Source: Verrucomicrobiota bacterium
GTDB taxonomy: Bacteria > Verrucomicrobiota > Verrucomicrobiia > Opitutales > Cerasicoccaceae
Assembly: GCA_039818205.1 (NCBI GenBank)
Contig: JBCBUK010000001.1
Span: 1 to 64,000 of the forward strand
Length of the DNA stretch: 64,000 nucleotides
Direction: 5' to 3'
In this document: positions 1 to 64,000 of the stretch, piece by piece
How the letters are laid out: each line of letters starts with the position of its first letter
How positions within the stretch are numbered: the stretch's first letter is position 1
Position numbers and translations under genes: made by a program
The notes under the pieces: generated by a model
Databases searched by the model: none
The model's input: only the letters and a program-made list of their open reading frames with translations
Told to the model about the DNA's origin: nothing

Positions 1-58
1 GTGCATGGCCTTGGTCGATCAGGTCGCCAAGTATTTGATGTAGTTTCCTTATAGTCAT
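1..58 (-). CDS. Phage hypothetical protein (N-terminal part, runs off window)
   Basis: ATG at 58 preceded by GGAGG; MTIRKLHQILGDLIDQGHA... open to window edge. Confidence 0.6.
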   Translation of the reverse strand, partial: MTIRKLHQILGDLIDQGHA

Positions 59-81
59 ATCGCGTATTCCTCCATTGGTTT

Positions 82-990
82 TTAGCTTATGATCCTTTGG
101 ATTTCATCCCACCTATCGCCAACGCGATCCAAGCGAGCCTTCATCGCTTTTTCTTCTTCTTCGACATCATCCCAGAGGTCATGGTCGATATAGGGTTCCA
201 CGGTGTCTTGAATTAGATTCTCGATCACCGACGGCTCTAAGGCGTCCAGTTCCCAAGATATGCGGCCAAAGCGGCTAATGTAGCCGCTTGCGCGACTGTC
301 CGTAACCTTTGCTGGATTCGGCGGGGGATTGTAACGATTCACCTGGTCCATGTTTAGCGCTATGCGCCTTACATCGACGGCTCCATTGACCGCCGCATCC
401 GCAAAAAGGTTTACGCGATCACTGTTGTCTCGGGTCATGTCAATGCCGGACGGGTCGTGGTCGCCTAGGTGGATCAGCACACAGCTTTTCCCATCCTGTA
501 GTTTCTCCATGAACCGTTGACCAGCTCTCCATGCTTCGGCGGCGGACAAATAACCCTTGCAAGATAGGTGAGGTAGACAGAGGGGCCGACAAGCACGGGA
601 AATTACATTCCCAAGCGCTTCTTTTTCCACCCACACTTCAATATAAACATCCTGACGTGCCCAGCGGTCGAAATGTATTCCGGCTGATAGCCCATTTATC
701 GGAGCCATCTCATCTTCCTCATACCAGTCCGAATAATGACCACGGTTCCTGTCTTCGATCGCATGCCACGAGATCAATCCAGCCATACGGGCTTTGGTTA
801 TGACGGTTCCAAGGTTTTTGTAGCTGCGTTCCGTGTTGGGGATAATATCACGAGCGACAAATTGATAATAGAGCTGCCTCAGTGTGAGCACATAACCAGC
901 GCGGTAATATTCGTGAATTATCTCTTCAGCCTTCCCAACTAGCTCCAAGCTGGTGGCTGTTGGATTCCAATCTTCGTAGATTCTTTTCAT
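82..990 (-). CDS. Toprim-domain protein, TopoVI-A/Spo11-like (DUF2399-like)
   Basis: LTLRQLYYQ winged-helix segment, VWVEK glutamate, GDHDPSG DxD motif, WELDAL. Confidence 0.7.
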   Translation of the reverse strand: MKRIYEDWNPTATSLELVGKAEEIIHEYYRAGYVLTLRQLYYQFVARDIIPNTERSYKNLGTVITKARMAGLISWHAIEDRNRGHYSDWYEEDEMAPINGLSAGIHFDRWARQDVYIEVWVEKEALGNVISRACRPLCLPHLSCKGYLSAAEAWRAGQRFMEKLQDGKSCVLIHLGDHDPSGIDMTRDNSDRVNLFADAAVNGAVDVRRIALNMDQVNRYNPPPNPAKVTDSRASGYISRFGRISWELDALEPSVIENLIQDTVEPYIDHDLWDDVEEEEKAMKARLDRVGDRWDEIQRIIS

Positions 991-1004
991 ATCTTCCCTT
1001 TAAG

Positions 1005-1445
1005 TTAGCGTCCCTCGGGCACCGAGGAATCAGGGTTATGTGGAGACATCCACTTTTGCGGAACCAGGTCTTCGCGAGTTATGTAGCTATCAGCTGAATC
1101 AACCCAGTAGCTAGTGACCCAGTGATCGTCACCTAAGAAGCATTCCCGGATTCCCTGACGATTAAAATCACCATCAACCCAGTCAGGATGATAACCTAAC
1201 ACAGGTTCGCCATTCTCTGGCGGGTCCACGAGCGCGTCTCGCCACCTATTTTCATTGGCGTGCTCAGTGAGAATTCGGGCCCTTACAGCATGATCATAAA
1301 TCACTAGAATCTGATTTTCGTCCACATAGCCCCGTTTCAGTCCATCAATGACGCGAGGTATGTGGTTCATGAGAATATCCTTAATGATAAAGTTCGCACG
1401 CTGGTCCATAGAACCGACCGCTTGAGCGTCTGTTTCGTTATTCAC
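1005..1445 (-). CDS. Phage hypothetical protein, C-terminal DUF551-like domain
   Basis: WRDALVDPPENGEPVLG...KWM pattern; ATGA overlap with upstream gene. Confidence 0.6.
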   Translation of the reverse strand: MNNETDAQAVGSMDQRANFIIKDILMNHIPRVIDGLKRGYVDENQILVIYDHAVRARILTEHANENRWRDALVDPPENGEPVLGYHPDWVDGDFNRQGIRECFLGDDHWVTSYWVDSADSYITREDLVPQKWMSPHNPDSSVPEGR

Positions 1446-1708
1446 TCTCCGCCCCCTTCCTGCAGCTTCTCATTCTCCCTGGTCAGTGTCTCGACCCGCT
1501 GAGTGAGCATTAGGATCTGTTCAGCATCGCCTTCCGAGTCCTCATGGAGTTCCTTGAGTTCATCGCTAAGCTGGGCTATTGCCTCCTTTGCAATATCAAC
1601 CTTCTTCCGCAGCTCGGCGTTCTCGCGCTCAAGCTCGCTGCATAGACGATCTAATTTCTCGGGCGCTGTGTAATCTCGCGCTTTGTCCGTTCTCGGTGTG
1701 TCGCTCAT
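1442..1708 (-). CDS. Phage coiled-coil protein
   Basis: MSDTPRTD start typical of phage early ORFs; heptad-rich; overlapped start/stop. Confidence 0.7.
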   Translation of the reverse strand: MSDTPRTDKARDYTAPEKLDRLCSELERENAELRKKVDIAKEAIAQLSDELKELHEDSEGDAEQILMLTQRVETLTRENEKLQEGGGE

Positions 1709-2436
1709 TTAGCTCCCTCCATTTTCTCCGCCTCACTGGGCGAAGGGGTTAACATCGGCACCTCGTTCCACTCGCGGCCGTCAAGCAATCGTCCGGCACG
1801 CTTTTTTCCTTTGCGCTGGAGTATTGCGAGGTTGTGATCCTCAAGGTAGTAGCGGACATCAGGGCGACCGTCTTCATCTGGCAGAAGGTGACGATCGATA
1901 ACTGCTCCCGTGCGTCCATCTTTCCAATAAAGGCCCTGGGGGTCATCGCTCGTATGCCCGACCCATTCACCCCATTGTTTAAAGAAAAACGGAATACCAG
2001 CATCTTGGCATTGGTCACGAAGCAAGCGCGCCCAGTCCGGATGCATTGGGCGTGCATTTGTGCCACTTTCTCCACCGACGATCGCCCAATGAATGCCTTC
2101 TGGCACGCCTTCATTCCATGATTCTGGCGGTATACCCTCCCAGTCGCGGTAATTTAAGGTGCGCAGAATGACCGGCCCAAGCAACGGCTCGCACGAGAGA
2201 AACCGCACCTGCGCGGGTATTTCCAACAGTTTGGGCATGCGCTCGTCGGCGCGTTGCTGATCTTCAATACTTGTACCTATGAGAGGTTTATCCCTATCGC
2301 GAACTTTGATCCTGCCCCCATCCCTTGTATCCACTACAAACAATACCGATTCGGCGGTGCCAGACTGAACCAGCCACTCAGGGTCTATGCCATCCCATTC
2401 CCACGGTCCCGGCGTGTGTTTCGTTTCTTTGCTCAT
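1705..2436 (-). CDS. Chimeric protein: KHTPGPW phage domain fused to C-terminal half of DUF5131 (Gp37Gp68 family)
   Basis: GTSIEDQ, RFLSCEPLLG, WAIVGGESG, PFFFKQWG, AGRLLDG motifs; the N-terminal Cys motif of DUF5131 is absent. Confidence 0.8.
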   Translation of the reverse strand: MSKETKHTPGPWEWDGIDPEWLVQSGTAESVLFVVDTRDGGRIKVRDRDKPLIGTSIEDQQRADERMPKLLEIPAQVRFLSCEPLLGPVILRTLNYRDWEGIPPESWNEGVPEGIHWAIVGGESGTNARPMHPDWARLLRDQCQDAGIPFFFKQWGEWVGHTSDDPQGLYWKDGRTGAVIDRHLLPDEDGRPDVRYYLEDHNLAILQRKGKKRAGRLLDGREWNEVPMLTPSPSEAEKMEGAK

Positions 2437-2462
2437 GATTTGTTCCTCGGTGTTGGTTAAAG

Positions 2463-3533
2463 TTAAACGGTCTCGGCTGCCTCTGGCCGCGCTACCTTCA
2501 CGCGGTCGTCGCTAACAAGGTCGTTTGCGATACAGTCGAGAATGATGTTGCACGTTGCGGAAATGTGCGCCCAGTGAGACAGCCCGCTTTCCGGGTCAAT
2601 GTCTTCGCCGCCGTTCACCGCGTTAATGTGTCGCATGACGGCTGCGGTGTACGTGGTAAGGTCTACCCGTGCGCATGATGTTCGCCAATTATAGGGGCCG
2701 TATTTTAAAGCGCCTGATTGGGCCGCATTGGCCGTTTCTTCGAGAAAGGCAGGGGATAGCAAGTGCATGGGTGTCTTAGCGTCACCTGCGCTTTTTTTTG
2801 GGTCTACGTTTGCCCCTGGCTCGGCGGTAAGGGTGATCTTTGCGAATGCCTCGCGCGTTTCAGGCTTCGCGGGCTCTTGTGGTAGGAAATATCCCTCTGG
2901 CTTGTCGGTGCGGTATGTCTCCGCCTCCCTGAAGGTGAAGCCATAAAAACGCCCCCACCTCTCTTCACGACTAATAAAAACTTCCGCAGCATGCCACTTT
3001 GTCGGCTTCTTTATAAAGTCAATCTCCGCCTTCGTCCATAGCCGCCAGCCATCAGAAACACCGACTTGCTCTACTGCCAGCTTGTCCGGGTTGTGCCCCT
3101 TGGCGATTGGGGAGACCTTGCGGGCGTAAGCGTGGATACCTGGGAATTCCTTGTAGGTGACTTCAGCAACCCAATTTTCGCAACGCAACATGTCATCCCA
3201 TCCTCCACTAGAATAGAATAGAAAGTGTCCCTCGGGCCCAGACATTTCCTCCCCCTCTGGCACGATCTCGTAACCTTCTGGCGGTTCGATCTTCTTGCCT
3301 TCGGCATCGTAGCCGTATGGGTGTTCGAATAAATATTGAGCATAGGTCGTAACCCTGAAATGCAGCCCCTTTACAAAGCCTTGTTGACATTCCTGATATA
3401 CAACAAGAGCCCCGCCATTGGCGGCTTCAGCGACGAAGATACGCCGATTCCAGTTTTCGTCATCCCCAGCCCGGACCCAGGCCCATTTGACTGGGTCTCC
3501 GTTAAATCGTTTTGTTGGTTTTTCTACGCTCAT
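2463..3533 (-). CDS. Multidomain phage protein with C-terminal dATP/dGTP diphosphohydrolase-type (DUF5664) domain
   Basis: GALKYGPYNWR...AVMRH...GEDIDPESGLSHWAH motif. Confidence 0.8.
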   Translation of the reverse strand: MSVEKPTKRFNGDPVKWAWVRAGDDENWNRRIFVAEAANGGALVVYQECQQGFVKGLHFRVTTYAQYLFEHPYGYDAEGKKIEPPEGYEIVPEGEEMSGPEGHFLFYSSGGWDDMLRCENWVAEVTYKEFPGIHAYARKVSPIAKGHNPDKLAVEQVGVSDGWRLWTKAEIDFIKKPTKWHAAEVFISREERWGRFYGFTFREAETYRTDKPEGYFLPQEPAKPETREAFAKITLTAEPGANVDPKKSAGDAKTPMHLLSPAFLEETANAAQSGALKYGPYNWRTSCARVDLTTYTAAVMRHINAVNGGEDIDPESGLSHWAHISATCNIILDCIANDLVSDDRVKVARPEAAETV

Positions 3534-3706
3534 CGCTTAAATAGGTTTGATGTGTAATCTGTATTCTCGCGCTCTTCCTTCTGCGCCTGTTCCCATGTTT
3601 GATCGAAGAACCGTTTAAAGTCCCTCGGTGTGATCTTGAACGGCCTCTCCTCATTCAAATAAGAATTCTTGCTTTTGTAGATTTCCCAGAGTTGTTCTTT
3701 TTTCAT
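3530..3706 (-). CDS. Small phage hypothetical protein (58 aa, not in ORF track)
   Basis: Manual translation MKKEQLWEIYKSKN...SNLFKR; stop overlaps next ATG (ATGA). Confidence 0.7.
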   Translation of the reverse strand: MKKEQLWEIYKSKNSYLNEERPFKITPRDFKRFFDQTWEQAQKEERENTDYTSNLFKR

Positions 3707-3717
3707 TGTTCCGTTGG

Positions 3718-3849
3718 TTAAAATGGTACGTCTTCCTCTTCTTCTGGTTGGGCGGTAGCTGTCTCGCTAGTTGGCTGATCCTCGCCACCCTCCGCGCTTT
3801 CGATCTTCCAGGCGGCCCGGTCCAGTAGATATGCTTCCGCTTCCTTCAT
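3718..3849 (-). CDS. 43-aa peptide ending in an SSB-type acidic tip (possible DUF3127/SSB remnant)
   Basis: MKEAEAYLLDRAAWKIESAEGGEDQPTSETATAQPEEEEDVPF; ATGA overlap with upstream ORF. Confidence 0.7.
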   Translation of the reverse strand: MKEAEAYLLDRAAWKIESAEGGEDQPTSETATAQPEEEEDVPF

Positions 3850-4034
3850 CCGACCGTTTGCTTAGAGCCCAACTGAGCCATGCGCCGGAGGCGCTGGGCA
3901 ATGGTTTCCGACCGGAGGGCGCACCGTAGATCCGCCCGCAAGCCGGTTTCTTCGTAGGCAGCGCGGCACGCGCGAGCTTGTCGCTCCCGCCTCGCGGCCA
4001 TGGCTAAAAAGTTCTTCGATTCTGATTTAATCAT
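3846..4034 (-). CDS. Small basic phage hypothetical protein
   Basis: 62-aa ORF, purine-rich RBS, stop coupled to next start. Confidence 0.6.
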   Translation of the reverse strand: MIKSESKNFLAMAARRERQARACRAAYEETGLRADLRCALRSETIAQRLRRMAQLGSKQTVG

Positions 4035-4129
4035 GATTTCTTCCCTTTCCGTCGTTGCGCAATTCCGACATCGCGTGCCGAATCGCTAAGTTAGATAATA
4101 CCCATTTCGTTAAGGGCCAGGCGGCCCGC

Positions 4130-4282
4130 TCAGTCGTCGCTTTCCAAGGCCAATAGCTCAATAAGCGGGGGCCCAGGGTCCACCTTGTTGGGGCCGGCGT
4201 AAGCCAAACCGAACAACACCAGCGCAATGATAATTCCGTAGATCAGTGCGTACCGCTCACAGTCTTTTTCAAATTCACTCAC
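4130..4282 (-). CDS. 50-aa single-TM phage protein (not in ORF track)
   Basis: GGAGG RBS then GTG; VSEFEKDCERYALIYGIIIALVLFGLAYAGP...ESDD. Confidence 0.65.
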   Translation of the reverse strand: MSEFEKDCERYALIYGIIIALVLFGLAYAGPNKVDPGPPLIELLALESDD

Positions 4283-4291
4283 GATTACCTC

Positions 4292-4648
4292 CTAGCTGAA
4301 TTCCGGGTTTTCCATGACGTGGTTGCGGAACCAATGCGCCACGGTTTTAAATTTTCGATCAAAGTGCTGGCACGCCGCGCGCAAATCCGCCTCGGGATTT
4401 TCATTCAGCCAATCAATCATCGGCTGATACTTGGCGGCCGCCGCTCCATAGCGCACCCGGGCGCATTCACGGGTCGACTCATGCGACACGAGCCGATACC
4501 GTAACCCCGTGGGCTCTCGGCGCGTCAATTCCCGCACACGATCGGCGGTCAGTCCGACCGAGTGCAGCGTGGGCGTCCCGTTTTGCCTATAAGCAAACTT
4601 TTCCAAGAGCGCCTCACAGGCCCGATTTACGTTCGTGCAGTATCCCAC
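4292..4648 (-). CDS. Phage hypothetical protein, C-terminal HTH-like segment
   Basis: ADLRAACQHFDRKFKTVAHWF resembles an HTH; tight operon spacing. Confidence 0.6.
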   Translation of the reverse strand: MGYCTNVNRACEALLEKFAYRQNGTPTLHSVGLTADRVRELTRREPTGLRYRLVSHESTRECARVRYGAAAAKYQPMIDWLNENPEADLRAACQHFDRKFKTVAHWFRNHVMENPEFS

Positions 4649-4651
4649 CGA

Positions 4652-4996
4652 TCAATCCTCCGTTTCCAGGGTGAAAAACGCGTCGCGCCACTTCAGCATA
4701 TCCGCCTTGCGCACCATGAGCTTTGCGCGGTTCAACTGGTTGTCGAAACGCTTGCGAATCTTCAAGTGCCGGGGATCGGTCGTCGGGCGAAAGGCGCGGC
4801 CGGCGTCAATCGCATCCTTGGTCACGCCCGTAAACTGCAGGGCGTCTTTTATCGTCCACCAATCACGCTCTTTTCTCAATTGAGCATCGGCCAAAATTTC
4901 CGCGAGCTTGTCTTCCAATTGCGGAAACTCGAGTGCCACACCGGGCACGGTCTGCGGGAGCATTCTACCCGCGTATGCTGTATCTATTACGTTCAT
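4652..4996 (-). CDS. Putative excisionase-like/HTH DNA-binding protein
   Basis: Start reassigned to ATG 4996 (ATGA overlap); WWTIKDALQFTGVTKDAI resembles HTH_17/Xis. Confidence 0.5.
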   Translation of the reverse strand: MNVIDTAYAGRMLPQTVPGVALEFPQLEDKLAEILADAQLRKERDWWTIKDALQFTGVTKDAIDAGRAFRPTTDPRHLKIRKRFDNQLNRAKLMVRKADMLKWRDAFFTLETED

Positions 4997-5337
4997 ACCG
5001 TTCTTCCATGTTGAAATTGACACACCACCGAGGAGTGCTCGCGCAGACTGCGGCGCGGCACCCGGCGGACCACTTGCTGGCCGAAAAAGATCGTCGCCGT
5101 AAAAAGACCGACACAAACGATCACTCTGACAACCTCGCCCGAGTTCGCTAAGGCCTTCACAGCATAGTCACGGGTAATCACCCGCCCCGACTGGATCGCC
5201 TCCTCCAGAAGCACTTTCAAATACGTACTCTTGGAGACATCACCCTCAGTCGCCAATTGCCCCAATCGCGCATCCGCCCGATCCCGAATATTCGCCGTCC
5301 GGTTAACCGTCTTAAAGCCTAGCGGATTAGTTGCCAT
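4993..5337 (-). CDS. RHH-type protein with hydrophobic C-terminal segment (CII-position gene)
   Basis: NRTANIRDRADARLGQLATEGDVSKSTYLKVLLEEAI is RHH-like; VIVCVGLFTATIFF is hydrophobic. Confidence 0.65.
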   Translation of the reverse strand: MATNPLGFKTVNRTANIRDRADARLGQLATEGDVSKSTYLKVLLEEAIQSGRVITRDYAVKALANSGEVVRVIVCVGLFTATIFFGQQVVRRVPRRSLREHSSVVCQFQHGRTV

Positions 5338-5533
5338 CGGTCGTTTCGTTTGTTTTTAAGGATTTTTCAGACTCAGTTGGCAAAAGTTGGCAACCTAGGT
5401 CATCAAAAATAAGGTCATTAATATAAGCAGACAGACTGCGGCGCTTGAGGTAAGCGTGTCGCCTTGCAGCCGCCAACAAATGTGGCTCAAACGACACCCC
5501 CTGCGATATTTTCTTAGATTTTTTCCCGCTCAT
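5327..5533 (-). CDS. Small RHH regulator (Cro-position)
   Basis: SQGVSFEPHLLAAARRHAYLKRRSLSAYINDLIFDDLG; first gene of leftward operon. Confidence 0.75.
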   Translation of the reverse strand: MSGKKSKKISQGVSFEPHLLAAARRHAYLKRRSLSAYINDLIFDDLGCQLLPTESEKSLKTNETTDGN

Positions 5534-5606
5534 TTCTTAATAAGTTGCCAACTTGTGCCAGCCCTTGCAAGAAAAAAACTCGAAAATATTGCCAACTACT
5601 GCCAGC
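5376..5606. promoter_or_regulatory. Three operator-like boxes TTGCCAACT-NN-TGCCARC
   Basis: 5545-5562 (+), 5589-5606 (+), 5376-5393 (-). Confidence 0.65.
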
Positions 5607-5616
5607 ATTGAAAACC

Positions 5617-6180
5617 GTGACTGATCAAACTGCTAAAAAACGGAGGAAACCAACCCAGGGCATTAGCTTTCCCGATGTCGACCTCCTAGAACGCGCCAAA
5701 CTGCGCGCTAAGAGCATGCGGCTCTCACTCTCTCAATACATCAACCATTTGGTTGCCCGGGATCTTGGCTCTCCTAGCATCTTTGAGCATATTCCCATGC
5801 AGGCACCTCCAGCCAAACCCGCCCACGCCGAGTCCAATGAATCGGACCCTTACTTACTTCCGCAATCCTATGTCAAATTTGAAAGCTACCGCCTGCCGGG
5901 TGAGAAGCTTCAGGAGTTTAGGAAGCGACTGCGAGAAGAAGAAACCCCCTCCAGCATTGCAGAGAAGTGGAACATCCCCGAGACCTTGGCGGCCAAGCTA
6001 CTTACCAACCCCAAGACCCCGGACGAATACTCTTGCACGATACCGCAGTTAATGCGGCGCAACCAATTGACCCGCGAGGAGGCCTTAGAATTCTATAATT
6101 CCCTCCGAAAGAATGCCGAAGTATTCGACCGTAACACCAAGGCCCTAGGGGAAGAAAAAGCGAGTGCCCAGCCCTCATAG
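5617..6180 (+). CDS. RHH-domain putative prophage repressor (CI-position)
   Basis: TQGISFPDVDLLERAKLRAKSMRLSLSQYINHLVARDLG, paralogous to 5327..5533; GTG 5617 preferred over TTG 5545. Confidence 0.75.
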   Translation: MTDQTAKKRRKPTQGISFPDVDLLERAKLRAKSMRLSLSQYINHLVARDLGSPSIFEHIPMQAPPAKPAHAESNESDPYLLPQSYVKFESYRLPGEKLQEFRKRLREEETPSSIAEKWNIPETLAAKLLTNPKTPDEYSCTIPQLMRRNQLTREEALEFYNSLRKNAEVFDRNTKALGEEKASAQPS

Positions 6181-6223
6181 GCTGGACACTCCTAATCCAA
6201 CTTTTCACAAAAACACCAACAAA

Positions 6224-6343
6224 TCAAAACCCGGAGGGCCAAGAAGGCCAAACCGCAGTCGAAACCGCCGCCATTTTTTTCTTTGAGCGGAAGCCCAGGT
6301 TGTATGATACGAGGTGAGCGATACTCATTATTGTCTTAATCAT
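6224..6343 (-). CDS. 39-aa peptide downstream of sensor kinase (not in ORF track)
   Basis: MIKTIMSIAHLVSYNLGFRSKKKMAAVSTAVWPSWPSGF; 25 bp after kinase stop; A/C-rich leader like other genes in this genome. Confidence 0.55.
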   Translation of the reverse strand: MIKTIMSIAHLVSYNLGFRSKKKMAAVSTAVWPSWPSGF

Positions 6344-6368
6344 CGTTTTGGTTTTGTTGATGTTGATG

Positions 6369-9300
6369 TTACTTCCCGATCCGCACTGGGACCGAAAATG
6401 GTATTTTCACGCGAAACAGGGCACCTCCAATCTTGCTATCTTCAAGGCTTAGATCACCACTTAGGGCCTCAACCATTTTTGCGCAGACATAAAGGCCAAT
6501 GCCCGAACCCCCTTGTTCCTTGCGGGTCGAGTAGAATGGCTCAAAGATCTTTCCTCGATCTCCATTCGGAACGGGCGGACCATCGTTTTCGATCGTGAAT
6601 TCAAAATAGCCACCGTCTTTGTGCCCATGAACCGTTGTTAGGTCGCATCTAATCAACGAATTGCAGTGTTGAAATGCGTTTAATGAAAGCTGAACCAGTA
6701 TCTGCAAAACCTTCTCGCGGTCGATCAAGACTACGTCCGCTTCGATTTGCTCGATCTTGTATGGGAAGTCAAACTTCACGCGGTCGAAACCCTCTCGATC
6801 GCGCAGTATATCGTAAAGCTCTTGAGCTAAAGAATGAACGTTGGTTTCTTTCTCATCATTTTCGATTTTTCCATATTCGATGTCCGGTATTAGGAAAACA
6901 CCATTAAGCATGGTCTGAATAAATGACAGAGACTTCTTCGTTCGCTTTATGTAGGGACGAGCCCTTGGCGGGAGGTCATCAATTCGTTCGAGCTTGTTTA
7001 GCGATAGTTTAGCCGAATCAATCGGCGCGCGCGCTTCATGCCTGACCAATTGAAAGCTTCGGGCGGCTGACTGAATGGCCAACTGAACTTGCTCTTCTTG
7101 GTCTTCTACCTCTGACATTGCGCGGCGGTACCGACCCATTAGCGTCATGCGGCCAAGCCAGAAAAGAGCGGCAAGCAAGACAATTAGCACCGAGTACTTA
7201 ATTGCCAAAAACCAAGTTGTCATATGCCATGGACGACTGATTTCAAATCCGACGGTTGCAACCTCACTAGCCCCGAGGCCCGGAACTATCGTTTGAATTT
7301 CGAATTCATAAGAGCCCGGACTCAGCGAGTAATAATCGACAGCGCTTATATTGGCCGATTCGGCCCAATCTCCCCCAGGTAATAAGCGCGTGCGGTAAAT
7401 GAGGTTTCCCTGTTCAAACCCAGTTGATACAGAGAACTCGATATTTAAGCGACTTGCCGGGTGCTCAAAAACTAGATTCGATAAGGTTTTATATTTTTCG
7501 CCATCAACACCAACTGATCGCACCAGTGGCATTGGTACTGCGACATCGGACTCGGGGTCTACGACAACAATACTACGACCTCCAAGCCAAAGACGCTCTG
7601 TAGTCTCGTCAAAATGGATAATCCTAACTGGCGCAGCTAGGTCGAAATATTTAGACACAAAGTCCCTCCTGTGAAAACTCGAACCTTCAAGCTCCAGCCG
7701 GACGGCTTTTGATCCGACAAGCTGCTCGCCGTAGCGATTTGGGAGCAGTAACCACACTATGTTGTCTTTCGCGGTTAGTAGACTCTCATACCAATGACCC
7801 ATCTCATCGCTCGTAAACACATCGCGAAATTGAAAAGAGTTCACCGCAGTGTCATAGCTAAAAAGCCCTACCGACGACAGGACAAATAACGACGATCCAA
7901 TTTTAAACGGGCGAGCCCAAGACGCTTTCTTCCCGGAGGGGGACACCAGGTCATATCGAACCACCGACACGTTTGTTAGATCGATTGGAATCTCGCCGGT
8001 ATGCGTCAGTCGCCAAAGTGACATGTTATTTGTGCCGAACCAAAGGTCAACCGACGGGCCGCTTTCAAAATCGGCATGATTGTAGAACTCAACCAAGTTG
8101 TCGGCATACAGCCAATATGCACCGGTTCGACTACTTTCCAAGACCACGCCATCTGAGTCAGCCCTAAGCAAGAAGATCCCCTTTCGGCCAAGGGCAATAA
8201 TCGCACCAGGGTCACTTTCCAAGAGGGTCAATGTTCCTGATTGGTAGTCCCAATCAGCGACCCGACGAAACTCATCACCATCAAAGAGCCTAATATTCGT
8301 CTCTGTTAGCATGAGGCTACCGCCAGGGACTGCAACCGCGTCCCAAACCTCGGCATCCGTATCCAGCCGGCTCCAATCTCCATCTTCATGGATCAGAAGT
8401 CCTGACTTTGTCGAAATAACTTTTTTGTCTTCGGAACCCGAGATCGCCCAAGCTAGCTCATTGACAATAGTTAAATCGGGCAGGAAGTAAAACAAGCCGC
8501 CGCCCCAAGTGCTAACCCAGTAGCCGCCGTCACTAGCCGCCTCAATCGAAAGAAGCCTTTTTCCGTCAAATAAATCAGCTGAAAATGTCTGTTTAATCGA
8601 AAACTCACTGTCCAACTCAACAACGCCAGAGGGGGTTTGAGCCAAATACCCATCATTGTGGCGCACGACGCGCCAAACTTGATTTTTAACATTATAGCTA
8701 GCAATTTCCTCAATATCGTCTCCCGACTTAAAACGGTAAACCTTACCTTGTAGTGAAAACGCCAAGAAGCCGCTTCCATCTGGAATTACAGTCATGATTC
8801 CTGAGTCAAGCTTGCTCTCGGGGACAATAAGCTTCGGCCCACTCTGGCTCCCTAGCGTCCATTTGAGGAGCCCGCCATCAGGATGACGCTGGTGGATGTA
8901 AACCTCACTACCGACCCTATTTGGGATCAATCTACGGGAGTTCTCGAAATCCTCGTAATCAAGTCCGCCCTCCCCGCTTAGGCTATTATCGTCCCCCCAA
9001 TAAAGAACCTGACTGGCGACGATCAAGAATCGGCTCGAATCGCCATATAGGCCCCATACATCCTCACTAATTGGCCGCTTGGTCGGTATTCCAGCCAGTG
9101 ACCTATAGCTGAGATTTCCGTTTGCAAGGTCGGGCTCTATAATGCCAACGTCGCCGTAGCTACCGACCAAAACACGACCATCGCTTAGGAAGTCGAGAGA
9201 TTGCGCTGGACTTCCTAGCGCAATCAATTCCCAGCGGTGGCCGTCGAAAATCGCTACACCGCCAGACGCCGCCGCCCAGAGCCGACCGTCTGGGCGCTCA

Positions 9301-9419
9301 TAAACCCTTTGAACGCCCATCAGGAATGGAAATTCCTCTGGGGAGTAGTGCCTAACATACGGCGCACTGAATGCGACTCCTAGGGCAGAAAAGTAAATTA
9401 AGCAAAGCAGCCGATACAT
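6369..9419 (-). CDS. Sensor histidine kinase with periplasmic beta-propeller/Y_Y_Y region
   Basis: Signal peptide, propeller-like repeats, YYSLSPGSYEF (Y_Y_Y), TM, H-box RHEARAP, NDGPPV, IFEPFYST, GSGIGL. Confidence 0.92.
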   Translation of the reverse strand: MYRLLCLIYFSALGVAFSAPYVRHYSPEEFPFLMGVQRVYERPDGRLWAAASGGVAIFDGHRWELIALGSPAQSLDFLSDGRVLVGSYGDVGIIEPDLANGNLSYRSLAGIPTKRPISEDVWGLYGDSSRFLIVASQVLYWGDDNSLSGEGGLDYEDFENSRRLIPNRVGSEVYIHQRHPDGGLLKWTLGSQSGPKLIVPESKLDSGIMTVIPDGSGFLAFSLQGKVYRFKSGDDIEEIASYNVKNQVWRVVRHNDGYLAQTPSGVVELDSEFSIKQTFSADLFDGKRLLSIEAASDGGYWVSTWGGGLFYFLPDLTIVNELAWAISGSEDKKVISTKSGLLIHEDGDWSRLDTDAEVWDAVAVPGGSLMLTETNIRLFDGDEFRRVADWDYQSGTLTLLESDPGAIIALGRKGIFLLRADSDGVVLESSRTGAYWLYADNLVEFYNHADFESGPSVDLWFGTNNMSLWRLTHTGEIPIDLTNVSVVRYDLVSPSGKKASWARPFKIGSSLFVLSSVGLFSYDTAVNSFQFRDVFTSDEMGHWYESLLTAKDNIVWLLLPNRYGEQLVGSKAVRLELEGSSFHRRDFVSKYFDLAAPVRIIHFDETTERLWLGGRSIVVVDPESDVAVPMPLVRSVGVDGEKYKTLSNLVFEHPASRLNIEFSVSTGFEQGNLIYRTRLLPGGDWAESANISAVDYYSLSPGSYEFEIQTIVPGLGASEVATVGFEISRPWHMTTWFLAIKYSVLIVLLAALFWLGRMTLMGRYRRAMSEVEDQEEQVQLAIQSAARSFQLVRHEARAPIDSAKLSLNKLERIDDLPPRARPYIKRTKKSLSFIQTMLNGVFLIPDIEYGKIENDEKETNVHSLAQELYDILRDREGFDRVKFDFPYKIEQIEADVVLIDREKVLQILVQLSLNAFQHCNSLIRCDLTTVHGHKDGGYFEFTIENDGPPVPNGDRGKIFEPFYSTRKEQGGSGIGLYVCAKMVEALSGDLSLEDSKIGGALFRVKIPFSVPVRIGK

Positions 9420-9793
9420 TCCCTCAACTCCTCTTCAAGCCTATCTAAATCACAAATCTTACTTTTGTCCCAATGGGCTTTGAAGCCGCTCTCAAGTAAC
9501 CGATCGACGATTCTCCGATCCAAGCCGCTGGACATGCTCACAAATGTCGGTAGCTCCTCAATGATTCCCTCGGCGTAGCGATTTCGAGCTTGCCCATATA
9601 GTCGCGCTCCGGTCTGCCCATTGGGTAGGTTGTAATCAGTGACTACTGCGTCAAACCTAGATTCTGTCAGCGAGCCGAGAGCATCGTCAACCGAGCGCGC
9701 TGTCATGCACTCGTGGCCTTCAAAGCTCCTCTCGAACACGAATTCAAAACCATCTCGCCATTCAATGTCGTCATCGACCACTAAGATCCTCAT
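9398..9793 (-). CDS. Single-domain response regulator (receiver only)
   Basis: ILVVDDD, VVTDYNLP, conserved Ser and Lys; no output domain; overlaps kinase start. Confidence 0.9.
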   Translation of the reverse strand: MRILVVDDDIEWRDGFEFVFERSFEGHECMTARSVDDALGSLTESRFDAVVTDYNLPNGQTGARLYGQARNRYAEGIIEELPTFVSMSSGLDRRIVDRLLESGFKAHWDKSKICDLDRLEEELRECIGCFA

Positions 9794-9894
9794 CCTGGCA
9801 ACGATGCGCTAATCTCGCGATTATTTCACGAATCAAATCCGAGAAAAAGCCAGCCAATTTGAGGGGACGTTATCATTGCCCCGTATCATGCCGT

Positions 9895-9975
9895 AGGCTA
9901 CTGTCTCCGCGCGTCGTTTGGGGACGGCGTGCCTTAACATTGCTTAACCCTCGGCCTTCGGGCCGGGGGTTTTTG
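9895..9975 (+). ncRNA. Candidate small structured RNA ending in an intrinsic terminator
   Basis: Stem 9909-9917/9924-9932 and stem 9946-9971 with C(UUCG)G loop; G-U pairs form only on + strand; no + strand gene upstream. Confidence 0.4.
9946..9974 (+). terminator. Intrinsic terminator (probably also ends the minus-strand 9976..10764 transcript)
   Basis: AACCCTCGGCC-TTCG-GGCCGGGGGTT-TTT. Confidence 0.8.
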
Positions 9976-10764
9976 CTATTCAATCGTGTAAGAGATTTTC
10001 AATGTGCTCGTCGTGTTCGTGGCATCAGAGCAATAGGCGGTGAATGTCGACCGCTGACCCGGTGCCAAACTCTTGCGATCAAGGTATGTACTAGCGTTGC
10101 CCAAATACTTAGCATTGGCATCCGAAAGAACGATATCAATTTTCGCTAGCTTCAACGTCTTCGCCGAATTGTTCACCACGACGCCTTCGATCTTGATGTT
10201 ATCGCCGCCATAGTTGTCCCATTTCCAATTCTCAATCAATGGCTTACCCTTACCCTCGCCCGCCTTTGGTTCTGCGGGGGCCTTCTTCGCGGGCGCGTCC
10301 TTGAACATGTTAGCCTTGATTCGCATGGGCTTTCCGCCGAAATCATCCAATTCCGTCAAACCGGCTTTTTCTGCAGAGTATACCCAGGCTGTCACCTGGA
10401 CACGCTTCCATTCTCCCCGCTCCTCTATGACCTTTGAATCAATATCGGTCCATAGGACACCGCGAAGATTCCCACCGGGCTTGTTAGACATCACAAACGA
10501 CCCCGTGACCGTCTCTGCGTCACCATCAGGCACCGAGCCGCTACCCTCCCAGGCCTCGATGTATTTGAAATCAGAGTTGGAGAAATCGCCTAGAAACTCC
10601 GTAATTTCGGTTCCATCCTCCTTAACGACCTTCGCCTTGATTCCGTCAGTCCATGTGAGCGTTCCGACAAACTGCCCATGTTTCCGAGATTCCCACATGC
10701 GCGATTCAGCAACCGCCAATCCAGGCAGAACGAACGCGAGAGCAATAATAAGTAAGGCTTTCAT
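9976..10764 (-). CDS. Secreted protein, N-terminal SHD1-like and C-terminal FxLYD-like domains
   Basis: Signal peptide; SRMWESRKHGQFVG...FSNSDFKYI; IEGVVVNNS...IVLSDANAKYLG...LAPGQRSTF. Confidence 0.7.
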   Translation of the reverse strand: MKALLIIALAFVLPGLAVAESRMWESRKHGQFVGTLTWTDGIKAKVVKEDGTEITEFLGDFSNSDFKYIEAWEGSGSVPDGDAETVTGSFVMSNKPGGNLRGVLWTDIDSKVIEERGEWKRVQVTAWVYSAEKAGLTELDDFGGKPMRIKANMFKDAPAKKAPAEPKAGEGKGKPLIENWKWDNYGGDNIKIEGVVVNNSAKTLKLAKIDIVLSDANAKYLGNASTYLDRKSLAPGQRSTFTAYCSDATNTTSTLKISYTIE

Positions 10765-10830
10765 ATCACAAATTCTGAAATCGCAATATCATGAACGCAA
10801 ACAGCCCAACCCCTCAAATATGAGGGGTAA

Positions 10831-11988
10831 TCACGCCCCACCCGGCCGCGGCAGTCGAGCCAGCACGGCGGAAACATGCTCTAACTGCGCATGCGTGTAT
10901 CCTCGCGATACAACCTTTGACTCGTGACCAACGATCCGCATGCGGTCTGTCTCAGTGGCTCCGGCCACATTCAAAGCCGTATTGAGCGTGTGCCGGAGGC
11001 TATGGAATGAATACGGCTTCACATTGCGCCCCCCACCCTCGCGGCGAGCCTGCGCCGTCTCAAAGCCCGCCTCGGGCAAAATCATGTCCACAAACTTAGC
11101 CGAAACCCAGTGAGGCGATTTATACTCGGACAGCCGGGGAAACAACAAATCGAAGCCGTTCCGGCAGCGCCAACAGATCAAATGCCGCCGGAGGTAGGGA
11201 TGAATCGGCACGTCAAAATCAAACTCATCGCGGTTTTTACCCCGGCGGAAGTGGATAACACCCCGCTCAAGATCAATTTGCGACCACGCCAGGCCCAAAC
11301 AATCCTTGAGCCGCTGGCCAGTGTACAATCCCACCAATACGAGCAAACGCCATTCGCCCGGCGGGCACGCCCTCAAAATGCGGCCGATCTCCGGCCAAGT
11401 AAACGGGCGCTTGGCCTCACGCTCATTCTTGCGGCGACGCGGCGCCTTGACCTCGGCGACCGGATTCTCAGTCAGCCGCCCCTGAGCCACCGCCTCACCA
11501 TACCACATGCGCAAGGTGTTCAGGTGAAAGGAAATCGTCTTGCTGGCTAGCCCATCCTCGGCCCGCTGGTCGCGATAAGCCGCGATCGTGCTACTATCGA
11601 CCATCGCCATGGGTTTATCCGCCAAAGCGCCCAGGAAGTCCAAATACTGCCGCACCAGGGCCGTGTATTTACGAACCGTCGCCGCGGCCAGACCTCGCGA
11701 CCAAATCGGCAAGTTCCGCTCAAGAAAAACGCGGGTCGTCATGCTGTCCATCAAAACGGACTCGCCGGCCGTCGACATGATCTCATCCACGATCGCCAGG
11801 GCCCGCTGACGGTTCAAGGTCCCATCCCGGGCTTGTTTTGAGGCTTGCTCGAGTCTCAAAGCGATCCGCATTGCCTCATACCGGTCATCCGTACCGGCCG
11901 ATATTTGTTTACGCCGACCATCCGGCAGCGTATAACACGCTACCCAGTTTTTTGAGTTCCTCGAACGCGATCGCTTAACACTCGCCAC
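10831..11988 (-). CDS. Tyrosine recombinase / phage integrase
   Basis: Catalytic R (GQRLKD), K, HSLRH, VGH, Y (GYTH); arm-binding N-terminus; GTG 11988 likely start. Confidence 0.95.
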   Translation of the reverse strand: MASVKRSRSRNSKNWVACYTLPDGRRKQISAGTDDRYEAMRIALRLEQASKQARDGTLNRQRALAIVDEIMSTAGESVLMDSMTTRVFLERNLPIWSRGLAAATVRKYTALVRQYLDFLGALADKPMAMVDSSTIAAYRDQRAEDGLASKTISFHLNTLRMWYGEAVAQGRLTENPVAEVKAPRRRKNEREAKRPFTWPEIGRILRACPPGEWRLLVLVGLYTGQRLKDCLGLAWSQIDLERGVIHFRRGKNRDEFDFDVPIHPYLRRHLICWRCRNGFDLLFPRLSEYKSPHWVSAKFVDMILPEAGFETAQARREGGGRNVKPYSFHSLRHTLNTALNVAGATETDRMRIVGHESKVVSRGYTHAQLEHVSAVLARLPRPGGA

Positions 11989-12005
11989 GAAATCCAAGGA
12001 AACAA

Positions 12006-12024
12006 TGCACACAGACTGCACACA
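12006..12024 (+). repeat. TGCACACA direct repeat, candidate integrase arm-type site
   Basis: Copies at 12006-12013 and 12017-12024, between int and att core. Confidence 0.45.
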
Positions 12025-12134
12025 AGACAAATTTCTCCAACCATACAGTAATACAAAACGACCCTCAATTTGCCGATTCCCAATCCAAACAAGTGCATAA
12101 TCCTATGACTTGCAGCTATTTACACCGCTCCGAG

Positions 12135-12154
12135 GAACCCAGTTACTCCCACCA
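12135..12154 (+). other. att core: displaced tRNA 3' end (probably tRNA-Val)
   Basis: GAACCCAGT-TACTCCC-ACCA = T-loop/T-stem, acceptor strand, discriminator A and CCA; no 5' half present. Confidence 0.75.
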
Positions 12155-12163
12155 AGAAAATTT

Positions 12164-12196
12164 AAACCGCCAGCCCAAAGCTGCGGTTTTTATTTT
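12164..12196 (+). terminator. Intrinsic terminator, likely native terminator of the target tRNA gene
   Basis: AAACCGCCAGC-CCAAA-GCTGCGGTTTTT hairpin plus T-tract. Confidence 0.65.
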
Positions 12197-12293
12197 CCTT
12201 CGATCGACCGATCTTTCCCGAAAGATCAGCAATTTGCTCGCAGTTGCTAGCTTCTAAATTCACAGTTTCCGGCACGCTGAAACCACTAAGTAA

Positions 12294-13019
12294 ATGAATT
12301 CTCTGGCGCGGAAAATGGGCATTCTTCAACGAGCCAAGCACGATCTCCATCGGCTTCGCTATCGTCGAGCGTTTCCCGAACAGTTCAATGATTGGGTTGC
12401 GTTACGCTCCGAGACCGGGCCCGGCGTGACGCTTCGCTCCTACGACGAATTGCGCTGCATCTTCGTCCACATTCCCAAAGCAGCCGGACTATCAGTCGCT
12501 CGCACCCTTTTTGAGAACGATGGAGGCTCCCATTTGCGACTCGTTGATTACGCGGTGATCTTTGGCGCTGCGGATTTTAACCGGTATTTCAAGTTCACGT
12601 TTGTCCGACACCCTGAGACTCGGCTAGCCTCCGCGTTTACCTTTCTGAAGAATGGTGGCGCGAATGCACGGGACGCAGAATGGGCAACGCAGATCAAACT
12701 GCCGGAAACCGATTTCAAAACCTTTGTCAGGCGCCTAGCGGATGAACCCAAACTCCTCCGATGGAAACACCTCACGCCGCAATCTGAGTTCCTGACCATG
12801 AACGGCTCAACCGAGCACTTGGACTATGTCGGACGTTTTGAGCAGTTGAACAAGGACTTTGAATTCGTGGCGGAACGACTCGACCGCAAGGTGAGTTTGC
12901 GCCAGGAGAATGTGACCAAGAAAACAGGCACCGATTACGAGTCGCTCTACGACGGCGAAACTCGGCGGATCGTTCGTGATGTCTACCGAATCGATTTCGA
13001 GCATTTTGGCTATGAATGA
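12294..13019 (+). CDS. Sulfotransferase family 2 protein
   Basis: FVHIPKAAG (5'-PAPS) and FTFVRHP..RLAS (3'-PAPS) motifs. Confidence 0.9.
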   Translation: MNSLARKMGILQRAKHDLHRLRYRRAFPEQFNDWVALRSETGPGVTLRSYDELRCIFVHIPKAAGLSVARTLFENDGGSHLRLVDYAVIFGAADFNRYFKFTFVRHPETRLASAFTFLKNGGANARDAEWATQIKLPETDFKTFVRRLADEPKLLRWKHLTPQSEFLTMNGSTEHLDYVGRFEQLNKDFEFVAERLDRKVSLRQENVTKKTGTDYESLYDGETRRIVRDVYRIDFEHFGYE

Positions 13020-13202
13020 CGGCCCGGAAGCACCTCCGATCGGGCCGATATTGGCTATCGCCGATCGGGTCCAAACCGGATCACCGCCTATCGACTTTTT
13101 TCTTGACCCGCTACCGTATGACGGATTGACTCCTCCGCTTTTCCGAATACCGGGCCCGTAACTTCTCTGTTACTCCCAACATTTTCAACGCAAACAGAAA
13201 TC

Positions 13203-13364
13203 ATGCAACCGACCTATCGTCCACATAAGGTAAAGCGCCTCCGCAAGTGCGGCTTCCGCGCACGCACTAAGACCAAAGGGGGCCGCAAGGTAATCGCCTC
13301 CCGTCGCGCCAAGGGCCGCAAGCGCCTCGCTCTCATCAAGACCGAGCGTCGCCTTTGCCGCTAG
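13203..13364 (+). CDS. rpmH: 50S ribosomal protein L34 (not in ORF track)
   Basis: [53 protein letters not shown]. Confidence 0.93.
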
Positions 13365-13377
13365 CGCCTAGCTAACC

Positions 13378-14193
13378 TTAAGAAGCGATACTCACCGCTT
13401 TATCTGCCCCGCTTGTCGGGGCTTTTTTTGTGCTCTGGCGGAAGATGCTCTCGACGCAGTTGCGGACAAACTGTTCATCGGAGACGCCAAACGAGACTTC
13501 CTCCGGAAAGTTCGCGAGCGACTTAATCTCTTCGGCCAGCTCACGAAATAGCTTTACCCGGGCATCCGCATCCAGACTCTGGCGACGCAGCAACGCCTGA
13601 AACGCCAAGGACGCGAGTTCCGAGCTCACCCGCTGCCGGAGGATCGCTTCCATATGTGGATGCTCTCTAAGCGAGTTGTATTTATTCTCCGTTAAACGAG
13701 AGAAATCGGGTGGAGAAACTGATTTCTGGCGAATGACCACCGTACCAGCGGCAATGTCCCCGAGGCGTTGTGATTTTCGGCTGAATACACTCACCGTTCC
13801 ACCCAGGAAATAAAGGAACGGCAAACTATCCACAAATCGAAGCAAGTTACGCAAAATGATTTGATCCGTTTGAAGTCGCAATCCCTGCGCATCAACCACT
13901 CGAATATTGAACACGCGCTTCCCAAATGTTTGCCCCCTCCAGAGCCATTCGCAGAACAGAAAGTAGCCAATAGTGATCACAAAAATGCCAATGATCATGA
14001 GTATGTTGGCGAGATCCGCCGACAATACGCCAGCAATTGAGGCGATCATCCCGATGAGATAGACGATTCCGTAGACGATCACGAGGTCGAGGGTCAGCGC
14101 CAAGAAACGCGTTACTGGACTCGCAAGAGTCATCGTAAAACGGACCCCCTCCGGCGTCTCAATAATCAGCAAATGGTCTCGGGAAAAACTCAT
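13378..14193 (-). CDS. RDD family membrane protein
   Basis: RFLALTLD, GQTFGKR, RNLLRFVD, QRLGDIAAGT. Confidence 0.92.
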   Translation of the reverse strand: MSFSRDHLLIIETPEGVRFTMTLASPVTRFLALTLDLVIVYGIVYLIGMIASIAGVLSADLANILMIIGIFVITIGYFLFCEWLWRGQTFGKRVFNIRVVDAQGLRLQTDQIILRNLLRFVDSLPFLYFLGGTVSVFSRKSQRLGDIAAGTVVIRQKSVSPPDFSRLTENKYNSLREHPHMEAILRQRVSSELASLAFQALLRRQSLDADARVKLFRELAEEIKSLANFPEEVSFGVSDEQFVRNCVESIFRQSTKKAPTSGADKAVSIAS

Positions 14194-15236
14194 TGGACAA
14201 CCACCCCTCCTGCTTGACCGAGGTTGTTATTCTCCTTGGTAGACTTTCGTGAGCGACCGGCAAAGCTCAGGAAAACAATCAGGCCGAAAAACTGGATACA
14301 GCCAAACGTGATCTTCACCTCATACGGCAGCACCGGCTCATGATATTGCGAGAAAAATGCCTCTACAATTCCCGCCCAGAAGAGCATCAATGCCACTCCG
14401 CCAATGAGAGTCATTAGATCGCCGCGAATGCCTTGCAACCGGGCACGGATGTCTTTGCGACCATCGCGGAAGATCAAGGCTCCTCCCAATACGAGGCCTG
14501 CTTGCCCGGCGATGAGAATGGCAGGTATTTCGATGCTACCATGCGGAAGTAACCAACCGATTAGAAACTCTGTTTCTCCGGCGAGAACATAGTCCATACA
14601 GACCGCGCCCAGTACAGCGCCGTTATAAAAAAGCACGACGAACACCCCCACTCCAAAGGTCATTCCAAGCGCGAGCGTAAAGATCGCCACCCGAGTATTG
14701 TGGGTCATCAGCATGGCTGAAAAAGACCCCTTGCCCGAGGACATCCGCCTACCCTTGTCCTCTTCCTCTTCCGCAACCCGCTCCGAAGGTGAGCCTAACA
14801 AATGCCCGAAGGTTCCCATCAAAACTGGCTTTGAATCCGGATCCAACATTAAGGCCAACGCACCAAAAAGCAGCCCGGCGAAAAAGGTCGCCAGCACCAG
14901 CTTCATCTGGGCAAACCGACGGCGAAAGGTCTGCGGAAACGTGAACATAAACCAGGAGATAGCCTTGCGAAAAACGGGCAATCGCTGAACCTCCTGAACC
15001 TCGCTATAACCACGAGCCAGGAGCGATTCCAGATACTGGCGCGTCGCAGCATCTGCTGCTGCCGTGTTCAGTTGATTGAGATCTGAAGCAACCCGTTCGA
15101 GCAGGTAATGGAAACGCTGGGCCTCCTCAATTTCCAAACGCCGAGACGGATCCCCGGCCAGGCGATCGAGAAAAACTTCGCATTCGTCCCATTCGTCCTG
15201 GCGGTTTTTAATGAATCGTTGAAGGTCAATGATCAT
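14190..15236 (-). CDS. SpoIIM-family (DUF95) membrane protein
   Basis: THNTRVA, YNGAVLG, LPHGSIE, AGIVEAF. Confidence 0.9.
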   Translation of the reverse strand: MIIDLQRFIKNRQDEWDECEVFLDRLAGDPSRRLEIEEAQRFHYLLERVASDLNQLNTAAADAATRQYLESLLARGYSEVQEVQRLPVFRKAISWFMFTFPQTFRRRFAQMKLVLATFFAGLLFGALALMLDPDSKPVLMGTFGHLLGSPSERVAEEEEDKGRRMSSGKGSFSAMLMTHNTRVAIFTLALGMTFGVGVFVVLFYNGAVLGAVCMDYVLAGETEFLIGWLLPHGSIEIPAILIAGQAGLVLGGALIFRDGRKDIRARLQGIRGDLMTLIGGVALMLFWAGIVEAFFSQYHEPVLPYEVKITFGCIQFFGLIVFLSFAGRSRKSTKENNNLGQAGGVVVQ

Positions 15237-15242
15237 CGTCGT

Positions 15243-16589
15243 CTAAATGAGTTGGCGCTGCTTAATCCGCAGATATTGGTTAACGACTTCGACCGCCAAA
15301 TTCTCTTGTTCAAGCAAGCCGAGCGAGACCCCCGATTGCCGTAAGCTGCGGCCAATGACGGCCAGGTCGTGCCAGCGCAAATGGCCGCTGAGCGCCGAAT
15401 ACATTTCATCTAGCGAGTTAATCTCTTGATCAGGTCGAAACAGTGGACCAATGCCGCCTCCAACTATCATGTTTGTCAGAATAACATGTTGCCTCGAAAT
15501 CATCCGAACTCGACTCGTAAACGCTTCAGATGCTGCGGGATCACTTAAGTCAGTCAGGAATACAAGCAAGGCCCGATGCCGAAGCCTGAGACGGAGGAAG
15601 GTAAATAGCTCGTCGAAATCTGGCGTGGTTCGCGAAGTATGTAAGTTGAACAGAGAGTCCTGAACACACTGTTGGTGAGCACGCCCACTACTCGCCCGCA
15701 TAAAGCCGGTAACTTTGTCGGCAAAAGTAACCAAGCCAAACAGGTCGCCCTGCTTGCCAGCGACCAAATTTAAAATACTCGTCGCGGTGAGAAAACGCTC
15801 AAGCGCACTCTCATCCGGTGCCCCATCCTGCCCGGACGCGACAATGCGTCCTGAAAGCCTTGAATGATCTAAGATTAAGTAAATCTCTCGCGTCCGCTCA
15901 ACCTGATAGGTCTTGGTGACCGGCTCGCCTCGCTTAGCCGTCGCCTTCCAATGAATGTCGAACATGCTATCTCCCGGCAAATACTCGCGTAGTTGCTCAT
16001 AGTCTCGCCCTTGACCAATAATTCGCTGCAGATGCGTGCCAACCATACCCCGATTGAGGAAGATGTTGGCCAGCTGGCGGCGGTCACGCCGAAGGTTTGG
16101 GTAAACGCGGGCTTCGGCCTTGCAGGGATAGCGTTTCTTAAAACGCCAAAGGCCAAAGCGAGAATCCGTCTGAACATAGGTCGCCTGCAGTGGGTAAACA
16201 CCTCGCCGTCTGGGGTTAAGGGGCCAATGAACCGTCCATATCTTTGACTCACGACTTAGGTCGACGGCAAGTTCATCAATATCGCTCCCCAAGAGCTCAT
16301 CGAGTACCAAGCCCACGACGACCTTACTAGGCTCCGCACCATCGCACCGGAAAAAGAGCTCAATCTTTCCTGAGTTACCCAGCGAAAGGCGGGAAACGGG
16401 CGCAGGCTCAGCGGATAGGCCTCCCAGGAGATTTTTCGACGCAAACCAATCCATGGCGGCCAGCGCGAATAGTCCCACATACAGCAGTAGACAAAAGCTT
16501 GCCGCGACCGAACTGATCGGCGCCAATAACGCGGCTGGGCAAAGCACCAGCGCAAATAGGACAAGTCGATTGGTGGGTGCGAAAGACAC
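15243..16589 (-). CDS. DUF58 (VWA-like) protein
   Basis: LREYLPGD...IHWKATAK, LDHSRLS, LTD; GTG 16589 likely start. Confidence 0.9.
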   Translation of the reverse strand: MSFAPTNRLVLFALVLCPAALLAPISSVAASFCLLLYVGLFALAAMDWFASKNLLGGLSAEPAPVSRLSLGNSGKIELFFRCDGAEPSKVVVGLVLDELLGSDIDELAVDLSRESKIWTVHWPLNPRRRGVYPLQATYVQTDSRFGLWRFKKRYPCKAEARVYPNLRRDRRQLANIFLNRGMVGTHLQRIIGQGRDYEQLREYLPGDSMFDIHWKATAKRGEPVTKTYQVERTREIYLILDHSRLSGRIVASGQDGAPDESALERFLTATSILNLVAGKQGDLFGLVTFADKVTGFMRASSGRAHQQCVQDSLFNLHTSRTTPDFDELFTFLRLRLRHRALLVFLTDLSDPAASEAFTSRVRMISRQHVILTNMIVGGGIGPLFRPDQEINSLDEMYSALSGHLRWHDLAVIGRSLRQSGVSLGLLEQENLAVEVVNQYLRIKQRQLI

Positions 16590-16599
16590 GGGGTAACTA

Positions 16600-17562
16600 T
16601 TAGCGAGGAACCGGAACCTGTTCAAGCAACTGGCGAATCACCTCGGTCACCGTTAGGCCCTCAATCTCGAACTCCGGGCGCAAAACCAACCGATGGCCCA
16701 ACACCGGCATCGAGACCGCTTTAACGTCATCGGGCGTCGTGAAATCGCGCCCCTGGATAATTGCCATTCCGCGTGATGCCAACAACAATGCCTGGGTTGC
16801 CCGCGGACCCGCGCCAACCAAGATGCTTTCGTGGCTACGAGTCTTGCGAACAATACCAACCATGTAGTTCAACAGCTCATCCTTTACGGTTACCGATCGC
16901 AGCGCCTCCTGCACCTGGCTAAGGTGCTCAGGCGTAAGTACGGGCACAACTCCCCCTTCGTTAAGCGTGTTTTCGGGCGTATCCTTGGTCAGAAGGCGTC
17001 GTGCGAGTTCAAGCTCGTCGGCCTCTTCCGGGTAGCCGACTTCAATCTTCAACATGAAGCGGTCCTTCTGCGCCTCGGGAAGCGGATAGGTGCCCTCGTA
17101 TTCGATCGGATTCTGAGTGGCAAAGACGGTAAAGTGCGGACTTAACTGATGATTCTCCCGATCGATTGAAACCGTGCGCTCCTGCATGGCTTGCAGAAGA
17201 GCCGCCTGTGTTTTCGCCGGCGCTCGATTGATTTCATCTGCCAACAAGAAGTCCGTAAATACTGGACCTTTAACCAGGTTGAACTCCTGATTCTTCATGT
17301 TAAAGACGTGGGTTCCCGTAATGTCGGCAGGCATCAAGTCCGGGGTAAACTGTATGCGGTTGGAATCGCAACCCATGATTTTGGCGAGGGTCCGTACCAG
17401 CAAGGTTTTGGCGACACCCGGCACGCCCTCAATTAACGCATGATTGCCCGTCAATATGGTAACCAAGGCGAGGTCAATGACGGCATCCTGTCCGATGATT
17501 ACCTTCTGGATCTCGCGGCGAATCGCTGCGATTACTTCTTCGAGTGATTGATAGTCGTTCAT
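16600..17562 (-). CDS. MoxR family AAA+ ATPase
   Basis: EGVPGVAKT, RIQFTPDLMP, DEINR, ATQNPIE, PLPEAQKDRF. Confidence 0.96.
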   Translation of the reverse strand: MNDYQSLEEVIAAIRREIQKVIIGQDAVIDLALVTILTGNHALIEGVPGVAKTLLVRTLAKIMGCDSNRIQFTPDLMPADITGTHVFNMKNQEFNLVKGPVFTDFLLADEINRAPAKTQAALLQAMQERTVSIDRENHQLSPHFTVFATQNPIEYEGTYPLPEAQKDRFMLKIEVGYPEEADELELARRLLTKDTPENTLNEGGVVPVLTPEHLSQVQEALRSVTVKDELLNYMVGIVRKTRSHESILVGAGPRATQALLLASRGMAIIQGRDFTTPDDVKAVSMPVLGHRLVLRPEFEIEGLTVTEVIRQLLEQVPVPR

Positions 17563-18815
17563 TTTAAATGGATACGATACTTGGATAAAATTTTGACCAG
17601 TTCACGGTACGCTGCAATGGGCGTTCGCTTCCGCGGTGGAACAGCAACCTGTGCGCTAACCACCGCATCGATTTCAGCCTTAGCCTTCTTCCAACTTGGT
17701 GAACGCTGAACCTGCGCCGAACAGTGTTTGTTAAAACGCTCGACGCACACCGCAAACAAATCAGCGGGGGCAATCGCCCGTCGCAAAAGGTTTTTGAGAC
17801 CCGTTTGAGCCGTGCCTCCCAACCGAACAACACCTGCCGAGTGGTCAACGGTGCCCTCATGCGTTGGCGTCAAGCCGTAGACATTTCGCCATACAAACAG
17901 TGTGGCCGTAAATGCCAGCGCCAAAGCCAAGCCGCCAAGCTGGTAGCGGCGCATCAAAATCGCGATGCCCGTTGGCTCGGCGACGCCAAAGTGCCATTCA
18001 TCAAATATAGCTCTCTTGCGACCGCCTTGAATCCAGGCCAACCAGGAAGACTCACGATCGTTGAGCAAAGCCTCATTCGAGAATAGGTATGCATCGGAGA
18101 TCGCAATGATGTCGCCTCGCAGATATTCGCGCTGCAACACGACTGGTCCATTCATGCTTTCGTAGACCACTGTCCAGCCCTCGGGTGGCGAATCGAAATA
18201 CGATCGATCGATCCATGCGATTTCGTCGGGCCCATCACCAAAGGCAGTCTTTTGAGCGAGGGTCACCTCACGATCGCCTTGAACGACCTCGAGCTGCCAG
18301 GAGTCATCGAGAACCCAATCCCGGATGACTTCCTCTAGCGCCAGAGAATCCTCCTCGGAGTCCTCCTCTTGCTCAATCGGAATGAAATCCTCATGATCTT
18401 CGTCCAACTCGTCATCAGATTCTACCTCACGCGCCTGCCGCTCGCGATACCAGTTGGAAGAGCCATCTGTGTAAATGAGCCGGCCACCACGCGAAACGTA
18501 TTCCAACACCCGATTGCCTCGGTCAACCGGTCGAAAAACCGTATATGGATCCGAACGAAAAACATAAAATGTTGCTTCAGGGTCTAGCTCGACGGTCGTC
18601 CAGTCCTCAAAATTCCTCTCAACATCGATACTTGGCACCGCCTCAAAGGCTTCAGCCAAGGCCCGCGAGCCCAGAGGATCCATCCGCAAGCTCGAGCTCT
18701 CGGGGAACACATCTCCACGCTCCATGCGCAGGTGTAGGACGCGCATAAATCCGAAACCAATGGCCAGCATTAAAACACCGAACGCAATATAGATGACCCA
18801 GCGATTCCTCACCAT
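17559..18815 (-). CDS. DUF4350-type membrane-anchored protein
   Basis: N-terminal TM, PLGSRAL, FSNEAL, FDEWHFG, second TM; MoxR context. Confidence 0.75.
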   Translation of the reverse strand: MVRNRWVIYIAFGVLMLAIGFGFMRVLHLRMERGDVFPESSSLRMDPLGSRALAEAFEAVPSIDVERNFEDWTTVELDPEATFYVFRSDPYTVFRPVDRGNRVLEYVSRGGRLIYTDGSSNWYRERQAREVESDDELDEDHEDFIPIEQEEDSEEDSLALEEVIRDWVLDDSWQLEVVQGDREVTLAQKTAFGDGPDEIAWIDRSYFDSPPEGWTVVYESMNGPVVLQREYLRGDIIAISDAYLFSNEALLNDRESSWLAWIQGGRKRAIFDEWHFGVAEPTGIAILMRRYQLGGLALALAFTATLFVWRNVYGLTPTHEGTVDHSAGVVRLGGTAQTGLKNLLRRAIAPADLFAVCVERFNKHCSAQVQRSPSWKKAKAEIDAVVSAQVAVPPRKRTPIAAYRELVKILSKYRIHLK

Positions 18816-20479
18816 GCGAGCCCGATGCTGCGCAAATGATTCTCCATTTGCTGGATTTCGTTGTGACCGACTGAACGCTCCCCGTACCAGGCACCGTCAA
18901 AAAGCAAGGCACTGGCGCGATAAGCACCCAAGACTTCCTCTGCGGAACCGCGTCGCGAAAGCTCACGGCGGTAATCAAGGTTCGACTTATACTTGGAGAG
19001 CGAGATCAAGCCTTGGTCAGCCAGATGAGCAAGCTCCGCAAAAAACAAAGCCCGCAGGGCAAGCCGCAACTCGCCATCGGACATGAGCTTCTGGGCGAGC
19101 TCCAGCCATCGATTTCGCGGCAATGCATCCGCGGAAACATCTTCTTGGTTGAGATCGGGAACGACTTCAGTGGCAGGCACCGCCTGAACAGCCCCATCAC
19201 TTACCCGCGAGCCCCAGAGTTTGTAGATTCCCCAAACGATGGCCAAAACCGCGATAGCAATCACGACATAACTCAGTGTATGCCCGAATCCAAAGCCTTG
19301 AAAGCCGGTCGGAGGTTCGCCAATCTCTCGAGGTTCATCCCGTTCTTTAAAGAGGCTCTCAAGCCATTGCCCAAACGACTTAAGCGCATCCATCGCCGAC
19401 TCTGAAAGATTCGTTAACCAGGTTGGCGATTCCATATCGGTCACCACCTCCTCTTTGGGAAAGCGCCAGATGTATTCAGGTTGGCTTAGCGTATCATCGA
19501 TGGCCTGATCAAAAGCGGCTGCATCATCCTCGACCGAACCCGACTCTTCGCTTTGGGCCTGGAGTCCCGTTGGCGCAAACGCAATAAATGAACCGATCAG
19601 CATGCCAACGACACACGAAACACCGCGCGCTAGCCGCTTTAATTCATTTAAATTAAATAGCAGATCGTCTCCCGTGTGCTGGGACCGCGCGTAGTGAACG
19701 CGGAGCAGAAAGCTGGCTTTGATTAGAGGGTCAACCGTCAGATAAGTCAGGGCCAAAGCAATTGAAAACGTCGTCGAATTAAAGGCATGGCCGCCGCTTC
19801 GAATCATCATGTTATCGAGACCCAACAGCGATTTGGCTAGCATTGGCAAAAAGTATAAGACCGTATACCAATTAAGCAGTAGCATGAAGCCCAGGACAAC
19901 GAAGAGGCAAAGAAGGCGCCTTGCTTGCATCGGCCAAACCCCCGCGAGCTTATTCGCTCGAGAAAAAAGCGGCTCTTCCCCACTGCGGTCTCCAGAGGCC
20001 TCCAAGGTCATCAGATTCTGAATAAGCGAAAAGGCGTAAGAGAAGGGAAAGACTAAAAACAGGCTCAAGGGCAAAGCAATCATCGCGGTGGTTTGCCATT
20101 GGGCTTGAGTCATCATGATCGACGCTCCTTTCCTCAAACTCAGAGGCTCTGTCGGCGCATCACGCACAACTTCCCACAGACAACGCGCAAACCGAACCTG
20201 ACAATAGCGCATCCACACGAATGCGACAGCCATCAAAAAAGCGCCGGAGACAACATGTTGATACGCCAGGCCGCTATGCGCCATGTCATTCCAAAAGAAA
20301 AGGAATCCAACTAAAAATGGACCAGTGCCTAGAAAGTACCAAATCCAAGCGATTAGAGGCGCACGTCGAGCCAAGTGGACACCTTCTTCGACCAAATCGA
20401 GTCCACTCTTCGCGCCCTCTAGCTTCTCAACTTGCCGACGAGTGATCTTCTGCGATCTTTCTGAATCCGTGCGAGCCAT
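18809..20479 (-). CDS. Multi-TM protein with C-terminal DUF4129-like domain
   Basis: Several TMs; ALRALF...KSNLDY...FDGAWYG. Confidence 0.75.
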   Translation of the reverse strand: MARTDSERSQKITRRQVEKLEGAKSGLDLVEEGVHLARRAPLIAWIWYFLGTGPFLVGFLFFWNDMAHSGLAYQHVVSGAFLMAVAFVWMRYCQVRFARCLWEVVRDAPTEPLSLRKGASIMMTQAQWQTTAMIALPLSLFLVFPFSYAFSLIQNLMTLEASGDRSGEEPLFSRANKLAGVWPMQARRLLCLFVVLGFMLLLNWYTVLYFLPMLAKSLLGLDNMMIRSGGHAFNSTTFSIALALTYLTVDPLIKASFLLRVHYARSQHTGDDLLFNLNELKRLARGVSCVVGMLIGSFIAFAPTGLQAQSEESGSVEDDAAAFDQAIDDTLSQPEYIWRFPKEEVVTDMESPTWLTNLSESAMDALKSFGQWLESLFKERDEPREIGEPPTGFQGFGFGHTLSYVVIAIAVLAIVWGIYKLWGSRVSDGAVQAVPATEVVPDLNQEDVSADALPRNRWLELAQKLMSDGELRLALRALFFAELAHLADQGLISLSKYKSNLDYRRELSRRGSAEEVLGAYRASALLFDGAWYGERSVGHNEIQQMENHLRSIGLAW

Positions 20480-20481
20480 GG

Positions 20482-20793
20482 CTAGCGATCCCACATGCCT
20501 CCATCATGGAATTCGGTGGGAATCGAAATCAGAATTCGTCCGAGTAGATAAAAGAAGACCCATGCAATTGCGAATCCCATCGCGGCACCAATCGTTCGAG
20601 CAAGGTTCTTGACGAAATTCGAGCTAGGCGCGTCATCCGTGGCGATTAGGTCGCTAAGGCATGACTGGCAGATCACGCGCCCATCGTGCTCGGTAATACA
20701 CTCGCGACAAAAAAACTTCTCACATTCCGGGCAGCGAGCAACGGCCTCCCGGTTTCCATGATTCAGGCAACGGGTCTGCGCAATTGCACTCAT
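20482..20793 (-). CDS. B-box-like zinc-finger membrane protein
   Basis: CLNH..AVARCPECEKFFCREC..CQSC then TM. Confidence 0.8.
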   Translation of the reverse strand: MSAIAQTRCLNHGNREAVARCPECEKFFCRECITEHDGRVICQSCLSDLIATDDAPSSNFVKNLARTIGAAMGFAIAWVFFYLLGRILISIPTEFHDGGMWDR

Positions 20794-20838
20794 TCGACCA
20801 CAATTCCCGCCACCTTCGGCTGCTCTACTATATGCTGA

Positions 20839-22011
20839 TTAGATGTCATCATACAAGCGGGCGTAGGAAACCGAAGAAAGTGGCGCATACCAGAGTATGA
20901 ATGCGATCAGTCCTATAAATGCCACGAACATACCGAGACCAAGAAAAACTTTGCCCATCAGGCTGAAGACAAAGACAAGCATGCCCAGGGCAAACATCCC
21001 GGCTAATGCAATTACTGAAAGAACGACTCCCATCCAGAAGATTTTCCAAAACAGACCGCGCGTCATCGACCAACTGTATTTTATCGTTTCCATGACTCCA
21101 AAGGCTGGGAAGTCCCGCATGATATAGTAGACCATTGAAAGCCTGACCTGTAAAAAAACCATCACGCAGAACGTGAAGAAGCCGATCAATGCAAACAAAA
21201 TAATCGGCGTCGCTTGGAGGTTATCAGGATCGAATCCGTCTATACCTCCAGGCATGGTGATGAAGAGAAAACCGATCGCGACCATGACTCCAACGAAGAT
21301 AGGCGCGCCAACAAAGATTGCCGTCAAAATGTAAACGCCAAGAATGCGTCCATAGTCTTGGAATCCCACAAAGATATTTCCCATTTCGGAACCTTCCCCA
21401 CGGCTTACTGATAGCATATTCGCCGCAAACCCGAAGGTGAACTGTCCGGTTAAAAATAGCTGGATAAAAAAGCCCAATAACGGAATTATGGCGTCAGCGA
21501 TGCTAGTAAAAAAGTATATTGCAAAATTAATTATCGCATAGACAATTATAAACCCGATCGTTGGCCACCAGTGACCCGTAAGCGCCATGCGCGACTGCGA
21601 TATCAGGGTGAAGACGGGTGTCTGCCCTCCAGTACCTTCTGGTTTACCACCCTCGAAAGAAACACCGCCTTCTTTGAGCCGCTGCGTGTAGTTATCTCGG
21701 CAAGACGGACAAACAACGGTGTCACCAATCGGAATCAAACTATTGGCATCAGTTCGATTTCCGCAGGATGGGCAAACCGCAGCTGAACCACTCGCTCCAG
21801 CGCCGCTGGCCCCAGCCCCGCCTGCGCCGCCCAGAGGCACCGGGGTTACCCCGAAGCTAGCCTTCACCGTGCTAAATGGTTGCCAATCGGGCATGCCTTC
21901 GCGCCAAACGAGAGACTGATCGTTAATCACTCCAGTGCTAGCAAGTTGCTTCAACTGCTCTTCACTGACTGGGCCTTGTTGCTGGTTATTTGCCGAATAG
22001 TACCATTGCAT
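20839..22011 (-). CDS. GYF_2 (DUF4339) + zinc ribbon + DUF975-like membrane protein
   Basis: WYY..QQGP..LVWREGMPDW; CPSC..CPSC; multiple TMs. Confidence 0.8.
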   Translation of the reverse strand: MQWYYSANNQQQGPVSEEQLKQLASTGVINDQSLVWREGMPDWQPFSTVKASFGVTPVPLGGAGGAGASGAGASGSAAVCPSCGNRTDANSLIPIGDTVVCPSCRDNYTQRLKEGGVSFEGGKPEGTGGQTPVFTLISQSRMALTGHWWPTIGFIIVYAIINFAIYFFTSIADAIIPLLGFFIQLFLTGQFTFGFAANMLSVSRGEGSEMGNIFVGFQDYGRILGVYILTAIFVGAPIFVGVMVAIGFLFITMPGGIDGFDPDNLQATPIILFALIGFFTFCVMVFLQVRLSMVYYIMRDFPAFGVMETIKYSWSMTRGLFWKIFWMGVVLSVIALAGMFALGMLVFVFSLMGKVFLGLGMFVAFIGLIAFILWYAPLSSVSYARLYDDI

Positions 22012-22053
22012 AGTATACGGAGAGTAGAGATTAAATATGGGGAAACTTGGTCG

Positions 22054-22539
22054 TTATTGTGATCCGTAAAGCGCTTCCTGCAAGACTTCACTCGTGAGGC
22101 GGCCCTGTTTATTTTCAACCGCCTCGGTCAGCTTTGCCTCAAACTTCTCCGCTTTTCGTACATTGTTCAACGACGGAAGTCGTACCAACTGGAGAGGAGT
22201 CTTAACGGCAGTATCACATGAGCCCTTACACCAAAAAGAATTGAGCAAAAACGACAGGAAAATTACGAAAAATATGAGTGCACCCCAATTAAAGAAATCA
22301 GTCGAGGACAACATTCCGATTGCCGAAAACATCATAAAGATAATCAAGAACACCCTTAATACTATCGAGTAGCCGTTCCCGCACCGCACAACGGCTTGAA
22401 TATCGTCAAAGTAGAGGCGCCGGTAGGTTTCGGTATACTGGCCATCGATCACGAGCATATGGTCCTCTCCAAAGAAGATTTTCTGACGCACGAATCCGCC
22501 GCCACTGCTCACTTTCTTATATCGATACTCCTCTGCCAT
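22054..22539 (-). CDS. Hypothetical two-TM membrane protein
   Basis: Two hydrophobic helices; in operon. Confidence 0.75.
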   Translation of the reverse strand: MAEEYRYKKVSSGGGFVRQKIFFGEDHMLVIDGQYTETYRRLYFDDIQAVVRCGNGYSIVLRVFLIIFMMFSAIGMLSSTDFFNWGALIFFVIFLSFLLNSFWCKGSCDTAVKTPLQLVRLPSLNNVRKAEKFEAKLTEAVENKQGRLTSEVLQEALYGSQ

Positions 22540-22541
22540 AA

Positions 22542-23393
22542 CTATATCGATGAACTAATTGCTATTACAAAGTATAACAAACCAAACACCTGCAACGCAG
22601 ACAGAATGCCAGCGATCAGATATCGGAATCGCGATCTTCGCACGACACTTGTTGGGCCGGATCGCCATTTCCAAAGGCAAATAAACAAGGCCGCCGGAGC
22701 GGTAACGAAAGCCATCCACCAGGTAATGATTAACAGCGGCGGAAGCACCGCCAAAGCCAGAGCAATATCGTCCCACAGGACACGTTTGTCCTCCAACTTA
22801 TTCGACTTTTTTGAAGCCTTGGCGTCGTGCAAAGCCTGGAGACTGACGATTTGCCCATTCCACTCAGTCGCGCACAGATCGCAAATAAACCTTCCACTGT
22901 GGCTGCATACCTGTGTCGCCGCGAACTGTGGGTGATAAAAGCAACTAGACTCGCCCGCTTCCATCACTTCTTTTGCCTCGACGGTTTCTTTTCGGCGCAA
23001 AATCGCCGGGTAAAGATGAAGGTAGTGAGGCTTCAGCGCGTAGGAAGCACCGTAGTCCTTTGCGATCGGATGATCCGGCAGAGGCATCTCGCTTCCTTTG
23101 AGGTTCAAGCTTGGAATGCGAATGGCCGAAGCCTGCCCGCCGCTGGAACGAGCCGGTTCCACCCCGACTCCAACTCGATTTCCCAGTGGGTTGGACCGTA
23201 ACGGAGGTGGCGCGCCTACAACCGTGTTTACGCTAGCCATCGGACGCGCTTCAGTAAGCCGCATCCAATTATCAAGCTGATCATGCCAGACCAAGGTTTG
23301 TTCCGTGATCTCCCCTGCGGAAACCATACGATCCAAATCACCTTCGGTGATTGGTCCTCGTTGTTCAGTTCCGACTGCGTAATACCACTCCAC
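22542..23393 (-). CDS. GYF_2 + B-box-like zinc finger membrane protein
   Basis: WYY..QRGP..LVWH..W; CFYHP..CSHSGRFICDLC; C-terminal TMs. Confidence 0.8.
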   Translation of the reverse strand: MEWYYAVGTEQRGPITEGDLDRMVSAGEITEQTLVWHDQLDNWMRLTEARPMASVNTVVGAPPPLRSNPLGNRVGVGVEPARSSGGQASAIRIPSLNLKGSEMPLPDHPIAKDYGASYALKPHYLHLYPAILRRKETVEAKEVMEAGESSCFYHPQFAATQVCSHSGRFICDLCATEWNGQIVSLQALHDAKASKKSNKLEDKRVLWDDIALALAVLPPLLIITWWMAFVTAPAALFICLWKWRSGPTSVVRRSRFRYLIAGILSALQVFGLLYFVIAISSSI

Positions 23394-23524
23394 GATTAAA
23401 CGAATTACCCTAGGAACCTAGCCAAGCTGGCATGGACGTGACGAGAAATATTTCGCGTAAATTCGACATCAATCAGAAGCTACCCACCCGGCCGCAATTG
23501 TTACAATATAATTATCACGAAAAG

Positions 23525-24127
23525 TTAACCGACGTTCCGACTACCAGTAAACGCATGACAAATCGCCACTGCCGCCGCATCCGATTCATCTGAAGCCAAT
23601 GGGCCGACCAAATGCAAGTGCTGCTGAACCATTGCAGCGACCTGATCTTTGCTGGCACGTCCGTAGCCGACGACTGCCTGCTTGATTCGTAGCGGGGCAT
23701 ACTCGTGGATCGGTAATCCAGCAACGGACGCCATGGCAATGGCGGCGCCCCGCGCCATACCCATGATCTGCGCAGTTTGAAAATTTTGCACGTAAATCGT
23801 TTGCTCAAGCGCCACCGAATTAACGCTTTCCGATTCCAGAATCGCCTGCACTGCCTCGGCGATGGCCCCTAGGCACTCAGCCTGAGAGTGCTTTGCGGGC
23901 ATCTTAAGGGTGCGACTTCCGAGCAGTTTTGGCACCGCGTTATTCTGGAATCTGACCACCGCAAGACCAGTTCCACGGAGGCTTGGATCAATCCCCAAGA
24001 TCGTTCCAACGTACGGCGTCTGGCGCGAGGCTAGAGCACTTTCCAGCGCCTCCTCAGAGCTGGGCTTGGCGACAGCCTGACCACTCAATTTCGCGCTCCA
24101 AAGCGCTCTCGCCGATTTTTTGCCCAT
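23525..24127 (-). CDS. ruvC: Holliday junction resolvase RuvC
   Basis: ILGIDPS, ALEQ, YAPLRIKQAVVGYGRASKDQV, DESDAAAVA; start ATG 24127 uncertain. Confidence 0.95.
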   Translation of the reverse strand: MGKKSARALWSAKLSGQAVAKPSSEEALESALASRQTPYVGTILGIDPSLRGTGLAVVRFQNNAVPKLLGSRTLKMPAKHSQAECLGAIAEAVQAILESESVNSVALEQTIYVQNFQTAQIMGMARGAAIAMASVAGLPIHEYAPLRIKQAVVGYGRASKDQVAAMVQQHLHLVGPLASDESDAAAVAICHAFTGSRNVG

Positions 24128-24176
24128 GGATCCGAAGTAAACGGGCCATTTCCAGCTCTGCCAATGCAAATGCGCA

Positions 24177-25211
24177 CTACTTCAAGTAGGCATTGGGCTG
24201 CAATGCCGCGAGCGGCAACGAGAAGGAATTTACGATCTTTCCCTTGGCATTGACGATCTCAGCCGTGATCGTTGCCAGTTCCCCCTCCCAACTAATCTTC
24301 AGCAGCCCAAAAGCCTCGTAGGGATACAGCTTGCCGACCCGGAATCGGTTCATCTCTTTCGGAGCGCCATCGCCCCAGGCGTGGGTCAATCCGCTCGCAG
24401 TAATCTCCATAAGCGGGTATTGCGTATCCTGATCGTTCTTCAGGGAAATCTCCTGCATATGACGGTCGCCACTGGCTAATACCACTCCGGGGATTTTGTT
24501 GTCCCGGATAAAATCCAAGAAACGCTGTCGAGTGACCGGAAAATTGGCCCATTTCTCAAATGGCTGATCGATTGGTAGAATTTGAGTTCCCGATACGATC
24601 AAATTGATCTGGGCGGTGCTGCTACGCAACTCCTCCCGCAGCCAGGCCCACTGGGCATCACCGATCAGCTCGGAGTCTTTTCGGTGCGGTCTCGTGGCAA
24701 AATACCGGTTGTCTAGCAGGTAGATTTTAACCTGTTGGCCCTCCGGACCAAATGTATAGGCGCCGTAGATACCCTCGCGAGACCACCGAGGATCATCAGC
24801 GGGAACCTCCAAAAACTTGAGGGCCAAATCTCGTGATTCCGCTTTCGGCCCGTACCATGAACCACCGTTATTGACTCCAAAATCATGATCATCCCAAGTG
24901 CCAATAATGGGATATTTTTCCCTAAAAACCTGATATTCAGGCTTATAGAACTGCTCATCATACTTTTGAGACAGAATATCCATCTGCTCGGTGTCCCCAT
25001 AGATGTTATCTCCCATCCAAATCCATAAATCGGGACCAAAGGAATCAATCCGTGCCCACATCGGCTGCGGAGATTCCTGCTGATTGCAGGAACCAATCGC
25101 GATGACCGTCAATGGCTGACTGAAGTCCTCGGGAAACTTACACCAAGCCGCGCTCGCGGCAACGAACATCCCGAAACCTATGGCGAAGGCACGCATCATG
25201 GAAACGAGCAA
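24177..25211 (-). CDS. PhoD-like alkaline phosphatase
   Basis: GSCN, MGDNIYGD, WDDHD, LLDNRY, SGDRH. Confidence 0.9.
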   Translation of the reverse strand: MLVSMMRAFAIGFGMFVAASAAWCKFPEDFSQPLTVIAIGSCNQQESPQPMWARIDSFGPDLWIWMGDNIYGDTEQMDILSQKYDEQFYKPEYQVFREKYPIIGTWDDHDFGVNNGGSWYGPKAESRDLALKFLEVPADDPRWSREGIYGAYTFGPEGQQVKIYLLDNRYFATRPHRKDSELIGDAQWAWLREELRSSTAQINLIVSGTQILPIDQPFEKWANFPVTRQRFLDFIRDNKIPGVVLASGDRHMQEISLKNDQDTQYPLMEITASGLTHAWGDGAPKEMNRFRVGKLYPYEAFGLLKISWEGELATITAEIVNAKGKIVNSFSLPLAALQPNAYLK

Positions 25212-25289
25212 AACAGCCGGAGCCCGGGAGGCAATGGTGATTAACCGGAGTCACTCAATTGATACCTGCAAGCCGCAGGTCCGCCAACT

Positions 25290-26306
25290 CTAGGCCGAGA
25301 CGAGCTTTTCTGCGAGCAACAGTTCAGCGATTTGAACCGCATTAAGTGCTGCGCCCTTCCACAACTGGTCACCGCTCACCCAAATGGCCAATCCATTTTC
25401 CAAAGCACTGTCCTTGCGGATCCGCCCGACGCCACACTTTTCCACGCCCGAGAAGTCCTTTGGCATCGGATAAACGTTGTTCGCTGGATCATCGACCAAG
25501 TCGGCCCCCTCGAACAAGGTGATCAACTCACGGGCTCGCTCAACGTCGACCGGCTTCTCGAACTCGGCGTTAATCGCCATCGAGTGCGCCCGCAACACAG
25601 GCACCCGGACACAGGTCGTGGAGGCCACCAACTCGGGCAGATCGAGGATCTTGCGGCTTTCATTGAGCATCTTATGCTCCTCCTTGGTGTAACCGTCCTC
25701 GTAAAAGACATCAACGTGAGGGATCAAATTGAATGCGATCTGGTGTGCAAACTCTTTGACCTCGAGTGGCTCCTGCTTGGTCCACGACTTAATCTGCTCT
25801 TCCAGCTCAGCCATCGCCGCTGCACCCGCACCCGAGACAGCTTGATAGGTTGCTGCGAAGAAACGCTTCAACCCAAACTCGCGGTGGAGCGGATACAATC
25901 CCATCAAAGCCACCGCAGTGGAGCAGTTCGGGTTGGCAATGATGCCTTGGTGCGCACGAACGGCCTCAGGGTTTACCTCCGGCACGATGAGGGGAACATT
26001 TGGATCTAATCGGAAAGCCGAGGAATTATCAATAGCGATGCAGTTCCGCTTGGCTGCTTCCGGGCAAAGCTCCTTCGAAGTGCCTCCGCCCGCACTGAAA
26101 ATCGCAATATCCAGGTCGTCGAAAGCCTCCGGCTTAGTCTCTTGTACGGTCCAGGACTTATCTTGCCAGGTGATCGTTTTGCCCGCCGAACGGCTCGATG
26201 CCAGCAATACCAACTCCGCCATCGGAAAATTCCGACGGTGCAACAAGTCGATGAGTTCTTGACCAACGGCGCCTGTTGCGCCGACTATGCCTACACGATA
26301 GCTCAT
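25290..26306 (-). CDS. asd: Aspartate-semialdehyde dehydrogenase
   Basis: GATGAVG, ANPNCST, TCVRVPVLRAHS, KGAALNAVQIAE. Confidence 0.97.
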   Translation of the reverse strand: MSYRVGIVGATGAVGQELIDLLHRRNFPMAELVLLASSRSAGKTITWQDKSWTVQETKPEAFDDLDIAIFSAGGGTSKELCPEAAKRNCIAIDNSSAFRLDPNVPLIVPEVNPEAVRAHQGIIANPNCSTAVALMGLYPLHREFGLKRFFAATYQAVSGAGAAAMAELEEQIKSWTKQEPLEVKEFAHQIAFNLIPHVDVFYEDGYTKEEHKMLNESRKILDLPELVASTTCVRVPVLRAHSMAINAEFEKPVDVERARELITLFEGADLVDDPANNVYPMPKDFSGVEKCGVGRIRKDSALENGLAIWVSGDQLWKGAALNAVQIAELLLAEKLVSA

Positions 26307-26844
26307 GAATGACTCCTTATATTCTCAGCTGGTCGATGTTTGCGCCCAGCAAGCAATGAAACCGACGGAACATGCACTCTATGTGTCCATTGGCGAGCAA
26401 AAACTTTATTTTTTCCGTTCAGGTGCCCTCGCAAAAACCTATTCGGTATCCACTTCGAGGCGGCCACCAAGCTGCGTTGAGGACTCTCTGGGGACTCCCA
26501 CCGGGCTCCATTTCGTGGATGAGAAAGTCGGTGATGACCTTCCCGCCGGAGCCGTCTTAAAAGGCCGCACGCCAACCGGCGAAAACTGCTACAAACTTTC
26601 TGCAGAGCGCAACGAGGAGAATCTGATCACGACCCGCATTATGTGGTTACGTGGTTTGGAAACTGGCCGCAACGCCGGTGCGGGTATCGACACCCACGAC
26701 CGCTACATCTACATTCACGGAACTAACCAAGAAGACCGCATTGGTACCCCCAACAGCCACGGCTGCGTGCTTCTCAGCAATACCGATTCGATCGAGCTCT
26801 ATAACGCCTTGCCCAGCGGCAGCGTCGTATTGATCGAACAATAA
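26305..26844 (+). CDS. L,D-transpeptidase (YkuD family)
   Basis: TPTG, IYIHGT...SHGCV catalytic motif. Confidence 0.92.
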   Translation: MNDSLYSQLVDVCAQQAMKPTEHALYVSIGEQKLYFFRSGALAKTYSVSTSRRPPSCVEDSLGTPTGLHFVDEKVGDDLPAGAVLKGRTPTGENCYKLSAERNEENLITTRIMWLRGLETGRNAGAGIDTHDRYIYIHGTNQEDRIGTPNSHGCVLLSNTDSIELYNALPSGSVVLIEQ

Positions 26845-26864
26845 TCTGAGCGCATCGCCTGCCC

Positions 26865-28757
26865 CTAGTGAGGCAGAACGATGAAACAGAAACTCATGAT
26901 CAGAGTTGGGATCAACGCGCCAAGCAATAGACCCAAGGGTGAGATTCCACCAGCAAAATACTTGTTCAAAATGCTCTGACCAGCCGGATTTGGCGCATTC
27001 GCAATGACCGTTAAACCACCGCCGGTAACCGCACCGGCTACCACGGCATATTCAAGCCGTTGAGCCGTCAGAATAGCTTCGCCCACCTTGGGTTGTCCGT
27101 AAATGTCGAGCGGCCCAAACGCTGGAACCTCAGAAGCGAGCAGCGTAATCGCTGCGTTGTCGTTAAATGCTGTTAGCACGGTCGCCATGACAAAGAGCGT
27201 CGTCTCACCCAAACTTGAGAGAATCGGTGCGATCCACCAACCCTGCAATCCGCCATGGACAACCAAGCCAGCCAAAAAGAATCCAACGAGCATCGGGCTC
27301 TTGATGTTCATCTGATACTGGTGGTGCTCCGTCGCTTTGGTGAAGCCCAGGAAGAACAGGAAGCCGCCAATAAAGAACGGTGGGTGGTGCAAGGTAGCCA
27401 CAGTCCATGCAAGAAAGCCAAGGTGCACGACTTTGATCCAAACCGGAACAGGTTCTTCATTGGTCCTATCGGCTTGGACCGAATCATCCTTTTTCAGCCC
27501 CATCAATTCCTTCTTGAATATCATGAAGTAACCAATGTTCGCAATGATGATGCCGAGAAATGCTCGCCAACCAAAATGGGTAAGCATAAATGGCATATCC
27601 CAATTCCACTTCGTCGCGACCATCAGCACGGGAGGCGCCGCAAAGTGAGTAAGCGTTCCGCCAACAGACACGTTCACGAACAACAAGCCTAAGGTTGCGT
27701 AGCAAAGCTTCTTAGATGGCTTGAGCTTATAGAACTGCGTGCCCAAAAGCATTGCCGCGATCGTCATTGCCGCTGGCTCCGTGATGAATGAACCCAAGAG
27801 CGGGGCAATCGTTAGAATCGAAAACCACCACGCAACGGGCGTTCCGTTTCCGAAGCGGGAAATGAACTTTAAAAACTTTTCAACGCCTTCGGACGGTGAT
27901 GAATCCGAATCCATCGATTTTACGGATTCCGTTGATTCCTTGGTTCCGCTTGGTTTTGCCACTTCTTCACTAGACTCGGAAACGCTTTCGCCGGATTCGG
28001 CATCCTTTGCGGCCACATTGGCGTCGGTCGCCTCGGACTTAGCGGCGCTATCAGACTCCGCTGCAGTGGACGTTTGGGCTTCCGCAGTGGATTCACCCTT
28101 CTTCGATTTGAGCCACGGCAGAATTGTGCCGTTGATGAAGTCGCCATAATTCGCGACGAAATGAAGGCAGTTTTCCGCGAATTTGATGACCGGGCGGGTC
28201 GACGCAATCGCCATGATGACCACAACAAACATTGGCTCCGTGTAAACGCGGCTGTCGATGTAGGCGACAGCATCGGACCAACCGTGGCCGGGCCAAAACG
28301 TGATCGCTAGAATCAATGGTACAACCCAGATACCGAAAATCGCTTCAACTTCCCCAAGAAAATGGAAAAGCGTGGCCTTAAATGACACCGGCTCTTTGCC
28401 CGGTGGATAAGGCGTCCCGGATTCCTTCAACTTCTCCTGATGCTCGTGCTCGTAACGGTGCGCCATCTTATTGAACGTCGAGCACATAAACGTATGCAAA
28501 ATCGCACAGAAGAAAATAATCGTGACGATCAAATTAATCGGATTGGCTTTGATCCGCCCCATCAGCGTCTCGCTAATCGTCAGCTCACGATCAAGTTCCT
28601 TCTCCTTAGCCGATTCCTTTTCCATGTAGACGCTAAGCGGGACTGGATAAGCCGGAGGCTCGCCGGATCCACCGCCACCCGCAGCTGAAACCGAGCTGTT
28701 AAGACCGAGAAACCCGATCAGAGTAATGAGCAAAAAAGCAATGCGTTGCGTAGTCAT
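26865..28757 (-). CDS. Putative Na+/H+ antiporter (DUF1504 family)
   Basis: LGEVE, GSFITEPAAMT, NVSVGG, DNAA, GGGLTVIANAPN; start approximate. Confidence 0.85.
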   Translation of the reverse strand: MTTQRIAFLLITLIGFLGLNSSVSAAGGGGSGEPPAYPVPLSVYMEKESAKEKELDRELTISETLMGRIKANPINLIVTIIFFCAILHTFMCSTFNKMAHRYEHEHQEKLKESGTPYPPGKEPVSFKATLFHFLGEVEAIFGIWVVPLILAITFWPGHGWSDAVAYIDSRVYTEPMFVVVIMAIASTRPVIKFAENCLHFVANYGDFINGTILPWLKSKKGESTAEAQTSTAAESDSAAKSEATDANVAAKDAESGESVSESSEEVAKPSGTKESTESVKSMDSDSSPSEGVEKFLKFISRFGNGTPVAWWFSILTIAPLLGSFITEPAAMTIAAMLLGTQFYKLKPSKKLCYATLGLLFVNVSVGGTLTHFAAPPVLMVATKWNWDMPFMLTHFGWRAFLGIIIANIGYFMIFKKELMGLKKDDSVQADRTNEEPVPVWIKVVHLGFLAWTVATLHHPPFFIGGFLFFLGFTKATEHHQYQMNIKSPMLVGFFLAGLVVHGGLQGWWIAPILSSLGETTLFVMATVLTAFNDNAAITLLASEVPAFGPLDIYGQPKVGEAILTAQRLEYAVVAGAVTGGGLTVIANAPNPAGQSILNKYFAGGISPLGLLLGALIPTLIMSFCFIVLPH

Positions 28758-29124
28758 AGTCGAACAGGCAGAAAAGCGGATTTCCTGGCAATGTCCAGAC
28801 TTACAACACCGATTGCTCAATTCCTACAAACTAGCCGCCAATTGCGGTAACCGAAAATGAATCGTTTCGACCGTGCGACCGGCCTCACCGACGCGTGATC
28901 TCAAAAGTGATCTTAGGGCAAAATATCCTAAAATTTACGATTGATGTGTAAAGAGTCTGCTAAATACTACCGAATCGCGATGAAAACTGGATTTTTAAGC
29001 AATACAATTCATAGAAAGTGTAACTCTGACCCTAAATCCTGGTTTACACCTAGGTAGGTCCCTTTATCTTAACTAGATCTTAAAGATATATTTATTGAGT
29101 TTAGTCCCTAATTGACCTAGTATC

Positions 29125-30162
29125 ATGAACGTGGAAAAGTCCACACCCAGTGTCCAAGCATCGCGTACCCCCTATCGTTCCAGCATTAGCCTGGTAGGGT
29201 TATACGTTGGTTTTGCCGGGACCTACGTGGTCGTCTCCACCCTACTCGCTGGCGACTTAGGCCAAGATCAGACAAAAATCGAATTATACAAAGGGCTGAT
29301 CTTCGTCGCATTCACTGGAGTCCTACTTTTTTTTGGAGCGAGGCATTTACTCGTGCAAATTTCCAAGCAAGCGACTGAGATTGAGCGACAGCGTGCTTCA
29401 ATTGGGCATCTTGACCAACGGGCGAACCTCGGCTTGCTCGCGAGCGCAATCGGGCATGACGCCAACAACCTCCTGACCTCGGTCCGCATGTCGATTGATC
29501 TCCTGCAACAGAACCCGCCGCAAGCCAAACAGGAGAAAATCACTGAAACCCTTTCGTCGGTCGTGGAAGAGCTCGCGTATTTGAACAATCGTCTTGTTCG
29601 CGGAGGTGAAGCCGGGCAATCGGGTGAGTTAAAAACGCTATCCCTTCGCAACGAAATCGACCGTATTCTCCAGTTCATCGAAGATGGCCACCCAATCAAG
29701 GGTATCGAACTTGAGATAACGGGCTCACGCAAGATCTGCGCTCTGGTCAATCGGCACCAATTCTTTCAAGTCGTTCTAAACCTGCTCACGAACGTTGCGC
29801 GGCACGCCGGACCGATGGCTAAGGCCTGGCTATCACTACGAGAAGAGTCAGGCCGTGTGGTGCTTTCTGTCAAAGACAATGGTCCCGGAGTTGCCCCGAA
29901 AGACCATCAGCGAATATTCGAGCCCTACTACTCGTCACATGCTGAGGGCGCGGGCCTGGGGCTCGTATCAGTCCGCTCAATCATGAGACTCCATGGCGGT
30001 GAGATTCACTGTCTTGAGTCCGACAATGGCGGTGCTCATTTCGAGCTGGAGTTCCCGGCACTACCTGCGTCTAAAAGCGAATGCGCCAATCCGCGTTCTT
30101 GCGAACGAATTTCCGAAAGCCCGTTGACTAACAGCGCACTCGGCGCTCAGCCCTCTACTTAG
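29125..30162 (+). CDS. Two-TM sensor histidine kinase (orphan)
   Basis: HDANN, NLLTN, DNGPG, FEPYY, GAGLGL. Confidence 0.92.
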
Positions 30163-31493
30163 GCAGCGTCGTTGTTCTCGGTGGTCGGCTCGTCGTCGTT
30201 TTCAGGCGGAAGCTCCTGCTCATCACGACGTTTAAGCTGCGGTCGCTCGCCTTCCTTCACGGTTGCGGCAGTGACCAAACACTCATCGATCAAGTTGTCT
30301 TGGGGGATGTCATACATTACCTCAAGCATCAGATTTTCCATGATCGAACGCAGAGCACGGGCTCCAGTCTTCAAATCAAGCGCTTTCTCAGCAATCGCTC
30401 CAATTGCGTCACGGGAGAATTTCAGCTTCACGCCGTCCATCGCCATGAGCTTGGAATACTGCTTAACGAGGGCGTTTTTCGGCTCAGTCAAAATGTATTC
30501 GAGATCTTCCTGAGTGAGCTCCTCGAGAACCGAAACAATCGGAAGACGACCAATAAACTCTGGGATCATCCCAAACTTGACCAAGTCTTCCGGCTGAACT
30601 TCGCGCATAATTTCGTCCCTCTGGGGAACGTGTGCCTTTTCACCGGTAAGGTCAAAGCCGAGAACCTTTTTGCCAGCGCGATCTGAGATCAGCTTCTCCA
30701 AGCCCACAAAAGCGCCACCGCAAACGAACAAGATGTTCGCGGTGTTTACCTGGATGTATTCTTGGTTCGGATGCTTGCGACCACCTTGTGGTGGCACATT
30801 ACAAACTGTGCCTTCGATGATCTTCAGCAATGCCTGCTGAACGCCTTCGCCGGAAACGTCTCGAGTGATCGATACATTATCCGTTTTGCGGCCAATTTTG
30901 TCGATCTCGTCGACATAAATGATCCCGCGCTCGGCTGTTTTAACATCAAAGTTTGCTGACTGCAGAAGGCGAAGGACGATATTTTCAACGTCTTCACCCA
31001 CATAGCCGGCCTCGGTCAGGGTTGTCGCATCCGCAATCGCGAATGGAACCTCAAGCATCTCAGCTAACGTGCGAGCGAGCAGTGTTTTACCGGACCCAGT
31101 CGGACCGATCAGGAGAACATTGCTCTTCTCAATCGCGACTTCACTGAACTCCGAGATCGCCAGTTCATCCGAGTACTCATCGTTTTGCAGACGCTTGTAG
31201 TGGTTGTAAACCGCGACGGCGAGGACCTTCTTCGCGTGATCTTGGCCGACGATGTGTTCGTCCAAACGAGCACGGATTTCAGAAGGTTTGACCAAATTCA
31301 CCGAGAAATCGTTTGAAGCCGACGCTGGTGTCTTCGCGGGCTCCTCACGTAATTCCCTATCAATGATTGTTTTACAAACATTGACACAGGAGTCACAGAT
31401 GTAAACGCCCGCGGGACCCGCAATCATCTTGCGAACCTCGTTCTGGGACTTTCCGCAAAAGGAGCAGAAAGTCATCTTTGTGGATTTGGCCAT
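30159..31493 (-). CDS. clpX: ATP-dependent Clp protease ATPase subunit
   Basis: CSFCGK zinc finger, [22 protein letters not shown]. Confidence 0.98.
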
Positions 31494-31553
31494 AATTTAC
31501 GTAAATACCATACGCCTTTCAAGGCGGACAGGCAAGCGACAATGTTCTATCGC

Positions 31554-32165
31554 CTAGTTCTTTTCTTTTTCAGCGTCTTTTGGCTGGTGCACGATTACTT
31601 CGTCAACAATTCCGTAATCTTTAGCTTCCTGGGCCGTCATGTAATAATCGCGGTCACTGTCTTTGGTGATTTGCTCGACATCGCGGCCGGTGTGATCTGC
31701 CAAAATTCCGTTGATCGTGTTGCGCCAGCGAATGATTTCCTTCGCCGCAATCGAAATATCGGAGGTCTGACCAGTGGCACCACCAGTTGGCTGGTGGATC
31801 ATGACACGGCTATTCGGCAACGCGTAACGTTTGCCCTTGGTACCGGCTGCCAAAAGGACCGTTCCCATGCTAGCGGCCATTCCTACGCAGTAGGTAACGA
31901 CATCGCAGTGCATAAAGTTGATCGTATCGTAGATGGCCATCCCCGCAGTCACGCTGCCACCGGGTGAATTCACGTAAAGGTGAATGTCTTTCTTGGGATC
32001 CTCCATCTGCAGGAACAACAACTGAGCCACCACAGCATTGGCGACTTCGTCATAAATTGGGGTTCCCAGGAAGATAATACGGTCACGCAACAGACGGCTG
32101 TAGATGTCGTCACGACGCTCTCCGCGGCCATCGCGCTCCGTTACAAATGGAATGATATAGCTCAT
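31554..32165 (-). CDS. clpP: ATP-dependent Clp protease proteolytic subunit
   Basis: DIYSRLL, NSPGG, AASM, MIHQP. Confidence 0.98.
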
Positions 32166-32186
32166 ATTAAAAGGTTTATACAAAGC

Positions 32187-33518
32187 CTAAGCTGGTTCTG
32201 CCTCGGCTTCGACCTCTGTAACGTTCGCCTGTTCCACCAGAAAATCAAGTGTCTTCTGGAAAAGTATCGCACGTTGCAGCTCCTGCAATTGGTCCCGATT
32301 CTTCTGCAGCTCTTTGACAATCTTGTCCGGCGGAGTCTGAGTTTGCATCGCTTGATTCATGATCGCGCGCTGCATGTCTTCGTTCTCAACGTTGATCTTC
32401 TCTTTTTCGGCGATGTGGCCAAGAATGAGCTGAGTCTTCACTCGGTTAACCGCACCTTCGGAAGCCTGCTGAATAAGCTCTTCCTTGTTTTCTTCAAGTT
32501 GCTCCTCGGTCGCACCCTGCTGCATCGCTTGCTGCATGTGCTGGCGCAAAATAACGTCACGCTCGCTGTCGATCGCGCTCTGCGGGACCGGGAAACTTAC
32601 CTGAGCAATGAGGTTGTCAATCAGCTGCTTGCGCTTCTGGTCGCTGATGTGCTGTTCCTTTTGGCTCTTTATGTCATCGCGGATACGCTCTTCCCACTGT
32701 TCCTCGGTTTCAACCTGGAAGGTCTTCAGAAACTCTTCGTCAAGCTCGGGTAGCTTCTTTTCGCGGACTTCGTGAACCTCGACCGAGTAGCTCGCGGACT
32801 TGCCCTGAAGTGCCTCGATTTCGTGGTCTTCTGCAAAGGTTTCTTCAACGTCCTTTTTATCGCCCGCAGACATTCCCAGGATACCCTGGACAATTGCCTG
32901 GATGCCCGGTGAATGCTCATCACCCGCTTGCTCCCAGGTATTTGTCTGGGTGCCGTAAATTGGTTTATCCTCGACCAGATCCGCGACACGCTCTTCGCCA
33001 ATCGTTCCTTCGTAAGAAACCTTCACATAGTCGCCCTGTTCCGCCGCTTTTTCGCAGACGTTGTATTCAGCACGCTGGTTCAGGATGTAATCCTTGGTTT
33101 GCTTAAATTCGTCCTCGGTCACCTCCATCTTCGGAACCGTGACATCAATTCCCTTGTACTCGGAAAGGTCGAAGGTTGGGCGAATATCGAACGTGAACGA
33201 CAATTCTGCGCCGGGAGAACCGGGCTCAATGTCGCCTCCATCCATTTCAACCACCGCATAGACGTTCAGACCGGATTCCTTAACACCCTCTTCGTAAGCG
33301 GTGCCAGTAACTTTCCGACTGAGTTCAGAGAGAAGCTCGTTCTTGTATTTACTCTTAATGAGGTTTTCTGGAGCCTTGCCGGGACGGAATCCTGGCAGTT
33401 TTGCACTGCTCGAAAACTGCTTGAGCAGTGACTTCTCTTCTTTCGCAATTTCCTCGCCAGAGACGCTGACGTGGACCTTTTTGCGTGTTTCGTTGACGTC
33501 TTCGACGGAAACTTTCAC
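32187..33518 (-). CDS. tig: Trigger factor
   Basis: GFRPGKAP; tig-clpP-clpX order. Confidence 0.97.
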   Translation of the reverse strand: MKVSVEDVNETRKKVHVSVSGEEIAKEEKSLLKQFSSSAKLPGFRPGKAPENLIKSKYKNELLSELSRKVTGTAYEEGVKESGLNVYAVVEMDGGDIEPGSPGAELSFTFDIRPTFDLSEYKGIDVTVPKMEVTEDEFKQTKDYILNQRAEYNVCEKAAEQGDYVKVSYEGTIGEERVADLVEDKPIYGTQTNTWEQAGDEHSPGIQAIVQGILGMSAGDKKDVEETFAEDHEIEALQGKSASYSVEVHEVREKKLPELDEEFLKTFQVETEEQWEERIRDDIKSQKEQHISDQKRKQLIDNLIAQVSFPVPQSAIDSERDVILRQHMQQAMQQGATEEQLEENKEELIQQASEGAVNRVKTQLILGHIAEKEKINVENEDMQRAIMNQAMQTQTPPDKIVKELQKNRDQLQELQRAILFQKTLDFLVEQANVTEVEAEAEPA

Positions 33519-33759
33519 GTGATTTCGGAGGTTACGGTGTTTTGAACTACTAATGACCTTGGTCGCGCCACCTGCGCATTACGGGTTTCCCAAGATGAAA
33601 AGCCGACCAAACAAACCAATCTAGCACCCGGAATCAAGCCCCGAATCGCGCTATTATTGCACACCTTTCCCGTACGTGATATGGTATGTTAGGAAAACCT
33701 GCTGAAGGCCTAGCATTGTCCGTCAAATCTGTTTCGCCAACGCTATCGAATGTTAAGTA

Positions 33760-34398
33760 ATGCTTATCAATTCACTAAATATAGTCTTTATATTAACCAC
33801 GCTCGTATCGAGTGCTTTGGCCAATTTTCATTTTACCGGGCCGATCGAGAGTCTCTTTCCTCTCCCGAATCAACTTGGAGAAAATTGGAAGCGCGATGTC
33901 ATTTACGAAGTGAACCAGAACAATGAAATCGCCCGATTTTTCCAGACAGCGTCATCATGGCCGGAAGGGGAAGACATCTCAGTCCCAACAACAACTCATG
34001 AACTCTATCGGAGGGAACACGAGATTGCCATCCTGGCCGACACCTCGTTTTACGAAATCCGCGCTAACGGAACGAAAGATACCTACCGCACATGGATTCT
34101 CATCTTCGACAGCCCCGATCAAACGCTAAGGTATTGGACTAGGCTCCATCGTGATCGTCTGGCGAAGCTGGCCCTACCAATCGAAACCGCGGGGTTTGAG
34201 TTCGACCGGGAAGGGGTCTATTCCACCGCATTTCGCCACGGAAACGTTTCTGTTTGGGTTTCCTCTGACGCCGATCGGAGCAAGGTTAAGGAAATTGCAG
34301 GTTTGATCTTTGAAAGACTAATTCAAAATAAACGGAACTTGAATGAGCCCGAAAGCGAATCTAAAGTAACAGACGATGAGCACCCCGCCGCTAACTGA
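33760..34398 (+). CDS. Secreted hypothetical protein
   Basis: Signal-peptide-like N-terminus, 212-aa ORF. Confidence 0.65.
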   Translation: MLINSLNIVFILTTLVSSALANFHFTGPIESLFPLPNQLGENWKRDVIYEVNQNNEIARFFQTASSWPEGEDISVPTTTHELYRREHEIAILADTSFYEIRANGTKDTYRTWILIFDSPDQTLRYWTRLHRDRLAKLALPIETAGFEFDREGVYSTAFRHGNVSVWVSSDADRSKVKEIAGLIFERLIQNKRNLNEPESESKVTDDEHPAAN

Positions 34399-34639
34399 TG
34401 ATCAGCTGAAAGAAATTTCAGATGCAATCATCGCAGGTCGTAAGATCGACGCGATTAAACAATACCGCGAGATCACCGGCACTGGCCTTGCGGAAGCCAA
34501 GCAGGCGATCGAGGAAATAACATCATCTTTAGCCGATGAGTATCCGGAACTCGCGCAGAAGTCCAGCGGCTGCATGTCTATCATCGTGCTCGGAATGGTC
34601 TCAGTTTATGCGCTGTATGAGCACCTCCCGTTTGTTTGA
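34376..34639 (+). CDS. L7/L12 C-terminal-like domain membrane protein
   Basis: KIDAIKQYREITGTGLAEAKQAIE plus C-terminal TM. Confidence 0.75.
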   Translation: MSTPPLTDDQLKEISDAIIAGRKIDAIKQYREITGTGLAEAKQAIEEITSSLADEYPELAQKSSGCMSIIVLGMVSVYALYEHLPFV

Positions 34640-34781
34640 TAAAGATACTTTCCGCATCACCCAAATCCACAGAGTGCCGCTACCTCGCTGGTCAATAAAA
34701 ACGCCGATCCCTAAGCAAATCTAAGGGCTTGTTTGGATTTGACGAATGGCCACCAGCTCTGGATAGTAGCGGGTTTAAGCA

Positions 34782-35750
34782 ATGGAAAAACCCAAGCACA
34801 GCCTAGATTTTGAGAAGCCGATCCACGAGCTCCAGGTGCAGCTCGCGAATCTTCAGCGCATGTCCGAAGAGAGCCAACTCGACGTGACCTTGGAGATTAG
34901 CGCGATTGAGGCCAAGATAGAAGAGACCCGCCAACGTGTCCACGAAGGTTTGACGCCATGGCAGAAGGTCCAACTGGCGCGCCATCCGCAGCGCCCCTAC
35001 TCGCTTGATTACATCAAAGCAATTTTTGACGACTTTCAGGAGCTGCACGGCGACCGTCGCTACAAGGACGACCAAGCTATCGTAGGCGGCCCCGCATTTT
35101 TTGAAGGCCAACCCGTTATGGTGGTTGCTCAGCAAAAAGGCCGCTCCACCAAGGAGAACCTGGCTCGCAACTTCGGATGCGCAAACCCGGAAGGCTATCG
35201 CAAGGCGATGCGCTTGATGGAAATGGCTGAGAAGTTCAAGATGCCGGTCATCACGCTGATCGACACCCCTGGGGCGTATCCTGGAATCGGTGCCGAGGAG
35301 CGGCATGTGGCGGAAGCCATCGCATTCAACATTCGCGAAATGAGCGACCTCAAAACACCGATCATCAGTGTGGTTATCGGCGAAGGTGGTTCGGGCGGAG
35401 CCCTCGGTATTGCTGTCGCCGACCGCGTTTTGATTTTGACCAACGCCTACTATTCGGTGATCTCACCCGAAGGCTGCGCCGCAATCCTCTGGAAGGACCG
35501 CGCTCACGCGCCGCAAGCCGCAGAAGCGCTGAAGATCACCGCGGATCGCTTGGTGAGTCTGGGTGTGGTGGACGAAATTGTCGACGAACCACTTGGTGGC
35601 GCGCATATTGATCCTGAGAAAACAGCCGAAAACTTGAAAGCCGCGCTCTCCAAGAATCTCAAGGAGCTTTCGGCCAAGAGCCTCAACTCATTGCTCGAGG
35701 GACGCTACCAAAAGTTCCGCAGTATGGGGCAGTTTGCGGAAGTTCAGTAA
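34782..35750 (+). CDS. accA: Acetyl-CoA carboxylase carboxyltransferase alpha
   Basis: ARHPQRP, LHGDR, IDTPGAYPG, GEGGSGGAL. Confidence 0.98.
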   Translation: MEKPKHSLDFEKPIHELQVQLANLQRMSEESQLDVTLEISAIEAKIEETRQRVHEGLTPWQKVQLARHPQRPYSLDYIKAIFDDFQELHGDRRYKDDQAIVGGPAFFEGQPVMVVAQQKGRSTKENLARNFGCANPEGYRKAMRLMEMAEKFKMPVITLIDTPGAYPGIGAEERHVAEAIAFNIREMSDLKTPIISVVIGEGGSGGALGIAVADRVLILTNAYYSVISPEGCAAILWKDRAHAPQAAEALKITADRLVSLGVVDEIVDEPLGGAHIDPEKTAENLKAALSKNLKELSAKSLNSLLEGRYQKFRSMGQFAEVQ

Positions 35751-35809
35751 AGACACGCTGGACAGCATCCGGTGAGAAGGCGTATTAACCTTTGCTCCAG
35801 ATTGTTGCT

Positions 35810-36559
35810 ATGTCTGCTACTGATCCACCACTCATTATTGATTATGTTGCCGAGGCGATCCTGGGGCAGTTGGACGATAAGCCAATGCGCCACCTCGACA
35901 TCTCGGCTGGTTGGGGACACCTGATCCGCCGGCTCAATGAATCGCGCCCCAATTGGGAATCGGAAGCCTGCGATTTCGAGCTGATGCCGGAGCTTGGCGA
36001 TATCCCAGGGAAGACTGCGAATCTCAACACCGAAGATCTCCCCTTTCCCGACAACACATTTGACCTGGTCACCTGTACGGAGGCTTTTGAGCATATCGAG
36101 AACTACCATCGGGTCGTCCGCGAGGTGCAACGCATCCTCAAGCCCGGCGGTATCTTCTTTGTCTCCGTCCCAAATATGCTAAGCCTGCGTTCACGGTGGA
36201 TCTTTGCCACCCGCGGGCTTTTCCTGTTCTACGATGCACTGCCAACCGCGCAAGACATGGGCAAAGATGCCTGGATGCGTCACATTTCGCCAATCACCTT
36301 TTTCCACTTAGGTTTATCCATGCTGGATAATGGCCTTGAGGACGTTCAGCACTACCCGGGAAAAGTGCAAAAATTCTCCGCGGCATTCTATTGGCTGGCC
36401 TCCCCAATCGCTAAATGGGCATCCGCAAACGCCAAGAACCGCCGGGACCGCAAAGGTCGGTCTATTTCGGCCGTCAGCGACGCGCTCGCGGCACAACATC
36501 ACTCTTGGAACGTGATGACCAGCCGCACGCTCATTGCCTCCGCAAGAAAGCCAAAGTAA
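35810..36559 (+). CDS. Class I SAM-dependent methyltransferase
   Basis: LDISAGWG, LPFPDNTFD, EHI, RILKPGG. Confidence 0.9.
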   Translation: MSATDPPLIIDYVAEAILGQLDDKPMRHLDISAGWGHLIRRLNESRPNWESEACDFELMPELGDIPGKTANLNTEDLPFPDNTFDLVTCTEAFEHIENYHRVVREVQRILKPGGIFFVSVPNMLSLRSRWIFATRGLFLFYDALPTAQDMGKDAWMRHISPITFFHLGLSMLDNGLEDVQHYPGKVQKFSAAFYWLASPIAKWASANAKNRRDRKGRSISAVSDALAAQHHSWNVMTSRTLIASARKPK

Positions 36560-36650
36560 CCAGGCGCTGCGCATTTGGAGTCGTTTTCCCTTAGGAAAAT
36601 GGGGAATATACGGGCTTCCCCTGCTGACAGATAGAGGTTAGTTTGAGTTT

Positions 36651-37208
36651 ATGACTCTGGAAGAACGTCTTGACCGCCACTTAAAGAAAACTCCGGACAT
36701 TGATCCCACCGCCTATGTCGCGCCACAAGCGACCGTGATCGGTGATGTCACCATGAAAGCCCACAGTAGCGCCTGGCCGAGCACTGTTCTGCGAGGCGAC
36801 ATCAATTCAATCATCATCGGAGAAGGCAGCAACGTCCAAGACGGCACGGTGGTGCACCTCGCGGATGACTATGGAGTCGTCGTTGGCGACTATGTGACGA
36901 TCGGACACCTGGCGATGATCCATGCCTGCACCATCGGCGATGAGTGCCTGGTCGGTATGCATAGCACGATCCTCGATGGCGCCGTGATTGGGCCGCGTTG
37001 TGTGATCGGTGCGGGTGCGCTTGTCGTGAAAGGATTTGAGGCTCCCGAAGGCTCAGTGATCATGGGCGTTCCGGGTAAGATCGTGAAAACCCTGACCGCC
37101 GACGAGCAGGCTCAGCTTCGCGGCTGGGCGGAGAAATACGTTAAGGTATCAGCCGCCCATAAGGGCGAAGACACGCCTTCGCAGACACGTCCCCCATTTT
37201 TAATCTAG
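36651..37208 (+). CDS. Gamma carbonic anhydrase family protein
   Basis: LRGD, NVQDG..H, TIGH..IH hexapeptide repeats. Confidence 0.93.
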   Translation: MTLEERLDRHLKKTPDIDPTAYVAPQATVIGDVTMKAHSSAWPSTVLRGDINSIIIGEGSNVQDGTVVHLADDYGVVVGDYVTIGHLAMIHACTIGDECLVGMHSTILDGAVIGPRCVIGAGALVVKGFEAPEGSVIMGVPGKIVKTLTADEQAQLRGWAEKYVKVSAAHKGEDTPSQTRPPFLI

Positions 37209-37258
37209 GTTTCGCCGCCACCAACTTGCAAACATCGGGCGCTCAGCATTATTAAACT

Positions 37259-38014
37259 ATGGCTGAAACCCCTGAACACGGAACGATTTACATTGCAGGA
37301 ATTACGGGAAGCATTGGCTCGCAGCTAGCGGAGCGGCTCCTAAACCAAGGCTGGACCGTTGCCGGTTTTGCCCGAAGCGCCGATCGCATTGCCGAACTCA
37401 AAGAACGACTGCCAAACCTAAATGTGGTCGAAGCAGACGCAACCGATTCAGAGGCAGTCAAGCAAGCCTTTGCTCAGCTCGGCGAGTTGGTGGGGCCACC
37501 GACTGCTTACGTTCACGCGGTTGGTTCCATCCTGTTGAAGGGCGCCCACCAGACCAAAGACGATGAGTGGCACCGCACAATTGATCTGAACCTCAACTCC
37601 GCATTCTATGGCTTGCGGGCAGCGATTACCGCTATCAAGAAAAACGGTAGCATCACCTTGATTAGTTCAACGGCTGCCCATGTTGGCTTGCCTAGCCATG
37701 AGGCAATCGCTGCCGCGAAAGGTGGTGTCGATGCGCTTGCCCGAAGTGCCGCTGCGACCTATGCCAACAAAGGCATCCGCGTCAACACGGTCGCGCTTGG
37801 GCTCGTCGAGTCGAACATGAGCCAACCGATCATCGCTTCGGAAACCGGCCGCAAGGTATCAGAGTCAATGCATCCGCTTGGTCGAATAGGCCTGCCCAAC
37901 GATGCCGCCTCTATGATCGCTTTTCTGGTTGCCGATGAGGCAAGCTGGATCAGCGGCCAAAATTTTGTCGTCGATGGCGGCATGTCCTCCCTGAGGCAGC
38001 GACCGAAAGTCTAG
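37259..38014 (+). CDS. SDR family oxidoreductase
   Basis: GITGSIG, IRVN, HPLGRIG, VDGG; Tyr of YxxxK replaced (IAAAK). Confidence 0.9.
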   Translation: MAETPEHGTIYIAGITGSIGSQLAERLLNQGWTVAGFARSADRIAELKERLPNLNVVEADATDSEAVKQAFAQLGELVGPPTAYVHAVGSILLKGAHQTKDDEWHRTIDLNLNSAFYGLRAAITAIKKNGSITLISSTAAHVGLPSHEAIAAAKGGVDALARSAAATYANKGIRVNTVALGLVESNMSQPIIASETGRKVSESMHPLGRIGLPNDAASMIAFLVADEASWISGQNFVVDGGMSSLRQRPKV

Positions 38015-38799
38015 AACTCCGGCACTTCAAACTCGATCAACACCGGTCGATGGTCCGAGAAATAGCCAGGCAGCACCTCACAACGCAGTTTTTGGTAGGG
38101 CTCAGGCAGAAATACGAAGTCGATCGCCTTCCGCGGAAAGTGAGCCGGAAAGGTAAAGTCGGACTCAGGATACCGGTGATACTGCCGGTGCGCAAGGATG
38201 TGCGCAAAGAGGTGATTTACGGCATCTTTTTTTGGCTCTGAACGGCTGTTAAAATCACCACAGATAATCGGCGACAACGGATCTCCATTGGAGCCCGGAT
38301 GCTCTCGATCAACAATGTAGTCGACGATACGCTCGACCTGCTCGAGCCGCTTCTTGCGGGACTTAAAATCCAAGTGCAGATTCAACAGCGGCAACAGGTG
38401 ACCTCGATAATCCACCTCCGCATACAAGAAGCCTTTCTCGCCCAAGGTTGCCTGACCAAAGGCTTGGTTCTCCCAATGATGCAGAGGAAAACGGGACAAG
38501 ATTGCGTTGCCATAAGCCAGCGGACGCGGTCCCGTCCGGCGATTGTTCACCCCGATCTCGGCATGCTCCAAACCACAACTCTCGCGGATTTCATGCAAGA
38601 GGTTAATGTTCCAGTTCCAATGCGAATCCTCGTCCACCTCTTGAAGTGCGACGATGTCTGCATTGACGTTCCGCAACAACTCGCCAATCGCCGCCAGGTT
38701 CTTTCGAATCTTCTTTGGCGGACTAAATTTCTGGTAAAGAGAGAGACCCCGGCCATGCGCAATGTTGAAGGTAACGAGTCTCAGTTTTTCTGCCACCAC
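38011..38799 (-). CDS. Endonuclease/exonuclease/phosphatase family protein
   Basis: TFNI, ALQEVD, GDFN, IDF, SDHRPV. Confidence 0.92.
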   Translation of the reverse strand: MVAEKLRLVTFNIAHGRGLSLYQKFSPPKKIRKNLAAIGELLRNVNADIVALQEVDEDSHWNWNINLLHEIRESCGLEHAEIGVNNRRTGPRPLAYGNAILSRFPLHHWENQAFGQATLGEKGFLYAEVDYRGHLLPLLNLHLDFKSRKKRLEQVERIVDYIVDREHPGSNGDPLSPIICGDFNSRSEPKKDAVNHLFAHILAHRQYHRYPESDFTFPAHFPRKAIDFVFLPEPYQKLRCEVLPGYFSDHRPVLIEFEVPEF

Positions 38800-39002
38800 A
38801 CCAACCTTGGGATTTTTTTCTGGGGTGACAAGCCCATGTACCTGTCTAACCCATCAAGAACCGGTTTTTCCAATTTCTTGCAGCTACCAATATCCAAATT
38901 CAGATTGAAGCCTCGGGTCCAAGTGGCTATAAAAACCACTAACCGGTCTTTGCCTGCCGAGTCATTCAATCCGCACCGCGAAACCGAAAAATCCATCATA
39001 CT

Positions 39003-39545
39003 ATGCGCCACCTGTTTAAAGCAATTACCTTCGTCTTGATTTGCCTTCCCCTCGCCGCGAGTGCGAACAAGAACGCGATCGTCCAACACGCCCACGAACT
39101 CGCCAAACGCATCGAAAGGGCCCTTCACAAAAACGAACTGACCCAGCCTCAGATCTATACTTACCTGACCGAAATGGTCACCTTCGATGATCGGATCTAT
39201 GGCTCCGCGCTGGCATTCAATCCAAGCTTTCTCCACGGACATGCGTTCTTCCTCGAGCACAATGTCACCGAGGATGGCCGTCTGCTCTACAGTCCCTACA
39301 TTTTTCGAAACAAAGAACGTTTGCTGAAAGCAATCGACATCGGAAACATATCCGAGAAATACGGCTACGATTACGCCTCCTGGGACTGGTATAAGACTCC
39401 CATGGAAACCCAGCAACCAAACTGGACCAAGCCATATTTTGACGACGGTGGCGGCGGAATTGAAATGGTTACCTATTCAATCCCAATCGGCGAGATCGCC
39501 ATCCTTACCTTCGACCTACCCCACGAAGAAGAGCCCGCAAAGTAG
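39003..39545 (+). CDS. Stand-alone secreted Cache-like sensor domain protein
   Basis: Signal peptide; DWYK..WTKPYFD..MVTYSIPI. Confidence 0.75.
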   Translation: MRHLFKAITFVLICLPLAASANKNAIVQHAHELAKRIERALHKNELTQPQIYTYLTEMVTFDDRIYGSALAFNPSFLHGHAFFLEHNVTEDGRLLYSPYIFRNKERLLKAIDIGNISEKYGYDYASWDWYKTPMETQQPNWTKPYFDDGGGGIEMVTYSIPIGEIAILTFDLPHEEEPAK

Positions 39546-39578
39546 CGGACTCTTTCCAGAAGGTATCAACGAGCAGCA

Positions 39579-40994
39579 CTAGTGGCCCGCCGGGGCGTCC
39601 AGGTAGTGGCCTTCGATTAGGGCGTTATAGCCCGCGTATTTGTAGAGCTCGTGCAAGGTCGGCATGTTGTAGACGCGATTGATCACGGTCTCGATTGTCG
39701 CCTTGTTATCGACGAGTGCCATGCCGTAGTGGATGAGCTCTGTGGCGATCTTACCCATAATGTGAACACCAATGACCGCCTCGGTTTCCTTGTTGATAAT
39801 CAACTTCAGGAGGCCCTCTTTTGCGCCCATGATCTTACCCCGTGGCATATCAACGTAGCGAGCGCGCCCGACCACGTAATCGATGCCCTTCTCTGCCGCT
39901 TCTTCTTCGGTCAAGCCATAGACGCTGACTTCTGGGATCGTGTAGATACCGTAGGGGAAACTTGCGGTTAGCTCAAGCTGCTCACCGAATCCAAACATGT
40001 GGGAAACGGCAACACGGCCCTGATCCATCCCGGTACTGGCGAGGGATGGGAAACCGATCACGTCGCCAACGGCGTAAATTGATGGCACCGTCGTCTTATA
40101 CTCATGGTCAACAACAATGGCTCCGCGCTTTCCGAGCTCCACGCCAACGTCTTCCAAACCAAGCCCGGCAGAAACGGCGGAACGGCCAGCTGCATAAAGG
40201 AACATGTCGGCCTGAATGGGCTCACCATCGGTCAGAGTTGCGTGGACATTAAACTCGTGCTCGTCCGGAAGAATCGTCACCTCCTCCACGCGCTGATTCA
40301 TCACGAATTCGATGCCGTCCTCCTTCATTTTATCCACGAGCTGGTCGCGGATCTCCTTATCGAGGAAAGTCAGGATCTCCTCACGGCTATTCACTAGGGA
40401 TACCTTTGTCCCCATCACCGCAAAAATCGTAGCGTATTCACAACCGATCACCCCGGCACCGACAATCACGAGAGATTTCGGAATGCCTTTGATATTCAAA
40501 ATAGTGTCAGAATCATGGACAAATTTGCCATCGAAGGGAATGCCCGGTGGCTGGAATGGGAATGAGCCCGTGGCGATTAGGATGTGGTCCGCTCCGATGA
40601 TTTCATCGTCCACCCCGTGACATTGAACCCGATTCGGCCCAATAACGCTGCCCTTCCCCTTGAACACATCAATATTGTGCAGGACAAAATTCTTCTCGAT
40701 GCCCAATTCCTGCCAATCTTGGACCTCATTCTTGCGGAAAAAGAAGTCTTCGGCGTCAGCGGCTCGTTTGAGCTTCTTGTCCACACCGAAAAGCCCATGT
40801 TCGTTGATGCCCGAATAGTAGAGCGCCGTTTCTTTGAGAGTCTTCGACGGCAAGGTTCCGGTGTTAGTTCCGGCGCCTCCCAGCATCGACTCCTTCTCAA
40901 TCACGGCGACATTCTTACCGTGATAGGCGGCTTTCACCGCTGCTTTCTCCCCCGCCGGGCCGGACCCGATGACAACAAGATCATAGTGCTTCAT
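39579..40994 (-). CDS. sthA: Soluble pyridine nucleotide transhydrogenase
   Basis: GSGPAG, GTLPSKTL without redox Cys pair, GAGVIG, GIYTIPE. Confidence 0.88.
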   Translation of the reverse strand: MKHYDLVVIGSGPAGEKAAVKAAYHGKNVAVIEKESMLGGAGTNTGTLPSKTLKETALYYSGINEHGLFGVDKKLKRAADAEDFFFRKNEVQDWQELGIEKNFVLHNIDVFKGKGSVIGPNRVQCHGVDDEIIGADHILIATGSFPFQPPGIPFDGKFVHDSDTILNIKGIPKSLVIVGAGVIGCEYATIFAVMGTKVSLVNSREEILTFLDKEIRDQLVDKMKEDGIEFVMNQRVEEVTILPDEHEFNVHATLTDGEPIQADMFLYAAGRSAVSAGLGLEDVGVELGKRGAIVVDHEYKTTVPSIYAVGDVIGFPSLASTGMDQGRVAVSHMFGFGEQLELTASFPYGIYTIPEVSVYGLTEEEAAEKGIDYVVGRARYVDMPRGKIMGAKEGLLKLIINKETEAVIGVHIMGKIATELIHYGMALVDNKATIETVINRVYNMPTLHELYKYAGYNALIEGHYLDAPAGH

Positions 40995-41095
40995 GGCAGA
41001 AACAAGCTAAAGCGATGCCCAGCCCCAAGGAAAGCCCGAAACAGCTGTCGGACAAATTTAAGGTCGGAGAATTGGAATGATAACAGCGGGAGTGG

Positions 41096-41290
41096 CTACT
41101 CCTGGGAGACGAGGAGATGGATATCAGCCGGTTGCGGGCGGTTGCGACCGACAAAACACTCGTCTAAGGCGTCATTGATATTGGAATGAAGTTCCTTTAG
41201 ATCAACACCTTGTGTGAATATGCTTTCACTGTGGCAGGAAGCGGTGAGATTACCATCCTGCTGTTGCTTAACTTCAAATATTAACCCCAT
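41096..41290 (-). CDS. HicB-like small protein (orphan)
   Basis: IFEV..DG..TA..SIFTQG..ELHSNINDAL RNase H-like pattern. Confidence 0.65.
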   Translation of the reverse strand: MGLIFEVKQQQDGNLTASCHSESIFTQGVDLKELHSNINDALDECFVGRNRPQPADIHLLVSQE

Positions 41291-41421
41291 GATGAAACGA
41301 GTAAGTTACAGAATTGCGAAGTCTAATGCAATTAAGACTTTGTTATTATGAAAATGTTTCTTCTTTTTTTACAGAGGATCATTATATCACCGAATACTGA
41401 GGTAATCGAACCAATATACTC

Positions 41422-42141
41422 ATGAAGCTAAAAAAACCCACCGCAGTCACCGTCAAGCGGGTGTTGATCGGAATTGCCGTCATCATCGCTCTACTCGTGG
41501 TGGGAGATCAGATTGCGCCGCACATCCCTGCGGCTGAGAAATGGATCCAGGATCAGGGAGTACTCGCTCCGGTGATCTACATCCTCTTGGTCTGCTTACT
41601 CACCTTGCTTTGTTTCCCGATGGACGTGCTTTTTGTCGCTGCCGGGATGATATTTGGCCTTTGGTGGGGGACCCTCTATCTGACAATCGCCACGACCGTT
41701 AGCCAAATGATTGTCTTCCTAGTATCGCGGTATCTGCTGCGGCATCGCGTCGAAAACTGGCTCGTTGACAATCAGAAAATGCGAATCCTGAACCGCGCTA
41801 TCGAACACAAAGGTGCCCAGCTTCTTTTTCTGATCCGGATGGCGCCCATCCCAGCATCGCCGGTCAGTTACTTGATGGGGGTTAGCTCCATGCGATTTGG
41901 GAAATTTGTATTGGCGAGCACAGGGCTCCTCCCAGTAGCATTTGCCTCCATGTATTTTGGCCATGCCGCGATCCATGCGATCGACGATGCAAATAACCCT
42001 AAGGCAAGCTTCGGATGGGACGATGCGTTGCTCTACATGGGCGCGTTCGCATCGATTATTGGGGTCGCCTACATTGGACACACCGCGCGCAACGCGATCA
42101 TCCGAGCCGAAAAGGAAGAAGCCGCCCTCGCCGAGACCTAA
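41422..42141 (+). CDS. TVP38/DedA (SNARE-associated) membrane protein
   Basis: AAGMIFG, LIRMAPIP..SYLMG. Confidence 0.9.
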   Translation: MKLKKPTAVTVKRVLIGIAVIIALLVVGDQIAPHIPAAEKWIQDQGVLAPVIYILLVCLLTLLCFPMDVLFVAAGMIFGLWWGTLYLTIATTVSQMIVFLVSRYLLRHRVENWLVDNQKMRILNRAIEHKGAQLLFLIRMAPIPASPVSYLMGVSSMRFGKFVLASTGLLPVAFASMYFGHAAIHAIDDANNPKASFGWDDALLYMGAFASIIGVAYIGHTARNAIIRAEKEEAALAET

Positions 42142-44717
42142 TTCTTCCGCTTCTCAAAGGGCTCAACCAGTTCCCAAAGCAGCGGATTATCACGGGCATC
42201 GTCAATATCTTCGAACATCGCCGTCGCCGCAGTTTTCAGTTCGAGATCCCGTTCCACGACTTGGGCCGTGTATTCCTTCCAATGCTGCCATGCCTCGCGA
42301 TAACGCTTTTCCAGGCGGTCAATCTCGCCCATCCAATAATATGCATAGACGGGCGGTTTATCGATTGCCAATAGGCGCTCCAGCGTCCATTTCGCCCCCT
42401 CTAGGTCTTGATTTTTCAATTGCTGATTGAGGAGCATGCCACCACGCACCACGTCGTCTGGCTGCGCGGCAAAGCGGACCCGTTGCTCATCAATGGGACG
42501 CCCTCCGAGGCTCTGCATCGCTGGGATCTGCGGCACCGGTACGTATTCCGCCGCCAACTCAATTGCCCCCGGAAAATTTCCCAGTTTGGCCATAGCGTTG
42601 GCTTGATAATACCAGGCATTGGGAATGCTATCGGGCGCAGACTCGAGAAAACGGATCAACGCGCCGGCGTCGCCACGGTCGAGCCACATCAACATGATAG
42701 CCTCACGCTCATCGCCCGAGAATTGGCTTAAGGTGGAGCTGCGACGCAGATCATCGCTCAATGCCTTAAGGAAATTCTTTCCCTGCAGGGATTCGAGATA
42801 CCGGGTTCGAAAAGCGCTCGAAGTTTGGCTGAGTCGATCCAGATCGCGAGAGAATCGCGGATTGCCGCTCGCGGTCAAAATGATCTTTTTGTAGACCTCT
42901 TGAGGATTGGTGGTTTGCCGGGTCAATGCGTCAGCCCAAGCTTCATAGGCGTAGTGGGTGCTTCTCCGCAGCCAGATTTCACCCTCATAAAGCGCCGGAT
43001 CAATCATTACAGGCTCAAGCAGCCGAGCTTTCCGGAAATCCTCTCGAGCCTCGGTCGTATCCCGTTCCAGGTAGAGCCGAGCCTTTCCACGGTAAAGATG
43101 TAATTGCCAGTCCAGCGGTAGAAAGTTCAACGCCACATCGAGGTCGTCCAGCACGGCATCAGCACTGCCCGCTTCAATCGCTGCATCAATCTGAACGGGG
43201 TAGACTTCCTTTACCACCGCGGTGTGCAGCATACTCTTCGTAGTATCCGCATAGACCCATACACCGCCTATGGCGAACAGAGCAATACCACCGAACCTCC
43301 AGATCCATGACGGAAACAAACAGTTAGCCTCAGATTTAAGGCGCGGCAAGGCGATCCGGTAAAGCCAAAGCGCGATGACTATAATGCCAAGCCGATGTGC
43401 CGAGACGTCAAAAAAGGAATGCAATAGGACGAGGGATAATGCGATCAAAGCACCGCTGCGAATTGGCGTCGAGGGGTCTCGTCCGAAGGGTAACATTAGC
43501 CAGTATAACAGGATGATCAGAGCGGCCACGACGGACATGCCGGGGACACCCAGCTCAGAGGCGACCCACAGCCAATCGCTTTCAGGATGGATAACGGGTT
43601 CAGGAGTCGCGGAGTGCTCCCGGTATTGGGGAAAAAGCACCGAAAAATTCCCAAGCCCAACGCCGGTAGCCGGTTGGTTCGCAATCATGTTGATTGAATC
43701 CGAATAGATCCGCCAACGCATGCTATCAAACACACTTTCATCGGCTTGAATCCAGTCCTGAACCCGGGACAAGGTCTGCTGGCCAGTGATCAGCATCAAA
43801 CCGAAACAAATCGCAGCCAATGGCGCAACAACCCGCAACGCACCGGCTTCTTTGCCGACACCAAAGTGAAAAATCGTCCATATGCCAGCGCCGATCACAA
43901 ACAGAATCAAACCGGCCTTCGAAAGACTCATCGAAACCGCCGTCGCCGCTGCGAAAAACGAGAATGCCGAAATCGCCACCCAGTACCACTTTGTTTGTCG
44001 ATTGTAGGCGATCAAAGCGAGGGAAACCACGCCGATCATCCCCATTAGGATCGATGTCTGGTTGCGGTTATCGAAATAGCTAAAGCTGGCAGCACGATCG
44101 GTTATTGGGTAATTGATGTCCTTCCAACTCCCATAAACCACTGCAAGGGCCAATAAGCCACCCAGGATCGAAAACAGTTGCAGCAAACGCCAACGATCCT
44201 TGCCCCGAAAACGGATGTTGATCAACAGGTAGAAAAAACCAATTCCGCCGCACATTAGCGCCAGCGCCTCGAGGGAACGAATCGGCTGCGCCGAGATCGT
44301 TGGCGGTAAGGCGATTCCAGCTCGATCGGCTGCAGTCCACCAATCTGGACGTCCGAACAAAATTCCAGGCAAAAAGCCGAACCAATCCGACGGTAAAAAG
44401 GCAATCAATCCAAGCCCCACCAAAGTCAACACCGTCCAATCCATCCGGCGATCCAAGGTTCGCTGAGGTGGGCGAAACGTCAAAACAGCACCCACCAGAA
44501 TCAGAAATGCTCCTTGAGACCAAATAAATTTGCCGCCGCCGCACAGCACCAGCACGACTAAGAATACGACAACCAAGAAGTTTCCAATCGCCGTGGGGCC
44601 GTCATTCATCGGAGGCTGGGGCTCCGAGGAAGCTTTGGCCCGTTTACGCGAAGAGGTCTTAGGCGACTTCGAGGAAGACGACGATCGGGAGCGCTTCGCT
44701 TTGGATTTTTCGGCCAT
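42138..44717 (-). CDS. O-antigen ligase/Wzy-like membrane protein with TPR-like tail
   Basis: NRN, SKAG, RW..Y, GVGLGNF, HPESDW. Confidence 0.85.
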   Translation of the reverse strand: MAEKSKAKRSRSSSSSKSPKTSSRKRAKASSEPQPPMNDGPTAIGNFLVVVFLVVLVLCGGGKFIWSQGAFLILVGAVLTFRPPQRTLDRRMDWTVLTLVGLGLIAFLPSDWFGFLPGILFGRPDWWTAADRAGIALPPTISAQPIRSLEALALMCGGIGFFYLLINIRFRGKDRWRLLQLFSILGGLLALAVVYGSWKDINYPITDRAASFSYFDNRNQTSILMGMIGVVSLALIAYNRQTKWYWVAISAFSFFAAATAVSMSLSKAGLILFVIGAGIWTIFHFGVGKEAGALRVVAPLAAICFGLMLITGQQTLSRVQDWIQADESVFDSMRWRIYSDSINMIANQPATGVGLGNFSVLFPQYREHSATPEPVIHPESDWLWVASELGVPGMSVVAALIILLYWLMLPFGRDPSTPIRSGALIALSLVLLHSFFDVSAHRLGIIVIALWLYRIALPRLKSEANCLFPSWIWRFGGIALFAIGGVWVYADTTKSMLHTAVVKEVYPVQIDAAIEAGSADAVLDDLDVALNFLPLDWQLHLYRGKARLYLERDTTEAREDFRKARLLEPVMIDPALYEGEIWLRRSTHYAYEAWADALTRQTTNPQEVYKKIILTASGNPRFSRDLDRLSQTSSAFRTRYLESLQGKNFLKALSDDLRRSSTLSQFSGDEREAIMLMWLDRGDAGALIRFLESAPDSIPNAWYYQANAMAKLGNFPGAIELAAEYVPVPQIPAMQSLGGRPIDEQRVRFAAQPDDVVRGGMLLNQQLKNQDLEGAKWTLERLLAIDKPPVYAYYWMGEIDRLEKRYREAWQHWKEYTAQVVERDLELKTAATAMFEDIDDARDNPLLWELVEPFEKRKN

Positions 44718-44819
44718 GGAACGCGCCAGCTTTACACACCCGAGATTGTTGGCAATAGCCAACTTTCACTGGCAATCGCCAAACCAACCGCCTGAATCCG
44801 ATTTACGAATTTCGCAGGA

Positions 44820-46922
44820 TTAACCCGACATCGCCGTTAGCTCGGGATCCTTTTTGGTTTTCGGACGATAGTTGTAGTAGTCGTGATACTTGTTGTAGTA
44901 ATAGTAGTGGCTGGTCCGCTTGGTATCGACGAAGTTTAGGACGAATCCGTCGACCGCCATACCGCGAAGCTCAAGTACATCCAGCGAACTCTTTATCTGG
45001 GCTGAACGCGTATAATTAGACCGGACCATAAACAAGATGGCGTCGGCATTTGAAGCAAAGCTCGGGGTGTCGTCAGTCGCGAGGACTGGCGGGCAGTCAA
45101 AAATGATATAATCATAGCGATCACGCATCTCCTCGAGCAACGAATTGAAGCGCTTACTCAGGAGCATTTCCCCAGGACGCTCCGGGTAATCTCCACAAGG
45201 GAGAACATCCAGGTCCTTCGTCTCGGATTTTTGAACGACATCATCCAGCGTTAAATCTTCGTTCTCGATGAGCTCGGCGAAGCCAGGAGACGGCTCGATA
45301 CCAAACTCCGTATGGACGCGACCGCGACGCAAATCAGCATCTACGAGCAAGGTCTTTGAATGGGCAAAGGCCAAGGTGATACCGAGGTTACTCGAGAGCG
45401 TCGACTTGCCCTCAGCGGGAACCGCACTCGTCAACAGAATGACTTGAGGACGATTTCCATCATGATCCATAAAGAGCAACGATGATCGAATATTTCGACA
45501 CGACTCGGCAAACATCACCCGATCATCTCCGGCCTGCAACAGCCCGATCCGGGACGATCCTTTAATCGTTGGCTGAAGCGGGATCACGCCCAGAACCGGC
45601 GGATCAAAGCGTGTGGTGAGATCCTCAGCGGAAACCACTCGGGTATCCAAAACGGAAACCAATACCAAGATACCGACACCGAATACTAGACCAATGACAC
45701 CGCCGAGAATGATGTTCTTATTGCGCTCACTTGGCACTTGGAACGCCTTTGAGGCGGGTTGTAAGATCGATATCGTTTCCTGGTGTGTATTCTTGGTGAT
45801 ATCGAGTGACTCGATCGATGCCAGCAGGCGATCGTGGACTTTCTTAGCACTGTCCAGGCGAGAATTTATGCGATCGAATTCGGCCAAAAGTGTGCTGAAT
45901 TTCAGCGCTTTAGTTTCCCATTCCGAAATGAGTTCATCCAAGTTGGCCAGCTCTGCTTCGAGCTTCTTCTCGCGCTCTTCCAACTGACCCAAAGTTTGCC
46001 GACGATAGATCTTCAAAAGGTTTTCTTGCCGCTCGATTTCCTGGTTCAATCGCTTGATCCGCGGATGCGCTGGCTTCATATATATCGAGAACTCGGCACG
46101 CTCGGCCTTAAGCGCCTCAACTTCACGTTTTGTCTCATCGTAATTGGAGTCGGCTCCACTCAACTGAGACTCAGTCAGCGCGTTTTGGCTTGAGCCGGAT
46201 CCATGAGAATATTCGCTAATGTTTTCGAGAAGTCGAATCTCTCGTTTCATCCGCGCACGATCGTTATTGAGTGCCGCAAGATAGGTACCAGCGTTGTTCC
46301 CCTGCTCTGTGATAAAAACTATGTTGTTCTCCTTTTGGAAATTCAAACGATCCTCTTCTAACTCCTCGATTTCCTCTTGTTTCTCGAGCGCTTTGACCAT
46401 GATCGTGTTGAACGTTCTCTCCGTGGTCATCGTCCGGCGGTCCGACTTAAACAGCAGGAACTCGTGCATCATGGCATCAAGATACGCCTGGACGTATTGC
46501 GGTTCGGTTCCGACTGCCTCGAGCTCGAACGCACTGGCATCGTCGACCTGTCGGATTCCAACAGCAACCGGTATGCGCTTCAACTCAGGATGAAGCGCAG
46601 CAACCCGCTGGATCGCCTTTTGCCGAACTGGCTGGCTCTGCATGAATTTGATCTGCGTGCCAAAGAAATTGAGAAAGACCTCTTGATATCGTGCACCTTC
46701 AGGAATGGTCACTTGACCATCAATCACCATCTCCGCTCGCGACTGATACATCGGCTCCTTCAGCGATTCATTGTACCATTGAATCGATACACCGACTGCC
46801 ACACAAATAATCAGGACCCACCAAAGGCGGGATACGAGCATGCGTGCGCGAAAGTAGACGGATCTGATCAAGTCAGACCATTCAAAATTGCCTTCGTTTT
46901 CGTCTATGCCGGGGTGCGCCAT
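44820..46922 (-). CDS. Wzc-type polysaccharide co-polymerase / tyrosine kinase
   Basis: Two TMs, coiled coil, PAEGKST, DADLR, DCPP, Tyr cluster YYYYNKYHDYYNY. Confidence 0.95.
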   Translation of the reverse strand: MAHPGIDENEGNFEWSDLIRSVYFRARMLVSRLWWVLIICVAVGVSIQWYNESLKEPMYQSRAEMVIDGQVTIPEGARYQEVFLNFFGTQIKFMQSQPVRQKAIQRVAALHPELKRIPVAVGIRQVDDASAFELEAVGTEPQYVQAYLDAMMHEFLLFKSDRRTMTTERTFNTIMVKALEKQEEIEELEEDRLNFQKENNIVFITEQGNNAGTYLAALNNDRARMKREIRLLENISEYSHGSGSSQNALTESQLSGADSNYDETKREVEALKAERAEFSIYMKPAHPRIKRLNQEIERQENLLKIYRRQTLGQLEEREKKLEAELANLDELISEWETKALKFSTLLAEFDRINSRLDSAKKVHDRLLASIESLDITKNTHQETISILQPASKAFQVPSERNKNIILGGVIGLVFGVGILVLVSVLDTRVVSAEDLTTRFDPPVLGVIPLQPTIKGSSRIGLLQAGDDRVMFAESCRNIRSSLLFMDHDGNRPQVILLTSAVPAEGKSTLSSNLGITLAFAHSKTLLVDADLRRGRVHTEFGIEPSPGFAELIENEDLTLDDVVQKSETKDLDVLPCGDYPERPGEMLLSKRFNSLLEEMRDRYDYIIFDCPPVLATDDTPSFASNADAILFMVRSNYTRSAQIKSSLDVLELRGMAVDGFVLNFVDTKRTSHYYYYNKYHDYYNYRPKTKKDPELTAMSG

Positions 46923-46925
46923 CGA

Positions 46926-47915
46926 TTAAAAGCTAATGAATTTTTCCGGTACAATTATCCGGTCGCCGGACTGAATCTGAACATCCATTTCCTGCTGACC
47001 TTCTTCCAAAATCTCGTCCACGTCTATCTCCAGCTCTGTGCGGACACCCGCTTCGTCGTGCCGGATCAACTTAACGGAACCACCGTTCGCAAATTGTGCA
47101 AACCCGCCTGCTCCGAGAATCGCCTGGCTGATCGCAATCTTCTGCCCTACCGATATAGGATACACTCCAGGGGCGCGGACCGCACCGGAAACAATATACT
47201 GTCCGCTGGTGTCACCACGCTGGCTCACAAATACGCGATCATTGGCTTTCACGATCAAATCCTGATCCAAGCGTCCAGTCTCCATAATCTTCGACACGTT
47301 GAGGTCGAAACGTTCGGATGACTCTGGATTCTTTACGTCAGGACGAACCAGAAGCACGCGTGACGCATCCGACAATCGTGTGAAACCGCCTGCTCGAATA
47401 ATCGCTCCGCTAACTCTCAGGATTTCTCCTGAAGGAATCTGAATAGCACCCGCATTATTGACCTCGCCCATTACGTAGACGATACCGCGGCTCCCGGTAT
47501 CTTGATGAGGCTCGATGATAACGGTTGCCTGATAATAGTATTCCTCTCTCAAACGCTCACTGATTTCCAGCGCTAGCTTCTGTAAAGTCTGACCCGCTGC
47601 CTGAACATTACCGACCAGAGGAATCGACATTTCGCCATCCTCATCGACCAATAGAACTTCTGGCGGGATGCGGTCTTCGATAACACGATACTCTAATTGT
47701 TCACCCACCTCGATGATGGCTGTGCTATCAAGCTCAAGCATCGCGTTGAGCGAATCGTCCGCATTAACCGGTGGTGCGGGAGCGCGAAATTTTGGCTCGG
47801 GTTCGACAACTAGGGCACTGCCAGGCACGTCTGCAACCGGAGCCTGAGACTCCGCTAACTCCTGTCCGTGCGCGACCGATATGCCAAATAGGCAAAGCGC
47901 TAACCTAAAAATCAT
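46926..47915 (-). CDS. Polysaccharide export protein (OPX/Wza-like; Poly_export + SLBB)
   Basis: VDEDGEMSIPLVG, GEV..G, AGGF, GDRIIVPE; no lipobox. Confidence 0.9.
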   Translation of the reverse strand: MIFRLALCLFGISVAHGQELAESQAPVADVPGSALVVEPEPKFRAPAPPVNADDSLNAMLELDSTAIIEVGEQLEYRVIEDRIPPEVLLVDEDGEMSIPLVGNVQAAGQTLQKLALEISERLREEYYYQATVIIEPHQDTGSRGIVYVMGEVNNAGAIQIPSGEILRVSGAIIRAGGFTRLSDASRVLLVRPDVKNPESSERFDLNVSKIMETGRLDQDLIVKANDRVFVSQRGDTSGQYIVSGAVRAPGVYPISVGQKIAISQAILGAGGFAQFANGGSVKLIRHDEAGVRTELEIDVDEILEEGQQEMDVQIQSGDRIIVPEKFISF

Positions 47916-49143
47916 AGCGTAGCCCCAAGAGCACTCGGTTCCTGTAGTAAGACCGATTGAATAGGTTGGAGCTTTTGTGACTGAAATCATAGTCTAGACT
48001 GGCGGTAAACTTACTAGAGAGTTGGTAATCTACACCGATTCCGAAGCCATATCGACCATAATCTTCTGGTAGAAGTCCCCCTGAATCGGCACCGAGCTCA
48101 TAATAAGCCCGTCCCCGAGGTGTTAATCGGCTATTCATCCGCCAATTAAAGCCATAGGCTACGGAAAAAAGTGAGGTTACGTTAGAAAGATACCCATAAT
48201 TAAAGCTGTGACCAGCGGTTAGGGAATGTTCAAAATTGCCTGAAGCCCGGTGGTTAACGGTGAACGAGCCAACGATACCTGCCGGATTTGTGTCGTCTTG
48301 GTTTAGTGCTCCTTCTTGAAAAATGTAATCCTGATAGGCGATATTTCCCGCGAAGCTCAGGTTCTCCGTCGCCTGCCAAATCGCCATTGGGCCTATAGAC
48401 CAGCTCCAGCTGTCATTGTTCACGTCGTCATTGTAAAAATTCCAGGCCATCGTTCCGGTAACCCCTAGCGTCAAATTCGGCGCAACCAGAAAACGAGGAC
48501 CACCCTCCAATAGATAAGCATGCCGTTGGGTGTAATCGAAAGCCGAAGATGTGGGGATAATATCTAGCCGACTAAGGCCTGCATAAAAAATGATATCGTT
48601 TAGGTCCCAATCCAAATCGACCCCCACCTGATTGACGAAACGGCCATAATCGAGCGGATTGTTGCTGACGACCCCACCTTGAATCGCAAACGCGTCCGTT
48701 GCATCAACCGAATAGGAGAGTCGCTCGTAAAACTCCATCGTCACGTCGTCAATAAAGACCGTGAATGAGAGCTCAGTATCTGGACTGATGTTGAGGAAAT
48801 TATTGATCGAATCGAGCTCTGGCGTACGCAGGTACTTGTTGTAGCCGATACCAACACTAACGCTTAGCGTATTGAGCTCGGAGAATTGATACCGACCCGC
48901 AAGCACGACTCCCGGCCGCAAAATGATGTCCCATCGCGGGTTAAACTCGGCGTAGTTAATATTGTCATCGTAAATGATGTCAAAAGTCGCAGCTAAATCA
49001 AAACGGAAGCCGCCGACCTTGAAATTTTCGCCTTGGCCCTGCGCTGAACTCCCAAGCGACATTACCAGCATTAACAGACCGACCCCAACGCATCGGAGGC
49101 GAAAGTCCTTAGAAGATCGAAAAATGTAGCCTAAAAAACCCAC
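47905..49143 (-). CDS. Outer-membrane beta-barrel of EPS locus
   Basis: Signal peptide, YDDNI, amphipathic strands, C-terminal YDF. Confidence 0.85.
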   Translation of the reverse strand: MGFLGYIFRSSKDFRLRCVGVGLLMLVMSLGSSAQGQGENFKVGGFRFDLAATFDIIYDDNINYAEFNPRWDIILRPGVVLAGRYQFSELNTLSVSVGIGYNKYLRTPELDSINNFLNISPDTELSFTVFIDDVTMEFYERLSYSVDATDAFAIQGGVVSNNPLDYGRFVNQVGVDLDWDLNDIIFYAGLSRLDIIPTSSAFDYTQRHAYLLEGGPRFLVAPNLTLGVTGTMAWNFYNDDVNNDSWSWSIGPMAIWQATENLSFAGNIAYQDYIFQEGALNQDDTNPAGIVGSFTVNHRASGNFEHSLTAGHSFNYGYLSNVTSLFSVAYGFNWRMNSRLTPRGRAYYELGADSGGLLPEDYGRYGFGIGVDYQLSSKFTASLDYDFSHKSSNLFNRSYYRNRVLLGLRYDF

Positions 49144-49321
49144 GGAAATTTATTGATTATAAAGAATCGTTAAGCATTAGTTCCAAAGATGCAAATTTTT
49201 CTTAATGCATCCCCTTCCAACACCGTTCTAGTAATGGTATACTTTTGAGATTCCTTTACGGCGTTTTTCACTATAGGTTTAGCGAGAATTAGCATAGCTT
49301 TCTTAAACGACTGCGACAAAT

Positions 49322-50788
49322 ATGTATTTCCACCAAACGATCAAGTTAACTCTTTGCGGCTTCCTGTTGAGTTTCACAACAGTAACCCTGTCCGCGAATA
49401 CGGATGCGACTTCACCCAATCCTGATAGTGAGGAGGCCATCAGTTTATTGGAAGTGCCGGAGCTTACTCAGGAGGAACTTTTAGACAAGCAAAAGAACCT
49501 CGCACGTTGGCATATGAATGCCGTCATGTATGACGCTTCCGCAGACTTCCTGAATCCAATTACCTGGGAGGAGACTGACAGCACCGAAAGTCTCGGGGCG
49601 CTGATGACCGACGACCCGACCGCTGCTTTCTCCGCTCCAGTAGGAATTTCTCGATTCGTCATCGATCTGAGTGATTTCTACATTATCGATCGGTTCAACT
49701 TCAAAAATTTTACGGCAGTTGGCTCAGTTCAACTCTTCTATTCGGATTCATTGAATACGCCAGATGCCAAGAGCTGGGTGGCAGTCGACGACCCGCAAAG
49801 CTTTGATAGTGAAGCCGTCCTTAGCCCAACGTTTACGCCGTTTGAGAGTCGTTACCTGATGGTCTTGTTAGACATCACACAGCCCGGGGACATCGGAAAC
49901 ATGGGCGCATTTGGCAATCTTTCACTCGCGGAGGTCAAGCTAGGAGCCAACAAGCGCGACGAAGATATCGCAGTGGACACCTCGGCCAAAACCAACGCGA
50001 AGCCAGTAAAGTTTAATTACGCATCCGCCGGAGCCGACTCCCGCGTGACCTACGTTAGCTCGGGCGTTGCGGGAGAGGCCAATTCCATGATCGATGACGA
50101 TGTCGAGTCGTTCTACGATTTCGAGGGCGGTGACGAGGAAAGCATCGTGATTGTCGACTTGGGCGAACAGCGCGAGGTCAATCGCGTTTCGATGCTATTC
50201 GATTCTCCTCCTGGCGAGTTCGATTTCTTTATCGTCAACAAACTCCCTGACGACGTTCAAAAGGCAATTGATGATGCCGAGACAGGCTCCAATGCCACTA
50301 ACAGCAATGGGAGCCTATCGAAGCCGGCAGACGACGATATGGCCATGATTTACAACAATGGTCGCCTCGAGCCTCTTCTTCTGGCCCAGAACGGCGGTGG
50401 GGACGCAATTGGTTCCATCGTTAGCTTTACCGCCGACGCCATTTTCAACACCGTGCAATTGCCGGCTGGTTTCTTTTCCAGCCTGACGCCTACGGTTCAA
50501 GAAGCGGTCACCGGATCCGACGAACGTTTTCGCCTGGACTTCTCTAATTTGAGCGGACGCTTTCTCATCGTTCGCTTCACACCGTCGCCTGGAAGCCCGG
50601 GTGGCTTGCGGGTCTATGAAATCAGCCTAATGGGAGACGTGTCTGCCGACGACGAACACTGGACTCGGTTGCCTATCTTTCAGTTGATTGGAGGCGGTTC
50701 GCCTCTTGGTGATGCGCCAACTAAGGCACTGTCAACGAGCGCACCTCCGCCAAATGTTCGCCCGCTGCCCCCACCTCTCAGCCCATAG
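49322..50788 (+). CDS. Secreted acidic protein with two discoidin-like repeats
   Basis: Signal peptide; LMTDD..VIDL..SRYL and MIDDD..IVDL..GRFL; Pro-rich tail. Confidence 0.65.
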   Translation: MYFHQTIKLTLCGFLLSFTTVTLSANTDATSPNPDSEEAISLLEVPELTQEELLDKQKNLARWHMNAVMYDASADFLNPITWEETDSTESLGALMTDDPTAAFSAPVGISRFVIDLSDFYIIDRFNFKNFTAVGSVQLFYSDSLNTPDAKSWVAVDDPQSFDSEAVLSPTFTPFESRYLMVLLDITQPGDIGNMGAFGNLSLAEVKLGANKRDEDIAVDTSAKTNAKPVKFNYASAGADSRVTYVSSGVAGEANSMIDDDVESFYDFEGGDEESIVIVDLGEQREVNRVSMLFDSPPGEFDFFIVNKLPDDVQKAIDDAETGSNATNSNGSLSKPADDDMAMIYNNGRLEPLLLAQNGGGDAIGSIVSFTADAIFNTVQLPAGFFSSLTPTVQEAVTGSDERFRLDFSNLSGRFLIVRFTPSPGSPGGLRVYEISLMGDVSADDEHWTRLPIFQLIGGGSPLGDAPTKALSTSAPPPNVRPLPPPLSP

Positions 50789-50817
50789 AGAGGCGCAGAT
50801 TTAGTGCGATTTTCAGG

Positions 50818-52320
50818 TCACTTACTGAACTCCGCGTACTTCTTTACGGTTCGACGATCGATCTCCAAACGCCGACCAAGCTCTTCGTAGTTCGGCGTCT
50901 TCTCGTACTGCAAGCTGACATAGCGGGCCATGAGTTCATTCGCCGTCAACTTACCCATCTGGATTTCTAATGCCAGTGCGCTGGCTGGGCTACTCTGATC
51001 AGGATTACCAAGCGGTTGCGGCAGATACTCGCCGTGAACCAGAATATTTCGCACGCATTGCTCGAGCTCTCGAAAGTTACCCGGCCAGGGATAGTCCACC
51101 GACAAGTCTCGGGCGATGACCTCCATTACCTCCCCGGTGAAGGTAGGCGCTTCGTCGGCACCGACAAACTTACGTGCGATGTGGGAAACCAAATTTTCGA
51201 GCTCTTCGGGTGATTCCCGCAGAATCTCGCGCAAGGATGGTGTCCGAACATGGTCTGCATTCAGTCGAAAATAAAAGTCCTCTCGGAACCGCCCGGCTTC
51301 AATTTCAGCCAGCAGGTCACGATTCGTCGCGGCCATGATTTTCCCGCGAAACGAATGCATCTCGGTGTCTCCGATCGGGGCAAACGTGCGGGTTTGCAAT
51401 AGGCGCAACAGCTTTACTTGGATGCTTGGTTCGGTCTCGCCGATCTCGTCGAGAAAGACGGTTCCATGGTCACCACAAACTGAAAGATAGCCCGCGCGAT
51501 CGTGGAGAGCGCCCGTAAATGCGCCCTTCTTGTGACCAAAAAGTTCGGATTCGATCAAACTGGATGACAAAGCCGAGAGATTGATCGGATAGAAGGCTTT
51601 AACAAAGTCCTCCTCAAACTCACGAGTATTGGGGTTGAACGGAATAAACCGGCTCAAGCCAATTGCTCGGGCAACGAGTTCCTTACCCGTTCCGGAGGGC
51701 CCGGTAATTAAGGTGATGATGTCCCCCATCCGATCTGCCAGCACGCGCTGATACCGGTCCATATTGTGGGTAAAAATCGACTGCCAGATTCGGGCCCTCA
51801 GTTTGGTAGCCGCCGGCGAACCTCCAATTATGTATTGATAGATATGCTGGAAGGCGCGCCGAACCTGGAAAAACACACCGAAGAGGCGCGTTTCCTCCAT
51901 GGCTTCATATTCGCCCACAAACCCCATTGGCAGCCAATAGCGCACTTCTTGGCAAAAACGGTCATAGAATGGGATTCGCTGCGCGGCGCTTCCCCGAGCA
52001 TGCCCCGCCTCAATAACTTTGTCGAAGTCGCGACGGAACTGGTGAAAGACATGGAAGAAGACGAGCTCTTGATAAAGAAAGGCGTCCCGCTGATTGGCTT
52101 CCTTGCCAGGATCCCAACGTTCACGGGCAGCATCGATCGTTTTTTCCAGGAGGGCCAATATCGCGGCTAAATCTGACTTTTCCTCACCGCGACCACCCTG
52201 TGATTCAAGAATTTCTCGCTCAAGTTCGTAGCGAGCCGTGTCGAAGGGGTTCATCCAGACTAACCGGGCTAAACGTTGGGCCAATGGCCGTTCTGCAGGA
52301 TTAAAAAGGCGAATACCCAT
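50818..52320 (-). CDS. Sigma54-dependent transcriptional activator (no receiver domain)
   Basis: GPSGTGKE, ESELFGHKKGAFTGA, FLDEIG, WPGNFRELE, C-terminal HTH; ATG 52320 likely start. Confidence 0.95.
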   Translation of the reverse strand: MGIRLFNPAERPLAQRLARLVWMNPFDTARYELEREILESQGGRGEEKSDLAAILALLEKTIDAARERWDPGKEANQRDAFLYQELVFFHVFHQFRRDFDKVIEAGHARGSAAQRIPFYDRFCQEVRYWLPMGFVGEYEAMEETRLFGVFFQVRRAFQHIYQYIIGGSPAATKLRARIWQSIFTHNMDRYQRVLADRMGDIITLITGPSGTGKELVARAIGLSRFIPFNPNTREFEEDFVKAFYPINLSALSSSLIESELFGHKKGAFTGALHDRAGYLSVCGDHGTVFLDEIGETEPSIQVKLLRLLQTRTFAPIGDTEMHSFRGKIMAATNRDLLAEIEAGRFREDFYFRLNADHVRTPSLREILRESPEELENLVSHIARKFVGADEAPTFTGEVMEVIARDLSVDYPWPGNFRELEQCVRNILVHGEYLPQPLGNPDQSSPASALALEIQMGKLTANELMARYVSLQYEKTPNYEELGRRLEIDRRTVKKYAEFSK

Positions 52321-52336
52321 GTGCAATTTATGCACA
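52320..52336. promoter_or_regulatory. Candidate enhancer (UAS) palindrome TGTGCA-N5-TGCACA
   Basis: Perfect 6-bp inverted repeat about 140 bp upstream of the predicted sigma54 start. Confidence 0.5.
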
Positions 52337-52443
52337 GGCCTGACATCAAACGTCAACCGCAAAGCTCGATATCAACACTTCGAAGAATTCTAAATTTTCT
52401 TTAATCTCTACATAGCATATACTTACATATTTTCTATCAAAAT

Positions 52444-52459
52444 TGGCACGCAGCGAGCA
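52444..52459 (+). promoter_or_regulatory. Sigma54 -24/-12 promoter
   Basis: TGGCACGCAGCGAGCA, exact GG-N10-GC spacing, divergent from the activator. Confidence 0.75.
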
Positions 52460-52471
52460 TTAATGTCCGAC

Positions 52472-52597
52472 ATGAAACACACTCAACCAAGAAAAGAACC
52501 TCCAACTCGCTTCTGCGATGCGCCCGGCGCCCTCACTTTCCTCGCGTTCGCCTTCTTCGCGACCGTCACCGCAATGCTCAAATACAGCATCGTTTAA
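52472..52597 (+). CDS. 41-aa single-TM microprotein (a)
   Basis: MKHTQPRKEPPTRFCDAPGALTFLAFAFFATVTAMLKYSIV. Confidence 0.6.
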   Translation: MKHTQPRKEPPTRFCDAPGALTFLAFAFFATVTAMLKYSIV

Positions 52598-52616
52598 TCC
52601 AAAAGTTCGCCAACCC

Positions 52617-52808
52617 ATGACTCATACCAACCAAGCACCCTTTTTGCCTCGGATGAATACAAAGCCCAGCCTGTCGTTAAATTCCGAGAAACGCGGCTTC
52701 AAGCGCGCACTCGTTGGCCTGGCTCTACTAACCCTGGCAATCGCACCGATCGCCTACCTCGGCGCAAGATTCTTTAAACACTACGCAACCCTTAGCAACT
52801 GGAACTAA
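52617..52808 (+). CDS. 63-aa single-TM microprotein (b)
   Basis: MTHTNQ...KRGFKRALVGLALLTLAIAPIAYLGARFFKHYATLSNWN. Confidence 0.65.
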   Translation: MTHTNQAPFLPRMNTKPSLSLNSEKRGFKRALVGLALLTLAIAPIAYLGARFFKHYATLSNWN

Positions 52809-52812
52809 ACCC

Positions 52813-52992
52813 ATGCGAAAGACAGAAAACTCACCCGCAAAACGACCTGCAACCATGAAAGCCAAGCAAGCATCGGCCGTCATCGCTGAACCATCGCCGC
52901 TGGAGCAGTTGCTCTACTGCTCGATCATCTTGGTCGCCGCGACTCCGTTTGCGATCATCGGTCTGGGACGACTCATCAACGCCTGGTTCTAA
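52813..52992 (+). CDS. 59-aa single-TM microprotein (c)
   Basis: MRKTENSPAKRP...LLYCSIILVAATPFAIIGLGRLINAWF. Confidence 0.65.
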   Translation: MRKTENSPAKRPATMKAKQASAVIAEPSPLEQLLYCSIILVAATPFAIIGLGRLINAWF

Positions 52993-53014
52993 CCGCATCC
53001 AACATAGTCCCGAT

Positions 53015-53191
53015 ATGAACAACTCAATACCCTCCGACGACTCAGGTTCCAAAAAAGGATTTTCGATCTATCGGCACATCATACGCCCGGCACTCCTTAC
53101 AACGGCTGCGCTAGCCGTAGGATGCGCCGCTTTTATCGGATTATTTGTTCTTGGAATCGTAACCGGCCCAATCGAGCTTTGGCCCATGTAA
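53015..53191 (+). CDS. 58-aa TM microprotein (d)
   Basis: MNNSIP...RPALLTTAALAVGCAAFIGLFVLGIVTGPIELWPM. Confidence 0.65.
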   Translation: MNNSIPSDDSGSKKGFSIYRHIIRPALLTTAALAVGCAAFIGLFVLGIVTGPIELWPM

Positions 53192-53232
53192 CAATTCCTC
53201 TCCGCACACCAACCAATCAATTTCCAAATCTC

Positions 53233-53328
53233 ATGAAAATCATTCTCACCCTTCTAGCCGCCATTCCAACGGCCCTTTCGACTTACGTCTTCTTGGCGAT
53301 CAGTGGCATTGTCAACTGGCCTGGATAA
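53233..53328 (+). CDS. 31-aa single-TM microprotein (e)
   Basis: MKIILTLLAAIPTALSTYVFLAISGIVNWPG. Confidence 0.6.
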   Translation: MKIILTLLAAIPTALSTYVFLAISGIVNWPG

Positions 53329-53333
53329 ACAAC

Positions 53334-53363
53334 AAAGCCCACCCCAAAAGAGGAGTGAGCTTT
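53334..53363 (-). terminator. Intrinsic terminator between convergent units
   Basis: AAAGCTCACTCC...GGGGTGGGCTTT stem on minus strand. Confidence 0.6.
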
Positions 53364-53383
53364 GCAGCAAAAAGTAAAGGCGG

Positions 53384-54286
53384 CTAGGCGATGCAGCCAG
53401 CAACTTGCTCCAACTCAGTGATGATCAAATCAGGCTTCACGTCCTTGCAATCAGCATCGTCTTCGCGCAAACGCAATGAGCGCTTGTCGCCCGCGAATAG
53501 TGCGGTTTTGAAGCCGAGTTCCTGCGCTGGCCAGACATCGTTGCGGATATCGTTGCCAATGAAAAGCGTCTCTTCCGGAGTGATGCCGTCGAGGGCCTGC
53601 ATGCGCTCCATTGCTACCTTATAGATATCGTGTCCCGGCTTGGCGGTGGCATGCTCGTAGGAGTAAACGCAGAGCACTTCCTCAATACCCAGGTCGTGCG
53701 GACCGTCTTCGAAGAACGCTTCGAAAAGCAACGGTGTAAAGGCCTGAGCATTCGAGATCAGCCCAATACTCTTCCCCTTATCGAGGCAGCTTTCAAAGGC
53801 ATCGAGCACGCCGGGCATCGGATAAACGGGGTTCACACGAGCCTCGAATAATGAAGCAAGCTGCATCAAGTTGTTGCGTGTCGTGCGGCCACGAACGAGC
53901 TCATAAGCTTCTAGCTGGCCGATGAGGTCTTCCCACACGCCGATGATGTCGACCTCGGGAAAATTCGTTCCGTTGTCGCGGCGAATATCTTGCTCAGCCT
54001 TGATGGTGTCCAGGAAGAGCTCATTGATTGGCGTTTTTTCATCCAGGAGCATAAAGCCGACCTCTTCCATCGACTGGCGGATCAGCTTTTCGCGCTCCTT
54101 ACTCTTGTCATTAGTGACCAGGGAAATATCGCCCACTCCGCTTTGAAACAACGTTCCATAGATGTCGAATAAAACGCAGCGAATGCCTTTGAGAGGACTG
54201 ATCTTCGGCTCCACACCAGTGGGCACCGGAGCCATCTCAGGTGAATTGTGTCTAATAATATCAACGGGTTTCAGCTTATAAGCCAT
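53384..54286 (-). CDS. HAD superfamily hydrolase
   Basis: FDIYGTL, ISN, KP, IGNDIRND; start approximate. Confidence 0.88.
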   Translation of the reverse strand: MAYKLKPVDIIRHNSPEMAPVPTGVEPKISPLKGIRCVLFDIYGTLFQSGVGDISLVTNDKSKEREKLIRQSMEEVGFMLLDEKTPINELFLDTIKAEQDIRRDNGTNFPEVDIIGVWEDLIGQLEAYELVRGRTTRNNLMQLASLFEARVNPVYPMPGVLDAFESCLDKGKSIGLISNAQAFTPLLFEAFFEDGPHDLGIEEVLCVYSYEHATAKPGHDIYKVAMERMQALDGITPEETLFIGNDIRNDVWPAQELGFKTALFAGDKRSLRLREDDADCKDVKPDLIITELEQVAGCIA

Positions 54287-54371
54287 GGGAGGATATAAAT
54301 ACTGCCCATCCGCTTTCGGCAACGTGAATCTGAGATTAAATCTCGGCAAATAACATGGGGCGGGCCCAGGG

Positions 54372-55559
54372 CTAAACGCCCAACTTAGCCATCGCCGCCT
54401 TCATCTCTTTTGCCGCCAGCGCATAACCACCATCGGCTCCATCAACAAAGTGCATATGCTCATGCTCGTAGGAATCGATCACACAAGTCATAATCGCCGA
54501 ATCCGCCACATGATGGCCCCAGACAAGCTCTTCGGCGGTGAACTGCTCTTTCACTGCAGCCAATAGTTTCCCACGCTGCTCCGCACTACCCGATAGGACA
54601 AAGCGCAAACAATCGTCAATTTTGCGATAGTCAGCGTTGCGGATAAGATCCTCTTTATAATGGCTCCAGTCTGCTCCTGCAAAGGTCATTCCGCGCTTCA
54701 TGATGACCTTACCCACAACAATCTGGAGCCGCAAATAAAGGCCATAAACCCACCGGCTCAAGGCGCCCTCACCAAAGGTTCGAACGCGATGCTCAACGCT
54801 TAGCTTGTCTCCGCCATTGGCCAAATTCATGCCATTGAGATGCAAGGGGTGCGCTGCAAGCTCGTCCCCATAACTCGCCTCAATCAGGGCTACCAGGCGT
54901 TGAAAAATATGGGCTCGTTCCTCCTCGCTACCAAAGGCACGGAAGATGTAGGCGACTGTTTCCCCATGGCGGCTCGGAATATTTTCCCAGCGACACTCCA
55001 ATCCTTGAAAATCTGCCTGCGACGGTCCGTCTTCTGAAACCTGATAGCGGTCACCCAAGGAATCATCTTTAACCAGATCCTCCGCCTCTTCGAGACCACC
55101 ACCGAGAAACAGGGTTTGAGTGACCCACTCGGAGAGTCGCAGTCGAGCAACCCGCACTTCGCGTCCTTTCTCGATGATATCCCGATGAGGCACGATTCCG
55201 ATGCGTAATTCCAAGTCGAAATCATCCGTTGCCATCTGTCGGGTTGCCCGGAGGATATTTTCAACTTCCTCTTTCCGTTCTGGAGGGATGCAAAAAGTCG
55301 CGCCATCGCCACCAAAGACGAACGGTATTTCCTCAGGTTTGTTGAGGTTTCGGATCGCGGCGATCGCCGCCACACCCACGCCGTTGACTTCCTTATAGCG
55401 GCCCCGTCGAAGATTTTCGGTTGAGCCCCGAACATCGGTCAGCGCTACGAGCCAGTCATCAGGCAAACGATGATAAGCCGATGGGTCCAGAGCATCGCGG
55501 ATACTGTCCACCGTCGGCAGACCTTCAACGAAACTCACCGTAGGGTTGGTTGGACTCAC
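54372..55559 (-). CDS. DUF3095 family protein
   Basis: DVRGST..GRYKEVN, PFVFGGDGA, GLECRW, HFVDGADGGY. Confidence 0.85.
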   Translation of the reverse strand: MSPTNPTVSFVEGLPTVDSIRDALDPSAYHRLPDDWLVALTDVRGSTENLRRGRYKEVNGVGVAAIAAIRNLNKPEEIPFVFGGDGATFCIPPERKEEVENILRATRQMATDDFDLELRIGIVPHRDIIEKGREVRVARLRLSEWVTQTLFLGGGLEEAEDLVKDDSLGDRYQVSEDGPSQADFQGLECRWENIPSRHGETVAYIFRAFGSEEERAHIFQRLVALIEASYGDELAAHPLHLNGMNLANGGDKLSVEHRVRTFGEGALSRWVYGLYLRLQIVVGKVIMKRGMTFAGADWSHYKEDLIRNADYRKIDDCLRFVLSGSAEQRGKLLAAVKEQFTAEELVWGHHVADSAIMTCVIDSYEHEHMHFVDGADGGYALAAKEMKAAMAKLGV

Positions 55560-55608
55560 GCCGAAGACGGTGCACAGTTAACAGCCAATAGCGAGCAAGA
55601 ACGCATGC

Positions 55609-56109
55609 TCAACCGACACGCACCATTCCGTTTAGTTCAAGGTATTCCGCCAAGCGAGACGCATTCAAATCATCAAGGACAATCTGTCTACAGATCCGCT
55701 TTTCAAGTCTCAATTCAACCACTCGGTAGTTGTCGATTGCCTCGACCGCGGTGTTCGAGAAAACCCACTTTCTAAAGTCTTTCGACGATATCCAGAATCC
55801 GTCATTGAAAGAAATCTTTTTCGATCCGAGTGTCCATTTATTCGCAATGTATCTCTGCACACAAACATGGACCCACAATATGCCAACCACCAAGACTATC
55901 GGAGCAAAAATACCAGCCAGGATCGTTTTGTTGTCCAAGCCAACCCACCAATGGAGCAAAGCTATCGTAAAGCAGCAGGCTGAGAATCCAATAAGCGACA
56001 CTTTGACCGTAATTCCTTTCAGGTAGTTTTTTGCCTCGCGAAACCGGAGCTTCCTGATTCGCAAATCCTCGACAACAATTGGAGCATCTCCCTTCACAGA
56101 TGTTTTCAT
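55609..56109 (-). CDS. Hypothetical two-TM protein
   Basis: AT-richer ORF with two hydrophobic helices; start uncertain. Confidence 0.55.
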   Translation of the reverse strand: MKTSVKGDAPIVVEDLRIRKLRFREAKNYLKGITVKVSLIGFSACCFTIALLHWWVGLDNKTILAGIFAPIVLVVGILWVHVCVQRYIANKWTLGSKKISFNDGFWISSKDFRKWVFSNTAVEAIDNYRVVELRLEKRICRQIVLDDLNASRLAEYLELNGMVRVG

Positions 56110-56134
56110 ATCACGGCACAATTTTATTGCCAAT

Positions 56135-56165
56135 AAAAAACGGCCGCCGAATTGGCGACCGTTTT
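56135..56165 (-). terminator. Intrinsic terminator of metK-ahcY
   Basis: AAAACGGTCGCC-AATTC-GGCGGCCGTTTTTT. Confidence 0.8.
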
Positions 56166-56188
56166 GAAAAATAATCTAACCGCAACTC

Positions 56189-57628
56189 TTAGTAGCGATA
56201 GTGGTCAGGCTTGTAGGGGCCTTCAACGCCAACGCCAATGTAAGAGGCTTGCTCTGAGCTGAGCTTAGTCAGCTTACAGCCAATCTTTTCAAGGTGTAGG
56301 CGTGCAACCTCTTCGTCGAGCTGCTTTGGCAAGATGTAAACACCAGGTGTGTATTGCTCCACCTTCTTCCAGAGCTCGATTTGCGCGAGCACCTGGTTGG
56401 TGAAACTGTTGGACATCACGAATGATGGGTGACCAGTTGCACAACCAAGGTTCACGAGGCGACCCTTCGCGAGCAGATAGATACTGTTGCCATCAGGGAA
56501 GGTGTATTTATCAACCGCGCCCATGTCCTCGGGCTTGATTTCCTCGTGATCCACACCCGGCATGTCGTCGAGCTTATCAACTTCGATTTCATTGTCGAAG
56601 TGGCCGATGTTACAGACGATTGCTTGGTCCTTCATCTTCGCCATTTGATCGGCGGTAATGATGCCGTAGTTACCGGTGGTGGTAACGTAGATGTCGCCCC
56701 AGCCGAGGGTGTCTTCAACGGTCAAAACGCGGAAACCTTCCATCGCAGCTTGGAGTGCGCAGATCGGGTCAACCTCAGTCACAACGACTTGGGCTCCTTG
56801 ACCACGCATGGCCTGGGCACAGCCCTTACCAACATCACCATAACCACAAATAACAGCAACCTTACCGGAGATCATCACATCGGTAGCGCGCTTGATACCG
56901 TCAACGAGGGACTCGCGGCAACCGTAGAGGTTGTCAAACTTGCTCTTGGTAACAGAGTCGTTGACGTTGATCGCTGGAACCAAGAGACCACCGTTCTTGT
57001 GGCGCTCGTACAGGCGGTGAACACCAGTAGTGGTTTCTTCAGAAACGCCCTTCCACTCCTTAACCACGTCGTGCCAGTGGTTTGGCTTGTCGGCGTTAAT
57101 CTTCTTGAGCAGGTTCTTGATAACTTGCTCTTCAGTGCTGCTGGAATCGGTGTTTACCCAGTCTTCGCCATTCTCAAGTTCGTAGCCCTTGTGGATAAGA
57201 AGCGTCGCATCACCACCGTCATCAACGATGAGTTGAGGGCCGGAGCCGTCGGGCCAGGTCAACGCCTGCTCGGTGCACCACCAGTATTCATCCAAAGTCT
57301 CACCCTTCCAGGCAAAAACCGGCACACCCAAATTCTTCGCAACGTAGGCCGCGGCGTGGTCCTGGGTCGAGAAGATGTTACAGGAGCACCAGCGAACGTC
57401 TGCGCCGAGTTCCTTCAAGGTCTCGATCAGAACGGCCGTCTGAATGGTCATGTGCAAAGAACCCATGATGCGAACACCCTTAAGTGGCTGCTCACCCGCA
57501 TACTTTTCGCGAGTGGCCATCAGGCCGGGCATTTCATGCTGGGCAATCTCAACCTCTTTGCGTCCAAAGTCCGCAAGGGTGATGTCCTTAACTTTATAGT
57601 CAGTGCTTGTTTCGGTAATTGTGCTCAT
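56189..57628 (-). CDS. ahcY: Adenosylhomocysteinase
   Basis: [39 protein letters not shown]. Confidence 0.99.
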
Positions 57629-57670
57629 TATTTGATCCCGTTTCGGGTCTAAATGTGAATTCAGTTTGGA

Positions 57671-58843
57671 TTAACCAATGGCCTTCTTGAGTTCCTCAGC
57701 CTTGCTGGTGTCTTCCCAAGGGAGACCTGCTTTAGCAAAGTGGCCATAGTGTGTGGTGTCGCGGTAAATTGGGCGCAAGAGGTCCAACTGGGAAACGATG
57801 TCTGCCGGCTTGAAGCTAAAGACTTCCTTGATTGCCTTCTCGATCGCAAGGTGATCGACCTTGCCGGTTCCAAAGGTGTCAATGTGGATGCTGGTTGGAT
57901 GCGGGTAACCAATCGCGTAAGCGACCTGTAGCTCGACCTTCTCAGCAAGACCGGCTGCGACAACATTCTTCGCAACCCAGCGGCACATGTAAGCAGCCGA
58001 GCGATCAACCTTCGATGGATCCTTACCAGAGAAGGCACCACCACCGTGGCGACCATAACCGCCATAAGTGTCGACGATGATCTTACGACCGGTAAGGCCT
58101 GCGTCCCCTTGAGGACCACCGATGACGAATCGACCGGTTGGGTTGATCAAAAATTGCGTGTCACCGTCGATGAGATCCGTTGGCAGCTCCTGCTTAACCA
58201 CGTTCTCGATCAGGAACTCTTTGATTTCCGGCAATTGAGCGGCTTCCGCATGCTGAGTGGAAATAACCACGTTGTTGATGCGAACGGGCTTCCCGTCTTC
58301 GTAGGAAACTGCGACCTGGCTCTTACAGTCTGGACGCAACCAGGCAGCTGGGCTGTTTGGAGCCTTGCGAATCTCGGCCATTTTGCGGAGCACACGGTGC
58401 GCATACATCACGGGCGCCGGCATGAGCTCAGGCGTTTCCGTGCAAGCAATACCGAACATGATGCCTTGGTCACCTGCGCCTTGCTCGTCGGTGTCCTTAC
58501 CATCGGCAGCAGCGGCGTCCACACCTTGGGCGATGTCGTCCGACTGCTTGGTCAGGTAATTGTTGATGAATACGTGATCGGCGTGGAACACGTCGTCGTC
58601 ATTGATGTAGCCGATGTCACGGATCGCTTCACGAATGACGGTGTTGTAGTCAAAGTTGGCGTTGGTGGTGATTTCACCCGCAACGTTAACAACGTTGCTC
58701 TTCACTAGGGTCTCACAGGCAACGCGGCTGGCGGCATCTTGGGACAAGCATGCGTCAAGGATGCTGTCAGAGATATAGTCGGCAACCTTGTCAGGATGGC
58801 CTTCGCCCACCGATTCGGAGGAAAAGTGGTATTTATCACTCAT
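57671..58843 (-). CDS. metK: S-adenosylmethionine synthetase
   Basis: [33 protein letters not shown]. Confidence 0.99.
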
Positions 58844-58888
58844 AAGGATTCAAAAGATGCTCAGGCTTCCAAAGAAATCAAGCTCATT

Positions 58889-58908
58889 AAATCAATATAT
58901 CTAGATTT
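58889..58908. promoter_or_regulatory. SahR-like operator palindrome upstream of metK
   Basis: AAATCAATATATCTAGATTT, 20-bp imperfect palindrome 45 bp upstream of the start codon. Confidence 0.5.
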
Positions 58909-58998
58909 GTTGATGGATGGCATATTTTTGATAACCGAGAATTGCCTTACCGGCCTGCCAAGGATAGTTTGCTACGGTCTTTTAAACCCAATTCATTT

Positions 58999-60879
58999 AT
59001 GTTCCCATTTAGATCGGTATTTCCCGCCACTCTATTTCTTTGGGCCTCGCTCGCCCATTCCGCATCCGTCGAAGACAATCACATCAACACCCTCGTTTCC
59101 CAATCGGACGCCATCGCGGTCGTCGAGGTTTGGACACCGTCCTCTTACTATTCGGACGATGGAAAAATTCGGACTCAAACGCTCTTGCACGTCATTGAGC
59201 CCCTAAAAGGCACCCTCCCCGATTATTTCTATGCGACTCAGCCAGGCGGTGTGGTCGGTGAAGACGGTTTCTATAACAGCCTCTACCCAATCCCCAAACC
59301 TCATGGTCGAACGCTCGTCATGCTCAAGCGGACAAGTGACGGGCCCGAATTTCTGCCGATTCCCCATGGCCTCACCTATCTTTATTCCTCCAGCCTTGGT
59401 GAACCGAGGACCACTGCTGAGGCCCTCGGCGAGATGAAGCTAGAGTCCATTCGGTATATCACCCAACGTTCTCATCCAGGAGCCGACTTCACCGACTACG
59501 CAGTACTGCGCCTGCCAAGAGTCGCATTCAATAGCACAGGGCTCCTCGGAGACACCGACCCAAACCGCTTTCTCACCCCCGATCGGGGCCAAAAGATTCC
59601 GGTGATCTATGATGCTTCGACGCGCCCACTAGGCATCACCGAGGCCCAATGCCTAGAAGCCCTGGAAGAATCGCTGGCCGCGTGGGAAGCCGCCAGCAGC
59701 ATCCAGTTTGAAATTGTCGGAACCGAAATCTTTACCATGTCAGCCGATGACCTAGCCAGCGGCTCGAATCCTGATTTCCGCCGCGACGGGAAGGTCTTCG
59801 TCCAATTTCACGACAATTTCAATGTCATCAGCAACCTGTCGACGACACTGGGTATCGGTGGGCGAAATTTTAGCACCAATGCCACGGCACCGCTCGGAGG
59901 AAATGTTTCGGGTTTAGACTTTGGACGGGTGAACCGGGGATACGTCGTCCTCGATCACGACAAGGCAACCCTGCAAACCTTGGTTGACCTGAAAGAGGTG
60001 CTGACGCACGAGATTGGCCATGTTCTAGGCCTGGCCCACAGCAGCGAGACGGAACCAGAAACCGATGCGACCCTCGAAGACGCCACCATGTATTTCAAAA
60101 TCCACAGCGATGGACGAGGCGCCGCGATTCGCAGCTGGGACGAGCAAACCGTTGTAAAACCCTATCCAACGGACAACTTACCGCCCTTCGCCTTCGATCG
60201 CTATGTCCATTACGTGACTGGGTTCTCGGCCATCAACAACACCGACATCAACCGCTACGAGCTGGCCGGTGGCGACCTAGACGGCGACACCGTGACCCTG
60301 GAAATCATCACCGAACCAAGCGCGTCGACTGTTACCTATACCGTCGTCAACGATTTTGAGATCGCCTACACACCAGTCACGGCAATTGGCGATAGCGCAA
60401 CGAATCCGCCCTCATTCTTTTCCTCATTGCGACTAATCGCACGTTACAGCGATGGCGAAGATAAATCGGGCGCATTCGTGCTTAGCCCGAAAAATATCTA
60501 CTTCGATAGCCAACCAAGCGGGAACCTGGACGGCCTACCGAATTCATGGATGACGACCTTTTTTGGTACGACGGTCCCGGGCACAAACATGGGCCCCGAC
60601 GACGACTTCGACGGCGACGGAGAAACCAATGAAGACGAGTTCCTCGGCGGGACCGACCCGACCGATATCAATGATCACTTCAAGCTGAGTGGCGTGACTG
60701 GGAACCTACTCACCTGGACCGGTAGTGAATATGAGGTCGCCAAAGTTTCGACTTCGACTGATCTGGTCAACTTTACTTTCGATAGCTATATCAACATCGA
60801 CGATGGCAGCACCGAGACTGATTTCGACCTCCCCTCAACGCCCACGACGACCTTCTACCAGCTAGAACGGGTGGACTAG
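58999..60879 (+). CDS. Secreted zinc metalloprotease (metzincin/M10-like)
   Basis: HEIGHVLGLAH, Met-turn ATMY, DFDGDGETNEDEFLGGTDP acidic repeat. Confidence 0.88.
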   Translation: MFPFRSVFPATLFLWASLAHSASVEDNHINTLVSQSDAIAVVEVWTPSSYYSDDGKIRTQTLLHVIEPLKGTLPDYFYATQPGGVVGEDGFYNSLYPIPKPHGRTLVMLKRTSDGPEFLPIPHGLTYLYSSSLGEPRTTAEALGEMKLESIRYITQRSHPGADFTDYAVLRLPRVAFNSTGLLGDTDPNRFLTPDRGQKIPVIYDASTRPLGITEAQCLEALEESLAAWEAASSIQFEIVGTEIFTMSADDLASGSNPDFRRDGKVFVQFHDNFNVISNLSTTLGIGGRNFSTNATAPLGGNVSGLDFGRVNRGYVVLDHDKATLQTLVDLKEVLTHEIGHVLGLAHSSETEPETDATLEDATMYFKIHSDGRGAAIRSWDEQTVVKPYPTDNLPPFAFDRYVHYVTGFSAINNTDINRYELAGGDLDGDTVTLEIITEPSASTVTYTVVNDFEIAYTPVTAIGDSATNPPSFFSSLRLIARYSDGEDKSGAFVLSPKNIYFDSQPSGNLDGLPNSWMTTFFGTTVPGTNMGPDDDFDGDGETNEDEFLGGTDPTDINDHFKLSGVTGNLLTWTGSEYEVAKVSTSTDLVNFTFDSYINIDDGSTETDFDLPSTPTTTFYQLERVD

Positions 60880-60890
60880 TCCCAACCACC

Positions 60891-61382
60891 ATGAAGAAAG
60901 TCAATGCAAGCGATCTGCCCTGGGACGAACTGAATTCACCGCAGGGTCGTTTTGTACTGTCTCGCAAGGACATATCGCTTGCGATGGGAGCACCAAAAGA
61001 TTTGGGACGTCCGAATGGGCACGCGTTCGATGTCGCGCTTCACCGGATTCCACCTGGGAAGCACAACTGCCCGCTGCACGCCCACAGCCAGCAAACTGAG
61101 TTCTACATTGTTGTGAGCGGACAGGGCCAACTGCGCCAACACATCGACGAGAACACGGAAGTGACGGAGACGCTGGAACCGGGAGATTGCATCCATTGCC
61201 CGCCAAACGGAACCGCGCATCAGATCTTCAACAGCGGCGACGAAGACCTGGTTTTCTGGGTCATTGCGGACAATCCGCCCGCAGAATCAATTTACTATCC
61301 CGACAGCGACAAATGGGCCATCAAGCCAGAGCGCAAATGGTTCAAAGCCACGCCCGTAGACTACTTCGAGGGCGAAGAATAA
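60891..61382 (+). CDS. Cupin domain protein
   Basis: HAHSQQTE...AHQ. Confidence 0.9.
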   Translation: MKKVNASDLPWDELNSPQGRFVLSRKDISLAMGAPKDLGRPNGHAFDVALHRIPPGKHNCPLHAHSQQTEFYIVVSGQGQLRQHIDENTEVTETLEPGDCIHCPPNGTAHQIFNSGDEDLVFWVIADNPPAESIYYPDSDKWAIKPERKWFKATPVDYFEGEE

Positions 61383-61451
61383 CCCACCAATCAGAATCTA
61401 AATTCCGAAATTGATCTCGAGGGCGGGGCTTGTTCTACTTGAGGGCTGATT

Positions 61452-63503
61452 ATGTCTGATATTCAGCAGCCCTATTGTCATTCCCGGTTCAAAGCAGCAC
61501 GTCGCCAGACGCGCGAGGTCAAGGTCGGCAACGTCGGCGTCGGCGGCGACAACCCGATTCGGGTTCAGTCCATGACCACGAGTTTGACGCCGGATGTCGA
61601 CGCAACCGTCAAACAATGCATTCGCCTGGCGGAAGTGGGCTGCGAGATTGTTCGAATCACGGCTCCCAACAAGGCCGCAGCCGAGGCTCTAGGCCCGATC
61701 AGATCGCAATTTTCTGCCGCGGGTTTCGGCGAGATCCCTCTGGTTGCCGACATCCATTTCCTGCCCAGCGCGGCCATGGTGGCCGTTGAGCACGTCGAAA
61801 AAATTCGCGTGAATCCAGGCAATTATGCGGACAAGAAGAAGTTCGCAGTCAAAGAATATTCGGACGATGACTATGAGCAGGAACTCGAGCGCCTGCACGA
61901 AGCCTTTACACCGCTTGTCCTGCGGTCAAAAGAACTCGGTCGGGCACTGCGCATTGGCACCAACCACGGCAGCCTTTCCGACCGCATCATGAACCGCTAC
62001 GGGGACACCCCGCACGGGATGGTTGAGTCAGCTCTAGAGTTTATCCGCATCGCCGAAAGCCACGGATTTCAGGACATCATTTTATCGATGAAGGCCAGCA
62101 ACCCGAAGGTCATGATTCAAGCCTACCGTCTGGCAGTGGAGAAAATGAATGCTGAAGGCATGGCCTACCCGCTCCACCTCGGAGTGACTGAGGCTGGCGA
62201 GGGTGAAGATGCCCGAATCAAAAGCGCTGTTGGCATCGGCGCCCTCCTCTACGATGGCCTGGGCGATACCGTTCGCGTCTCGCTGACTGAGGACCCATGG
62301 TATGAGATCCCAGTTTGCCAGGAACTGGTCAAACGGGCCCATGCTCACTGGGAGAAATCGGCCGCGCTACCCGAATCTGATCGAACCGAGGCCCACGTCG
62401 ATTTCTACAGCTACCAGCGCCGCGAGATCATCGAGCTTTCCCTCGGTCCCAATACGCCTCTCGGGCCACTTGAGCCACCCCGGGTTATCACGCCCGCAAA
62501 ACGTCCGTTGGCCGAGCACGTGGAGATCGTAAAGGAAGTGCTCGAAGTCAACAAGCAGTTCAAAGACGCCAAAGTCGAGGGCTTGCTGGTGACGGTCGAG
62601 TCAGCCTCGGACCTGGAAAACCTGAGCCAATTGGCCAAAGTGCTGGCCCCCACAATTGAGGCCATGGTCGTCGAGATGGGTGACGGCATCGAGCCAGAAG
62701 CGATCCAAGCATTCGATTGGAGCTCCGAGCTCCGCTGGATGTTGGTTAACCAATTTTCCAACGACTGCCTGCCAACCGCGATCAAATGGGCGCGAGAGCA
62801 AGGCATCCTGTTAGCAATCGACACCTCCGCTCACCAAATCCTGGAGTGCAAGGACCTGCTCCGCGAATTGGGAGACGACAATATCGTATTTACCCGCACC
62901 GGTATTCCGACCGATACGCATCCAACGGGCGCTTACCGCGCACTCGGCGACGCACTCCGAGAAATCGGCAGCAAAGCGCCCCTATGGGTCCGCGTAACGC
63001 CATCTATGCAGGTGCTCGATGAGCCCGGATTCGGGAATGAATTGCTGGAATCTTCCATGGTGGCGGGCAGCTTGTTCGTCGATGGCCTCGGCGACCTAAT
63101 CTCGATCGAAAACGTTGAACGCTTCGATCAGTCGACAGCGCTCGCTTACAATATGCTCCAGGCGGCGCGGATGCGGGCCACCAAGACTGAGTATGTCGCT
63201 TGCCCGAGCTGCGGACGCACCCTCTTCGACCTCCAGGAGGTCACACAGCGCATCAAGGGCCGGACAGGCCACCTCAAAGGCGTAACCATCGCAGTGATGG
63301 GTTGTATCGTCAACGGCCCAGGCGAAATGGCCGACGCCGACTTCGGCTATGTGGGTGGCGCCCCCGGCAAAATCAACCTTTATGTCGGTAAGGAGTGCGT
63401 CAAATACAACATTTCCGAGACCGAAGCCCTGGACCGCCTGGTCGACCTAATTTCCGAGCACGGCAAATGGGTCGAACCCGTGCAAGAGCCGGTTGAGGCC
63501 TAG
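61452..63503 (+). CDS. ispG: HMBPP synthase, long three-domain form
   Basis: IRVQSM, RVNPGN, RIGTNHGS, ACPSCGR, MGCIVNGPGE. Confidence 0.98.
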   Translation: MSDIQQPYCHSRFKAARRQTREVKVGNVGVGGDNPIRVQSMTTSLTPDVDATVKQCIRLAEVGCEIVRITAPNKAAAEALGPIRSQFSAAGFGEIPLVADIHFLPSAAMVAVEHVEKIRVNPGNYADKKKFAVKEYSDDDYEQELERLHEAFTPLVLRSKELGRALRIGTNHGSLSDRIMNRYGDTPHGMVESALEFIRIAESHGFQDIILSMKASNPKVMIQAYRLAVEKMNAEGMAYPLHLGVTEAGEGEDARIKSAVGIGALLYDGLGDTVRVSLTEDPWYEIPVCQELVKRAHAHWEKSAALPESDRTEAHVDFYSYQRREIIELSLGPNTPLGPLEPPRVITPAKRPLAEHVEIVKEVLEVNKQFKDAKVEGLLVTVESASDLENLSQLAKVLAPTIEAMVVEMGDGIEPEAIQAFDWSSELRWMLVNQFSNDCLPTAIKWAREQGILLAIDTSAHQILECKDLLRELGDDNIVFTRTGIPTDTHPTGAYRALGDALREIGSKAPLWVRVTPSMQVLDEPGFGNELLESSMVAGSLFVDGLGDLISIENVERFDQSTALAYNMLQAARMRATKTEYVACPSCGRTLFDLQEVTQRIKGRTGHLKGVTIAVMGCIVNGPGEMADADFGYVGGAPGKINLYVGKECVKYNISETEALDRLVDLISEHGKWVEPVQEPVEA

Positions 63504-63625
63504 TGGGCAATTCAAGAGAACCATAAGATCTTGTATCTTTTGGTCAGTTGCGCCATTCATTTGGGATGTGTAAAGTAATATTGGAACCCATCCAATAGAC
63601 ACACTCACACCGACCAAACTCCCAA

Positions 63626-64000
63626 ATGCACCGAACGACGCCTTGTATGGCGCTCTTGTTATTGAGCGCCCTGATTTCTGCCTGTAACTCAAAACCGTCC
63701 GTCGCCCCAGAGGATCCAATTTCAAGCCAACCGGAAACACCAGCCCCGGATGCAGTCGAGATCGGATCAGACGAGTCCTCCACTGCGCCTGCCGAAACCG
63801 CCCAAGCATCAGTTATTGAGCCAAAAAAGGCCCCTAGGCCGAATATCGAAGTCGCCGAAACACCCATTGGTCGAGACGAGCTTGTCGACCTAACCAATAG
63901 TGATGGCCGCAGTCTCCAGGCCCGTATTCTGTATGTCGAAAACGGAAAAGCGTTCATCCGGCGAAGCGACCAACAAGTATTCGAACTCCCGCTAGCCAAA
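63626..64000 (+). CDS. Lipoprotein with SHD1-like domain (partial)
   Basis: LLLLSALISAC lipobox, Pro/Ser linker, LTNSDGRSLQARI...FELPLAK; open to window end. Confidence 0.7.
   Translation, partial: MHRTTPCMALLLLSALISACNSKPSVAPEDPISSQPETPAPDAVEIGSDESSTAPAETAQASVIEPKKAPRPNIEVAETPIGRDELVDLTNSDGRSLQARILYVENGKAFIRRSDQQVFELPLAK

Follow-up and report, generated by a model that had tools for sequence, protein, structure and literature searches.

At least five prophages in one marine bacterium's assembly carry a sensor kinase and a host-type peptide beside a likely repressor

What is the role of a lone receiver, a large sensor kinase and a 39-amino-acid (39-aa) open reading frame (ORF) that lie together between the integrase and the regulatory switch of a prophage? 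The window (the whole 64-kb stretch analyzed) begins with an element at the contig start that is a prophage integrated at tRNA-Val, carrying an integrase, an attachment-site core and phage genes, with an empty site in relatives and structural genes beyond the contig end. In three of five relatives, the intact form of that tRNA sits no more than 2 kb from the RDD gene (counterpart of the one at window position 13378). We observe that contig depth varies along the element in run X1. An earlier note, made from the sequence alone, had placed the three genes in a prophage, and the integrase, the core and the tRNA-Val boundary agree with this. The receiver does lie between integrase and switch, as that note had it, but a gene for an FxLYD-domain protein also sits between integrase and receiver, in a slot that is filled by other genes in the prophage regions C13, C29, and C44.

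Re-examination of the ORF coordinates placed receiver, kinase and 39-aa ORF where they had been noted (Table 1). The kinase and receiver genes overlap by 22 nt, and the 39-aa ORF starts 25 nt past the kinase stop. Response_reg is the sole domain detected in the receiver, which is thus without an output domain, as had been claimed, and its pocket residues (D7-D9, D53, S88, and K110) are present. The kinase is intact, and the periplasmic region of about 700 aa ascribed to it corresponds to about 715 residues predicted outside; it has an N-terminal hydrophobic segment and one membrane helix (approximately 733 to 762). Its Pfam matches to Y_Y_Y and Reg_prop are weak, and Pfam HisKA gave no score. 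We take H794 to mark the H-box and positions 911, 944, 958, and 971 the N-, G1-, F-, and G2-boxes, which, with the acidic pocket, Asp, Ser/Thr, and Lys that we assign to the receiver, are the motifs of a two-component pair.

Table 1. Features of the prophage region, with positions in the window
Feature	Position	Strand	Basis
Cro-like ribbon-helix-helix gene (putative role), divergent from repressor, heading early-gene cluster	5327..5533	-	39% identity to repressor in alignment A11; position
8-bp motif, four copies (5376, 5386, 5545, 5589), candidate operator half-sites	5376..5596	.	Clustering
Repressor-like gene (187 aa) with RHH-type N-terminus and shared C-terminal domain, lacking S24 peptidase	5617..6180	+	Protein P0013
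All-helical C-terminal repressor domain, ~90 aa, common to all module-bearing prophage regions	5842..6120	+	AlphaFold pLDDT 83
Terminator-like hairpin closing receiver-kinase-peptide unit, overlapping repressor stop	6162..6191	-	13 pairs, 8 G-C, T-tail
Peptide precursor, 39 aa: ~31-aa leader with YNxG motif plus 8-aa core	6224..6343	-	12 distinct homologues aligned
Octapeptide core WPSWPSGF, with predicted modification sites Ser3 and Ser6	6227..6250	-	Pattern across homologues
A/C-rich leader without Shine-Dalgarno motif	6344..6368	-	24 of 28 nt A/C
Sensor histidine kinase of 1016 aa with export signal and periplasmic propeller/Y_Y_Y region; lacks its own receiver	6369..9419	-	HATPase_c above cut-off
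Single-domain receiver, 131 aa, phospho-acceptor D53	9398..9793	-	Pfam Response_reg above cut-off
Conserved non-coding element upstream of receiver, ending with hairpin 9946-9971	9790..9975	.	Identity to C13, C29
FxLYD-domain secreted protein; variable cargo slot, outside conserved module	9976..10764	-	NCBIfam NF038353 above cut-off
Tyrosine integrase	10831..12030	-	Pfam PF00589 and phrog_1
Attachment-site core, 3' end of tRNA-Val(GAC), prophage right boundary	12138..12160	+	Matches intact tRNA C8:222831-222907

The arrangement recurs: at least five prophages in this assembly each carry a sensor kinase and their own host-type peptide beside a likely repressor. Kinase, peptide and converging repressor follow one another in all five regions with continuous DNA (C1, which is the window's own, and C13, C29, C30, and C33), and the receiver lies upstream of the kinase in all three complete prophage regions, overlapping the kinase start in C13 and C29 as well. 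The convergence on a repressor-like gene pointed out in the earlier note is therefore constant across the module-bearing prophage regions, and the short ORF is kept, with homologues directly after the kinase in four other prophage regions of this assembly, two of which (C13 and C29) have a TAATG overlap that couples the ORF to the kinase stop. Hairpins 3' of the peptide gene are also present in C29, C30, and C33. The non-coding element upstream of the receiver retains 93% identity in C13 and 87% in C29 despite differing flanking genes; it is likely a promoter region and possibly an antisense small RNA. A promoter scan was at chance level (5 versus 6.6), Rfam returned nothing at gathering score (four weak rows, none near that score at the element), and the host palindromic box with its 4- to 5-bp spacer was not found in the module with a matrix trained on host sites. 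A zero-spacer near-match to that box at 9809, from the same host-trained matrix, is a weak lead.

Beyond this assembly, alignments of the kinase, the repressor domain and the receiver found no module in viral contigs, where four receiver matches were ordinary regulators and five of five peptide-pattern matches were out of frame, and no match was obtained in the metagenome contigs searched. A search of 1.84 billion representatives returned seven matches, namely six repressors of this assembly and one unrelated repeat protein, and a search of 15 family genomes gave three marginal ones (E ~0.004). None of 20 wider loci around kinase matches appeared prophage-borne when judged by eye. As the module was seen in no other assembly, its five copies are not independent.

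The conservation of the 39-aa ORF, on which much in the earlier note depended, extends to 12 homologues, with pN below pS in 36 of 36 pairs (for example, pS 0.67 and pN 0.11 for C13 versus the host). Synonymous sites are saturated and residues conserved, and by these comparisons the ORF is evidently a real gene under purifying selection. The A/C-rich leader described before it is there, and comparable leaders precede the host and other phage peptide copies. Its "repeated WPS" end, by contrast, represents one allele of a conserved core of 8 residues and not a repeat. This core has Ser or Thr at position 3 and Ser, Thr, or Cys at position 6 in all 12 homologues, a pattern compatible with ATP-dependent modification of these residues as in YcaO RiPP precursors; in the distant precursor L130, a related core does occur in three repeats. 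The caveat about a missing Sec h-region stands in this genus, where no clear h-region is seen and an amphipathic signal is marginal (p 0.01 to 0.31), but YcaO-adjacent precursors of other families have an N-terminus that looks hydrophobic and signal-like by eye. A frame break in the C30 kinase near the contig end would suit cargo that is passive or in decay and has no role at present; in C1, C13, and C29, frames are intact and catalytic motifs present, which, together with residues conserved at such synonymous divergence, makes this most improbable.

The phage peptide is homologous to a chromosomal peptide gene flanked by a hybrid propeller kinase on one side and a stand-alone YcaO-fold enzyme on the other, in a host locus that also contains a TonB receptor and a LuxR-type regulator. 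The earlier note had missed that the peptide is not private to the phage. As a version of a host gene, it probably gives a signal that overlaps with that of the host. The YcaO assignment of C3:253650-254570 comes from structure: the predicted model (pLDDT 91) has a YcaO fold, with a VIA Z of 17.6 to McbD (rmsd 4.0, 264 aligned) and 15.1 to a cyanobactin heterocyclase, the top five rows all being YcaO proteins (Z 11.9 to 17.6) and the next, unrelated row reaching 5.4, and a Foldseek E of 9e-7. Against Pfam YcaO the protein scores 23.2 bits (cut-off, 25.7), and among 23 relatives 20 reach E < 0.01; a genome-wide family search did not recover the gene, and PDB sequence searches gave nothing significant. 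The gene has one copy in the assembly and none in any prophage. Thus, the statement that no processing enzyme is visible holds for the phage, which carries none, but a candidate is present on the host chromosome beside the host peptide. No exporter or leader peptidase was identified.

Small kinase-binding modulators such as MgrB and SafA offer a different logic, in which the unmodified peptide would bind its kinase in the envelope rather than serve as a diffusible signal, and the kinase would sense another cue, e.g., envelope stress or glycans. Propeller/Y_Y_Y sensors of Bacteroidetes bind glycans, and the translational coupling of peptide to kinase in C13 and C29 and the poorly defined N-terminal signal in this genus would also fit. 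We consider this explanation unlikely in view of the host copies directly upstream of the YcaO-fold gene, the free exchange of Ser, Thr, and Cys at one core position and the triple cores of a related precursor.

The phage kinases have their own history. Identity of the window kinase is 22 to 25% with its four phage counterparts and 21% with the hybrid kinase of the host; C13 and C29 share 49%, C30 and C33 share 42%, and C1 stands alone, so that the groups follow the peptide types. With a phage-sensor profile, the top hit in the assembly outside the phages is the host peptide-linked kinase (E 6e-26, against 4.5e-4 for the one after it), and among the top 20 matches elsewhere 15 adjoin a YcaO-like gene, four do not, and one is indeterminable. 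In trees, the five phage kinases form one old group apart from the kinases of the host genus, and on these trees we reject recent capture from this host; they are not firmly nested among YcaO-linked kinases (support, 62), and a second tree gives a different neighbor. With at least five related phages and three peptide types in one population, and kinase groups that follow these types, the module might sense the peptides of rival phages and block or pre-empt them, a form of superinfection control or inter-prophage competition rather than host counting. There are only three groups, however, linkage alone would yield the pattern, and a single residue separates the cores of C1, C13, and C29, so that we think this very unlikely.

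The phage cores follow the dialect of the host. That of the window matches the host alleles of this assembly at 6 and 7 of 8 residues, versus 2 to 4 of 8 for six peptides of five other genomes, whereas its leader is equally distant from all hosts (10 to 13 of 31). The C13 and C29 cores have Ser where the C3 host allele has Cys. The phage peptide could therefore mimic or jam the host signal, with the receiver acting as a phosphate sink or as a relay feeding the hybrid kinase and LuxR-type regulator of the host, and the phage switch not being the target. The variable cargo between integrase and repressor is consistent with such manipulation of the host, and the authors of the phiCDHM1 study proposed signaling from its agr cassette to a regulator of the host (PMC4124054). 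This explanation is possible but somewhat unlikely; it leaves unexplained why each phage retains its own 3-kb kinase, and why all five converging repressors carry a fused domain that is known from no other source.

This C-terminal domain has six matches in the assembly, every one a prophage repressor, and is absent from the module-less prophage regions C22/C23 and C11 (two control regions). It sits on repressors whose front ends are of three kinds; the C29 homologue has Pfam RHH_1, and those of C13, C30, and C28 match PHROG repressor families. The fold of the C-terminal domain had no Foldseek match at E <= 0.001, with a best VIA Z of 2.8 and atlas rows under the bar. The S24 peptidase is absent from three of the six repressors bearing the domain, which would therefore need a non-SOS trigger. 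Near the repressor, four of the six matches of the 8-bp motif in the 64-kb window fall within 220 bp (window-wide chance mean, 2.45). A complex prediction for receiver and C-terminal domain (score 0.00, mark 0.32) is not evidence either way. In addition, the C13 and C29 peptides are identical, yet their kinases are only 49% identical; that DNA block is shared, so recombination may be part of the reason why peptide and repressor tail occur together.

Our best explanation, to which we give about even weight, is that receiver, kinase and peptide form a phage peptide-signaling module that uses host maturation and acts on the phage lysis-lysogeny switch. The receiver-kinase-peptide unit would be expressed in the lysogen, and the single YcaO-fold enzyme of the host would recognize the leader and convert core Ser3 and Ser6, most likely to oxazolines. 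The core would then be released and return to the periplasm via the TonB-dependent receptor of the host locus, where the phage kinase would bind the phage or the near-identical host peptide and thereby set phosphorylation of D53. The receiver would in turn act on the extra C-terminal domain of the repressor. Sequence cannot give the direction of the response; we favor high signal, meaning many lysogens or kin, as the cue to stay dormant, because the phage adds its own peptide.

Several known systems resemble parts of this module. In the agrD-agrB-agrC cassette of the Clostridioides difficile phage phiCDHM1 (PMC4124054 and PMC7790227), a host-derived peptide precursor and a membrane histidine kinase lie in a lysogeny-side module with no DNA-binding response regulator; here, too, precursor and kinase stand together in the lysogeny module and are homologous to host genes. 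The differences are a diderm host, a propeller/Y_Y_Y kinase with one membrane helix instead of the polytopic AgrC, a processing candidate that is a host YcaO-fold enzyme absent from the phage, and a single-domain receiver and dedicated repressor domain of the module's own. We reject Agr membership because the kinase is not a polytopic AgrC and AgrB (PF04647) has no match in the assembly, a search with a weak control (1 of 14 genomes, and under the cut-off).

Arbitrium (AimP, AimR, and AimX of Bacillus phages) has a phage-encoded precursor whose short C-terminal part informs the lysis-lysogeny decision (PMC7790227), as the conserved 8-aa C-terminal core would do here, and the SOS-type peptidase kept by some repressors here recalls the dual SOS and peptide input reported for phi3T (PMC12768286). 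Here, though, the receptor would be a periplasmic kinase and not a cytoplasmic transcription factor, and the peptide is common to phage and host, with modification predicted. Since the adjacent receptor is a membrane kinase, we reject membership in arbitrium as well; the earlier note had already set the module apart from that system, and no cytoplasmic RRNPP/TPR or AimR-type receptor was found among the 21 ORFs scanned. VqmA-Qtip of VP882 offers a Gram-negative host, a phage receptor related to the host receptor and an output through small-protein inactivation or control of the repressor (PMC7790227), but the signal here would be a peptide also encoded by the phage and the readout a transmembrane phosphorelay instead of a LuxR-type receptor. 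No Qtip-like gene was identified, the LuxR/VqmA family is absent among the scanned ORFs, and the receiver has no DNA-binding domain. Finally, YcaO RiPP pathways (microcin B17 McbD and cyanobactin heterocyclases) share the YcaO fold, a leader-core precursor with Ser/Thr/Cys and, in one relative, repeated cores. The enzyme here differs in its size of only ~300 aa, in a locus where neither an E1-like partner nor an oxidase, protease or exporter was seen, in being wired to a kinase, a TonB receptor and a regulator, and in having its precursors borrowed by phages.

Though this is less likely than not, the module may represent a new class of phage communication whose parts are unrelated to those of arbitrium or Agr: temperate phages in a diderm host would encode RiPP precursors matured by the YcaO enzyme of that host, a propeller kinase of the phage would read the pooled host and phage peptide in the periplasm, a phosphorylated receiver would bind a dedicated repressor domain, and through differing peptide dialects related phages would address or bypass one another. 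The peptide-guided phage decisions that we found in print, arbitrium and the putative phiCDHM1 cassette, are from Gram-positive hosts. The module offers a testable diderm marine case in which ligand sequence, candidate modifying enzyme, importer, receptor and target domain are all named. As the host peptide pattern is present in three named Cerasicoccus genomes, cultured strains may allow the host circuit to be tested. If true, our explanation would provide a non-SOS route to induction, cast YcaO peptides as signals and give lone phage receivers a function.

The prophage location given in the earlier note is borne out, since the integrase, the att core, the phage-family genes and the tRNA context of relatives all agree. 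The window is the beginning of contig C1, and 4 of the 12 genes scanned to the left match PHROG families. An intact tRNA-Val(GAC) gene is found near the end of contig C8, and in 3 of 5 relatives this tRNA gene lies less than 2 kb from the RDD gene, which is next in the window. With twelve Phage_integrase matches, plus several related prophage contigs, the assembly (G000, GCA_039818205.1) is unusually rich in temperate elements.

We observe all three open reading frames (ORFs) of the proposed module, receiver, kinase and 39-aa peptide gene, on the minus strand as previously placed. The periplasmic region of roughly 700 residues claimed for the kinase corresponds to about 715 residues outside the membrane, with Reg_prop and Y_Y_Y matches that are both weak. 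The A/C-rich leader was likewise found ahead of the 39-aa ORF, which starts 25 nt past the kinase and is followed on its 3' side by a 13-bp terminator-like hairpin overlapping the converging gene's stop codon. An element upstream of the receiver, non-coding and about 185 bp long, was recovered at 93% identity in C13 and at 87% over 116 bp in C29. This conserved element may encode an antisense small RNA. The word AATTTGAGGG inside it recurs near the host kinase start (two relatives), possibly by chance.

Coordinates of the module, its surroundings and related loci (C, contigs of G000; L, fetched loci; G008 and G010, other genomes)
Feature	Position	Strand	Description
Phage genes	82-990 and 2463-3533		match PHROG topoisomerase family and dATP/dGTP diphosphohydrolase domain
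Converging gene, putative repressor	5617-6180		
Kinase	6369-9419	-	N-terminal hydrophobic segment, one membrane helix, H794, full HATPase domain
Receiver	9398-9793	-	single Response_reg domain; D7-9, D53, S88, K110
Conserved element	9860-9975		ends, as do C13 and C29 copies, in terminator-like hairpin on strand opposite module
Integrase	10831-12030		then 23-bp copy of tRNA-Val(GAC) 3' end
Host locus	G000:C3:249453-258062 (L018)		1311-aa hybrid propeller kinase head-to-head with 39-aa ORF, then 306-aa gene, TonB-dependent receptor, LuxR-type regulator
Palindromic box	G000:C3:253379-253398		lies about 30 bp ahead of host peptide start, with spacer of 4-5 bp; also L020, L021, L022, L024
C30 kinase lesion or assembly error	L015:19149-19258		frame break near short inverted repeat close to contig end
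C33 repeat	G000:C33:4839-5585		long, low-complexity; also present as contig C64
tRNA cluster	G000:C16 (L017:13079-14107)		seven tRNA genes in about 1 kb; possibly on mobile element
Orphan peptide gene (G008)	L080:8823-8960		second peptide gene by TonB receptor and regulator; no kinase or YcaO nearby; outside prophage
Tandem-core precursor (G010)	upstream of L130:8794		signal-like N-terminus; three tandem copies of one related Cys-containing core, as in multi-core RiPP precursors

The best three kinase matches among 41 genomes are all in G000 itself, and the module was seen in this one assembly only. The check proposed earlier, a search for short ORFs downstream of kinase homologues, recovered the order kinase, peptide ORF and converging repressor in C1, C13, C29, C30, and C33, complete with an overlapping receiver in C1, C13, and C29. 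Contig C44 has an integrase, a receiver and, where the contig ends, the beginning of a kinase, and C28 stops inside the repressor tail. The phage kinases share 22-49% mutual identity, and the kinase stop and the start of the peptide overlap each other in C13 and C29. That the 39-aa ORF is a genuine gene is supported by pN lying below pS in every one of the 36 pairs among nine 39-aa copies, a comparison leaving out three longer or 40-aa peptides because gaps were needed to align them. The module is real, selected, and recurring; that it is inert cargo seems extremely improbable, and a role in exclusion between phages is only slightly less so.

The prophage peptide is a version of a host chromosomal gene located on C3. 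Of 401 genomes from the order, 6 match a profile of the peptide, and G000 holds 7 copies. Twelve distinct peptides have in common a Y-N-x-G leader motif and an 8-residue C-terminal core; in all 12 of them, Ser or Thr occupies core position 3, and Ser, Thr or Cys occupies position 6. The window leader is identical at 10 to 13 of 31 residues to every other 31-residue leader. Its core matches the two host alleles of G000 at 6/8 and 7/8 positions, and the cores of other genomes at 2 to 4 of 8. The second allele, comprising a kinase start and peptide, lies on the 894-bp contig C54 (L036) with 76% DNA identity to C3, and represents either another dialect present in that sample or a mixture of strains. 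Given this allele and the labeling of the source sequencing run as a marine metagenome, G000 probably mixes strains, so that its prophages may come from different cells. The palindromic box preceding the host peptide in 5 of 6 genomes is absent from the phage copies; it is a candidate site for the LuxR-type regulator, in which case positive feedback would follow. Taken by itself, the C3 locus is a candidate peptide quorum circuit of a diderm. Manipulation of the host by the module is an unlikely but substantial alternative to control of the phage switch.

The earlier note saw no processing enzyme; the host chromosome carries a candidate in the 306-aa gene, present in single copy in G000 and in none of its prophages. 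Its protein scores 23.2 bits against Pfam YcaO (cut-off, 25.7), and weak matches to this family are seen in 20 of its 23 relatives. An AlphaFold model (pLDDT, 91) clearly matches YcaO structures, with a predicted fold aligning to McbD over 264 residues (VIA Z, 17.6; rmsd, 4.0); the top five rows of this search were all YcaO proteins, the next row scored 5.4, and Foldseek was concordant. A copy of the gene was detected in 31 of the 401 genomes from the phylum, and those listed all belong to the same order; no AgrB match was found in G000. In other families, short ORFs upstream of the YcaO-like gene frequently show hydrophobic N-termini together with ends rich in Cys/Ser/Thr (judged by eye). YcaO enzymes cyclize Ser, Thr, and Cys, and amidine or thioamide formation and peptide cleavage are also within their range. 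Because of these several activities, azoline formation on the prophage core would be the likeliest, yet not the sole possible, chemistry.

When the sensor regions of the five phage kinases are combined into a profile, the C3 kinase is its strongest match in G000 outside the phage copies (E 6e-26; next, 4.5e-4). Of the 20 best matches of this profile in 400 further genomes, 15 have a YcaO-like gene next to them and 4 have none adjacent; the remaining one sits at a contig end. The phage kinases are related to peptide-linked host kinases, but old. They form one group (support of 82 in a quick IQ-TREE run and 91 in FastTree), from which the kinases of the host genus are separate (99 and 100), with the nearest neighbor of the group differing between the two trees. 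The kinases are therefore an old phage lineage, with peptides that have stayed in step with the host. That the peptide is an envelope-bound modulator is rather improbable.

As for the claimed convergence on a repressor, the gene does converge, and its identity is suggested by context. We read it as a repressor because a Cro-like RHH gene faces it, an 8-bp motif occurs four times around the starts of both genes, and homologues of the converging gene match PHROG repressor families. A domain of about 90 aa is common to the five converging repressors and the incomplete C28 repressor, behind front ends of RHH alone (C1, C29, C33), RHH-like plus S24 (C13), or HTH plus S24 (C30, C28). It has 6 matches in G000, all in these genes, and 7 among 1.84 billion representatives, 6 of which are the same repressors. 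Its predicted fold is helical and matches no identified family. The domain is absent from two prophage regulatory regions lacking the module, C22/C23 and C11. The link between the receiver and this domain is one of co-occurrence, which recently shared DNA among C13, C29, and C28 inflates. We give an even chance to the reading that the module controls the phage's own switch.

Anatomy, recurrence, peptide selection, homology to the host YcaO-linked precursor, YcaO fold and common repressor domain are demonstrated here. In the full circuit, a lysogen would express the module, the host enzyme would modify the peptide, and the product would be exported, re-enter through the TonB receptor and bind the phage kinase, with the receiver acting on the repressor. 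That all of these steps hold is less likely than not.

In the accessible parts of the literature compared (PMC7790227, PMC11945551, PMC4124054, PMC10352776, PMC12768286), the agrDBC cassette of phiCDHM1 (PMC4124054) comes closest as a precedent, and arbitrium and VP882 are functional analogues (PMC7790227); the module lacks the defining features of all three. In the literature searched, most subscription papers being out of reach, no title or opening of an abstract describes the module or the host circuit. With parts absent from known systems, the module appears to be a new form of phage-borne peptide signaling, and the full circuit, if true, would constitute a new class of it.
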